This document shows positions 1-41,116 of a DNA stretch of 41,116 bases, in pieces; position 1 is the stretch's first letter; the number at the start of each line of letters is the position of its first letter. The notes beneath the pieces are model-generated. The model did not search any database. It saw nothing but the letters and a program-made list of their open reading frames with translations, and was not told where the DNA came from. The position numbers and the translations under genes are program-made. This DNA is from Methylophaga sp. (GTDB lineage Bacteria; Pseudomonadota; Gammaproteobacteria; Nitrosococcales; Methylophagaceae): the NCBI GenBank assembly GCA_007117275.1, contig SKGV01000074.1, positions 1 through 41,116 on the forward strand. The letters are read 5' to 3'.

Positions 1-111
1 CAGCTTCCAGTTGCTCTAGTGCCGCCTGTTTTTCTTCTTCAAGGTCTGCGGCATAACGCAGCAGCTCAGCCTTGGTTTGAGGGATCGCGCTCAACTGGCT
101 TTTTAGCTCCA
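1..111. repeat. Terminal direct repeat, left copy (identical to 41006-41116); circular-assembly overlap
   Basis: Bases 1-111 match the last 111 bases exactly, and an ORF continues in frame across the junction. Confidence 0.95.
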
Positions 112-454
112 GCTCCTTGAGCTTCGCCAGCACATTACGGCGCACGCCTTTTGATTCGCGCATGCCGACTAAGGTGCATTGGTCGCGAGTGAGTTCGTAA
201 TAGCGCATTGGCGTTCCGCCTTGAGCGGGTCGAAAAGTTTTCGTACCGCCCAGCTCGCCTTCCAGCTCGTCTTCAATTCGCTTCAAGAAGTGGCTGTTTT
301 CCACTTGGCTTTCTTTATGCTCTGCACGCGCTGCATTGATGATCTCGCGCAGCTCAATGCTGCTCATCGTTTTTTCAGGGTTGCCGAATGGTGTCATCTG
401 GTTCATAATAACCTCTGTTTGGTGGTTGTTGGTTGCAGCTGCTAGATGATTCAT
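1..454 (-). CDS. Phage antirepressor, N-terminal part; continues over the circular junction into 41005..40707
   Basis: My translation from ATG 406 (alternative in-frame ATG at 454; both have a GAGG RBS) gives MNQMTPFGNPEKTMSSIELREIIN...LTRDQCTLVGMRESKGVRRNVLAKL, in frame with the 40707..41099 ORF. Total 234 or 250 aa. Confidence 0.8.
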   Translation of the reverse strand, partial: MNHLAAATNNHQTEVIMNQMTPFGNPEKTMSSIELREIINAARAEHKESQVENSHFLKRIEDELEGELGGTKTFRPAQGGTPMRYYELTRDQCTLVGMRESKGVRRNVLAKLKELELKSQLSAIPQTKAELLRYAADLEEEKQAALEQLEA

Positions 455-494
455 AATCGGTACCTCTTTGTTGTTGCCCTTCACGGGCGTTAAT

Positions 495-524
495 AAACCC
501 GCTCCCCCTAGAGCGGGTTTTTTT
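495..524. terminator. Intrinsic (possibly bidirectional) terminator hairpin downstream of the cro-like gene
   Basis: AAACCCGCTC-cccta-GAGCGGGTTT followed by a T run. Confidence 0.65.
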
Positions 525-732
525 ATGCTGCTTTTGACTTTTTTGGTTTTTTATACTTCCCTCTGCGCGGTAAATCCGCTTTCAGGGCCCCTCCGGTGAT
601 CAGCTCGATTTCCGCCTGCCTGCCCACGGGCAGATCCTCTCCCCACTGCCAGACCGCTCCGATTGTGATTCCAAGCGCATCAGCTACCGCTTGGAGTGTG
701 CCGAAATGTGTCACGACTTCTGTTTTTTTCAT
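523..732 (-). CDS. cro: Cro-like HTH transcriptional regulator (69 aa)
   Basis: MKKTEVVTHFGTLQAVADALGITIGAVWQWGEDLPVGRQAEIELITGGALKAD has a Cro/YdaS-like HTH signature. It is the first gene after the leftward promoter and upstream of the replication genes. Confidence 0.85.
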   Translation of the reverse strand: MKKTEVVTHFGTLQAVADALGITIGAVWQWGEDLPVGRQAEIELITGGALKADLPRRGKYKKPKKSKAA

Positions 733-765
733 TTTAGTTAACCCTGTTTGTTTTACATAGAGGCC

Positions 766-794
766 ACTATACCGCGCTTGGGCAAAATAGTAAA
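766..794 (-). promoter_or_regulatory. Leftward sigma70 promoter for the cro/replication arm
   Basis: Minus strand TTTACT-17 nt-TATAGT. Confidence 0.7.
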
Positions 795-837
795 CAGCGC
801 GATTTTTCAAAAAATATAGATTTCTTTGTTTTTTGTG

Positions 838-866
838 TTGACTCCGAAATTTCAGCTTGCTATAGT
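838..866 (+). promoter_or_regulatory. Rightward sigma70 promoter for the RNA leader and early arm
   Basis: TTGACT-17 nt-TATAGT, preceded by an AT-rich UP-like tract. Confidence 0.75.
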
Positions 867-872
867 TCAACC

Positions 873-1428
873 ACTGGCAGCGACAACGCCAACAAGACAC
901 GCAGGAAATACCTGCAGCCGAGGCGAAAGGTCAAAACGTCCCAGCCCCCTAAAGGTGCGTCCAAGGGGAGAGACTGGCTAAGAGTTCTTTTGAGAAATCG
1001 ACAGTACTACGAACGAATTTCTGTTTTGCTTAGTGCCGTCTACCCCAGCAGGCGGTGGGGCTAATAACACCTGCACTTTGAGCGGACTCCTCCTGTGTAA
1101 AAAAAGTTCGTGATCAAAGCGACTGGTCGCCGTAAGCGGCCAACAACGCGATCCGCTGCGTAGTGCGGAGCAATGCCTGTCGCTTGGGCTGAGAATACAG
1201 GCGACATCGGGAAGGGTTTGTACCAATCGCCTTGAGGCGAAAATAAAGGGGAAGCCTGATCAACTTTCGCAAACCCTTCACCGATGCAGTGAATGTGTAG
1301 GCTGATGCATCACGACAAAGATCCAGGTAATGCTGATGCTGCTCGGAAAGGTCGTAAAAACTTAGAGCCCAGTTGCTGTACTGCCAAAACAGTCGCGCAC
1401 CACCAGGCGGTTATCTGGTGGCCCCTCA
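873..1428 (+). ncRNA. Putative structured non-coding RNA leader or ncRNA cluster
   Basis: No credible ORF. Many stems, at 901-915, 941-977, 1124-1142, 1152-1169, 1178-1206, 1205-1286 (CATCGG-GAAGGGTTTG...CAAACCCTTC-A-CCGATG) and 1400-1421. Confidence 0.5.
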
Positions 1429-1505
1429 GCGCCCATAGCTCAATCGGATAGAGTAAGTGGTTTCTACCCACTAGGTTGCAGGTTCGAGTCCTGCTGGGCG
1501 TGCCA
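1429..1505 (+). tRNA. tRNA-Arg, anticodon TCT
   Basis: Cloverleaf with GCGCCCA/TGGGCGT acceptor stem, D arm, AGTGG-TT(TCT)AC-CCACT anticodon arm, GCAGG-TTCGAGT-CCTGC T arm and an encoded CCA. Confidence 0.95.
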
Positions 1506-1575
1506 ATCAGAATGCGCTTTGTCTGCTGGAATGCCAGTGGATCTAAGAGCGCATCCTGATTGAGTGGAAGTCCTT

Positions 1576-1599
1576 GCCCTTCTTCGGAAGGGCTTTTTT
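1576..1599 (+). terminator. Intrinsic terminator
   Basis: GCCCTTC-TTCG-GAAGGGC-TTTTTT. Confidence 0.8.
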
Positions 1600-1611
1600 A
1601 TTGGAGGGTTT

Positions 1612-1773
1612 ATGTACTTCGAATCCGAGCCAGATCCAGAGCTGGCAAGAATCGATCGCATGCGGCGGCAGTGGCTGCGCGGCTTGAGCAATCCGCGTGA
1701 TCCCGATTACGAAGAATGCCCGGAATGTGGAGACGATGAAGAGTATGAAAGCTGTCCGGTGTGCGGCAATTAA
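1612..1773 (+). CDS. Small acidic protein with two CxxC motifs (53 aa)
   Basis: GGAGG RBS before ATG 1612; CPEC...CPVC at the C-terminus. Confidence 0.6.
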   Translation: MYFESEPDPELARIDRMRRQWLRGLSNPRDPDYEECPECGDDEEYESCPVCGN

Positions 1774-1857
1774 TAAAGCGCTGGCTTATTGAGCCGGTAT
1801 GAGATTAACAGCATTCACAATCCTGAGCATTCGCTTGATGCTCAGGCACGCAGACAG

Positions 1858-1884
1858 AAAAGGTCGCTAAGGCGGCCTTTTTTT
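1858..1884 (+). terminator. Intrinsic terminator
   Basis: AAAAGGTCGC-taag-GCGGCCTTTTTTT. Confidence 0.7.
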
Positions 1885-1897
1885 ATGGGAGATTTTT

Positions 1898-2215
1898 ATG
1901 AATACAGCGGAAAAAGTCAGCGACCAAGAGTTCTTTGATTCACTGGCAGCGAATCTGCGCCAGCAGCTTGTTAGCGACGGTGTGGCGCATGTGATTGCAG
2001 GGCCAGAACAGGCCATCGCTTACAGCCAGAGGACGCTTTTGGTTAGGACGCTGGAAGGCGGTGCGGCCAACGATGCGGTCAAGACGATGCGCGATGCATT
2101 GAAGGAGCGCAAAGGCACGCTCAGGCGCATCCAGTATGCCGTCAAATTCTTTGAGCTAATTGAGGACCAGCTAGATGAAGACATTGAGAGCCTGGCGAAA
2201 AAGGCTTGGGTTTAA
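1898..2215 (+). CDS. Hypothetical protein
   Basis: ORF with GGGAG RBS and helical composition. Confidence 0.7.
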   Translation: MNTAEKVSDQEFFDSLAANLRQQLVSDGVAHVIAGPEQAIAYSQRTLLVRTLEGGAANDAVKTMRDALKERKGTLRRIQYAVKFFELIEDQLDEDIESLAKKAWV

Positions 2216-2283
2216 GGCCTTATTGGTGGCGGCGGTCATCGTGCTGCTGTTTCAGATTAGATCAGATAGTGAGGCGTTAAGAA

Positions 2284-2712
2284 GTGCAGGTCTCGATTTT
2301 CAACCAGACCAAGCAAAGCGCTTGGAATTGCTTTCACGCTGAAGGCGTCGCAGCGCTCGCTGGCGGCCTTGAGATTGAAGACTGCCCTTACAGCTCGTGC
2401 AATCTATTCGCGCGGTGTGCGTGGATGGCTGGCTATTGTGACGGTATAGCGGAGGTGGCAATGGATCACATCAGGATGGTTTTTCCAGATGACCTAACAA
2501 TCTGCGAGCTAAAGCAGATTTCCGAGTTAGGTATCCAGCCTGCGTGGCTGGTAGTTAATGGTGAGTACAAGTGGCGGTGGTACAGCACTGAGGTCTTGCT
2601 CGGCGAGATCGAAGAGATCTCTACGATCCTCGGCGCTGACTGCTCTTTTGAGTACGCCAGCGCGAACTATGCGCTATTTATTCGGCGCGAGCAGCAAGTT
2701 AAAGCAGCATAA
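2284..2712 (+). CDS. Hypothetical protein with N-terminal Rmf/CrpP-like motif; internal RBS and in-frame ATG at 2461
   Basis: EGVAALAGGLEIEDCPYSS...RCAWMAGY resembles the Rmf G..AG..G.....CPY.....R..W..GW pattern. Confidence 0.55.
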   Translation: MQVSIFNQTKQSAWNCFHAEGVAALAGGLEIEDCPYSSCNLFARCAWMAGYCDGIAEVAMDHIRMVFPDDLTICELKQISELGIQPAWLVVNGEYKWRWYSTEVLLGEIEEISTILGADCSFEYASANYALFIRREQQVKAA

Positions 2713-2776
2713 AAAAAGCCCCTTCCGGCGGCTACCGGTTGGGGCAGTCATAAAACAGCAGATGGAGTATTCCAAA

Positions 2777-3652
2777 ATGAATCAGCAAGTGCAAGCAATT
2801 GAAATAGCCAACCAGCAATGGATGGCTGCAAACCCTTTAGTCGCATCGCGCGGTTTAGATGAATCCACCTGGAACGCTCTTTGCTCAACCATTTATCCAG
2901 GCTCAAAGCCGGAGTCAATCTTGATGGCTGTTGACTACTGTCGGGCGCGCAAGCTCGACATTATGTTGAAGCCAGTCCATCTGGTCCCCATGCAGGTCAA
3001 AGACGCTCAGTCAGGCCAAAAGCAATGGCGCGACGTGCCTATGCCTGGTGTTGGGCTTTACCGTATTCAGGCTGACAGGTCGGGCGACTATGCTGGTGCA
3101 GATGAGCCTGAGTTTGGCCCAATAATTGAAGCCGAGTTCGATGGCCAGGATTACAACAACAACGCAATCAAGGTAAAGGTCCGTTATCCAGAGTGGTGCA
3201 AGTACACGGTTTATAAAATGATTGGCGGTCAGCGCGTAGCTTTTAAGGCCACTGAGTTTTGGCTTGAAAACTACGCCACTCAGTCCGCCAGATCTGAAGC
3301 GCCTAACGCAATGTGGAAGAAGCGGCCTTTTGGTCAGCTGGCAAAATGTGCAGAAGCTCAAGCTCTTAGAAAGGGGTGGCCTGAGATTGGTCAAGAGCCT
3401 ACTGCTGAGGAGATGCAGGGCAAAAGCTTTAATGAGGTGGATATTACTCCAGACCAGAGCAGCCAGAATCATCAGCCTTCCCGCCCTGCTCTGGAATATT
3501 ACCCAGAAGAAAGCTTTAACCAAAATTTCGGCAAATGGGCGCAAGCAATCTCAGCAGGCATGAAGACTCCTGACGAAGTAATTAAGACGGTCCAGCAAAA
3601 AGGTATCCTGACCGAAGAACAGCAACAGAAAATCAGAGAGGTGGCAGCATGA
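2777..3652 (+). CDS. bet: Phage recombination protein Bet (RecT-family ssDNA annealing protein)
   Basis: YCRARKLDIMLKPVHLVP, GVGLYRIQADRSG.YAG and MWKKRPFGQLAKCAEAQALRKGWPE motifs; GGAG RBS before ATG 2777. Confidence 0.9.
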   Translation: MNQQVQAIEIANQQWMAANPLVASRGLDESTWNALCSTIYPGSKPESILMAVDYCRARKLDIMLKPVHLVPMQVKDAQSGQKQWRDVPMPGVGLYRIQADRSGDYAGADEPEFGPIIEAEFDGQDYNNNAIKVKVRYPEWCKYTVYKMIGGQRVAFKATEFWLENYATQSARSEAPNAMWKKRPFGQLAKCAEAQALRKGWPEIGQEPTAEEMQGKSFNEVDITPDQSSQNHQPSRPALEYYPEESFNQNFGKWAQAISAGMKTPDEVIKTVQQKGILTEEQQQKIREVAA

Positions 3653-5235
3653 TTATCATGGACCTGGTGCAAGGATCAGAAGCTTGGCACAAATTTCGCG
3701 CCGAGCACGACACGGCATCTGAAGCCAGCATTGTTATGCAGTGCAGCAAGAATGTATCCCGTAGCGAACTGCTGCGGGAAAAAGCAACCGGCTCTGAGCG
3801 TGAGTTCAGCGCCTGGTTTGAGAAAAACATTCTGGAAAAGGGCCACCGGGTCGAGGCTTTGGCCCGGCCTATCGTTGAAGCAGATATAGGAGAAGAGCTT
3901 TATCCAGTTACCGGCAAGTCAGAAGACTATGATCGCCTGGCAGCCAGCTTTGACGGTATAACCATGCTGTTTGACATTGTTTGGGAGTGCAAGCAGTGGA
4001 ATCAAGAAAAGGCTACGAGTGTTCGCGAGGGCAAGATTCCAGAGTGTGACTTCTGGCAGGTGGTACAGCAGCTTGTTGTTTCGCGCGCGCGTACCTGTAT
4101 TTACACGGTGTCTGATGGCACCGAAGAAAATACGATCTCTTGCCAGTACCAGTTGCAACCAGAAGATGAAATGCAGCTGGTTTCAGGCTGGGCACAATTC
4201 AACGAGGATCGCGCTGCCTACACAGCTAAACCTGAGCAGGCTGAAGCAGTCGGAGAAAAGCCAGAAAGCCTCCCTGCTCTGCGCATAAATCTGACCGGCG
4301 CAGTCACTGCCAGCAACCTCGCTGAGTTCAAAGAGCAGGCTTTGGCACGGATTGATGCAATCAAAACCGATCTGCAAACTGATCAAGATTTTGCTGATGC
4401 TGAGCAGACGGTGAAGTTCCTCAAGGGTGGTGAAAAGGACTTGGAGGACGCCAAGGCTAAGGCGCTGCAAGACACGGCCAGCATTGATGAGCTGTTCAAA
4501 ACAGTCGATGAGCTCAAGGAAAAGCTGCGCCAAAAGCGGCTGACTCTTGAAAAGCTGGTCAAGGCCGAAAAGGAAAACCGCCGTCTGGCTATCCTGCAAT
4601 CCGCCCTGGCTGACTGGCGGGAATGGCTGAGCGCGCAAGACTGCCCTGTCACTCTGACGCTACAGCCTGCCGTAGCTGAGGCCATGAAAGGCAAGAAAAG
4701 CATCAAAGGCTGGGAGGATGCCGCAGCCGATGCGGTAGCCAGCGCCAAGATTGAAGCTCGAAAGGAGATTGAGCGCATCAAAGCCAACTACGACTGGCTG
4801 AAGGTCAACGGAAAGGATCACATGCACCTGTTCCCCGACTGGGCGCAGCTGATTACCGCTGACGCAGAGCTTATGCAGCTCAAGGTTCAGCAAGCCATCC
4901 AGCAAGAGCAGCAGCGCCTGGATGCAGAACGCGAACGTATCCGTCAGGAAGAAGCGGACCGCATTCGTGCAGATGCGCAGCGCAAGGTTGAAGAGGTACA
5001 GCAAGAGCCAGTGCAAGGGCCGTCTGAATCAGCGCCTAATGATGATCCTGGTTATCGCTTGCTGCCGCCACTCAAGCCAGCGAGCGCTGTCAGCCAGCCT
5101 GAGCAGGTCACAATCAGTAAGGCCGAATACCAGCGTCTGCTGGAAGCCGAAGCCCTGCTGGAAGCCCTGAAAGCGCACGGTGTAGAGAAACTGGCCTGCT
5201 GGCGTAAGGCTGCTGAGCAGCTGGAAGCGGCGTAA
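3649..5235 (+). CDS. YqaJ/lambda-exonuclease-family protein with a long coiled-coil C-terminus
   Basis: QGSEAWHKFR..TASEA, GHRVE..AR, ASFDG, WECK and QVVQQL motifs; ATGA-coupled to bet. Confidence 0.9.
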   Translation: MIIMDLVQGSEAWHKFRAEHDTASEASIVMQCSKNVSRSELLREKATGSEREFSAWFEKNILEKGHRVEALARPIVEADIGEELYPVTGKSEDYDRLAASFDGITMLFDIVWECKQWNQEKATSVREGKIPECDFWQVVQQLVVSRARTCIYTVSDGTEENTISCQYQLQPEDEMQLVSGWAQFNEDRAAYTAKPEQAEAVGEKPESLPALRINLTGAVTASNLAEFKEQALARIDAIKTDLQTDQDFADAEQTVKFLKGGEKDLEDAKAKALQDTASIDELFKTVDELKEKLRQKRLTLEKLVKAEKENRRLAILQSALADWREWLSAQDCPVTLTLQPAVAEAMKGKKSIKGWEDAAADAVASAKIEARKEIERIKANYDWLKVNGKDHMHLFPDWAQLITADAELMQLKVQQAIQQEQQRLDAERERIRQEEADRIRADAQRKVEEVQQEPVQGPSESAPNDDPGYRLLPPLKPASAVSQPEQVTISKAEYQRLLEAEALLEALKAHGVEKLACWRKAAEQLEAA

Positions 5236-5242
5236 ACCAACG

Positions 5243-5266
5243 ACCCGCCCAGAGAGGCGGGTTTTT
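5243..5266 (+). terminator. Intrinsic terminator
   Basis: ACCCGCC-cagaga-GGCGGGT-TTTT. Confidence 0.7.
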
Positions 5267-5353
5267 ATTCAAAAAAGCGGGGTTTTGCCGCGCATAGACA
5301 ACAAAGCCCCTGAAACAGGGGCCTCTACTACTAGCAAAATATGAGAGTGGCGT

Positions 5354-6421
5354 ATGGATTTTTATTGGATGACAAAACGAGAAAAGGCAAGAGTTGATCT
5401 GCCAGACGGTTGCTTCCTTGAATCTGAATTGATTGATGGCAAGCAAATCAAGTTCAGCGTAGGCAGCAGCGTGTGCAGCGTAAGGACTATCAAGCTTGGC
5501 GCTCACTTAGCCGCCGAAGAGTACAAGAAGCATCTCCAGAATCTGATTGGCAAACTACCGGCCCTGGACATCATTGCCAGAGTTGACGGCCCAATGCTGG
5601 CCGCGCTCTCAAAATTCGTTGCAAAAGATGATGCTCGCTACTACCTCTACGGCATACAGATTATTCCAGCAACATCTGGCGATGGCGTAATGATGTTTGC
5701 TACCAACGGTCATGCCCTGCTCTGTGCTCACGACCCTTATGGCTATGTATCTGAAGACTGCATACTGCAGTTCGATACCTGCATCTTTGAGGCTGTCGAA
5801 AGAAACGTGCTCGATACCTATGTCGATGTATCGGGCGGCATTGCAGCTGTGCTTTCAGCCTCTGATACGCACACCCATCTTGTCGGCGGGCCGGGCGAGC
5901 TGATCCGATCATCGTCAATAAGGCAAAGCGCCAAGCAAGAAGATGTGGTGGCCTGCTTTGGCCAGGTCACCACCATAGATGGGCGCTACCCAACCATCGA
6001 AAATGCTGTGCCTAGTGGCAGATCTTCCCGCGAGTCAGTCACGATCAATCCTGCACTGTTAAAGCTTTTAGAAAAAGCGGGTAAGGCGGCAAGGATTTAT
6101 GGTTTTACAGGAAAAATAAAATCAAGCACTGGCGGCATTAGCCTGGGCTTCCCGCAGAAAGAGAGCGGCGGACTTATCGTGCGCTATGCGACCGGATGCG
6201 AAAGGGCAGGCCGCATGTTCGGAGTGCTTATGCCGATGCGAAACGACAGTAGCACTGAGCCGTGCGACTGGTGGAAAGAGCACCTACACATTCTAGGCTT
6301 GGAGCACTCCAAGCAACCCGAGCCAGCCAAAACACAGGAACAACACCATGAATCACTTAAAGAAAATCTCCACCTTCTCAGTAACACTCCCTGCTTACGC
6401 AGACTTTCTGAAAATCACTGA
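5354..6421 (+). CDS. DNA polymerase III beta-clamp-like protein (partial clamp fold)
   Basis: DDARYYLYGI, ATNGHAL, IDGRYP, INPALL and terminal VLMPMR motifs recall the DnaN central and C-terminal domains. Confidence 0.65.
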   Translation: MDFYWMTKREKARVDLPDGCFLESELIDGKQIKFSVGSSVCSVRTIKLGAHLAAEEYKKHLQNLIGKLPALDIIARVDGPMLAALSKFVAKDDARYYLYGIQIIPATSGDGVMMFATNGHALLCAHDPYGYVSEDCILQFDTCIFEAVERNVLDTYVDVSGGIAAVLSASDTHTHLVGGPGELIRSSSIRQSAKQEDVVACFGQVTTIDGRYPTIENAVPSGRSSRESVTINPALLKLLEKAGKAARIYGFTGKIKSSTGGISLGFPQKESGGLIVRYATGCERAGRMFGVLMPMRNDSSTEPCDWWKEHLHILGLEHSKQPEPAKTQEQHHESLKENLHLLSNTPCLRRLSENH

Positions 6422-7313
6422 AAGCCATCTGTTTTCAGAAGCACCTGAGGACTCCATTGCAGTCAATATCGGCTTTGTCGGCAACGCTATCACAAAAGAG
6501 CTGGTGACACCGCTGCTGTCCGGGCAGGGCTATCACTTCATCGTTCGCATCGATCAGAAAAAAGTGCCGAAAGATGTGCTCGTGCAAGCGCTGACAAAGC
6601 GTGTGGCTGAGCTAGAGTCGATGGGTGAGCGCAAAATCGGCAGAAAAGAGCGCTCCATTATCAGTGAAGACATCGCTATTGAGCTGATGAAAAAGGCGTT
6701 TTGGCACACTCGCAATATCCACTGCTTTTATCGCGATGGCCGCCTGTTTGTCAGCAACTGCCCAAGCAACTTGATTGACGCGACAATGCGCTTCCTGGTG
6801 CATGCCTGCGGTGAGTTACAAACTCAGACCCTGCATCTTTCTGAAGTCAAGCATGGACTGACTGCACGCATGGAAGACTATCTAAAAAATCTTGAAGACT
6901 CAGACTATCCGGCCTGCGGATTTGGGTCCTTACACCCAGCTGGAAAAATCAAGCTTGAGCTTAAGGATGAGATCACTAAAAAGGTCAGCTTTGACGTTGG
7001 TGAGATCGACTTCGACTACAGTGAAATCAAGAGCTTGCTGGACTCTAGCTACCAAGTCACCGCGCTTGAATTGACTGCTCCGAATCTCTGCACCTTCACT
7101 CTGAACGAAAAAGCCCAAGTCAGCGGCATCTGTTTTGACGGTGAAGAAGAAATGGTCGCAGAAATGCAGGGTGAGTCCGAAGACGGAACTGTTGACGGTG
7201 TTTATGTGTGGCGAAAAACTGCCGACTCGCGGGTTTATGCTTGCGAACACATCTGTCAGATCCTGCTCGAAATGTTCAAGCCAGAAGAGCCGGATCAGCA
7301 AGAAGCGGATTAA
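6348..7313 (+). CDS. rdgC: Recombination-associated protein RdgC (divergent)
   Basis: GFV, RIDQKKVP..V, RKIGRKER...EDIAIELMKKAF and QVTALEL patterns; typical size and recombination-module context. Confidence 0.75.
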   Translation: MNHLKKISTFSVTLPAYADFLKITESHLFSEAPEDSIAVNIGFVGNAITKELVTPLLSGQGYHFIVRIDQKKVPKDVLVQALTKRVAELESMGERKIGRKERSIISEDIAIELMKKAFWHTRNIHCFYRDGRLFVSNCPSNLIDATMRFLVHACGELQTQTLHLSEVKHGLTARMEDYLKNLEDSDYPACGFGSLHPAGKIKLELKDEITKKVSFDVGEIDFDYSEIKSLLDSSYQVTALELTAPNLCTFTLNEKAQVSGICFDGEEEMVAEMQGESEDGTVDGVYVWRKTADSRVYACEHICQILLEMFKPEEPDQQEAD

Positions 7314-7341
7314 CATCAAGCGCCAATATCTCTCGCTCTGT

Positions 7342-7363
7342 ACCGCCTTCGGGCGGTTTTTTT
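7342..7363 (+). terminator. Intrinsic terminator
   Basis: ACCGCC-TTCG-GGCGGT-TTTTTT. Confidence 0.8.
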
Positions 7364-7377
7364 AATGCCTGGAGAAA

Positions 7378-8301
7378 ATGATGAACGCCATCACGCAAAC
7401 AACGATTACTCTGCAAATTCCAGCGATGCCACTGGCTGGCCAGCACATCTCTGTCGGCAATCACGTCATCTACACCAATCAAGATGATTGTGCGGCAACA
7501 GCTCGCATGATCGAGCTCACTGATCTCACTCAGCGCCAGCAGCAGCGCATTCACGACATGATGCAGCGCTTGGCCGAGGCCGAGGAGTGCAGCGCAACGC
7601 AAAGCGCAGTCAGCAGTGAAGAGTTGGTTAAGGCGCGAGCGCGAGCAGAGCTTTTTAAGATCAGCCTCGCTGAGCTAAAGCAAGAATTCAAAGTGATTGA
7701 AACCAAGGCACGGAAGGCCGAAGCGCTGGCAGCGCAAGAGACGCAGCGCGCCGAAAAGAAGTCCGATCGCGTGCAGAAGCTGCAAAAAGAAGTGAAGCAG
7801 CTCACTGGCCAAATCAGCATGCTGACAAAGCAGATCGAAGACCAGAAAAAGCGATTCAAGCGCGAGTATATCGATGAATCGAAGCCGACAGCTCAGGTCG
7901 GTGGCGGCCGCATTGTCGTGCAGCTGCACGGCGATCAGATCCACGTCCATGATCCGGCCTGCTGCTACCTCATCAGCAGTCAGCCGCTGCCAGATGAGAG
8001 CGATTTTGCGCCGGTATTCAAAGGCTATCCGTTTGAAGCTATGCTAGACCAGCATAAAGACCTCAAAGAAGCCATTGAGCACGCGATTAACGGGCTGGCC
8101 AAGGACTGGCGCAAAGCGAAAGAAAAAGTGTTGGTTGCTGATCTAGATGAAAAGCCGCAGCTGCTGCGGAAAGTATGGGATTCAGGTTTTATATTCGCGG
8201 CAGACCTTCGCGGCCAGCTAGATAAAGTTGCGGCACTGCCTGGTATTGGCTCGGCGTCAATCAAGCGGCTTGAATTGGCGCTCAATAAAGCAGGTCTTTG
8301 A
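7378..8301 (+). CDS. Coiled-coil protein with a C-terminal helix-hairpin-helix, RNAP alpha-CTD-like domain
   Basis: Long heptad region; C-terminus ADL...GFIFAADLRGQLDKVAALPGIGSASIKRLELALNKAGL. Confidence 0.65.
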   Translation: MMNAITQTTITLQIPAMPLAGQHISVGNHVIYTNQDDCAATARMIELTDLTQRQQQRIHDMMQRLAEAEECSATQSAVSSEELVKARARAELFKISLAELKQEFKVIETKARKAEALAAQETQRAEKKSDRVQKLQKEVKQLTGQISMLTKQIEDQKKRFKREYIDESKPTAQVGGGRIVVQLHGDQIHVHDPACCYLISSQPLPDESDFAPVFKGYPFEAMLDQHKDLKEAIEHAINGLAKDWRKAKEKVLVADLDEKPQLLRKVWDSGFIFAADLRGQLDKVAALPGIGSASIKRLELALNKAGL

Positions 8302-8317
8302 TCTGCACATCTTTTTG

Positions 8318-8342
8318 AAGCCGCCCAAAAGGGCGGTTTTTT
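8318..8342 (+). terminator. Intrinsic terminator
   Basis: AAGCCGCCC-aaaa-GGGCGGTTTTTT. Confidence 0.75.
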
Positions 8343-8366
8343 ATACCCCTATCCCAAGGAGCTGTC

Positions 8367-8744
8367 ATGGCACGCGGAGTGAACAAGGTGATTTTGGTGG
8401 GCAATCTGGGCAATGATCCAGATATCCGTTACACCCAGAATCAGAAGCAGGTGGCGAACTTGAGTGTTGCCACCAGTGAGCAGTGGACAGACAAAAACAC
8501 CGGCCAAAAGCAAGAGCGGGTCGAATGGCACAAGGTAGTGATGTTTGACCGTCTGGCTGAAATTGCAGGCCAATACCTGAAAAAGGGCAGCAAGGTCTAT
8601 ATCGAAGGCAAGCTGCAAACCCGCAAATGGCAGAACCAGCAGGGCCAAGATCAGTACACCACTGAGATTGTGGCCAATGAGATGCAGATGCTGGATGGCA
8701 GCACCAGTCAGAGCCAGCAGCAAGGCTATCAGCAGCCTCAATAG
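8367..8744 (+). CDS. ssb: Single-stranded DNA-binding protein, C-terminally short with no acidic tip
   Basis: [18 protein letters not shown]...EWHKVV...[19 protein letters not shown]...YTTEIV OB fold. Confidence 0.95.
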
Positions 8745-8818
8745 AGTTACGGTCAGCCAGCGCAGCAGCAGGGTGGCTACCAGCAACAGTACGCACGCCC
8801 TTAGCTCAGGAGGCATAT

Positions 8819-8998
8819 GTGATCCACCTTTCTCTTGTAGTGCTTCTTTTTGTTGCGTATTTCGGGGCTTACGCAGCGATCCACTGGTTTGTGATTGGTG
8901 CAATATCAAGCAAAGCAATAGAGCGCGCCGTTCTGGCTTTCGCTCCCTTTGTCGTGATTGCGCCTTGGATTTACGTTTGGAAAAAAATATTGGGGTGA
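8819..8998 (+). CDS. Small membrane protein with two hydrophobic segments (59 aa; not in the supplied ORF track)
   Basis: AGGAGG RBS, GTG start; MIHLSLVVLLFVAYFGAYAAIHWFVIGAISSKAIERAVLAFAPFVVIAPWIYVWKKILG. Confidence 0.65.
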   Translation: MIHLSLVVLLFVAYFGAYAAIHWFVIGAISSKAIERAVLAFAPFVVIAPWIYVWKKILG

Positions 8999-9001
8999 GG
9001 T

Positions 9002-9190
9002 ATGGAGCCAGAAACCGGGACCCTATGGATACACAAAGCGCGCGGCCATCTCTGCATAGTGGAGTACACGCTGCGCGTGCGCAGAACAAGAATGGTCGCT
9101 TACAGAGCTCCAGCGCAAGGCGTGAGCGACACATGCAGACTGGCGACTGTCAGCGAATTTTTGAACCGATTTGAGAGGTTGGCGGCGTGA
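9002..9190 (+). CDS. Small hypothetical phage protein
   Basis: GAGG RBS; tightly coupled to its neighbours. Confidence 0.6.
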   Translation: MEPETGTLWIHKARGHLCIVEYTLRVRRTRMVAYRAPAQGVSDTCRLATVSEFLNRFERLAA

Positions 9191-9936
9191 GCGAAATCAA
9201 AAGCAGCATGACAGATCTGGAGTGGTTGGCGCGCAATGTGGATAAAGTGCCTAATGGCATGCGAGTCATGAGACGTGTTGCGCAAGCAACGGTCTTTAGT
9301 GACGACCCGCATAAGCGCTGCTGGTCGGGATGGTTCACGGTTGCCGAATGGCAAGCCGAGCGCGAGCGCTTGCAGAATAAGCCCAGCTGGAGCGACGCAC
9401 CGGATTGGGCGCGGTGGCGGGCGCAGGATTCCAGCGGCATCTGGGGGTGGCATGATGCAAAGCCGGACCCAGACCACCGGCTATGGGTTTGCATGGGCGA
9501 AAAGGCAGATTTTGCAGGTGAGAGTGAAGTCCTTGGTGATTGGCGCGACACGCTGGAATATCGGCCTGAACCAGAGCGCCAGCATCCGGCTGCAGCAGTG
9601 GCTCTAGTGCCAGAGTTAAACTCTACGCAATTTAAACCAGGCATTGAGCGGCATCCTGAGGACGATCTGCCTAACAAGCTAAGTCCTGTGCCAATGCACG
9701 AGCTTTATCCTAATTATTACATGGATTGCCGCCACCTCGACAGCATCGATGTTTACGGCGTGCACGATCTTTTCGGCGTGAAAGATGAAAGCGGATGCCT
9801 TCAGCACGCAGGCAAGAAGATACTGCTATCAGGCCAGCGGAACGGCGGCAAAAGCCTCTATCAGGATATCAAAGAGGCCCGCGACACGCTTACCCGAAAA
9901 CTGCAACTGATGGAGCAAAACAATGAAGCCAGTTAG
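9187..9936 (+). CDS. Multi-domain hypothetical phage protein (W-rich module plus DUF3310-like C-terminal module)
   Basis: PSWSDAPDWARWRAQDSSGIW motif; C-terminal IDVY...QHAGKKILLSG.R.GGK...DIKEA.D. Confidence 0.65.
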   Translation: MSEIKSSMTDLEWLARNVDKVPNGMRVMRRVAQATVFSDDPHKRCWSGWFTVAEWQAERERLQNKPSWSDAPDWARWRAQDSSGIWGWHDAKPDPDHRLWVCMGEKADFAGESEVLGDWRDTLEYRPEPERQHPAAAVALVPELNSTQFKPGIERHPEDDLPNKLSPVPMHELYPNYYMDCRHLDSIDVYGVHDLFGVKDESGCLQHAGKKILLSGQRNGGKSLYQDIKEARDTLTRKLQLMEQNNEAS

Positions 9937-10225
9937 CGATGATGCCGAGGCTTGGTATCCGCCGAGCGATGCAGCCTTGTCTCTTGAAAGAATCAGATCC
10001 GAAAGAGATCACTACAAAAGAATGGCGGCTGAAATGGCCGAGCTTGATGCGGCAAGGCGCAGCGCTGCTCCTTTAATTGGAATTGATAGGCAAAGAATCC
10101 AGCAGCTGGCTTTAAAGGCTGGGTTCACGCTCAAAAAGCAAGAAAGCGGGGGTTATGACCTGAGCCCCTGTATCTATGATCTTGCAGAGCGAATCAGCAG
10201 AGAGCTTCAAGGGAGGTTCAAGTGA
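9923..10225 (+). CDS. Hypothetical protein
   Basis: GGAG RBS; overlaps the end of the upstream gene. Confidence 0.65.
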   Translation: MKPVSDDAEAWYPPSDAALSLERIRSERDHYKRMAAEMAELDAARRSAAPLIGIDRQRIQQLALKAGFTLKKQESGGYDLSPCIYDLAERISRELQGRFK

Positions 10226-10335
10226 AAAAGCTATCTGAAACATTGCGCCAGATTCATGTTCAGCTGGGGATTGAGATTCATAGGTGGCGTTATATCACGC
10301 GAGAAGACACGATATTTTTTAAGTATCAAAGATAA
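10222..10335 (+). CDS. Possible 37-aa peptide
   Basis: GGAGG RBS and GTGA overlap with the upstream stop. Confidence 0.35.
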   Translation: MKKLSETLRQIHVQLGIEIHRWRYITREDTIFFKYQR

Positions 10336-10376
10336 ACAAGAATCCTAGGAGATCGAGATGAGTGCAGGAGGGCTGG

Positions 10377-10628
10377 ATGCAAAAGCTAAAAATTGGTGAC
10401 CATGTGAGATTTATTGGGCAGAGCTGGGGATATAAAAACCCCGTTCTTTTGATGCTTGTAAACAGAACTGGAGTAATAGAGTCAATATCCGACAAAGCAG
10501 AAGCGGACTGGTTTGTAAGAATGGACGAAGGAGTTATTGATATTGATGCAAAATCAAAAGTGCTGGGAAAGATTGAGCCGCATGAGGCTGATAATTTTGA
10601 GTCTCGTGAAGTGTGCGAGCAGGTATAA
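10377..10628 (+). CDS. Hypothetical protein (SH3/KOW-like start); stop codon lies inside attC-like site 1
   Basis: GGAGG RBS; MQKLKIGDHVRF...; TAA at 10626-10628 is part of GTATAAC. Confidence 0.7.
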   Translation: MQKLKIGDHVRFIGQSWGYKNPVLLMLVNRTGVIESISDKAEADWFVRMDEGVIDIDAKSKVLGKIEPHEADNFESREVCEQV

Positions 10629-10670
10629 CGCCGCAATCAACGGCCTGTCCGTTGCATTGCTTTGTTATTT
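10623..10670 (-). repeat. attC-like site 1 (48 bp)
   Basis: + strand GTATAAC GCCGC AATCAAC ggcctgtcc GTTGCATT GCTTT GTTATTT. Confidence 0.8.
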
Positions 10671-10701
10671 GATGGATTAAGAAAATTGAGAGGTGAGGGT
10701 T

Positions 10702-10941
10702 ATGGGCGAAGAGCGAAAAACCAAGGAATTGGCCGAGAAGGCGAAGCAGGTCAGTATTCCAGAATGGGCAACTCACGTTGCAGTTAGGACTGACGGCAGT
10801 AAATCCGAGCCTTGCGCGTGGATGGAAAAAGCCAATGATTATGTAGACGAAGACCCTAGACAGCTAAAAGATGGTATGTGGGCTGGGGGATATAAATCCT
10901 ACTACTGGGTGTTCTTTGATCGCGCAGAGTTAGCCAAATAA
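10702..10941 (+). CDS. Cassette ORF A, hypothetical (79 aa)
   Basis: GAGG RBS; fills the space between sites 1 and 2; stop lies within the TAAC of site 2. Confidence 0.75.
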   Translation: MGEERKTKELAEKAKQVSIPEWATHVAVRTDGSKSEPCAWMEKANDYVDEDPRQLKDGMWAGGYKSYYWVFFDRAELAK

Positions 10942-10987
10942 CGCCGCAATCAACGCCCGTTAGGTGCGTTGCATTGCTTTGTTATTT
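10936..10987 (-). repeat. attC-like site 2 (52 bp)
   Basis: + strand AAATAAC GCCGC AATCAAC gcccgttaggtgc GTTGCATT GCTTT GTTATTT. Confidence 0.85.
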
Positions 10988-11023
10988 GAACGAAACATTA
11001 ACGAAGACCACGAGGTAGATGCT

Positions 11024-11293
11024 ATGAGCGATTTTGCAAAACTTTTCCAGAGCGAAAAGTATGGGCAACTGGTTGTGATTATGCAGGGATCAGACGATGG
11101 CTGTCCGGAGCTGAGGATCTTTATGCAACCTTCTGGGTACGGTGTGTGCTCTATGGGCTTGCAGTACGAAGATTCTGATAGCGGATGGGATAAGTGTGAA
11201 GCCAATTTCGAGAAGGCGGATCTGGCGTGGGCGGAACGGACGGTGCAGCCGACGCTTGATTACATCGCATCTGCTAACGCGCAAGAAGAATAA
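11024..11293 (+). CDS. Cassette ORF B, hypothetical (89 aa)
   Basis: GAGGT RBS; MSDFAKLFQSEKYGQLVV...; stop lies within the TAAC of site 3. Confidence 0.75.
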   Translation: MSDFAKLFQSEKYGQLVVIMQGSDDGCPELRIFMQPSGYGVCSMGLQYEDSDSGWDKCEANFEKADLAWAERTVQPTLDYIASANAQEE

Positions 11294-11338
11294 CGCCGCA
11301 ATCAACGCCCGCAGGCGCGTTGCATTGCTTTGTTATTT
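11288..11338 (-). repeat. attC-like site 3 (51 bp)
   Basis: + strand GAATAAC GCCGC AATCAAC gcccgcaggcgc GTTGCATT GCTTT GTTATTT. Confidence 0.85.
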
Positions 11339-11354
11339 GGCTCTGGAGGCGAGA

Positions 11355-11645
11355 GTGGAGCACATAAGAGAAGCATTAAATGCAGTTCTGGAGCGTGCAG
11401 CATCTCTAACAGATGATCAGCTGCAAGCCGAGTTTGACTCTTGTAGGGGCGGGGCCGTTGCTTATGCCGTGAAAGGGATGTGGAACACTCCGAGACATAT
11501 TTGGATTGTGATGTGTTCCGACCATGAGGCCAGCTGGCCTATTGCGGCATTTTGGGATGAGAATAACGCACATAATCATGCCAAGAGCAGAAGGCTACTC
11601 CCTAATGAGATCAGTTGTGAAGTGATGCCGATGAGAGTGTTTTGA
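11355..11645 (+). CDS. Cassette ORF C, hypothetical (96 aa)
   Basis: GGAGG RBS 5 nt before GTG 11355; ends 2 nt before the AAATAAC of site 4. Confidence 0.7.
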   Translation: MEHIREALNAVLERAASLTDDQLQAEFDSCRGGAVAYAVKGMWNTPRHIWIVMCSDHEASWPIAAFWDENNAHNHAKSRRLLPNEISCEVMPMRVF

Positions 11646-11647
11646 AC

Positions 11648-11707
11648 AAATAACATTGAGATAGCGTGCCTGCCTACTATTCAGGCACGACTATCATTTC
11701 ATCAGCG
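11648..11707 (-). repeat. Variant terminal att-like hairpin (site 4) at the convergence of the early and late arms
   Basis: AAATAAC ATTGA GATAG-CGTGCCTG cctactatt CAGGCACG-A-CTATC ATTTC ATCAGCG. It has the same R-5nt-stem-5nt layout and one bulged base, but the distal R box is degenerate. Confidence 0.55.
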
Positions 11708-11708
11708 A

Positions 11709-11957
11709 TCAAAAATAATTATCGAGAGCCTGTTCGACTTTAGTTCTCAGAGTTGATTCTGTTTCTTTTTTCAGTGCCTCAATCCCGCTGCTCTTAATGC
11801 TATCCAGCGCCACGCGCATCTTATCCTGATCTTCGAGGCCAGACTGCTCCGCGACTTCAATTCCGCGCTTGATCTCTGCTGCAAGAGCTTTGTCCATTGC
11901 TGTTCGCAGCAGGAATTTGGCCAGTTCGAAAGCCAGCACTTTTAGAAAACTTGTCAT
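11709..11957 (-). CDS. Lysis-cassette-associated hypothetical protein with an amphipathic N-terminal helix
   Basis: Coupled to the endolysin stop; MTSFLKVLAFELAKFLLR. Confidence 0.65.
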   Translation of the reverse strand: MTSFLKVLAFELAKFLLRTAMDKALAAEIKRGIEVAEQSGLEDQDKMRVALDSIKSSGIEALKKETESTLRTKVEQALDNYF

Positions 11958-12367
11958 TGTGTTACCTCTTTGATTTTAAAATCCTGCGCCCAAGTTGATA
12001 CATCAAAGCACGGGCACTGCTTCTCCGAAACCTGATTATGCCCGATCACTTTAGCACCCTGATGCTGGCAAAGGAGCGTCCCAACCAACCCTTCAAGCGT
12101 ACGCCATTGAGCAGCCGTGAAAGTTGCGCCCTCTGTGCCGCCTACCATGCAAATTCCAAGGCTGTTATGGTTGTGGCCTCTAGCGTGAGCACCTTGCTCA
12201 TTGTCGTTCCTGCCCTTTTCCAGAGTGCCATCCAAACGAATCACATAGTGATAGCCAATATCACGCCAGCCGTTGCCCTCAACATGCCAGCGGCGAATCT
12301 CCTCTGCTGAAACATCGCGCCCCGCAGGAGTATCCGAGCAATGAATTATTAGCTGTTCGACTATCAT
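11954..12367 (-). CDS. Endolysin, N-acetylmuramoyl-L-alanine amidase (T7 lysozyme-like)
   Basis: IIHCS, GWRDIGYHYVI..DG..E.GR, GAHARGHN..SLGIC.VGG and GH...K.CPCFDV motifs. Confidence 0.93.
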   Translation of the reverse strand: MIVEQLIIHCSDTPAGRDVSAEEIRRWHVEGNGWRDIGYHYVIRLDGTLEKGRNDNEQGAHARGHNHNSLGICMVGGTEGATFTAAQWRTLEGLVGTLLCQHQGAKVIGHNQVSEKQCPCFDVSTWAQDFKIKEVTQ

Positions 12368-12561
12368 TCAACCCACCTCTTTACGCCACCATTTGCAGAG
12401 CACACGCCGCGCCCGCGCTCTGCTGTTGTATAGCGCCCGTTATTGCACTCAGCAGTGACACCGATTAAACGCCGCTCGATCGACTGCTCTTTAAGAATCA
12501 GCGCAGCGACTAGCGCACACGCCACCACTACAATAAAAGATGAAGCTAAAAACTTTCTCAT
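12364..12561 (-). CDS. Small membrane-anchored DUF3761-like protein
   Basis: N-terminal TM; TAECNNGRYT...GRGVCSANGGVKRW resembles the TA.C.DG.YS....RG.CS.HGGV..W pattern. Confidence 0.6.
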   Translation of the reverse strand: MRKFLASSFIVVVACALVAALILKEQSIERRLIGVTAECNNGRYTTAERGRGVCSANGGVKRWVE

Positions 12562-12863
12562 GCACCCGCCTTCTTATCCGCCATCTTTTTACCGATTTTG
12601 CGTACATAATCGACACCATAAAGACCGATCAATGACGCCGCCGCTATCCGCGCATTTGCGCTTGCAAAACCCAGCTCAGCGAGCAGGGACCCTGCACCGA
12701 CAGCGAGCAGCATGCAGATGGACGACTCCAGTAGGATTTTCATCCATGCTGGCTCGTCGTCATCATACGCTGCGCGCAAAAATGCTGTGGCAAACGCCAG
12801 CAGCGGAGCCATAAACTCCGCTTTTGTCAGCCACTGCCAGTTGCTAGGGTCTTTCCAGGGCAT
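12558..12863 (-). CDS. Phage holin (lambda-like, 3 TM)
   Basis: Three hydrophobic segments, LR..Y and IG.YGVD.VR motifs, basic C-terminus; lies upstream of the endolysin. Confidence 0.8.
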   Translation of the reverse strand: MPWKDPSNWQWLTKAEFMAPLLAFATAFLRAAYDDDEPAWMKILLESSICMLLAVGAGSLLAELGFASANARIAAASLIGLYGVDYVRKIGKKMADKKAGA

Positions 12864-12900
12864 TCACATGTTTCCAAGCCAGTTAAATGCGGTTATTGTA

Positions 12901-13320
12901 TCACAGGTCGTCCAGCTCTTTGCGCAGCGATTCTGCCTCAGCATCTAGCTCCGCCAATCTATCCCGATCTTCTGCTGTGTCCGTTCCGACATTGATTGCG
13001 CGCAGAGGGCGGACAGACTCAAGGTCGAGGCGCTGGAGTTCGGATTTTATCTCGCTAATGCGCTCCGCATCTTTCTCGGTTTGAGTCTCCTCAGGTTCTG
13101 GCTCGTGATACCAATCCCCATCCTGCCAAACAGGCTCTTTGTGACCCTCTTTCTTTTCGGGCTTGATCGTCAGAACCACAGTACCGTTATGTGCTTTAAT
13201 AAGCCCGCCTGAAAGTGCATGGCTTCGAGCTTCGTCATATTTCTCGTCAGAAATCTCGACACCTTCATCAATAGGGCGTTTGCTTATTTGTCCTTCTGCT
13301 GCGTAGGGCATTTTATACAA
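12901..13320 (-). CDS. Tail fibre assembly/chaperone-like protein
   Basis: Follows the tail fibre; C-terminal ELQRLDLESVRPLRA...RLAELDAEAESLRKEL. Confidence 0.6.
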   Translation of the reverse strand: MYKMPYAAEGQISKRPIDEGVEISDEKYDEARSHALSGGLIKAHNGTVVLTIKPEKKEGHKEPVWQDGDWYHEPEPEETQTEKDAERISEIKSELQRLDLESVRPLRAINVGTDTAEDRDRLAELDAEAESLRKELDDL

Positions 13321-14311
13321 TCCTCATATAATAAGTGGTCTCAATGTGCTTAACATTTGTATGATCGCCGGTTCTAGCGCTGGGGGAGTTGGCAGAGTCG
13401 AAATCGACTATGAACGGCCCTGGAGTTATAGCTGTGCTTTGAATTCCGTTTCCTGTAGAGCCAGTAGCGGTAAACGCTCCGGATGCGCTTCTTATTTGTT
13501 TTGCGCCAATCGAATCCCCTCCCTGAAACTGACCAGTTATCCGCTGCATCTGGTCATTAGCAACTGCGCCACTATTTTTACCCGGCATCAGGTAGCGGTT
13601 TTCCGAGTTAATCAGGTGGATTGTATTCCCAGCGAGTGGGCCTGTTGCAATCTCGGCTGTAATTTCAATAGTAGGGCCGCTGCCGGTGATTGTTTCGTTG
13701 ATCAGCAGCCCCTCGTTAAACTGTCCAGCTCCGTCAAGTCCTGCCGTGAGCTTTACGAATTTAGCATCACCTGCATTGCTGGGTTCTACAATTCCGTTTA
13801 AGTGGGTTGCAAGATTAAAGGTTTCGCCAATAATTTTTCCCATCTCGCCTAGCCGAAGCGGGTGCGCCCGATCAGTCGGAGCGCCTATTTTAAAAGTGCC
13901 GCCTGAATCTCTGACCGGCACGCTATCGGCAGTGGCTTCGGTGTCAAACGCAAAAACACGCCACTCAGACGAGGGGGGCGCGGTTGTGGTGCCGTCAACA
14001 ACAGCCTGATAATAAACCCCATTAAATCGTACAACAGCGGTTTCTGGGTAGGAATAAAGATTGCCCAAACCATCATCAGCGATAAACTCGGGGAACCCTT
14101 GCTCTTGCCATTCTTTAATGTTTGCAGTGGCATCATTGAGCACTTGATTAAACGGCTGCCTGCCAATGCTTTTTCGATTCGGGTCAGTTTTTGGTAGCGA
14201 GTAGTCCGGTGTGTAGCCCTGCTGATAGCTGACACTTCCACCGGCCGCCTCATCTGGAATGGGTTGGCGGTCGCCATTGACTGCCCACGGAAAACGAATG
14301 TATTTAGCCAT
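13313..14311 (-). CDS. Tail fibre protein
   Basis: N-terminal PWAVNGDRQPIP..GSVSYQQGY..DY baseplate-anchoring motif; C-terminal DQMQRITG...FDSANS..ART...T.VK fibre motif. Confidence 0.8.
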   Translation of the reverse strand: MAKYIRFPWAVNGDRQPIPDEAAGGSVSYQQGYTPDYSLPKTDPNRKSIGRQPFNQVLNDATANIKEWQEQGFPEFIADDGLGNLYSYPETAVVRFNGVYYQAVVDGTTTAPPSSEWRVFAFDTEATADSVPVRDSGGTFKIGAPTDRAHPLRLGEMGKIIGETFNLATHLNGIVEPSNAGDAKFVKLTAGLDGAGQFNEGLLINETITGSGPTIEITAEIATGPLAGNTIHLINSENRYLMPGKNSGAVANDQMQRITGQFQGGDSIGAKQIRSASGAFTATGSTGNGIQSTAITPGPFIVDFDSANSPSARTGDHTNVKHIETTYYMRIV

Positions 14312-14967
14312 TATAATTGTCCATCGTAAAAGTTGCCGTTATCAAAATTTTCAAAATTATCACCGAAGCCCCACGCATTAGTATTATCATCCAGAATGGT
14401 GTCGACTGATACCGACGCAGGCCTTGGTAATAAATCGCGTGTTCTTATCTCTCGAATAAATCCAATCAATTCCTCCGAGCTAATCAAATAAACCAAACCC
14501 ATGTTTAGATTATCCAGTGCTACAATTTGCCCCACCCCAAAAAGCCTTGAGAGCGCATCATTTATGTCTGGCACGCTGCCGCTCATGTGCAAAATGTACG
14601 CCTTCAGCTTTAACAGGGTTCGTTTTTGCTCAGTGGTAAAATTGTATTCTTCGGCTTCATCGACCCCAAAAGAGCCATTGTCAAAATTTTCATCGTCATC
14701 AGCATTAAAACCGAAAGACGGATAGTCGAGCGGGGAGGGTTCAGTCGTGCCGGTAATCGGCTCTTCAAGAATTATCGACCAGACCGACAGCCCAAAATCG
14801 TTAGCCGTGTCCAAATTGAATACGTCATCAACCCAGTTATCCCAGAATTCACAGTGGTTTTTTTCGTACCATTCCTGTTTTTTCTGAATCAATGTCTTTA
14901 GTTTTTCGGCCTTGGATCGCTGCCAGTCAAGCGCCGTGAGAAGGTTGATAGCGCACTCGTAGCTCAT
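14311..14967 (-). CDS. Baseplate wedge protein (DUF2612-like)
   Basis: VFNLDTANDFGL.VW..I and LLPRPASV motifs; follows baseplate J. Confidence 0.75.
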   Translation of the reverse strand: MSYECAINLLTALDWQRSKAEKLKTLIQKKQEWYEKNHCEFWDNWVDDVFNLDTANDFGLSVWSIILEEPITGTTEPSPLDYPSFGFNADDDENFDNGSFGVDEAEEYNFTTEQKRTLLKLKAYILHMSGSVPDINDALSRLFGVGQIVALDNLNMGLVYLISSEELIGFIREIRTRDLLPRPASVSVDTILDDNTNAWGFGDNFENFDNGNFYDGQL

Positions 14968-16154
14968 ACTGCGACCACTTCGACATCAGCAGCGAGCAGT
15001 GATGCTTTTTCATAAATCAAGATGTCAATTGTATTTGTGCTGTACGACCCTGCGCCAGAAGACTTTTTTGCCAGCTCGCACCTGGTTACAAAAACCCCGG
15101 AAAGTATTGAATTTACGCCAGCTGCCACTTCAAACGGGCTTGCGTCCTCGCCCAAATAAAAGCCAAGCTCGTCCTCAACTCCACCGGCTGCATATTGAGC
15201 CACTGCATCTCTGATGTCCGAAATACTGGAATTGCCGACTCTGGCAGTGATACGGCAAATAAGTGGCACGTCAGCTGGCCGATCAAACTGCACAGGGATA
15301 ACTTGGCTGCTGACAGGGTCGGTGTAGCTGATCGTGACATCTCCGTTAAACCCGCTGCCCCCAGTGCGTGCTCGGTAGTAGGCCTCTGCTATCTCTGTGC
15401 CTACCCCGCCATCAACGCAAACCCAAGTGCTATGCGACTGCATTGTTACATTGCTGATTACCTGCTCGGTTCCCGCCGTGTTTTCGAGGAATTTGATGCC
15501 ATTTACGCCGGATAATTTGCTGACTGCGGAGATAACGGAATAGGAGTTGGTGCGCGAATTTGAACCCAGCTCAAGTCTGCGCTGTCTGCGCGCCGATCGG
15601 TCTGACTGCTCTAGCTTTCCGGGTGATGCTGGCGCGGGGTTGTTAATGGTCTCCCAGCCCACAACACCGGAAATGATTTTTGTGATGCTGTCTGATTCCG
15701 CTGTAACAGCACCAAAATCCACGGCTCTAAAGGTGACTGTGGCCTGACCTGATGAGTCCAGCGTCACATCAAAAGCCGATTGCCATAACGCTCGGTCATC
15801 ACCCTCAGCAAAGCGCCCTGCGGGGATCAGGGTGCCGGGCACGCCTGTCAAAACACACTGGACAGTAGATCGCTCTGCTGAATCTCGCTCAGATCCCAGA
15901 AGGGCGAGGTGCGCATCCAGAAATGTGCCACTGGCAAGATTCGGGTTTTGCTGATTGGCCAGCAGGGCGTTGTTTCTGGCCACGGAAATCCGTGCGGTGA
16001 CCTCGGCATCAATCAGCCGCCCCTCTGCGCTGGACGGATCAGGAGCCTCGGACAACCCAAGTGCATCAATCCATTCTTGCTCGACCTCGGACAGAATCTC
16101 TGATGTATCTGGGACAATGGTGCCGTTCAAGCTGATGTAGTTATAATCTGCCAT
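14964..16154 (-). CDS. Baseplate J/gp47-like wedge protein
   Basis: NPNLASG.FLD, G.PGT.IPAG, G...ESD...R.R and V..LSGV motifs; start trimmed to MADYNY. Confidence 0.85.
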   Translation of the reverse strand: MADYNYISLNGTIVPDTSEILSEVEQEWIDALGLSEAPDPSSAEGRLIDAEVTARISVARNNALLANQQNPNLASGTFLDAHLALLGSERDSAERSTVQCVLTGVPGTLIPAGRFAEGDDRALWQSAFDVTLDSSGQATVTFRAVDFGAVTAESDSITKIISGVVGWETINNPAPASPGKLEQSDRSARRQRRLELGSNSRTNSYSVISAVSKLSGVNGIKFLENTAGTEQVISNVTMQSHSTWVCVDGGVGTEIAEAYYRARTGGSGFNGDVTISYTDPVSSQVIPVQFDRPADVPLICRITARVGNSSISDIRDAVAQYAAGGVEDELGFYLGEDASPFEVAAGVNSILSGVFVTRCELAKKSSGAGSYSTNTIDILIYEKASLLAADVEVVAV

Positions 16155-16497
16155 TGATCGTGTCCGTGCCATAGTCTGTTAAAATTGAGGCGCTGTAACT
16201 CAGTTCTCCGTCGATTATATCATAGTCAAACTGTGAGACCCTGACCACGCCCGCGACATTCTCGATATTTGTAATCGCTTGGAATTTGAACAGCTGGTAA
16301 TTCGGATTGCCCGAAAAAACATTGTTGAAATAATCCACGCCTTTGGTTTTTCTGTATTGCAGTTCGCCTAGTTGTTGGCGCATGGCGCTGTCACAATTCT
16401 GCAGCACTGCGTCGATGTTTTTAACTGTTGCCAGTTTTCCGCCAGAAACTACCAGATCACGGGTAACTGGGTCGGCTTTTAGCGCCTGTCGTTTCAT
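16141..16497 (-). CDS. Baseplate gp25/gp46-like protein
   Basis: GE.......GVDY, I..V.GV..V and I.T.YG pattern; position between spike and baseplate J. Confidence 0.7.
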   Translation of the reverse strand: MKRQALKADPVTRDLVVSGGKLATVKNIDAVLQNCDSAMRQQLGELQYRKTKGVDYFNNVFSGNPNYQLFKFQAITNIENVAGVVRVSQFDYDIIDGELSYSASILTDYGTDTINGRL

Positions 16498-17255
16498 TGC
16501 GGGCCTCCAGTGTTATCACTTCCACCTGGATCGGTCCAAGTATAGGGGTGCGTGTGCTCTGAAAATTCAACACCTGCAATCGACACGCCGCCAGATGCTG
16601 TAACTGTGGTCGTGACGATGGTCGGAACAGAAAGCGTTCCAGCTGCAGTTATATCCCCGCTCACCACTATATTCCCATTAACCGTCAAATCCCCGTTAAC
16701 AGTCATGCCGCTGGGCACATCTGCGGTTATATCCTGATCTGTGGCCACCCACGACACGCCGCCGTTTTTGATTCTGATCTCTGATTCATCTATGGCGATT
16801 TTTACAGTGCCTGCGCGGTTCTGAATGACCACAGCACCCGAGTCCTCGCCAGATATTGTAAAATTGGTCATAATATCTGGCACAAACTTTGCATCAGAAA
16901 ACGAATGCTTGCGCCTGCTACCAGGGTCTGACTCTTCGTAAAACTGCAAAAAAATACTGGTGTCTCGATCTGCCGCCTCGATCCAACCGATGTCACCTAC
17001 GGCCACAGGGAACGACATTACAAAATTTCCCGCGCCAGCCTGATAAACCGTCAACCCTTCAATCACATCTCTTGCCAGCGTGTCTCCAGTCACTCCGACA
17101 ATCCTGATTAGTGGGCGCACAGATACGCGCTGGCGGTCCTCTGAAACCTTCGTTACTACGCACGGCAAGGCGCATTGAATGCGCTTCGATATTGCGTCTG
17201 CCATCTCCTGCAGCAGACCCTCCAGCGTGTCGCTTCTGCTATCATCGTTGATCAT
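16494..17255 (-). CDS. Baseplate central spike (Gp138/gpV-like)
   Basis: ALPCVV, FPVAVGD.G....ADRD and R.HSFSDA.F motifs, a VNGD.TVNGN beta-helix and a C-terminal HTH metal-binding motif. Confidence 0.85.
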   Translation of the reverse strand: MINDDSRSDTLEGLLQEMADAISKRIQCALPCVVTKVSEDRQRVSVRPLIRIVGVTGDTLARDVIEGLTVYQAGAGNFVMSFPVAVGDIGWIEAADRDTSIFLQFYEESDPGSRRKHSFSDAKFVPDIMTNFTISGEDSGAVVIQNRAGTVKIAIDESEIRIKNGGVSWVATDQDITADVPSGMTVNGDLTVNGNIVVSGDITAAGTLSVPTIVTTTVTASGGVSIAGVEFSEHTHPYTWTDPGGSDNTGGPQ

Positions 17256-18085
17256 CGCAGTGGATTGCACTCCGCATTAAGGTAAAATGGATCAGCTCGA
17301 TTGGCTACGTGGTAGTCAGTCCGGTACACGACATACGGACCATTGATTGCCGGATTCAATTCTGTCTCCAGATCTATCCTAGTGCCGATTGTAGTCACGG
17401 GATCATACAGCATTTTGAGCTTAACGCCTGACTCGATGGGAATGGCCTCTAACAGCCCATTGCTAACATTTGCGCGCCTCACCGGCAGGCCCCTCGCTTG
17501 CTGTCCTGGCTCTTTAACGTACATTACACAGCTGACAACGTAAACATCTGCATTTGCCAAGTCTTCAAACTGCGACAACTGCGACTGAGCAGATCCAGTA
17601 AACGAGTAGCTGCGTATATTCCTATCTTCAATTTCAAACGATAATCCATATCCGCAGTCATCAGCCACCCATTTTGCTATGTCGGACAGCTTTGTTAGGT
17701 CGGTGCCAGATCTGGTTATCAGGCTGCGCTTATTGTAGTAGCCGGTTTTGCAGATCAGCCGCAGCCCAGTATCTGGTTTTCCTATCATCTCAGAGCGATA
17801 CACGTCACCCTGATAGCGTGTGTGCGTGCCGTAACTTTCTCGCCCGACCTCCAGCACTACGGATATTCTGTCCGCACCTGTGACCAGCGGTCGAGTGTTG
17901 CGTAAAATGTAGTCACGCACATTACGACTTACACCAAGCACCGTAATATCGCAATCACCCTCTGTCGGGTTTGCAAAATTTCGCCCTTTTGCTTCGATGA
18001 ATAGCGGCGTATCAAGGCCCCCGTACCATCTTAGCTCGTCGTTGATAGCAATCCCCAAGCTTATGATTCTGCGATCAATCGCCAT
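17252..18085 (-). CDS. Baseplate hub protein
   Basis: Size, position and composition; start trimmed to MAIDRR. Confidence 0.7.
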   Translation of the reverse strand: MAIDRRIISLGIAINDELRWYGGLDTPLFIEAKGRNFANPTEGDCDITVLGVSRNVRDYILRNTRPLVTGADRISVVLEVGRESYGTHTRYQGDVYRSEMIGKPDTGLRLICKTGYYNKRSLITRSGTDLTKLSDIAKWVADDCGYGLSFEIEDRNIRSYSFTGSAQSQLSQFEDLANADVYVVSCVMYVKEPGQQARGLPVRRANVSNGLLEAIPIESGVKLKMLYDPVTTIGTRIDLETELNPAINGPYVVYRTDYHVANRADPFYLNAECNPLR

Positions 18086-18092
18086 TTCGCAA

Positions 18093-18395
18093 CTACTCCA
18101 ATTCCTCGGCGCCCACCCAGTACAAAAACTGGCTTTTACCAAACTGCTGATAATCAATATCTTCTGATTTTGGCACTGACAATGCAAAATTACCGTCTTT
18201 TTCCATGTGCCGGTAGGGCATCAAAAATTCGCCCGGAACAATACGCTGACCAACAACAACAGGATTGTCATTGGTCGTGATGTTACAAACAATTACGCCA
18301 GCCTGAATTGATTTCAGAGTTATATCATACCGTGAATCGTTAATATTGACCGCCAGCTTTTGATTTGGGATTGCAAGAATACTGATCTTTTTCAC
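18093..18395 (-). CDS. Small baseplate (plug-like) protein
   Basis: IPNQ...V...YDITLK...GNF...YQQFG...FLYW pattern; position. Confidence 0.6.
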   Translation of the reverse strand: MKKISILAIPNQKLAVNINDSRYDITLKSIQAGVIVCNITTNDNPVVVGQRIVPGEFLMPYRHMEKDGNFALSVPKSEDIDYQQFGKSQFLYWVGAEELE

Positions 18396-18398
18396 GGC

Positions 18399-18914
18399 TT
18401 ACACTCCAAAAAGATTACTGAGGACCGTGCCGGTTCTCTCTGGTCTTCTATTTCCAGTATCAGCAGTGTCTGAGTCTGCGGGGTCGGCCACCTCCGACAA
18501 GGGCAGCGTATCAACGTTTGGAGATTGAAATCGCTGCTCTACAAAATCTAGGTTTAGCATAACCGTGTTTTTGGCGTCCTCCTCATGCGGAAGCGACTCG
18601 ATATACAGTCCCGAGTAGGTTTCAACTTTGGTCTGGATGATAAACCGAGTATTGCTGCGAAACGCTTTTTTTATTGCGCGGTACACCTCGACATAATCAT
18701 CAGGATCAAGGACGCATCGGAGTGATACGCGATCCTGATTATGTATAGCGTGGTCACTAATCACCACCCCGTTTTCGAGCGTGTGCTGGGGATATAAAAT
18801 GCTTGACCCAGCGCTAACCGACATAATTCCCACGGTATCAAAAATCTGGTTGCCGTCCTCATCAAGGATTGCTGTTACCGGCTCAAAGCTATTGTCTCGA
18901 AAAAAAGATGGCAT
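18399..18914 (-). CDS. Distal tail / tube-initiator-like baseplate protein
   Basis: H.LE.G..ISDH and IQT....Y..L.I motifs; follows the tape measure gene. Confidence 0.7.
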   Translation of the reverse strand: MPSFFRDNSFEPVTAILDEDGNQIFDTVGIMSVSAGSSILYPQHTLENGVVISDHAIHNQDRVSLRCVLDPDDYVEVYRAIKKAFRSNTRFIIQTKVETYSGLYIESLPHEEDAKNTVMLNLDFVEQRFQSPNVDTLPLSEVADPADSDTADTGNRRPERTGTVLSNLFGV

Positions 18915-20620
18915 CAGTAGGCTACTCCATCGTCCAGATTACCTCGGCTCGTAGCAATTTGGCGTGTCAGCTCGTCTCCAAAAACCGATGCGGCTTGCTC
19001 TCTGTCCATCCCTCTGGCGTCCACGCTGGTGCTATATTGATTGCTCTGATTGACATAGCTAACGCGGCTGCCTGGAGCGCCTGCACCGGACAGCATTGGA
19101 TTGGCGTTGGCCTGCCCAGACACAGCAAGCGCCGCCTCTGATTGCCTCTGGAGCCTCTGCACTTCTTCCAACTCCTCATCATCGCCACCGCCCAGCCATC
19201 CGGTAACTGTGCCCCAGGCGTTTCCAGCCATGTCGCCAATCCATTGCAGGTCGGGTATCATGCCCATCAGCCCATCAATCAAATCTCTCGTTGTCTCGAT
19301 TGGAGACGCAATAAACCCGAGCACGCCAGAAATTATCTGGCCCAGCATCTGAAAAGCGGCAATGACCGCATCAACAACCATTTCCGCAGTTTCTCCGAAG
19401 CCGCTAAGCGCGCCTTCTGACTGCCCAAAAATCGAGCCAAAAACCTCGCCAAGAAACTCGACCGCATTAGACAGGTTTGCAAACATCTCTTGTCCGAACT
19501 GAGCAAACTCACCAATCAGGAATTTGACGCCATTGATAATTCCGTCAAGAAGTGTACCAAACCACGAATATTTTTCGGCCAGCGAGCCTACAAAAGACTC
19601 CTGCCCACCAAGATACGCTTTGACATCCTCGTATAGCGCGGCAACGATCAGCGAAACCCCAGCAATGGCTGCGCCGATTGCCAAAAAAGGCCAAGTGGCC
19701 GCAATGGTAGCGGCGGCCGCAGCTGTCATAGCTGGCAGGTAGGCGGCTGCAATAATGGCGGCAACAGCGACAAAAAACCCAACAACAAACGTCTGGTGAT
19801 CCTGCACCCACTGGTAAATAACCTGGAATTTGTCGAGCAAAAATGTCAGTACTGGCAGTATTTTTTGGTTGGCCGTATCAGCGGCCCCAACAAACATTCG
19901 CCGCATATTGTGCAGCGAGTCGTTGAATTTTGCAGATGCTTCGTATCCCTCTTGAGTTCTGCCCCCCATTTGGCGCTGCTGCTCTACCAAGCCCTCTACA
20001 GCATCTCGACCCTGTTGGAGCAGCATTATGGTGCCCTGATCCAACCCTAGCCTTTGCCCAAAGGCAACAGATTCGCTTCTGCTTAGGCCTTGAAAAGAGT
20101 CGGCAAGCTCCGGTAGTAGGTCGTTCACCTCTCTAATTTTTCCGGCAGAGTCTAAGGCAGAAATGCCGAGCCTACCCAGCACTTCAACTATCTCTCCCCC
20201 GCCGCCCATAGCGACATCGCCCATTGCAGAATTTAACGACTGAACAGATGAACGAAAAGAGTCGATAGAGCCGCCGTTTAGCGTTACCGCAGACCCCCAC
20301 GCATCGACCTCCTCAATAGACATGCCGACGGTTTCTGTAAATTTCCCAAGATCATCAGTGGCTAACGCTTGCCCAAACACCGCCGAGCTGATTGCCTGCC
20401 ATGACAGATAGGCTGCAATCAAGCCGCCGACTGATCCTGCTAGTCCGCTAAAACTCTCCGATCCCCTGACAGCAGAATCCGAGGCATTATCAACGCCCCT
20501 TGCTGCGTTGCGAGCAGATCCTTCTGTATCGTCCAGACTATCGGACAGGCGCTCAATACTGTCTGCAGCGTCATCAGCATCAGTGTCAAACAGTATTGCA
20601 AATTGATCGAGCAGAGACAT
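18914..20620 (-). CDS. Tail tape measure protein
   Basis: 568-aa Ala/Gly-rich helical protein with a hydrophobic central segment, after the chaperones. Confidence 0.85.
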   Translation of the reverse strand: MSLLDQFAILFDTDADDAADSIERLSDSLDDTEGSARNAARGVDNASDSAVRGSESFSGLAGSVGGLIAAYLSWQAISSAVFGQALATDDLGKFTETVGMSIEEVDAWGSAVTLNGGSIDSFRSSVQSLNSAMGDVAMGGGGEIVEVLGRLGISALDSAGKIREVNDLLPELADSFQGLSRSESVAFGQRLGLDQGTIMLLQQGRDAVEGLVEQQRQMGGRTQEGYEASAKFNDSLHNMRRMFVGAADTANQKILPVLTFLLDKFQVIYQWVQDHQTFVVGFFVAVAAIIAAAYLPAMTAAAAATIAATWPFLAIGAAIAGVSLIVAALYEDVKAYLGGQESFVGSLAEKYSWFGTLLDGIINGVKFLIGEFAQFGQEMFANLSNAVEFLGEVFGSIFGQSEGALSGFGETAEMVVDAVIAAFQMLGQIISGVLGFIASPIETTRDLIDGLMGMIPDLQWIGDMAGNAWGTVTGWLGGGDDEELEEVQRLQRQSEAALAVSGQANANPMLSGAGAPGSRVSYVNQSNQYSTSVDARGMDREQAASVFGDELTRQIATSRGNLDDGVAY

Positions 20621-20690
20621 AGCTAATCCTGTCTGGTTTTATTTTATTACATGCTGCGCGGAAAATGCTGCAAGCAGCAAATATCGATAC

Positions 20691-20939
20691 CTAGCCGTTC
20701 TTGGCTTTCTCCTGAGCCTCTTTGTGCGCCCAGTATTCGTTAATTTTCGGCACTATGGCCGATTCGTACAAATTCAGCGCGTCTTCGTAGTCGTATTCTT
20801 TTCTGAGTTCTGCGAGCGTTGCTTGGCGTTCACTGAGGATAAACCCGAGAATAGGCTGGATATTTGCGTAATCTGTGCTTTTGCTTGGTCGATCAGCGAG
20901 CGGGACATTTTGAAGATCCGCCCGCTGTTCATAAAATTT
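20691..20939 (-). CDS. Tail assembly chaperone -1-frame extension (gpT-like)
   Basis: Open -1 frame with no start of its own: ...TDYANIQPILGFILSERQATLAELRKEYDYEDALNLYESAIVPKINEYWAHKEAQEKAKNG*. Slippery heptamers at 20933-20939 and 20840-20846. Confidence 0.6.
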   Translation of the reverse strand, partial: KFYEQRADLQNVPLADRPSKSTDYANIQPILGFILSERQATLAELRKEYDYEDALNLYESAIVPKINEYWAHKEAQEKAKNG

Positions 20940-21277
20940 GTGTTGTAGTCGTGAACCTCGCGCATCAGCAGCAGGAACATATCGCCATCTGGGATGTGAG
21001 CATTGATCAAGTGATCGCTGGACAGGGCTACATACTCACCGTTAGGCATTTTTGCCTCAACGAATTTACACATGTCATTGCCCAGCTTTTGGAATGCCTT
21101 GGCATACTGTTCCGAGTTGGCCGGGCTTCCCTTCACCGCATCACGCAGCAGGGACGCACCCCGTGTGATCATCTCGATGGCCTGGGTAGCTGGGTAGCGT
21201 CCAATCTGAAACTCTTTCCCGACAGCTTCGCCAGAAACACTAGAGTTTAGTGTTATTTCTTTCGGCTTAATTAGCAT
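20774..21277 (-). CDS. Tail assembly chaperone (gpG-like)
   Basis: MLIKPKEI...F.I.RYPA...LINAHIPD; upstream of the tape measure gene. Confidence 0.7.
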   Translation of the reverse strand: MLIKPKEITLNSSVSGEAVGKEFQIGRYPATQAIEMITRGASLLRDAVKGSPANSEQYAKAFQKLGNDMCKFVEAKMPNGEYVALSSDHLINAHIPDGDMFLLLMREVHDYNTNFMNSGRIFKMSRSLIDQAKAQITQISSLFSGLSSVNAKQRSQNSEKNTTTKTR

Positions 21278-21575
21278 TGTTTACTCTCTGTCTTCTGATG
21301 CAGTTGAGATACCACCTGTCAGCATATTCGTTGATGGCGCGATTCTTGAAATCCGGCGTGCTGTATTGGGGCATACCGTAGACCTCTACGACCATGCTTT
21401 CGTGAGGTTCGCGGCCATCTGCTCGACCCATCATTTCGCGCATGGATACACCGCTTTGACGCTGCTCCATGATGATGCTGGCCAGATTTGCATAGCTATC
21501 ACAAATCTCCTGATCCTGATTTGCCTGAGCGGACATTGCTGCAAGCAGGGTTGCCGCAAGTAGTAATTTTTTCAT
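21267..21575 (-). CDS. Exported/periplasmic protein with a Sec signal peptide (moron-like)
   Basis: MKKLLLAATLLAAMSAQA signal; two Cys; A..IM..RQ.GV motif. Confidence 0.7.
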   Translation of the reverse strand: MKKLLLAATLLAAMSAQANQDQEICDSYANLASIIMEQRQSGVSMREMMGRADGREPHESMVVEVYGMPQYSTPDFKNRAINEYADRWYLNCIRRQRVNNAN

Positions 21576-21760
21576 AGATCTGCTCCCGCTGGATGAGTTG
21601 TTTCGCTTTCTTCTGTCTTGCAGCCTCTTAGTACGACCGCAAACAATTTTGGCTTGTTTTTGTACCAGTCAAACAATGTCGACTTTGACACGCCGGTTAT
21701 ACTGGTCACAGCAGCAAGGCTTTTCAACCCTGCTGCTTTTGCTTGTTGATTGGGGGTCAT
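21572..21760 (-). CDS. Small HTH DNA-binding protein (moron-like)
   Basis: MTPNQQAKAAGLKSLAAVTSITGVSKSTLFDWYKNKPKLF. Confidence 0.7.
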   Translation of the reverse strand: MTPNQQAKAAGLKSLAAVTSITGVSKSTLFDWYKNKPKLFAVVLRGCKTEESETTHPAGADL

Positions 21761-21809
21761 GCTTCTACCCACTCACCGCCCACGCTGGGGTAAGCGCCCC
21801 CACAGGATA

Positions 21810-22280
21810 TTACTCAGCTAGAGCCACTACAGGTGGCGTCTCGGACATTGAGCCAAACATAAATCGATAAGTCACTGTATTCAGCTTGCCGCTGGACGCC
21901 TGACTTGTAGCTGGAGCGCCCTCGACCAGTTTGCCGTCCTTGCATACCAACACGGCGCCACTAGGCATTGTGCGCGTCAGTGTGATTTTGTCGTTATTGG
22001 CCCGCTTTCCTTTTTCCGGCGTGTTGAGCTGAACCAACTGCTGCATAAAAACATGGTCCGGCGTGTTCGGGATAAGAGCAAGCGTAAGCTCTTTTGGAGT
22101 CGCCTCACTCCACGTGATCGGGTCGCCGTTGGTGCCAATCTCCATGCTGCCCAAGGTTACATTCGGGATGGATACTGGATCGGTGTCTTTCGGAAATGCG
22201 GTTAGGGGCACGGGTGCGCCCCCTGTGGTGTTGCTGGCACTGATTGTGACGATAGTGCCAAGATGTGATAAATCAGCCAT
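21810..22280 (-). CDS. Tail tube protein
   Basis: 156-aa beta-rich protein directly after the sheath gene. Confidence 0.75.
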   Translation of the reverse strand: MADLSHLGTIVTISASNTTGGAPVPLTAFPKDTDPVSIPNVTLGSMEIGTNGDPITWSEATPKELTLALIPNTPDHVFMQQLVQLNTPEKGKRANNDKITLTRTMPSGAVLVCKDGKLVEGAPATSQASSGKLNTVTYRFMFGSMSETPPVVALAE

Positions 22281-22291
22281 GTGTCAGCTCC

Positions 22292-23788
22292 TTAAATGAG
22301 GATGTGGCGGCCTTGAACGCGATCAACAGAATCACGCTTGGCATAAACAATAGTGTAATCCATGAAATATGTGGTTACACCGCTCTGGTCAACTTCTTCG
22401 TTTATCGACACTGTGCGCCACCAGCCCTTGCTTGATATGTCGCGCCATGCGTTTTCATCGGCAGTCACTTGGGTGATGAAGCCTTTCTGAGTAGTGGTCA
22501 GCTGTTTGCCAGTTGCGATAGCGCCATTGAATTTAGCTGCTTCGATGGCTGCGTCAATATAGCTGTAGCCAATGTTGATGCCCTCCTCATCCGCTGGAAT
22601 CTGGTTGAACGCCAGAAACATATTCAGGAATGCCGCTTTCAAGCTGGCCTTGAACCACTGCTCGTTTGCGTACACGCCCATTGCAGTTGGTGCAGTCGAG
22701 CCACCCATCAGCGTGCCGCGTTGGTAGAAGCTGATCATGGTGCCCGCTTCCTGGGTCACTCCGTAATAATTGACGCGCTGGCCATCGTAAAAATCAGCCA
22801 GTGTGTCGGTGGTGACAGCGGGAGTCAGTCGAGCGTCAGTCTGATACTTGTAGTTGGCACTGGCTGCAGGTTTGTCAAACTGCTGAGACGCGAGGATAGC
22901 GCACGGCAACAGCCACGGATAGTCCTCATTATCGGGGTCATGCAGGGTTAAGCCGGTGCCGCTAAAGCCGCGCAATGACTCAGAATAGGCCACGGCATTC
23001 GAGGCTGTCACCCTCTGGTGGAATTGAAACTCGATATTGCGGGCATTGTTCCACGATGCCGCCTGCTCCACTTCGTCCTGCGTCAACTCAGGGATGAAGA
23101 CGAAGCTGCCGAAATTGTTGTTGACCTGAGTAGTCTGGCTCAATACATCGGTCACGGTTTGCGCTGCGATACCGTCACTCAGGATGGCCTGAGAGCCCCA
23201 TCCCAGATCAGCCAGCAGGCCAGCAGTTGCTGAGGTGACGGTGATAGCGCCGTCTGCCGCCTCGTTGCTGTCAAAATGGAAAGCTGTGCGCCCAGAATTA
23301 AATTGGACGGTAGCAGCTGCAAGAGGTCCCGCCGCCAACTGCATGGCAGCTTGAATTGTGGCTGCAATATCGGCATAGGCTGTTGCACCGCTGAAATCTA
23401 GTCCAGTGATTTCTGTGGCAACACCGCCAATAGTTATTTCAAGCTGCCCAGTGGTGACGGCTTGCAAATCTGACAAAGGTGCAACTTTAGAGCCAAAAAT
23501 CTGAGCACTGGTGTCCACGTCCGCCCAGCGTGCAAACTGGATATTTTTTGGCTGAGTGATGACTTTGGAAACAAATCCAAAATAGTATTCGGCCTGCTTG
23601 TACTCGTCAGAAGTCGAGTCGCCAAACCACTCCAGCACAGAGTTAGGGTTGCTGAAATTCAGAATACCGCCGGTTGGGACTAGCTCGTTTGAAGTGTAGA
23701 GCCGGAGCAGCAATTCACGCGCCCCGACGGCAGCCGCGCCACCAACACCGGAGGTGATGTCAACGTAGCGATTTGATGAAATAGGCAT
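22292..23788 (-). CDS. Contractile tail sheath protein (DUF3383-like)
   Basis: MPISSNRYVDITSGVG, S.EY..A..YF, RVNYYG.TQ, YANEQW and Y.K.D.V..V.G.H.LI motifs. Confidence 0.88.
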   Translation of the reverse strand: MPISSNRYVDITSGVGGAAAVGARELLLRLYTSNELVPTGGILNFSNPNSVLEWFGDSTSDEYKQAEYYFGFVSKVITQPKNIQFARWADVDTSAQIFGSKVAPLSDLQAVTTGQLEITIGGVATEITGLDFSGATAYADIAATIQAAMQLAAGPLAAATVQFNSGRTAFHFDSNEAADGAITVTSATAGLLADLGWGSQAILSDGIAAQTVTDVLSQTTQVNNNFGSFVFIPELTQDEVEQAASWNNARNIEFQFHQRVTASNAVAYSESLRGFSGTGLTLHDPDNEDYPWLLPCAILASQQFDKPAASANYKYQTDARLTPAVTTDTLADFYDGQRVNYYGVTQEAGTMISFYQRGTLMGGSTAPTAMGVYANEQWFKASLKAAFLNMFLAFNQIPADEEGINIGYSYIDAAIEAAKFNGAIATGKQLTTTQKGFITQVTADENAWRDISSKGWWRTVSINEEVDQSGVTTYFMDYTIVYAKRDSVDRVQGRHILI

Positions 23789-23817
23789 AACGATTTACCT
23801 CGGTTGTGTTTTGATGA

Positions 23818-24372
23818 TTATACGCGACCCACGGCGCCGATAGTATCTCCGACGACCTGAGCGGGCTTAGTGTACTGGGTATTGTAGCTGACAACTACGT
23901 CGAAGCTTGGCGTAGACTCCCATTGATCAGACTCATTGAGATCAAACGCAGGGCGAACCGGAGTGCAAGACAGAATGTTTACGCCTGCGCTTTTCAATGC
24001 GCGAATTGAATCTGGGTGCTCTAGAGTGTCAGCCACTATGTGAGCAAGATCGTGAGCCGGAATATCGCTCGGGTTTGCAGGATCAAAGTCTGAAAGCGCG
24101 CTAATCTGGTACGTCTTTTGCTTCACGTGATTGATCGTCAGGCCTAGTGATTCGTCAGGCTGCTGGCTGTAGGTGCGGCCCCATCCGATATTTGTGTTAG
24201 TGACCGGCTCGATAAACACCTGATATTTTTCCGCGCCTTGGGCAGCGCCGGAATGTTGGCGTGTTGGCTGGCTGCGTCGAGATACACGCAGATCAGAGAC
24301 CCCGTATAGATTTAGCTGGCGTTTAATTTCAGCGATCAGCGCCGCCACTATCTGCCCATCAAGCATCGCCAA
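23818..24372 (-). CDS. Neck / tail-terminator protein
   Basis: Position before the sheath; NESDQWE..PSFDVVV motif. Confidence 0.65.
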   Translation of the reverse strand: MAMLDGQIVAALIAEIKRQLNLYGVSDLRVSRRSQPTRQHSGAAQGAEKYQVFIEPVTNTNIGWGRTYSQQPDESLGLTINHVKQKTYQISALSDFDPANPSDIPAHDLAHIVADTLEHPDSIRALKSAGVNILSCTPVRPAFDLNESDQWESTPSFDVVVSYNTQYTKPAQVVGDTIGAVGRV

Positions 24373-24733
24373 TCCTCACCGCTATAACCTGATTCCAGCC
24401 GCCCTGTTCCAGCCAGTCATTGGCCGTGGGCAGGGCCTTCCATTCGCTGCCGCCCCATATGATTTTGTCGGCGTTCCGAGTTCGATCCAGTAGGGCAATC
24501 AGGCTGGTATCAAAAATCTGGATGTATTGTTTCTCGAAATCCAGTCCATTCGATTGGATCTTTTCCCTGCTCAAGGGGTACACGCCTGCGCGGCGCGTCA
24601 CCGGCTCCGCATACTCATCAATATCGTATCCCTGCGCGTTGGTCGTGCGACCCAGCCACGTGACCAACTGATATTCCTGCCGTCCAATAACCGACTGAGC
24701 AGCAGACAGCACGTTAAACCCAAAATTCTGCAT
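24359..24733 (-). CDS. Head-closure / head-tail adaptor protein
   Basis: Position; D.I.W.G..W......DW....GW pattern. Confidence 0.65.
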   Translation of the reverse strand: MQNFGFNVLSAAQSVIGRQEYQLVTWLGRTTNAQGYDIDEYAEPVTRRAGVYPLSREKIQSNGLDFEKQYIQIFDTSLIALLDRTRNADKIIWGGSEWKALPTANDWLEQGGWNQVIAVRIGDA

Positions 24734-25281
24734 CAGGAAACCTCATGTGTGAGAGTTGATATCATGTACCCGGTTTCGCGTAAGGGGTCTTGATTTCGGA
24801 ATGGTTGCCCCAGCTCTCCAGCACCTGTTTTGCCCTCTGCGATCGCAGCAGCAACTTGGCCAACCAGTCTTTTTCCGACTGGAACATTGTCATTCCTGAG
24901 TCTACGCAGCGCAAGCGTTACAGGTGATAACGGCAGGTGACTACCGCTAACAATGGCGTTTTTAATGTCAGCCTCGGCAACAAGCCCCACCGTCCGCAAG
25001 ACACCAGAGTAATCACCACTGCCTGAAATCCATTGCTTTGCTGCCTGCATAAAAATGTCACGCCATTTGTCCAGATTTTCTTCCATAGCGGGACGCATAA
25101 ATGGTCGGGCTGGTGCTGTTTTCGTTCCGTACTCCTGCCATGCTGCAACCAGAGCCACGGGCCTTCCGTCTTCGTATTTCGCGCCCTCGAACCAGCCTAC
25201 CTGCAATTTCTCTTTGGTCTGCCTCAGTTTTGAGGTCAGGCCTCTGAGCTGGCGCGAATTGATTTTAACGGTAGCCATCAA
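24733..25281 (-). CDS. Virion morphogenesis / tail completion protein
   Basis: VGWFEGAKY, A..QEYGT...PARPFMRP and PL.ETG.M motifs. Confidence 0.75.
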   Translation of the reverse strand: MMATVKINSRQLRGLTSKLRQTKEKLQVGWFEGAKYEDGRPVALVAAWQEYGTKTAPARPFMRPAMEENLDKWRDIFMQAAKQWISGSGDYSGVLRTVGLVAEADIKNAIVSGSHLPLSPVTLALRRLRNDNVPVGKRLVGQVAAAIAEGKTGAGELGQPFRNQDPLRETGYMISTLTHEVS

Positions 25282-25685
25282 AAGCGCCTGAACGCTTGCA
25301 TGGATTGATCGCCACCGTAGTAATCACCAACGGCAGACACGGAAATCAGGGCTGACAACTCAACCCCATAGGGCGTAGTCATCAGCCAGTAACTGAAATT
25401 TGATTTTGAGGGTGGCTCGGAAAATGAAACATTGACTGGGCCCTCTGATGCAGAGGAAACCACTCTACCGGGATTGCCGGCCACCACCATCACAGACAGA
25501 GACAGCAGGTGAGCTACCATTAACTGATATGCGTACTGCCTGCAGCTGTCGTCAAACGTGCATGAGTTATCCTCTATGTAGCATTTGGCGACAATCATTT
25601 TGCCGCTGAGCATGGCATCTGGATACGCGGCATCGTCATCAAATACCGGAAACGCTGCGCGGAATGCCGAAATATCCAGATCCAT
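25278..25685 (-). CDS. Head-tail connector (DUF4054-like)
   Basis: FRAAFP.F....YPD, L..AHL, SASEG.V.VSF and TPYG motifs. Confidence 0.8.
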   Translation of the reverse strand: MDLDISAFRAAFPVFDDDAAYPDAMLSGKMIVAKCYIEDNSCTFDDSCRQYAYQLMVAHLLSLSVMVVAGNPGRVVSSASEGPVNVSFSEPPSKSNFSYWLMTTPYGVELSALISVSAVGDYYGGDQSMQAFRRF

Positions 25686-25689
25686 TTAT

Positions 25690-26058
25690 TTACTCCTCAG
25701 CGTCGGCAGTATTCAGCTTGACATCAACGCCTTTCTTGCCCGCTTTAGCCTTCAGCTCTTCTTCAGTTTTCGGAGCTGCGCCGTCACGCTTTGGACTAGA
25801 TGGTTTGGTCATAGTCAAAAAACCACGATCAGCCAAGCGCTTGAACACGGGGTTTTCTTTTAGTGCTTTCAGTTCTGCATCCGACACCTCGGTTTCAACA
25901 AACTTCTGGGTCTGGTGGTGCTTGTTTGCAACATTGGCACCGCCTTTGATCAGGATTGCAGAGCCGTAACGATTGCGGACAATACGGCCATCTTTTGCAG
26001 AGGGCTCGTATTTTGGAAATGTGCGGTCATTAGACAGTGTGGAGTAAATAGTTGGCAT
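25690..26058 (-). CDS. Conserved virion-module hypothetical protein
   Basis: IYSTL, I.GGANVA and L.ENPVF....RGF motifs; follows the capsid gene. Confidence 0.7.
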   Translation of the reverse strand: MPTIYSTLSNDRTFPKYEPSAKDGRIVRNRYGSAILIKGGANVANKHHQTQKFVETEVSDAELKALKENPVFKRLADRGFLTMTKPSSPKRDGAAPKTEEELKAKAGKKGVDVKLNTADAEE

Positions 26059-26086
26059 GTTTTAGAACCCTTAATTGATCTGAATA

Positions 26087-26104
26087 AGCGGGGCGAACCC
26101 CGCT
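26087..26104 (-). terminator. Hairpin after the major capsid gene
   Basis: Minus strand AGCGGGG-TTCG-CCCCGCT followed by TATT. Confidence 0.55.
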
Positions 26105-26132
26105 GTTATATGCACCAGAATGCCGAAATACA

Positions 26133-27260
26133 TCAAGCCCCTGAGTATCTTACAACCGCAAATCCTCGCTTCACGAAACAGCCAGCGGTCGCAGAGGTGT
26201 AACCCTCGTTGACACCGCGCATGGTCTGCACCGTATTGAGGGCAGTCATCTTGCTGGGCACCGCTTGGATAACGGTTTGTCCGCCATCGGTGCCGGAGCC
26301 CTCGACAGTCTCAGGGTACAGGTAAAACACGTTTTCACCACCATCAGCGCCGTCGAATTCCGGAATGGACTCCACGGTAATGTTGGGGTAGTTTTTGCTC
26401 AGCCACTCGTTAACGGTCATGCCATTGGCAAACGAGCTGTCGGACTCATTCATCAAATCCTTGACGCTTGCTGCAATAGCCAACTTCAGGCTCATGGATT
26501 CAGGGTCAACCTGAGAGCCTGATTGGGCGCGCAGGGTGGACACCGCGGTCACGATGTCGGTAACGCGCTCAGCAACAGTCTTGCTTGCCCATGTGGTATC
26601 GCCACCAGCACCATTTGCCAAGGTCACAAACGCGGGCAGGTTCAGGTCGTTCAGGATGCCGTAGGTGCGGTTATTGCCGCCGTTGAAACCGTAGAAGAAA
26701 ATTTCGTTACGGAGAATTTCAAATGCCAAGGCCACAGCCGCACGCTTTTCAGACATGCTATCGAAACCGGCTTTGGAGCTGCGCTCTTCATCCAGCTTGG
26801 ACATTTGCGCACCCAGCTCAAAACGCACAACGGTACGTCGCTCATAGGTGGCGTTCCATGCTGCGATCGGAATGTCACCGTGATCCTTGTACAGCCCAGG
26901 CTGCCCCAAGTGCTCCAGAATGGTCATTACGATTTCTTCGTCCGACCAGTCGCCCACCGTCATGACCGGCGCGAGTACATCGCCACGGCGCGCAGTGGTG
27001 AGGATATGGACAACGCCCTGCAAGAACTCCTGCAAGAACTGAACCGGAACACCTGCGCTTGAGGTGGTTACGGGCTGGGTCAGACCCGCATCCATCGCTA
27101 CGCTTAGAGCATTGCGAGCGAAGCTGTGATCCATGCTGATGCCCATGCGGCGCAGAGTTTTAGGGTCTTTAGCCAGTGCGGCTAACTGATCCCCGTCAAA
27201 CGCCACCCCGCCCATTTTGGCAGAGGAGCGCGTTTTAGTTACGTGATGAATCTTGCTCAT
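26133..27260 (-). CDS. Major capsid protein (DUF2184-like)
   Basis: AMDA, GDW.DE, N...FYG......YG.LND.NLP, WL..NYP and T.ATAG..VKR..AV.R..G motifs. Confidence 0.88.
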   Translation of the reverse strand: MSKIHHVTKTRSSAKMGGVAFDGDQLAALAKDPKTLRRMGISMDHSFARNALSVAMDAGLTQPVTTSSAGVPVQFLQEFLQGVVHILTTARRGDVLAPVMTVGDWSDEEIVMTILEHLGQPGLYKDHGDIPIAAWNATYERRTVVRFELGAQMSKLDEERSSKAGFDSMSEKRAAVALAFEILRNEIFFYGFNGGNNRTYGILNDLNLPAFVTLANGAGGDTTWASKTVAERVTDIVTAVSTLRAQSGSQVDPESMSLKLAIAASVKDLMNESDSSFANGMTVNEWLSKNYPNITVESIPEFDGADGGENVFYLYPETVEGSGTDGGQTVIQAVPSKMTALNTVQTMRGVNEGYTSATAGCFVKRGFAVVRYSGA

Positions 27261-27272
27261 GTGTCAGGCTCC

Positions 27273-27785
27273 TTAAGCGCCGGTTGAATCGGATTTGTCA
27301 CCGGCGAAATCGACGTAAATAACGGCGATACTCGGAGCGGTAACGTTGAAGATTTCGACGGTGCCACCTGGTACGCGGGTGGAGTCGGCGGGAGGCGCGG
27401 CATCTGGGGCAACGGTGGTCAAAGCGCCGGTAGCGTTTGTCCAGTAGACGAAATCGCCTTTGGCAGCCACAGCGGGCAGGTTCACGAAAACGTAGCCCTT
27501 ACGAATAATCTGCGTAGGCGTTCCGTTGTCGATGATGGTGATGTTGTCTAGGGTTGGACGTGCCAGAGTTTTCGGCATGCCGATAACCCCAGCGAACCGA
27601 GAAGACGCAGCAACACCGGCCTGCTGGTCTTCGCCATCAACATAGGTGACCACTCGGCCAATCACGTTGTTGGCTTCAGACGCAGAATTCAGGATCAGAG
27701 TTCGGACGCCTTGCGGCTCGGTAGAATAAAACTCACCCACCACGCCAGATCCGAGCTGGGCATTTGTTACGGAGGTTTGTGCCAT
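27273..27785 (-). CDS. Capsid decoration/cement protein
   Basis: Beta-rich 170-aa protein between the DUF2213-like and capsid genes. Confidence 0.65.
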   Translation of the reverse strand: MAQTSVTNAQLGSGVVGEFYSTEPQGVRTLILNSASEANNVIGRVVTYVDGEDQQAGVAASSRFAGVIGMPKTLARPTLDNITIIDNGTPTQIIRKGYVFVNLPAVAAKGDFVYWTNATGALTTVAPDAAPPADSTRVPGGTVEIFNVTAPSIAVIYVDFAGDKSDSTGA

Positions 27786-27787
27786 GA

Positions 27788-28927
27788 TTAAAGCCCCATT
27801 TCTTCGAGTTTGGAGACAACCGCGGCAGCAGACGCAGCGTCTTGCGCGGTGCCGCTGTCAATAGTGGTGCCTGCATTCTTGCGGGCATGAAGATAGCCGC
27901 GAACAGCCGCCAGAGCAGAGCCAGAGTCGCAAGCGATACCGATGATTTCAGCGGCTTTCTTTGCAACGCCAGCAGCATCAAGGCCTGTGCCATCAATGCG
28001 GCCAATGACCGGCTCAAGCTCCTTGACAAGGTTTTGCTTTTCAGTGATCTGGCGCTCAATAGTGTCTGAGTCCATAGCCTTACCACTCAACTGCTTGACC
28101 TGTTTTTGCAAACCAGCAATGGTTTTCGCCATAGCGTCCATCGCTTCCGAGTCGTAAACTTTACCTTCACCTTCTTCCTCTGGTTTCTCGGCACCGGCCG
28201 CGACAGCCTCTTCGGCACCGGCCGCGACAGCCTCTTCGGCACCGGCCGCGACAGCCTGTTCACCATCACCCAGCATAGCGCCGATTTCGGCGTAAAGCTT
28301 GGCGAGCTCTTCCTTAGCGGGTTCAGCGTCCCGCACCTTTTGCAGCATTTCTTCAAGTGTCATTTCTAGACCCTCTTCAATAGTTAAGCTATCCAGCGCA
28401 ATACACGCCCGATCCATTGCCACAGAAAACTGTGACCCCATTCGCCCCTCTTCAACGCTGGCTAAGTGGTTGCCACGGATATTCCGCTGAACAACATCAT
28501 ACCGCAAGCCGTCCGGTGTTGTGCCGCCTACAATGTCCCATGTGCAACGAAATCCGCAAGACAGCTCGCGAAGCCCAGCTTGTATTGCTGACTTTAAGCT
28601 GGTTCCGAAGGTTTTTACTGTGCCAACCAAGCCAGCGCCTTTTTTGTAGTGTACGTCCTGCCCCGTGGTACCTTGTACGCCGATATCTTCAGCAGCGGTA
28701 AATGATTCTCCCGCCATTTCGTGACGCGGAAACCAAGGAGAGAGCTTGAAAGACTCTATGGTTTCAGGATTGTTTAATTCAGACTCTGGACGGTAAACAT
28801 TATAGACACGGTCAGGGTCAAGCTCTGGTGAAATCTCGCGACCCAGATACGGGAAAACACCCGGCTTTGAAAGCATGGTGTTCGGAAAGGTGACGTAACC
28901 GTTTTCGTCTTCGTAGTATTCTGGCAT
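27788..28927 (-). CDS. DUF2213-like prohead protease/scaffold protein
   Basis: GVFPYLGREI, VYRPE.EL, ELSCG..C and QRNIRGNHLA.V.EGR.G motifs; recurring AMD motifs. Confidence 0.85.
   Translation of the reverse strand: MPEYYEDENGYVTFPNTMLSKPGVFPYLGREISPELDPDRVYNVYRPESELNNPETIESFKLSPWFPRHEMAGESFTAAEDIGVQGTTGQDVHYKKGAGLVGTVKTFGTSLKSAIQAGLRELSCGFRCTWDIVGGTTPDGLRYDVVQRNIRGNHLASVEEGRMGSQFSVAMDRACIALDSLTIEEGLEMTLEEMLQKVRDAEPAKEELAKLYAEIGAMLGDGEQAVAAGAEEAVAAGAEEAVAAGAEKPEEEGEGKVYDSEAMDAMAKTIAGLQKQVKQLSGKAMDSDTIERQITEKQNLVKELEPVIGRIDGTGLDAAGVAKKAAEIIGIACDSGSALAAVRGYLHARKNAGTTIDSGTAQDAASAAAVVSKLEEMGL
28188..28257. repeat. 24-bp tandem repeat, about 2.9 copies, in frame (AVAAGAEE)
   Basis: Unit TCGGCACCGGCCGCGACAGCCTCT at 28188, 28212 and 28236. 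Confidence 0.9.
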
Positions 28928-28962
28928 GATTCCTACCTCATGTATTTATGGCCAGTGTACCG

Positions 28963-29868
28963 CTATTTTTCAGGGTTGCCAAACTCTAGGACCGGCTCGC
29001 GGTAGCATTTGCAGTTCACGGCCTGACCGGGGTGTCCTCTCTCTCCCGTCTTTAAGTCGATTACTGGCGGATCATCAAGACTAAACACCTGTCCATTGAG
29101 CACGTTTTTATGGTACGCCCTTGGTTCCTGCGAGCCTCCCGCGTGCCGCCAGCGGTACTTGCTAATCCCCACCGATCGCATACGGCTATCCGTGATGCTG
29201 GCGTAGGCCTTGCGCGTCTGATCCAGCGTGATGTTCTTGGCTTTGTTTTTGTAGACCCTGAATCGGCCCTGCAACATTGAGTCTATGGCTTTGATGGTGT
29301 CAGTGTAATTACCCTTGGGTGAGGCAATCGAACGCATTAATGCTTCCTGAACCTCGGCCAAATACTCACCACTTATCGACCTGATTAGGCTGCTGGCCTG
29401 CTGAGTACCAGCTGCAATAACATCACGAGTTGCGCCCGTTAAACGGCTAGCGTTAATTGTTGCGCCTCCGGTCAACTTGTCAACACTGCGCTGCAGGTCT
29501 TCGGCAGTAAATGAGGTTATGTCGTCAAATATCGAATGACTAAACCGCTTTGAGAATTCCAAAAAACGCTTGTTCCATTCGCGCGCCAGCTTGTTTGTCA
29601 GTATCCGTGCACGGCTAGTGATGCTGGCGTCCATCGCCACATCTTGGATAGTCTGTTTTGCCAGATCGGTACGGAACAGCTCCTTGACCCGCTTGCTCAC
29701 ATCAAGGTGCATTTTTCGAACCTGTCGCATTGCTTCTTTAGCCTTTCGATCAGCATAAACCGGATTGAGGCGTAAAGGCTCGCCGGTCAAATAAACATCC
29801 CTGTTTTTTGCCCAATCATATTTCTGTCGAGTGAGTTTAATTCTGCGCTTGGTCATTTTGTCCGCCAA
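28963..29868 (-). CDS. Head morphogenesis protein (SPP1 gp7 / Mu gpF-like)
   Basis: I..DQT.K, Y.W.H.GG...PR..H...NG..F and PGQAVNCKC motifs. Confidence 0.85.
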   Translation of the reverse strand: MADKMTKRRIKLTRQKYDWAKNRDVYLTGEPLRLNPVYADRKAKEAMRQVRKMHLDVSKRVKELFRTDLAKQTIQDVAMDASITSRARILTNKLAREWNKRFLEFSKRFSHSIFDDITSFTAEDLQRSVDKLTGGATINASRLTGATRDVIAAGTQQASSLIRSISGEYLAEVQEALMRSIASPKGNYTDTIKAIDSMLQGRFRVYKNKAKNITLDQTRKAYASITDSRMRSVGISKYRWRHAGGSQEPRAYHKNVLNGQVFSLDDPPVIDLKTGERGHPGQAVNCKCYREPVLEFGNPEK

Positions 29869-31345
29869 ATTCTCCCTGTAGTTCGCTGGATCTAGGTTCT
29901 ACTGATGGAATTGTGTCGTCCTCGTCCTCAGCCGCTTTCAGATTATCAAACCCACTGTACGGGTCGTTAATCAATCGCTCTCTCAGCTCGAAGTTGTCAA
30001 TCGCTTGGCTTTGGAATGCAATCAGATCGGCCTGGCGGTTCTGCAGGTTGACCGCTGCCTTATCTGCATCGGACATAACGCGAAGCGCATTCCATTCTGG
30101 ATAAATGCTAGTCTCTGGTCTGACGCCCAAGTCATCAGCATGCGATGGTATTAAACGCCGGTAGTGTGCTATCACAATCTCCGTCAGCTCGTTGGCCTGT
30201 AGCTCTTCCAGGGACTCGATGTAATAATCGATATCTGCATCACCGGTTGAAAAACCCTGATGTCCGGTGCCCATCAGTTTTGATGCGGGCACATCCAGTA
30301 TTGAGCATACCAGTTGATACTGCCCCATGATCACAGCATCAAGATCAGTTAGGGTGGTATCCATCTGCCCCATATCCTCATCTTTTCCCAGTAGCTGCAC
30401 TCCGAAATTATTACGAAACTCAGCCAATTTCTGCATTGCTCTACCAAATTTCGTAGGCTTGGACGCGACCTGCTCAAGATCAGCCTTTCTCCATACAAGG
30501 CGCTTAGTCATCGCCAGCTGCGGCGCTTCGTTGGCCGTGCGCTCGGCTGCATAGACCCGCTCATAAACTTTCTGAACTTTACCAATGCCGCCATAACGAT
30601 ACGTAGGTTTGAGCAGGTCAGGCACCATGTCGCCCGTCAAAATCACCATGTGTGTTTTATGGATGCGCTTACCGCCCACCTGCCACCATGTCGGCTCTAG
30701 GTAATTCGGCTCCGAGGGGTCTGTCAGGTTCTTGTTCTCGAACTCTGGCGTCAGTCGGTTTGGGTCGATTTGCGAAATTCCCGCGTATTTGCCGCCCTCA
30801 AACTCGGTCGGATTGAATGGCTTTGAGTAGTCGAAATTAGGGTCTGAGTGCAGGAACAACAAATGCCGAACGCCAAAAATATTATTCATGGTGGCGGCTT
30901 CCAGCAGCTGTTTTTTCAGGCCGTATTTTCTGTCTAGGGTTTCGATTGCCTTAATCTGATCTGGGTGCAGTTCGTCACCCTCGCAGCCGATTTCATACCA
31001 TTTTCGCAGTGCGTCACGAGGCTTTGACTCGCAGCCCTTGCGCACCAGCCAGTGCTGACTGATGACAGCCATAGCCGGATAACCGATAAACTGACCTGTC
31101 GCGACGTAGTGCGCAAACACAACAGGGTTAACCGCATCGTAATTGACTTGCGCCACAGGGGCGCAGGAGTCCATAGCCACGCCTTCCGGCACCGGCGCTC
31201 GCTTAGGTATTGCGTACGACAGATTGTACTCCTGCAGCGATGTGGTGCCATCCATTCCAATACCATCCATAAATCCGTAGAAATCGAACGGTTTGGACTG
31301 CTTGGGTTTTGGTTCTTGCTGTTTTTTTTTGAGATTCCAGAACAT
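29837..31345 (-). CDS. Portal protein (DUF1073-like)
   Basis: Follows terL; FIGY, IH.TH and P..KL.G....GF..G..D...Y motifs; start trimmed to MFWNLK. Confidence 0.85.
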   Translation of the reverse strand: MFWNLKKKQQEPKPKQSKPFDFYGFMDGIGMDGTTSLQEYNLSYAIPKRAPVPEGVAMDSCAPVAQVNYDAVNPVVFAHYVATGQFIGYPAMAVISQHWLVRKGCESKPRDALRKWYEIGCEGDELHPDQIKAIETLDRKYGLKKQLLEAATMNNIFGVRHLLFLHSDPNFDYSKPFNPTEFEGGKYAGISQIDPNRLTPEFENKNLTDPSEPNYLEPTWWQVGGKRIHKTHMVILTGDMVPDLLKPTYRYGGIGKVQKVYERVYAAERTANEAPQLAMTKRLVWRKADLEQVASKPTKFGRAMQKLAEFRNNFGVQLLGKDEDMGQMDTTLTDLDAVIMGQYQLVCSILDVPASKLMGTGHQGFSTGDADIDYYIESLEELQANELTEIVIAHYRRLIPSHADDLGVRPETSIYPEWNALRVMSDADKAAVNLQNRQADLIAFQSQAIDNFELRERLINDPYSGFDNLKAAEDEDDTIPSVEPRSSELQGEFGGQNDQAQN

Positions 31346-31383
31346 GATTTTTGGCCCGGTTGAATTTTGTACAGTGTAGCAGA

Positions 31384-32754
31384 TTACCAATCGTAGTCGA
31401 AAAAGCCTTTGCTCTCGATCGCTGCAAGATGAGGGCACGCACCCATGATAAAAGCATCGGCCAAGTTCGGGGATTTTACACCGCGCTTTGCAAGCTGTTC
31501 TTTTGTCTCCAGCATATCAAGGCCGCGCTTGCTGTAGCTTCTGCGAGGCGTTGACAGCTCAGTTTTTAGGCGCTCCAGATGATCTAAATCGCTGGACAGG
31601 CTAATCAGGTCGCTGGCTGGGTATTTTATGCCTTTATTGATCGCGTTAAACGTGTTTCTTAGCCGGTCGGCTACGTCCTGCCACGCCTGAGCTTTCAGGT
31701 TTTCAAACTTCTCTCCGTTTTTTATTCCCGGCGCATACTCATCATCCGGTCGCGCAACACCAGCGCCAGCATTGAATTTGTAGTATCCGTCAGCGACTCC
31801 GGCCTCCTTCAGCGTTGATCCGACCTGCGCACCCACGCCAATCGAGTCATACAGCAGTCGGCCATTTCCGACTTTTGACCATGCGCGCTTCGCAGATTGT
31901 GCCAACTCATCTTCAGGGGCTTTCCATTCGTCAATATCCACGCAGATCCCACCATTAAAGCCAGCGGTCGCGTTTTTATCCTCTCCGGAGTCGGCTACAT
32001 CATAGCCAACGGAGCGTGCGCCAGACATATCGATATCAAGCCTCAGGTGCGCATCAACAGCAGCCTCCAGCCATGAGCGCTTAATGACCGCTGCATCATC
32101 GTCAGAGCGGGGGACACCCAGATAAACATGCTCGTATTCCTCGAAATCCTCTTCTTTTTTGGACTCGATAACCTGACGCATTGTGTTTGATAAAAATGGG
32201 TTTTCTGGGTAATTGATCTGACGGGATCTGGTGCTGGGAGGCGGGTCAACAACAAATCTTTGGTAAATAAAATCGGTCATCAGCCTCGGGTTAAAGCTGA
32301 TCCACACCTCTGAGTTTTCTTTCCTGATTGTCGGCTCAAGAATTGCCCACTGATCGGCAGTTAGGTTGTGAGCCTCCTCAATCCAGAGGATGTCCGCACC
32401 CTCGAATGATTTTATTTCGTCAGTGTTTCGGTCAATCCCGTAAAAAGTAAAATCGGTTCCGTTGGCGTGGCGTATCTCACTTGCCATGATTTCAAAGCCT
32501 GGGAGCTGGAAATTTTCAATTTGAGCCTTAATGAGAGTGTAAACGGATTCCTTTATTTTGTTCTGGAATCTGCGCACACACAGGAATCGGGTGCGGTATT
32601 GCGCCCCGATAGATGCAGCCATCCCTGCGAATTCCCACGATTTTGATGATGAGCGCCCGCCGTATAAAACGCGGTTGCGCACCTTGATGAAATTCTCAGG
32701 GTGCGGGTCACCATCAAACCAAAAATCAATCAGATTCGGATTGAGGCTTGCCAT
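31384..32754 (-). CDS. terL: Terminase large subunit (PBSX-like)
   Basis: YGGRSSSKS Walker A, WIEEA Walker B, SFNP, and nuclease GYDVAD...SPNLADA motifs. Confidence 0.95.
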   Translation of the reverse strand: MASLNPNLIDFWFDGDPHPENFIKVRNRVLYGGRSSSKSWEFAGMAASIGAQYRTRFLCVRRFQNKIKESVYTLIKAQIENFQLPGFEIMASEIRHANGTDFTFYGIDRNTDEIKSFEGADILWIEEAHNLTADQWAILEPTIRKENSEVWISFNPRLMTDFIYQRFVVDPPPSTRSRQINYPENPFLSNTMRQVIESKKEEDFEEYEHVYLGVPRSDDDAAVIKRSWLEAAVDAHLRLDIDMSGARSVGYDVADSGEDKNATAGFNGGICVDIDEWKAPEDELAQSAKRAWSKVGNGRLLYDSIGVGAQVGSTLKEAGVADGYYKFNAGAGVARPDDEYAPGIKNGEKFENLKAQAWQDVADRLRNTFNAINKGIKYPASDLISLSSDLDHLERLKTELSTPRRSYSKRGLDMLETKEQLAKRGVKSPNLADAFIMGACPHLAAIESKGFFDYDW

Positions 32755-33289
32755 ACATCATTCCAAATGTCGGCGTCATGCTGCCATCTGAGCTAGTGTG
32801 GTCCACTTTTTCAACAAAAGCACCGACGCTCAGGTGTTTGCCCAGCAACTCCAGGTTCTTGAGCTTGTCGGGCCATTTGATTTTTTGGATAATGCTTTCT
32901 ACCGACTCTTCGCCATCCTTGATCGCTGAGAGTCGATTGATATCCATGCCGGACAGGGTGGTTCGCCACACTTTAGGCCACTGACTTACTGGCTTCAGCC
33001 CGCCTTCGTCGTCGAGTATGTCAGCAGCGTCCATCTGGTCAATTTCAACTAAACGCTTCAGGACGTAGCTGGCATCGACCACAGCTTGCTTCGCTGCTTC
33101 CTGCACCAGCTCTGCAACCCTTGCCCTAACCTTGTCGTCACCGGCAAGCCTACTAGCCTTCTCCCAAACCGTGTTTTCCTTCCATTTTAGTGAGACTGGA
33201 TACACTTCGCGATAAGCAACAGCCTGCTTCACGCCATTAGCGAGCAGCTGCGCATATTTTTCATGTCTTCGGTTCTTTAGCGCTGCCAT
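32726..33289 (-). CDS. terS: Terminase small subunit
   Basis: YVLKRLVEIDQMD..DI and KIKWPDKLKNLELLGKH motifs; upstream of terL. Confidence 0.9.
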   Translation of the reverse strand: MAALKNRRHEKYAQLLANGVKQAVAYREVYPVSLKWKENTVWEKASRLAGDDKVRARVAELVQEAAKQAVVDASYVLKRLVEIDQMDAADILDDEGGLKPVSQWPKVWRTTLSGMDINRLSAIKDGEESVESIIQKIKWPDKLKNLELLGKHLSVGAFVEKVDHTSSDGSMTPTFGMMYGKPQSESD

Positions 33290-33336
33290 ACACGCTCCAC
33301 ATATAGCTGAGAGAATCTCTCTTGCTTCGGTGTCAT
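33277..33336 (-). pseudogene. Relic N-terminus of another small terminase (19 codons)
   Basis: MTPKQERFSQLYVERVWQR*, out of frame with terS and overlapping its start. Confidence 0.45.
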
Positions 33337-33437
33337 CACCGCATTCCTCTTTAAATTCAAATAGTCTATACCGGCTAGGCGCCTAGAGCCAATGCGGGCC
33401 GTGATTAGCAAGTTGATAAAGTGCTATTAAAAATTGA

Positions 33438-33635
33438 TTACAATTTTTTGCCCTGCTCCAGCAGCAGGCGATTAATCACAGAGGTTGCAGATTTTCCTGA
33501 CTTCTCTAGAACCCTCAGCGCTCGTGCTGCTTTCGGGTTAATCCAGAGATTGCTTATTCTTCTGTATCCCTGCTCTAGCTTTCTTGCCTGATCTCTTTTT
33601 ACCCGCAACGCTGCAGTAGGGTCCTTTTCTGACAT
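33438..33635 (-). CDS. Small basic protein, possibly ribbon-helix-helix DNA-binding
   Basis: GYRRISNLWINPKAARAL...SATSVINRLL; AGGAG RBS. Confidence 0.55.
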   Translation of the reverse strand: MSEKDPTAALRVKRDQARKLEQGYRRISNLWINPKAARALRVLEKSGKSATSVINRLLLEQGKKL

Positions 33636-33636
33636 G

Positions 33637-34080
33637 CTACCACCCACTCCTTCTTAAAATCCCAAATGCCGCAGTCTTTGTCCACTGATCAAACCACTGA
33701 GGATATACAACCTCTGGAGCGTACCACAGCACGGCGCACCAAGGAGACTCTGGAATTATCAGGTCTGGAAGAGAGTCCTGATCGATGCTGGACAAGAGCT
33801 CGCTCCAAAGCCTTTCTGATGATCTGCTGTGAAGACAAATTGCAATATCTGCAATAACAGCGCCTTCATCCAGCAGTTTAAGAGTTGTTCGCTTGCTACC
33901 AATCTCGCCAGTTACTCGATAACCGTCGCGGCGACTCATGGCCCATCCTGTCTCACCTGACGCGACAGGTATAAGCGTTCGATCAATAATACCCGCCTCC
34001 TCTATCGGATCAATAAAGTCTGCGGTGACGCGCTCAAATACACCGTCATTCAAAACCAACCAGTTCAAATAGCGACTCAT
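33637..34080 (-). CDS. Hypothetical protein
   Basis: ATGA-coupled to the methyltransferase; GGAGG RBS. Confidence 0.7.
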   Translation of the reverse strand: MSRYLNWLVLNDGVFERVTADFIDPIEEAGIIDRTLIPVASGETGWAMSRRDGYRVTGEIGSKRTTLKLLDEGAVIADIAICLHSRSSERLWSELLSSIDQDSLPDLIIPESPWCAVLWYAPEVVYPQWFDQWTKTAAFGILRRSGW

Positions 34081-34700
34081 TCAATAACCTCCAGTCCATA
34101 AGCACTCATAAAACGAATGTTTTTCTTTATCAGCTGAAAAGTATCCGCGTCCTTTTCGATAACCGTCACAGGAATATCCAGCTCATAAGCAGCAAAAGCG
34201 GTCGAGCCGCTGCCGCCAAACATGTCAACAACGCTTTTGACACTAAAGCTTCCCAGCAAATCAGTCATTGCATCATGGTTTTTTGCATGACCGTGACTCT
34301 GCGTCTGATTACGTGGAGCTCGGAGTATGGTGGGCCAGTAGCCGTTGGCCTCAAAAACATCACTACGCTGGCGCTTTCTGCGGTCAAACACAGATTTAAC
34401 ACCGGGCTTTGTAAGATAGACGCCAGTCTGATGCACATAGTTGGGCTGCATGTAGTTTTTTGACTTTTTGGGCATCACGCCGTCCCAAACAAAATCAAAG
34501 GCCAGCTTCCAGTTGGTGCGGGGCAAAAAATCCAATAGCTGCTTCATTGTTGTCAGTAAGACCATGTGATCGCAGTCATACTGATCAATAATCTTTGCCA
34601 GCTGGGTGCCGCTCATATCATAGGGCGGGTCGGTCATAATCATGTCTGCTTGCCTGCCGAAATCCAGAGCATCACCATGTATTAGCGTTGTTTGAGCCAT
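34077..34700 (-). CDS. DNA amino-methyltransferase (N6A/N4C, beta-type motif order)
   Basis: TDPPY catalytic motif near the N-terminus; H..K and VVDMFGGSGST SAM-binding motif near the C-terminus. Confidence 0.85.
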   Translation of the reverse strand: MAQTTLIHGDALDFGRQADMIMTDPPYDMSGTQLAKIIDQYDCDHMVLLTTMKQLLDFLPRTNWKLAFDFVWDGVMPKKSKNYMQPNYVHQTGVYLTKPGVKSVFDRRKRQRSDVFEANGYWPTILRAPRNQTQSHGHAKNHDAMTDLLGSFSVKSVVDMFGGSGSTAFAAYELDIPVTVIEKDADTFQLIKKNIRFMSAYGLEVIE

Positions 34701-36376
34701 TTTTTATACACCTTGATCGCCTTGCTTGTTTTGTCTGAGCCAATATCAGCTGCCGTGAAGTTATCAATATAAAACTGTCTTTTCTTTGCTTCTTGAGAAA
34801 AAACAAATTGATTGACGTCATAGATCGAAACACCAGACTCTACGAGCGTTCGTGTAAACCAATCGGCCAACTTAGCCACTGTTTTACCGATCAAATCACT
34901 TCCAAAATAAATATTGTTATTTGCCAGCTCTGTTTGTGTGCGAAGATTCTGCTTCTGCTGCTGCCTTTCTTTGATGACGAAGCTGCGCAAATGCTGATCG
35001 ATCATTCTTATGTCGAACTGGTATGATCCTGATGCAAAGTCAGAGGATCGATCAAGCCACCGGTTTTCCCAGCCGCATGAAGGGCAGTGCTCCAGCTTGA
35101 ATAAAAAGAACGCCCCGCACTCATCGCATGGCACCTTCCTCTTTGTTTTAGGGCCACAAGGAGGATTTAATAAATCCCACTCAACGGGCTCATCAGGATC
35201 ACCATGCAAAGCAACCATGCCAGTCAGATCAATAATAACTGCCTGCTCCTTTCCGACCTCAGGCCTTAAAACACGACCGCACCACTGACGGTAACGCGGG
35301 AAAGATGCTGTTCGTGTTGCGATGATAAGAACCTCAACAGCTGGAAGATCAAACCCTTCTCCAACCATGTCGACATTTGTCAAAACCTTGATATAGCCAT
35401 TGCGAAAATCATCAAGGATGCGCGCAATCTCAACTGATGACTGGGTGCTATTGATGCATGCAGCAGGAATTCCAGCGCCACGGAACTCTTGAGAAAACAG
35501 TTCAGCATTTTTAATTGCTGGAGCCATTAAAATGGCAGGTCTGCCGGGGCAAATCCGCTTGTACTCTTCAACAGGATCACCCATCAGCTCCAGGATGCCG
35601 CTATCCCAGTCAAGCCCTGGCCGCTGATTGTTGAACAAGCTTCTTCTGCCGTCATTAAAATAAGAGGACCCCATAGCAGCGTCCAGCATTTCATCAATAA
35701 GCCACTGCTCCTGCTCTTCAATACTCAGTTTCTCAACAATATTGTAAGTTGTTCTCGCTGCATAACTTGTAAACGGGCTAAGCCATCCCAGCTCAATGAG
35801 CTTTTTAGTGCTGTCATTCTCCAGCGTAGAAGCCTGAACCAGTTTATGAAAAAGTCCCCCTTTATCCACGTGCAGGCTCTCACCATCCATGCGGGCTGGC
35901 GTTGCGGTAAAGCCAACAATCCGGGCATTCGGGAACAGATCGGCTAACTGCCCCCACATGTTGCCAGGGATAACATGATGGGCCTCATCAATAATAATCA
36001 GCCACGGCGTCTCACGATCCAGATTCAGCCTGTGATGACGAACAGCAGAAATAATGCTCTGCATGCTCGCGACAAGGCGCGTTTGATGCCCTCTTTTAAT
36101 GTGGTTTTTACCGTGCTTGCGATGAGAGGCCATGCAACGACGGCGGGTATGCTCTGTGCTGATGGTATCGTGATCCAAGCCAAAAGCGGCCAGCTTTTCA
36201 CTGATCTGCTGAATCAAAATATTGCGATGCGCAACCAAAATAGTAAATGGAGACCAGGCAGCCAGAGCGGCTTCAATTGGTGTCTTGCCAGCACCAGTAT
36301 CAAGCTGAACGATATCGTTTGTTGTGCTGGGTATCAGTTGATCAAAAATATCTTGCTGATAGCCCCGAAGCTTCAT
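34682..36376 (-). CDS. SF2 DEAH-box helicase with a C-terminal Zn-ribbon
   Basis: LRGYQ, TGAGKT, IIIDEAHH, GFTATP.R, EGFDLP, QWCGRVLR and CDEC...CPSC motifs. Confidence 0.92.
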   Translation of the reverse strand: MKLRGYQQDIFDQLIPSTTNDIVQLDTGAGKTPIEAALAAWSPFTILVAHRNILIQQISEKLAAFGLDHDTISTEHTRRRCMASHRKHGKNHIKRGHQTRLVASMQSIISAVRHHRLNLDRETPWLIIIDEAHHVIPGNMWGQLADLFPNARIVGFTATPARMDGESLHVDKGGLFHKLVQASTLENDSTKKLIELGWLSPFTSYAARTTYNIVEKLSIEEQEQWLIDEMLDAAMGSSYFNDGRRSLFNNQRPGLDWDSGILELMGDPVEEYKRICPGRPAILMAPAIKNAELFSQEFRGAGIPAACINSTQSSVEIARILDDFRNGYIKVLTNVDMVGEGFDLPAVEVLIIATRTASFPRYRQWCGRVLRPEVGKEQAVIIDLTGMVALHGDPDEPVEWDLLNPPCGPKTKRKVPCDECGAFFLFKLEHCPSCGWENRWLDRSSDFASGSYQFDIRMIDQHLRSFVIKERQQQKQNLRTQTELANNNIYFGSDLIGKTVAKLADWFTRTLVESGVSIYDVNQFVFSQEAKKRQFYIDNFTAADIGSDKTSKAIKVYKKWLKQR

Positions 36377-36738
36377 TTGATTTGCTCCTGCATGCAGGCA
36401 TCAAGCTGGCCGTGCGGATTGATATATAAGCGGCTCAGGGCTGCAAGGCGCTGCATGTGAAGATCATTTGATGATGATGCGACCAAATCCCCATCTTCCG
36501 TAAAAGTGTCATCCCAGCCCTTTCCTTTGAAAAGCAGCTTGCAAAGAGCATCGCAAATAACAACAGCCTCACCGCCGCAGTAACCAACCTCTTCACACTC
36601 TGCCCTTGGGCAGAAACCGCCGGCCGTATAGTGCGCGGCCTCAATCCGCGCATCATGCTCCGTTTCACCGTATCCCAGAAGCTGGACATGGGTTTTATTC
36701 TGACCGGAGTAAACAGTCTGACTGATGATGGCAATCAT
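36373..36738 (-). CDS. Hypothetical protein
   Basis: Translationally coupled on both sides. Confidence 0.65.
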   Translation of the reverse strand: MIAIISQTVYSGQNKTHVQLLGYGETEHDARIEAAHYTAGGFCPRAECEEVGYCGGEAVVICDALCKLLFKGKGWDDTFTEDGDLVASSSNDLHMQRLAALSRLYINPHGQLDACMQEQIK

Positions 36739-37220
36739 TATTCAAATCCCCATGCAGCAGTCAGACTGTTATATTTCTCAGCCACGGCGCGACACTCTTC
36801 TGTACCCTTTTCCAGCTGGGCAAACTTCTCGCGCAGTTCTTTTGCTGTTTGAAAAAATCCTCCGATTTCAGCGCCTTTCTTGCCCCGATTCTCTATCCAG
36901 AACTTTGCCGCTTTGCCTAAGCCTGAAGGCGCGCAAGCCAGGGTCGCCTGCTCTTCAGTCATCTCCTGAAGCTTTTCTGCGCGGATTTTCTCCGCCCACT
37001 CTTTCTGTTTTGCAGTGCCGATAAGGGCCTTGCCTCCAAAAAGCTTGGCAACATTTCGGCTGCTCAGTGCTTTCTTGCTTACAGATGAGCGACTAGAATA
37101 ACCTTTTCTCAGGTAATTTACGGAGGGATCGAAAGCAATGCCTGTCTCCATATCAACCCAGCCGTGAGTTGTTTTTTCAGGCATGTCAGCATCGTTGTAC
37201 CAAGCTTGGAAGTTATTCAC
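36738..37220 (-). CDS. Hypothetical phage protein
   Basis: L.GT.KQ..WA.KIR and AKFWIENR motifs; GGAG RBS; first gene after the promoter at 37277-37305. Confidence 0.7.
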   Translation of the reverse strand: MNNFQAWYNDADMPEKTTHGWVDMETGIAFDPSVNYLRKGYSSRSSVSKKALSSRNVAKLFGGKALIGTAKQKEWAEKIRAEKLQEMTEEQATLACAPSGLGKAAKFWIENRGKKGAEIGGFFQTAKELREKFAQLEKGTEECRAVAEKYNSLTAAWGFE

Positions 37221-37276
37221 CTTTTTCTCCTGCCCCTGTCTGCCGAGGCGCGCTGTTGAGTTACCCTATGCCTCCT

Positions 37277-37305
37277 ATATTAACCGCGTAATGCGCCTTA
37301 CGCAA
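37277..37305 (-). promoter_or_regulatory. Internal sigma70 promoter with an overlapping inverted repeat (operator-like)
   Basis: Minus strand TTGCGT-17 nt-TAATAT; inverted repeat GCGTAA-N6-TTACGC at 37286-37303. Confidence 0.65.
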
Positions 37306-37318
37306 GCCATTTTTTAAA

Positions 37319-37837
37319 TTATTTTTTATGAAGCTCTTTTTTTGTTTTTTTATCTCCATCAAAGCCCGCTCCATCGCCATGCTGTCCTCTAATGTAATGC
37401 AGGCCCAGCATGGCCGCATCGCGTGTATCCGCATTGCTACGGCCAGTCCATCCGGTTAGCTTGTTGAACAGAGAGGCATCTTCTTTGGCCTTCTTGAGCC
37501 ACCCTGTCAGCGGCCTCTGCATGACCACTGTAACACCCTCGTGCTCGGCTACTTCGCGTATGTGACGGGCCGCTTGCTTGACTTGGCCAACATTCTGGCT
37601 GATCTTTTGCATTGCAGCTTGGCTTGTTTTTTGGCGCTTAAAGGTCGGCCTAATGGATTCCACATCTTCCACGACCAGAATCAAGTCGCTTTTTTCTGAG
37701 AAGCTCCTCAGCACCTCCAGTAGTTCGACAAATGACCACATAGCCAGACTATCCAAAGAGCCATTTTTGTAGATGCCGATGCCAGACTTAACGGCATCAG
37801 GATCAACGCCTATTACCCACTTCGGTCCACTGCTCAT
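37319..37837 (-). CDS. RuvC/RNase H-fold Holliday junction resolvase-like protein
   Basis: VIGVDPD...SGIG, LVVED and RDAA acidic motifs. Confidence 0.65.
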   Translation of the reverse strand: MSSGPKWVIGVDPDAVKSGIGIYKNGSLDSLAMWSFVELLEVLRSFSEKSDLILVVEDVESIRPTFKRQKTSQAAMQKISQNVGQVKQAARHIREVAEHEGVTVVMQRPLTGWLKKAKEDASLFNKLTGWTGRSNADTRDAAMLGLHYIRGQHGDGAGFDGDKKTKKELHKK

Positions 37838-38127
37838 CAAAAACACTCCTCGATCTCTCGTTCTTCAATCATTCGCTTAACCTTCTCCAGCAGCTCCTTC
37901 TCAGTGCCGTGAATCTGCTCCCATGTCTTCCGGCCTGCGTGTACTGCCACGCCGTGGCCACCCGTGCGGTGGTGGATTTCGCACAAAGGCAGCACCGAAA
38001 AATTATCCGCTCGCTTACCCATCGTGCCATTGCCGATATGATGAATCTCAGCTGGACGCTTGCAGATTAAGCAACCCAGCTCAGCTACTCGATTCAGCCA
38101 CTGCTTCTCGGCTTTGGTTTTACTCAA
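37837..38127 (-). CDS. Ref/DUF968-like HNH-type Zn nuclease
   Basis: CLIC..PAEIHH, LPLC..HH and HAG...WE..HG.E motifs; TTG start with AGGAGG RBS. Confidence 0.75.
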   Translation of the reverse strand: MSKTKAEKQWLNRVAELGCLICKRPAEIHHIGNGTMGKRADNFSVLPLCEIHHRTGGHGVAVHAGRKTWEQIHGTEKELLEKVKRMIEEREIEECF

Positions 38128-38296
38128 GGCCTTCCTCCTGCTTAATTTCTTTGAGCAGCTCTTTTCTTCCGTCTCTCCATCCGCGCTTATACTCATCAAG
38201 ATGCGGGTGCCTTACCCATCGGTATCCTGCTCCAGCCTTTCCGTCCAAGAAGCCCTGATCAAATAGGCTGCGTTTTCTTTGTGATGTCTTACTCAT
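38120..38296 (-). CDS. Small hypothetical protein (58 aa; not in the ORF track), weak Rmf-like pattern
   Basis: MSKTSQRKRSLFDQGFLDGKAGAGYRWVRHPHLDEYKRGWRDGRKELL...; ATGA-coupled and fills the gap exactly. Confidence 0.6.
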   Translation of the reverse strand: MSKTSQRKRSLFDQGFLDGKAGAGYRWVRHPHLDEYKRGWRDGRKELLKEIKQEEGLE

Positions 38297-38769
38297 GCTG
38301 CCTCTCCATACCGCTGCTCAATCCCGAAAGCCTCGGGATCAGTGAGCTGAAACCCTAGGCCGGTGAAGTGATTCCAGATCTTGTCCAGCATTAGCTTCTC
38401 CTGCTTCACGGTCATAATTCGGGTCACTGGGTAGTCGTGTGGCTCCACCATCAGCGCCAGCTTTTCCGTGTAATCGAAGCGTGGGCGTATCAGCCGGTCA
38501 TACTGCTCCCGAAACTCAGGCGACTCAGCCCGTAAAATCGGGATGCCAAAATGCAGCTTGCAGTAAGCGCGGTACTCCTGCGCGGTTTGATCGCCTTGCG
38601 CCTCAAGGTCGTTCATCCACTGCCAGAACAGGCGGTTTTGCTTGTTGCTGCGCGGTTCAGAGCCCGACTTGATCGTCACTGTCATTGGGTACTTGGTCAG
38701 CTGCTGCAAGAACTGGCAGAGCTTGAGCATTTCAGCAGCGGTTTTGACTGTGCGCGTAATCGTCTTCAT
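38293..38769 (-). CDS. NinB-like recombination protein
   Basis: RS.KQN.L.W.W motif, CKLHFG.PIL and G..L.DP; nin-region position. Confidence 0.7.
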   Translation of the reverse strand: MKTITRTVKTAAEMLKLCQFLQQLTKYPMTVTIKSGSEPRSNKQNRLFWQWMNDLEAQGDQTAQEYRAYCKLHFGIPILRAESPEFREQYDRLIRPRFDYTEKLALMVEPHDYPVTRIMTVKQEKLMLDKIWNHFTGLGFQLTDPEAFGIEQRYGEAA

Positions 38770-38969
38770 CCAGCATCCCTCGCAAGCCAGCGCCCCACTT
38801 TGTCGCTCACCGCTCTGAGCCGGTCGCCCTCAGTGCAACCGGACGGCTGCGCTTTGAGCTTCGTGTGAGCGGACTGGCAAAGAGGACACTGAAAATAATG
38901 TCCGCGCCAGTTTTCGATAGCTGCCATCGCTTTCGGGTCGCTGCGCATCAGCTTGATAGCACTTGTCAT
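38766..38969 (-). CDS. Small hypothetical protein (H..C..C...C)
   Basis: ATGA-coupled on both sides. Confidence 0.6.
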   Translation of the reverse strand: MTSAIKLMRSDPKAMAAIENWRGHYFQCPLCQSAHTKLKAQPSGCTEGDRLRAVSDKVGRWLARDAG

Positions 38970-39757
38970 ACTGCCACACTCCTCACGCTTGCGCGGTAGC
39001 TATCCCAATCAAAGGTGATAAACGCGCCGCCACCTTCCTGCATGCGGTCGTCAATGCGCTCACCGACATAGGTTTTGAATTTCTCGCGGTCGAGGTTGCT
39101 GATAATCAGCGTTGGCAGACAAGCCTTGTAACGCTCGTTGATGACTTTGAAGAGCGTCAGCCGCTCCCACTCACTACCCAGCTGCGCGCCAACTTCGTCC
39201 AGGATGAGCAGGTCCACGCTGGCGAAGCCTTGGATCGCCTCGCGCTCTGAGCACTCTTTACGGTCGAAAGCGCGTTCTTTCACGCCGTCAATCAGGTCGT
39301 AAACATCCATGAAAAGCACGCTGCGGCCCTGCTCGACCAGCGCATTGCCGATGCCGCAAGCCAAGTGCGTTTTGCCGTTGCCAGGCTTACCCAGCAACAC
39401 CAAGCCGCCGCCTTGAGTGAGCCTCTCATCAAACTGGAGCAGGTACTTTGTGCAGATTGCCAATGCACGCTGCTGGCCTTTACCTTCAGCCACATAAGTC
39501 TCGAGACGGCGACTCTGGAATCTGCGAGGGATGCTTGCTGCAAGGCGCAGTTTTTCGATCAGCGCCTTCGGCTTTGTGCTTTGCAGCTGGCTTGCTGCAG
39601 CAGCTTGAGTGCTCAGGCTCTCAGAGCGCAGCTGCTCTTGCATGCAGACGGGGCAGCCGGACCACTTGCCGCGCGTGAAGATCGATGTGTAATCGCCATG
39701 CTCTCGGCAAACTTGGGTCATGGACTGTACAGACATCAGGTTTTCTAGTGTTTTCAT
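38966..39757 (-). CDS. DnaC/IstB-like AAA+ helicase loader
   Basis: N-terminal C..HG...CP.C, IP.RF, GKPGNGKTHLA, LLILDEVG, SNL and R..DR...F.W.SYR motifs. Confidence 0.92.
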   Translation of the reverse strand: MKTLENLMSVQSMTQVCREHGDYTSIFTRGKWSGCPVCMQEQLRSESLSTQAAAASQLQSTKPKALIEKLRLAASIPRRFQSRRLETYVAEGKGQQRALAICTKYLLQFDERLTQGGGLVLLGKPGNGKTHLACGIGNALVEQGRSVLFMDVYDLIDGVKERAFDRKECSEREAIQGFASVDLLILDEVGAQLGSEWERLTLFKVINERYKACLPTLIISNLDREKFKTYVGERIDDRMQEGGGAFITFDWDSYRASVRSVAV

Positions 39758-39759
39758 GC

Positions 39760-40710
39760 TCAGTCCCTCGCCCAATCTGGAATTTCTGTTTCGCCGTAGT
39801 TCATCTGGTCGAAGCCAGAATCGACATAGCCAATACGACCATCAGCGCGTTTCGGTGCTCTTGGCGCTGCAATCGCCCAGTCGTTTTCAAACTCGCGGCT
39901 GGTGCCAAAAAACCGCTTGGCTTGCATCACGAAACCGGTACCGAGGTCGCCCTTAGCTGTGACGAATACAGCGTACCGCTGAACACCAGCGAGCATGTCT
40001 TCAGGGCTGACACCTTCGGCCAGACGTGCGCGCCAGCACTCGAGTGCCTTGTTTTTTGGATTGGAGCCTTCGCGCTTTGGATACGCAGACCAAGCTTGCT
40101 CGAAAGCTGGATCAGCAGGCTTGGTGTTCGGGGCTGGTTTTTTGGGTGCGGGTTTTTGTTCAGCTGGCTGCTGATCGACAGTCACTGGCTCGGGTACGTG
40201 TGCCACTAATGCGTAAGCATTAGGGGTTTTATCTTTTATATTTTGTAGAGTTTCTTTTGTGTGGGACTGTTTTGGTACTGCCTGAGAATCCAAAACGGTA
40301 CTGTTTTTCGGGACTGTTTTGGATTTAACAGGACTGTTTTGGTGCTGATCTGTTTTCCAGTTTTCCAGATCCATGTTGATACCGATCTCGCGCCCTGATT
40401 TAAACAAAACATTCATAGATACCAGCTCTCTAACAATTGCTCTAGCCCTTGTCTCTGGGAGGCGTGTTTTTTCTTCTAACTGGCTGCCGGAAACCCAATC
40501 TGAATCCTTGCCGTATCCAAGTGTTTTTCTTGCAACAGCCAAGAGAATCTTCTGCTGACGCTTGGTAAAGTCGTGATACATGATTGCTTCCAGCAAGGCG
40601 TTAGGAATGCGCGTGTAGCCATCCTCCATTGTTGCCACCTGCTTAGGTTTGCAAGCCTCTTGCTGAGGCTCGCTGATGGGTTTTACGGGGAATTGAAGTA
40701 CAGTGCTCAC
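39760..40710 (-). CDS. Replication initiator, lambda O-like N-terminal domain
   Basis: DGYTRIPNALLEA...R.T.GY.K..D motif; internal iterons; C-terminal FEQAWSAYPKR domain. Confidence 0.88.
   Translation of the reverse strand: MSTVLQFPVKPISEPQQEACKPKQVATMEDGYTRIPNALLEAIMYHDFTKRQQKILLAVARKTLGYGKDSDWVSGSQLEEKTRLPETRARAIVRELVSMNVLFKSGREIGINMDLENWKTDQHQNSPVKSKTVPKNSTVLDSQAVPKQSHTKETLQNIKDKTPNAYALVAHVPEPVTVDQQPAEQKPAPKKPAPNTKPADPAFEQAWSAYPKREGSNPKNKALECWRARLAEGVSPEDMLAGVQRYAVFVTAKGDLGTGFVMQAKRFFGTSREFENDWAIAAPRAPKRADGRIGYVDSGFDQMNYGETEIPDWARD
40225..40342. other. Probable replication origin: iterons plus AT-rich tract inside the initiator gene
   Basis: GGACTGTTTTGG at 40264, 40311 and 40331, a variant GGTACTGTTTTT at 40297, and an adjacent AT-rich run at about 40225-40260. 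Confidence 0.75.
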
Positions 40711-41116
40711 GCGGCCACCTCCAGCCCTGCCAGCTTTGCCATGTACTCCACGCCTTTTGGTGTGTAGCGAGCTTGCGTGAAGGCATGGCCGTTATCTGCG
40801 CTGCCAGTCTTAACCGCAAAGCGGCCGGCGTCGATTTGATGCTGGTAGGGAGTCCAGCGGCCATTAATCTGATACATAATCTTGTGTTCAACTTCGAGCT
40901 GACGCAGCTCATGCTGCTTCAGGCCGAGCACCTTGGCGACTTCACGGAAAGTCATTGTTCCAGCGGCTTCAACGTAGCGACCAACAAACTCGACTGCTGG
41001 CTTTGCAGCTTCCAGTTGCTCTAGTGCCGCCTGTTTTTCTTCTTCAAGGTCTGCGGCATAACGCAGCAGCTCAGCCTTGGTTTGAGGGATCGCGCTCAAC
41101 TGGCTTTTTAGCTCCA
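40707..41116 (-). CDS. Phage antirepressor, C-terminal KilAC/ANT domain
   Basis: AKPAVEFVGRYVEA..MTFREVAKVL..PYQHQIDAGRFAVK..TPKGVEY is typical of the ANT/KilAC domain. Confidence 0.85.
   Translation of the reverse strand, partial: ELKSQLSAIPQTKAELLRYAADLEEEKQAALEQLEAAKPAVEFVGRYVEAAGTMTFREVAKVLGLKQHELRQLEVEHKIMYQINGRWTPYQHQIDAGRFAVKTGSADNGHAFTQARYTPKGVEYMAKLAGLEVAA
41006..41116. repeat. Terminal direct repeat, right copy
   Basis: Identical to 1-111. Confidence 0.95.

Follow-up and report, generated by a model that had tools for sequence, protein, structure and literature searches.

The 41,116-nt window (the whole stretch of DNA analysed here) is a complete circular phage genome of ~41 kb with a 111-nt terminal repeat, and it carries an integron array without an integrase of its own, composed of three one-gene attC cassettes and an attI-like site, in which the genes are reversed and the units are probably recombined in trans by the integron integrase (IntI) of a likely Marinospirillum host (Table 1). 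By definition the locus is a CALIN (at least two attC sites within 3 kb and no integrase nearby) and not a complete integron, no intI having been found beside the array in the window. The reversed polarity and the terminal attI-like site are points absent from an earlier sequence-only reading of this DNA, which had described an integrase-less cassette array.

Table 1. Coordinates of the features of the cassette array and its borders in the window.
Feature	Position	Strand	Description
Upstream gene	10377..10628	+	83 aa, no family; TAA stop inside site 1 R' box
attC site 1	10623..10670	- (top strand; recombinogenic bottom strand = +)	48 bp; predicted crossover 10628/10629
Cassette A	10629..10941	-	313 bp: attC, leader, reversed gene
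Gene A	10702..10941	+	79 aa, no family; stop codon in site 2 R' box
attC site 2	10936..10987	-	52 bp; extrahelical C and T on +, 6 bp apart
Cassette B	10942..11293	-	352 bp
Gene B	11024..11293	+	89 aa, phrog_9037
attC site 3	11288..11338	-	51 bp; 50-bp identity to a Marinospirillum sp. MEB164 site (L052)
Cassette C	11294..11653	-	360 bp; unit adjoining the docking site
Gene C	11355..11645	+	96 aa, no family; GTG start
attI-like docking site, host type	11647..11673	-	predicted crossover 11653/11654
Hairpin	11660..11695		overlaps docking site, where early and lysis genes converge; z -4.6

The phage contig was binned with a fragmentary 1.14-Mb assembly, and 91% of the sampled words of the window are present in one soda-lake run, possibly the source sample. 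Searches against Pfam and PHROGs identified a block of contractile-tail morphogenesis genes, further genes of the O-like replication, anti-repressor and Cro-like types, and an early operon on the positive strand encoding RecT-, RecE-, RdgC- and SSB-like proteins; the array occupies the distal end of this operon, facing the lysis genes. The same searches gave no match to a tyrosine or serine recombinase among the 67-72 ORFs of the window and none to a CI-like repressor, and in the whole bin a six-frame search with PF00589 matched another contig only and nothing on the phage. The Cro-like and anti-repressor genes are located at 1-2600 and 40700-41100, a region with no CI-like repressor or integrase match, and judging by this combination the phage was possibly once temperate. 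The end segment (5051-5190) of the RecE-like exonuclease (ORF 3649-5235) resembles the T7 gp5.9 RecBCD inhibitor (PF25708 over cut-off), and a tRNA-Arg(TCT) lies at 1429-1505 between the divergent early operons, with a similar tRNA (87.5%) in a second phage, G045, described below. No relative of the array region or of the attC site was found among GenBank phages, and a search for relatives via the gene to the right of the array found none.

Three copies of a repeat had been claimed at 10623, 10936 and 11288, and a degenerate pattern matches three times in the window and 0 times in 100 shuffles. The AAC triplets at 10627, 10940, 11292 and 11652 give the unit lengths previously stated (313, 352 and 360 bp), while the sites, put at 48-52 bp, measure 48, 52 and 51 bp. 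Along the positive strand every site consists of an AAC, a 5-nt spacer, stems of 3 bp and 6 bp, the loop, the returning 6 bp, an unpaired C, the returning 3 bp, 5 nt and a GTT, which makes the positive strand the attC bottom strand; a bulged hairpin forms from either strand (z -2.4 to -5.5). The first extrahelical base on the positive strand is a C in 3/3 sites, located on the 3' arm (L'') opposite the AAC arm, and the second is a T in site 2, a C in site 3 and merged into the loop in site 1. Extrahelical bases of attC sites are usually a G, then a T six base pairs further. The two-bulge attC geometry proposed earlier stands in part: the hairpin on the positive strand has an extrahelical base in all three sites, but the usual G is replaced by C and the second T occurs in site 2 only. 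The AAC and GTT core boxes, a central spacer of 5-6 nt and the L box of attC sites are all present; as the sequence-only reading had remarked, the sites are short (48-52 bp versus the quoted 57-141 bp) and their R boxes depart from RYYYAAC. The 57-141 bp range is descriptive and not defining for attC, since 48-bp sites occur in complete integrons. An Rfam search returned nothing close to a gathering score.

The identity of the repeats as attC sites, previously a claim, is shown by this anatomy together with their occurrence in complete integrons. The family pattern was identified at nine loci in bacterial genomes and five in metagenomes and is common to chromosomal-integron arrays of Marinospirillum, Alkalimonas and Thiopseudomonas; an IntI scoring over the cut-off is encoded in 4/4 tested bacterial genomes holding a family site, directly beside the array in Alkalimonas. 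Site 1 has a near-identical 48-bp counterpart in a Thiopseudomonas integron (L047). One cassette is common to Thiopseudomonas and Alkalimonas, the shared DNA starting at TAAC and running rightwards while the gene lies on the opposite strand, and natural variation therefore fixes both the junction and the polarity. Across 26 distinct short sites the arrangement AAC-N5-3 bp-bulge-6 bp is kept, both stems showing compensatory changes, although these sites were selected by a finder that demands pairing and the percentages arise partly by construction; the extrahelical base among them is C, T or G. The 5-nt spacer and the bulge, on whose conservation the earlier interpretation had been made to depend, are constant across all 26. 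In a Thiopseudomonas integron with this attC family, a cassette near intI (L060 360-700) is presumably aadA-like.

The pairing of the two R boxes of each unit was also borne out, at 5/5 (A), 3/5 (B) and 5/5 (C) positions beyond the triplet. Among reversed units, the R boxes of the same unit pair at 5/5 positions in 7/11 cases, compared with 1/10 for boxes paired in place (one unit is without a left flank), and in canonical controls the corresponding counts are 7/9 and 0/9. Own-unit pairing of this kind marks selection acting on the circular form.

All three cassette genes lie on the attC bottom strand, opposite to textbook cassettes, and the TAA of the R' box serves as the stop codon of the upstream gene, gene A and gene B. 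No sigma-70-like promoter was found on the positive strand in 10200-11800, in agreement with the promoterless units claimed earlier. An Atlas search gave no usable match for genes A and C; homologues of gene B are present in 25 phage records, and no attC was found at their ends in the seven contexts examined. These attC-free homologues fit the formation of cassettes from ordinary phage genes, the direction not being given by them. PHROG membership was tried as a marker of phage origin and set aside, as it gave no discrimination between reversed (2/13) and canonical (12/40) cassette genes (E <= 1e-5). No attC was found to the left of the upstream gene (10377-10628). The leader before this gene, at 10280-10366, is retained in relatives, which diverge after it, and holds a GTT box nearly complementary to the 3' end of the gene, which is thus possibly the remnant of an eroded cassette.

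The docking site that closes the array was compared with a matrix built from six Marinospirillum-genus attI candidates located 331-344 bp upstream of intI, two further loci having ended at contig ends; the host candidates were picked with a motif chosen after the phage site was seen. With this matrix the window site (11651) takes first place among 82,188 positions (16.8 vs 7.0 bits), as does the corresponding site of phage G045 among 149,914 (19.4 vs 10.9 bits); the docking site is identical to host attI at only 13-17/23 positions. The presence of an attI at the head of the array is thus judged by sequence only. The site has no homology to attC beyond TAAC, and a reading of this fourth boundary (11652) as a decayed attC was rejected, there being no R'' box and the bulge being out of register. 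A scan with the terminal motif returned 22 loci, with a family attC nearby in G045 alone, so the motif by itself is unspecific. The hairpin at 11660-11695 is possibly a terminator, though it was not called by the terminator scan.

Phage G045 (75 kb) carries a four-cassette array, 4/4 reversed, that is closed by the docking site of the window and is located among replication genes; no integrase match was found in it. The two phages share only the distal tail fibre region, the tRNA and the attC/attI-like sites and are otherwise unrelated. The identity of 78-81% in the tail-fibre region (12888-13945) suggests a host receptor common to both. The G045 array includes one truncated site (L002 3104-3150), and at 38800-38845 the genome holds a lone attC whose left arm resembles the terminal site.

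Marinospirillum is the likely host, as indicated by CRISPR spacers and ssb. A type I-E-like CRISPR array in G064, a genome of the same genus as Marinospirillum sp. MEB164, contains among the 40 spacers read matches to the window at 31/33 (28897-28929) and 28/33 (28713) positions, and a match to G045 at 27/33; among 41 genomes, the ssb of the window has its best match in MEB164 (G042), at 87% identity. The bin's own genus was considered as host, but 36 other genomes gave only partial ssb and tRNA matches, and the binning was accordingly not counted towards the host assignment. IntI is encoded in 8/13 Marinospirillum-genus genomes.

Reversed cassettes also occur in the host genus. MEB164 holds five on four contigs among the 23 small contigs read, and two of the four also carry canonical cassettes and the long attC of the host; none of these short contigs is linked to intI. 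The leaders in MEB164 resemble those of cassettes A and B and precede unlike genes. M. alkaliphilum (G041) has one reversed cassette amid canonical ones, beside chromosomal metabolic genes, and its gene belongs to phrog_19209; in a viral contig, a homologue of this gene lies behind an attC-like site of the same strand. Apart from these cases host arrays are canonical, the top-strand gene being the longest in 9/10 segments of L050; no reversed cassettes were found in further stretches of G061, G064, G065 and G068, no complete cassette of the window was found in a host genome, and a Marinospirillum region with a RusA-like match contained no array.

The recombinase could instead be an IntI-like enzyme of a co-infecting phage or prophage and not the chromosomal IntI of the host, a source to which the spacer-bearing genome lends some support, as no full intI was found in G064. 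This is improbable, however, as neither of the phages searched whole (the window phage and G045) encodes such an enzyme and the docking site resembles host attI.

Comparison with related phages, proposed earlier as a search for variation by whole units, brought out such variation: in contigs from four runs, other genes stand between sites, leaders and a terminal site that are all retained. Joints across other DNA run from 11007 to 11646, from 10670 to 11648 and from 10671 to 10934, and in one contig the upstream gene is followed by a variant site and then directly by B, without gene A (10620 to 10967). The similarity of relatives to the right flank of the window begins at 11646-11650, and one loose end behind leader A is the start of the first cassette gene of G045. 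These joints belong to related phages and are not excision products, and several have sides of <30 letters; no circular-cassette junctions were seen in the contigs of the runs. A scan of viral contigs for the exact site gave 0 matches and a relaxed scan gave three, one of them (L003) without an array.

Homologous recombination of the RecET type between the 45-bp repeats could be the main shuffler of these units: RecT-, RecE- and SSB-like proteins are encoded by the phage, the repeats are 83-96% alike, and cassettes with unlike genes share leaders. As the main agent it is decidedly unlikely, because it leaves unexplained both the complementarity of the two R boxes of a unit and the different genes that end exactly at the docking site; in a lesser role, RecET recombination may help make new cassettes. 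A host integron fragment captured once and static since then would account for sites nearly identical to chromosomal ones, and illegitimate capture has been suggested for phage CALINs (PMC9892861). Such a capture is very unlikely and already largely refuted by the contents that vary among relatives at site boundaries; host arrays, moreover, are mostly canonical, yet 3/3 cassettes here and 4/4 in G045 are reversed.

In lambdoid phages, int and attP sit beside the lysis genes, where the early recombination operon ends. The array of the window has the same location, and the sites might therefore stand in for a phage integrase, the whole 41-kb circle acting as a cassette that enters host attI or attC as a prophage; the presence of an anti-repressor and the published example of an attC-flanked Vibrio prophage point the same way. 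There is little chance that this holds, as no CI-like repressor match was found, G045 has the same platform among replication genes, and no such prophage occurs among 13 genus genomes. Finally, although the positive strand of the repeats folds and two sites pass a terminator-like scan, a role for them as intergenic signals in RNA, whether terminators or processing hairpins, is exceedingly unlikely, as bacterial integrons carry the same sites with genes on the other strand and the R-box pairing fits a circular DNA form, and any effect at the RNA level may be a side effect of the sites.

Under the favoured reading of an array recombined in trans by the host, Marinospirillum IntI would act on the folded positive strands, excising units as circles at AA|C, and the circles would insert at the phage attI. 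Transcription of the cassette genes would come from the far end, out of the early operon; a Pc would then be dispensable, and incoming cassettes would extend the operon at its end, leaving the recombination genes upstream undisturbed. In host attI, which the same circles would also enter, the gene would lie antisense to Pc and hence be silent. Location of the bottom strand on the lagging-strand template is reported to raise excision (PMC5371416). The GC skew of the window has its minimum at 40041, in a replication gene, and its maximum at 11668, at the docking site, a pattern that may only reflect transcription. Speculatively, a fork from an origin near 40041 would use the positive strand as lagging-strand template, and the reversal would then place genes co-directional with the fork and bottom strands on the lagging template, favouring recombination.

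Cassette arrays in phages are already documented. Qi et al. 2023 (PMC9892861) described 17 phage CALINs, with IntI1 recombining 5/6 tested sites, and the novelty of a phage location implied by the sequence-only reading consequently falls: integrase-less phage attC clusters have been published and are recombinogenic. The window array resembles them in its attC cluster, its single genes and the lack of intI in the phage, and attC1 of TJE1 (~50 bp) is about as short as the sites here; unlike the window array, the TJE1 CALIN is canonical. The PH101 array has genes on the bottom strand too according to its GenBank record, and its sites were recombined by IntI1 (PMC9892861); the main text of that paper carries no remark on reversed genes, while its figures and Dryad file may show the PH101 reversal. 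Shewanella prophage M16-3 has an attI before its CALIN, plus its own intI (PMC9892861). In Shewanella phage 3/49 the attC finder showed no clear array, and in P12002L the orientation of the array rests on one motif only. Known already, then, are phage CALINs and their recombinogenic sites; what is added here beyond Qi et al. (PMC9892861) is the recognition of reversed polarity, a host-matched attI-like end in a virulent phage, unit variation among relatives, and reversed host cassettes that bear the same sites. Searches of the open-access literature turned up no paper on phage cassettes in reverse orientation or on phage attI sites that match those of the host.

With sedentary chromosomal integrons (PMC5027507) the array has in common the attC anatomy, the AA|C crossover, an attI-like site and one promoterless gene per unit. 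It differs from them in the lack of intI, in bottom-strand genes with stops in R' and in sites of 48-52 instead of 57-141 bp (PMC5027507), and also in that transcription would run towards attI, from the phage operon. SALINs and attG insertions (Loot et al., bioRxiv 10.1101/2022.09.11.507474) likewise involve IntI acting in trans on integrase-free DNA, and small CALINs could arise in this way; here, however, the target is a conserved host-like attI in two unrelated phages and not a chance GWT site.

The locus adds evidence for the sharing of cassettes between phage and host. A broader scheme, which we hold more tentatively and consider somewhat less than an even prospect, is that phages and host run one IntI-driven cassette pool of two polarities, in which reversed cassettes would be built in phages by addition of an attC-leader to ordinary phage genes, traded between unrelated phages via a copy of the host attI, and stored silent in host arrays for later phages. 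If so, phages would be a visible birthplace of integron cassettes, the formation of which has been described as largely unknown (PMC5371416). Relevant to this origin are a cassette gene with attC-free homologues in ordinary phage operons and the same attC and leader carrying unlike genes; host arrays, moreover, contain cassettes readable only from a phage operon. As the host genus is culturable and sites measure 48 bp, the direction of flow and recombination in trans are directly testable. Host integron arrays are reported to store anti-phage genes, and the phages would, if the scheme is true, exploit a host enzyme whose arrays reportedly do so.

Further sites were noted outside the two phages. 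Viral contig L001 has a row of reversed attC-like sites amid phage genes at 2500-4520, with no integrase in the 17-kb record. Marinospirillum chromosomes contain extra attI copies without adjoining intI (L048, L154 and L155), and their arrays include many near-identical gene-less cassettes of ~400-500 bp, often adjoining attI (L104-L107, L110, L154 and L164).

Follow-up and report, generated by a model that had tools for sequence, protein, structure and literature searches.

A circular phage genome that takes up the whole 41-kb stretch of DNA analyzed here (the window; 41,116 nucleotides, with a 111-nt terminal overlap) carries an array of three attC cassettes, with genes on the bottom strand of the sites and an attI-like sequence at one end. 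We consider it probable that these cassettes are moved by the integron enzyme of the host, IntI, and are expressed from early transcription that enters the array from the far end. By definition, the array is a CALIN, with at least two attC sites in one polarity and without the intI gene of a complete integron, and it probably works like an integrase-less integron with mirror-built cassettes.

The feature is real. Qi et al. (2023; PMC9892861) likewise describe attC clusters in phages without intI: the available text of that report covers 17 phage CALINs and shows that phage attC sites recombine with IntI1, the bottom strand being preferred. The same text (the figures may show inversions) describes the phage cassettes as oriented like bacterial arrays, whereas those in the window are inverted; as far as the available text goes, it reports no inversion of ORFs relative to attC, no attI-like end common to phages and no CRISPR-linked host that has matching cassettes. 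A literature search covering few subscription papers turned up nothing on phage cassettes in inverted orientation, attI mimics in phages or integrons of Marinospirillum, and the available portions of four further reports (PMC8876359, 10.1101/2024.07.02.601686, PMC11551772 and PMC12690207) contain nothing bearing on inverted phage cassettes.

The phage genome and the location of the array

PHROG scans of 64 ORFs delineated a lambdoid early region on the plus strand, with RecT-like and RecE-like genes (2558-5235) and SSB, a myovirus-type late region on the minus strand, and replication genes encoding an O-like initiator and DnaC, with no integrase. Repressor-like and anti-repressor genes are present alongside those for the O-like protein and DnaC, again with no tyrosine-family integrase. 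A six-frame search of the phage contig with PF00589 gave no match, that is, no tyrosine recombinase, and neither intI nor any match to IntI was found in the window. The array occupies the end of the plus-strand early run and faces the lysis genes. Iteron-like repeats within the O-like initiator gene (40254-40347; no strand assigned) point to a predicted origin, and together with the GC skew they make the plus strand of the array the predicted lagging template for the nearer fork.

The phage contig is C69 of bin G000, where it was grouped with the genome of a gammaproteobacterium; this bacterium is probably not the host. This bin as the host is not supported: it contains no IntI above the cut-off, and its SSB is 76% identical to that of the phage. 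As five of 24 genus relatives of the bin possess IntI, it is an unlikely rather than an impossible host.

Anatomy and polarity of the attC sites

A strict-threshold scan of the window yielded exactly three attC sites, all with the top strand on minus and none with the top strand on plus. Site 1 (10623-10670, 48 bp, predicted crossover 10628/10629) heads cassette A, site 2 (10936-10987, 52 bp) heads cassette B and site 3 (11288-11338, 51 bp) heads cassette C. At the same threshold, no site was detected in any of 20 Markov-1 controls or in the other 171 contigs of the bin. Read on the minus strand, all three sites share one layout: R'' (AAATAAC), a 5-nt spacer, an L'' of 8 nt that includes the extra base (position 16), the central part, a 7-nt L', another 5-nt spacer and R' (GTTAT..). 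The spacers have an unpaired centre, in line with the 5-6-nt spacers expected of attC sites. The R boxes keep the conserved AAC/GTT of the consensus (RYYYAAC for R'', GTTRRRY for R') in every site, with flanks that are complementary, although not strictly RYYY. An alignment of 20 sites shows two-sided changes, that is, covariation, at 7 of 15 pairs.

The sites are shorter than the attC length range of 57-141 bp given in the available part of PMC5027507, which also places a second extra base (T) at position 23 or 24, six pairs from the first. The sequence-only reading had described a second bulge throughout. This description stands for site 2, where a T bulge at position 23 is separated from the extra base at 16 by a 6-bp stem, and for site 3, where the bulged base is C, and fails for site 1, where position 23 is the first base of the terminal loop.

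According to the accessible text of Bouvier et al. (PMC2727003), the extra bases sit on the R''-L'' arm and position 16 selects the strand. In the window, the arm with the extra bases is the right arm on plus, which makes minus the top strand; the bottom (plus) strand is the predicted substrate for recombination by IntI. The assignment of the top strand to minus, already proposed from the letters alone, is borne out by the bacterial controls within the same attC family and by the polarity of the host array, both described below.

Cassettes and their genes

Each cassette, read on plus, starts with the attC hairpin, continues with a leader that contains a ribosome-binding site and an ORF, and ends with a stop codon at or just before the AA|C crossover, in a mirror image of the classical order. 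Cassette A (10629-10941, 313 bp) has a GAGG leader and ORF A (10702-10941, 79 aa) with the stop at the crossover; cassette B (10942-11293, 352 bp) contains ORF B (11024-11293, 89 aa, phrog_9037), and cassette C (11294-11653, 360 bp) contains ORF C (11355-11645, 96 aa). Upstream lies ORF0 (10362-10628, plus, 88 aa), which stops on R' of site 1, lacks an attC head and appears to be either a backbone gene or a cassette that lost its head. In a classical cassette, the ORF is on the top strand and stops before or within attC; here, it is on the bottom strand in all three, which confirms the original claim of inversion relative to attC polarity. Direct reading likewise upholds the claim that three ORFs stop on the TAA of a site: those of ORF0, A and B are TAA codons complementary to R', at AA|C. 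ORF C ends with TGA (11643-11645), 8 nt short of the boundary. R'' matches the far end of its own cassette at 7 of 7 positions in A, 6 of 7 in B and 7 of 7 in C (AAATAAC in C, by direct reading).

The cargo was predicted to be phage-adapted, and the searches agree. Relatives of ORF B, a member of phrog_9037, turned up in 25 phage records of GenBank and a homolog of ORF A in one such record; ORF A also has 43 homologous protein clusters, and an inverted cassette elsewhere (L226) encodes phrog_19209 (E 8e-24). For ORF C, no family and no tblastn match in GenBank phages were found. None of the eight homolog loci examined, including that in the phage homologous for ORF A, has an attC site. One relative of ORF B (L025) is a translationally coupled early gene, that is, an ordinary phage gene. 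In the Atlas, the only match of ORF B (0.78) is to an unnamed cluster. No cassette ORF has a Pfam match above the cut-off, and a DNA search of the array against GenBank phages produced only a 39-nt chance match. Judging by position, our guess is that ORFs A-C encode small early accessory proteins involved in host takeover or counter-defence.

The attI-like right end

The array ends at a fixed right boundary, an attI-like site of the form CTA-N7-GTT on the minus strand (11648-11676; predicted crossover 11653/11654). The R box at 11648-11654 might suggest a fourth attC site. This assignment is rejected: there is no R'', a bulge is out of register, and the partnerless box lies in an attI-like context. 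Seven Marinospirillum attI sites share CTA-N7-GTT and a GC-rich upstream part, and against a profile built from these seven related sequences, with a width chosen after looking, the right end ranks first among the 1122 GTT sites of the window; in the rest of the bin, 4 of 36,835 sites score as high. It is the best attI-like site of the genome and is shared with the phage G595 (see below), although its 4.5 bits are far below the 21-32 bits of the host attI sites. Consensus scans, which are weak, detected no promoter beside the site that could serve as Pc.

The right-end pattern was found in none of 401 genomes of the order of the host, and a DNA search of the right end against GenBank phages returned nothing. 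No relatives of ORF0 or of the last late gene were found in viral contigs and, consequently, no genome with an empty site. Where the early and late operons converge, a hairpin (11660-11695; no strand assigned) overlaps the attI-like site; it is a possible terminator, and its stable fold is not conserved in G595. Part of it (11660-11686) is a 27-nt inverted match (78%) to 13901-13927 in the tail-fibre gene, probably by chance.

The same attC family in bacterial integrons

The two-arm pattern of these sites occurs at 115 loci in bacterial genomes, mostly those of marine and haloalkaline Gammaproteobacteria. Most of the 117 matches have a length of 48 bp, the commonest class; once nine duplicates are removed, 108 distinct upstream cassettes remain. 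Among these, 102 have the gene in the same sense as the top strand, 4 are inverted and 2 could not be classed; a symmetric test for open frames gave 89 cassettes open on the top strand only, 12 on both, 6 on neither and a single one on the bottom strand only. All four inverted cases (L054, L062, L111 and L128) come from Marinospirillum. At four loci (L055, L061, L076 and L078), an IntI match of 39-42% lies upstream and is divergent, as in classical integrons; two weaker matches (30-33%), differently placed, were discounted as belonging to other recombinases. A metagenome scan for the family found three loci representing one distinct cassette, in the same sense, with one locus beside intI.

The sedentary chromosomal integrons of Marinospirillum and similar bacteria (IntI, TIGR02249) resemble the phage array in the 48-bp attC family and in the polarity rule of the sites, and those of Marinospirillum also in the simple, attI-like site that heads the array on the top strand. 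Unlike the Marinospirillum integrons, the phage array has no intI and no predicted expression from the Pc side, its genes are on the bottom strand and are preceded by the hairpin, their stops lie on the complement of R', and the cassettes measure about 310-360 bp.

The 48-bp class (L026-L140) lies below the shortest attC length published, 57 bp; it is widely distributed among Halomonas, Marinobacter, Alcanivorax and their kin. In 41 of the 102 same-sense cassettes, the ORF runs into attC before stopping.

Inverted cassettes in the array of the apparent host

A protospacer in the phage (1179-1214, plus) is identical at all 36 positions to a CRISPR spacer of Marinospirillum sp. MEB164, the only one of the 32 spacers examined that matches the phage perfectly, and the ssb gene of this bacterium is 87% identical to that of the phage. 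This host link and the attI-like right end go beyond the sequence-only reading. MEB164 encodes an IntI above the TIGR02249 cut-off, at the end of a contig that stops at the attI sequence, and IntI above the cut-off is found in 8 of 13 Marinospirillum genomes. No prophage like this phage was detected in MEB164 or its genus, and a family-wide search returned mainly ssb.

Small contigs of MEB164 are fragments of an array in which 28 sites were detected: 14 that close a repeated gene-less cassette, 9 long ones with same-sense genes and 5 short ones. The short sites and one more at a contig end each head an inverted ORF (6 of 6), with the same polarity as the neighboring sites. All six ORFs are preceded by a ribosome-binding site and end with a TAA no more than 4 nt away from the boundary; one of them (L152, 581-632), scored automatically as same-sense because of an overlapping open frame, was reassigned by its ribosome-binding site and its stop at TAAC. 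Three of the host inverted ORFs have no tblastn match in GenBank phages, and in PHROG, five of the six have no match and the sixth only one with E 0.0097. We infer that the fragments belong to the intI-linked array; in a relative of MEB164 (L274), the same gene-less cassette directly follows attI. Short sites with same-sense genes are also known, with four others in Marinospirillum and eight in the genus of the bin.

One site of the MEB164 array (L111) is the same as site 3 of the window except for two bases from the neighboring cassette, and the leaders are alike. No single cassette identical in the phage and in the host array was found. Among 10 inverted cassettes, seven have an R'' fully complementary (7 of 7) to the far end of their own ORF, with letters that differ between cassettes, which shows that each hairpin moves together with the gene behind it on plus. 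The inverted cassettes of MEB164 are placed antisense in the host array, as had been anticipated for capture by a host integron. The further suggestion of a cassette pool distinct from the bacterial one is not supported in its simple form, given that inverted cassettes reside within Marinospirillum arrays and that one phage (L287) has classical-sense cassettes. The best reading, judging from the sequences, is that of a pool that would be distinct in orientation, build and cargo, yet not separate from that of the host.

The gene-less cassette is about 390 nt long, has an attC of 113-114 bp and is repeated at least 15 times in the MEB164 array (contigs L156, L157, L217, L219, L220, L222 and L223 of G041).

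Inverted cassettes in other phages

Two two-arm scans of viral contigs gave no matches, and all 18 matches in a single-arm scan with a 17-mer lacked the partner arm and were dismissed as chance. The last scan of viral contigs found eight loci. A survey of viral contigs for ORF orientation had been proposed as a check of the inversion, and its outcome is divided: one locus (L284) is inverted, whereas the other seven are same-sense or of host type.

The inverted locus lies in a complete 75-kb phage, G595, where four small ORFs on the plus strand, flanked by Sak4-like and Cas4-like genes, are headed, in the inverted sense, by intact or degenerate sites of this attC family. The last ORF of this array ends on the right-end sequence of the window (25 of 29 positions identical, rank 1 of 2637 in G595). 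G595 has no match to PF00589 and thus no tyrosine recombinase. The two phages have in common only the genes at the tail-fibre end, a tRNA-like stretch and the sites, and are otherwise unrelated. The tail-fibre end and the next gene (12888-13945 in the window) are 78-81% identical to G595; this common tail-fibre end hints that the two phages may share a host range. The tRNA-like gene in the early region of the window (1428-1506) is 86-87% identical to tRNA regions of MEB164 and G595.

In another phage (L287, 2581-3530), small genes lie between attC sites of the same family within the early operon, from the exonuclease to a Sak4-like gene, in the classical sense; thus, not every phage with such cassettes has them inverted.

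A second region of G595 (L243, 2725-3060; at about 34,600 in G595) contains a single inverted cassette with a damaged R', of the same sub-type as the MEB164 cassettes, with the ORF end matching R'' at 7 of 7 positions.

A route for cassette exchange and its alternatives

Under the scenario we propose, host IntI would recombine the plus strand of the phage sites and would insert cassettes at the attI-like end, leaving the newest gene last in the operon; cassette C is likely the last inserted. IntI would also move such cassettes into the host array, where they would face Pc. Phage and host thus likely swap backwards cassettes via the host integron enzyme. In the phage, read-through from the early operon would enter the array from the far end and express ORFs A-C. 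Such read-through is plausible; no plus-strand promoter was found in 8200-12000, and the hairpins of sites 1 and 3 have a terminator-like score on plus, so that read-through may be partial.

According to the available text of Loot et al. (PMC5371416), attC sites fold and are excised more readily when on the lagging template, and the orientation is the opposite one in 25 of 30 chromosomal integrons; the bottom strand of the phage array, on the predicted lagging template, differs in this respect from most chromosomal integrons. The mirror build would combine co-directional genes with high cassette turnover. Off-platform GWT insertion (10.1101/2022.09.11.507474, as far as its available part shows) offers a route for a host IntI in the absence of a platform, and both ends of the phage array carry GTT cores. 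Unlike GWT insertions, the right end of the phage array is attI-like and common to an unrelated phage, and the orientation of the cassettes is uniform rather than random.

A broader model, to which we assign somewhat less than an even chance, holds that phages of Marinospirillum-like hosts, although unrelated, carry an attI mimic, hijack host IntI and load small early genes from a common mirror-built pool, and that the host integron stores the same cassettes, silenced, as a gene bank for later phages. Integrons have been regarded as bacterial tools and, in recent years, as reservoirs of anti-phage defence. In the present case, phages also appear to make use of the integron enzyme, and the orientation of a cassette would mark which partner can express the gene. 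The model shows concretely how small early genes of phages could turn over, would explain some unexplained antisense cassettes in chromosomal arrays, and suggests a bottom-strand ORF as a simple filter for integron genes of phage origin. It lends itself to the standard E. coli recombination assay, the host being named, cultured and equipped with IntI and the sites being 50 bp long.

The sites could instead be attC by origin, with the genes shuffled by RecET-type annealing between near-identical hairpins and leaders and with IntI acting rarely, for example, when cassettes are trapped in a host array. We regard this as unlikely, albeit with several observations in its favor: the phage encodes RecT-like and RecE-like proteins, the arrays of G595 and L287 likewise adjoin genes for Sak4-like annealases, the three sites of the window are near-identical, and several sites of G595 are degenerate. 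The variation among relatives bears on this alternative. When contigs of four runs from two studies were aligned to 9500-12500 (one run, X1, is possibly the source sample and so not independent), many matched the hairpins only; the sequence before 10617-10629 was different, as were the ribosome-binding sites and start codons that followed. A loose end in X1 equals the first cassette gene of G595. Among the matches listed, a relative from X2 with a matching backbone has joints 10671->10934 and 11007->11646, so that the same sites enclose different genes and the backbone resumes at the right end, and X4 has a joint 10670->11648 and ORF A behind a head like site 2. With joint sides of 20-50 letters, the X2 and X4 cases are supporting rather than decisive. 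The flanks switch at the AA|C position (loose ends before 10623-10629), which argues against annealing; furthermore, homologous exchange would not maintain an R'' complementary to the end of its own ORF in differing letters, and would not need a conserved attI-like end.

Even less probable is a bacterial nature of the inverted cassettes, as a minor class that the host expresses from antisense promoters in gene-less cassettes and from which the phage merely acquired some members. Such promoters have been reported (10.1101/2023.11.21.568050, in the part available), and three of the six inverted cassettes in the MEB164 array directly adjoin a gene-less cassette. However, gene-less cassettes are common in MEB164 anyway, with 15 starts there, and a consensus scan found no antisense promoter in them. 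Moreover, inverted cassettes make up 4 of 108 in bacteria, confined to one genus, and all cassettes in two phages, and the relatives of ORF B are ordinary phage genes.

It is very improbable that the polarity was misread, such that in this short family the minus strand recombines and the genes are in the normal sense. The base at position 16 is C on the bottom strand, a minority letter, and G, the usual bottom-strand letter, on minus; the loops are richer in purines on minus; and the folding energies of the two strands are practically equal (-11.6/-11.6, -16.7/-16.1 and -13.4/-14.0 kcal/mol for sites 1, 2 and 3), with no advantage for plus. The polarity call does not rest on these energies. 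Against a misreading, this sequence serves as the top strand in 102 bacterial cassettes and also where it follows a divergent intI, the short sites of MEB164 point the same way as the long host sites, and a G->C change at position 16 costs only 2.7-fold, the strand being selected by position and not by identity, according to the accessible text of PMC2727003.

Equally remote is the notion that the hairpins are now mainly RNA elements, attenuators or stabilisers ahead of small genes, that no longer recombine: each precedes a ribosome-binding site and two are terminator-like, as noted above, but the R boxes, spacers and extra bases are all kept, the content at the sites varies between relatives, and no Rfam family matches the hairpins.

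Apart from these arrays, four viral contigs (L238, L250, L252 and L255) contain attC-like sites of about 90 bp that are followed by a bottom-strand start codon; in L238, a tyrosine integrase is encoded nearby.
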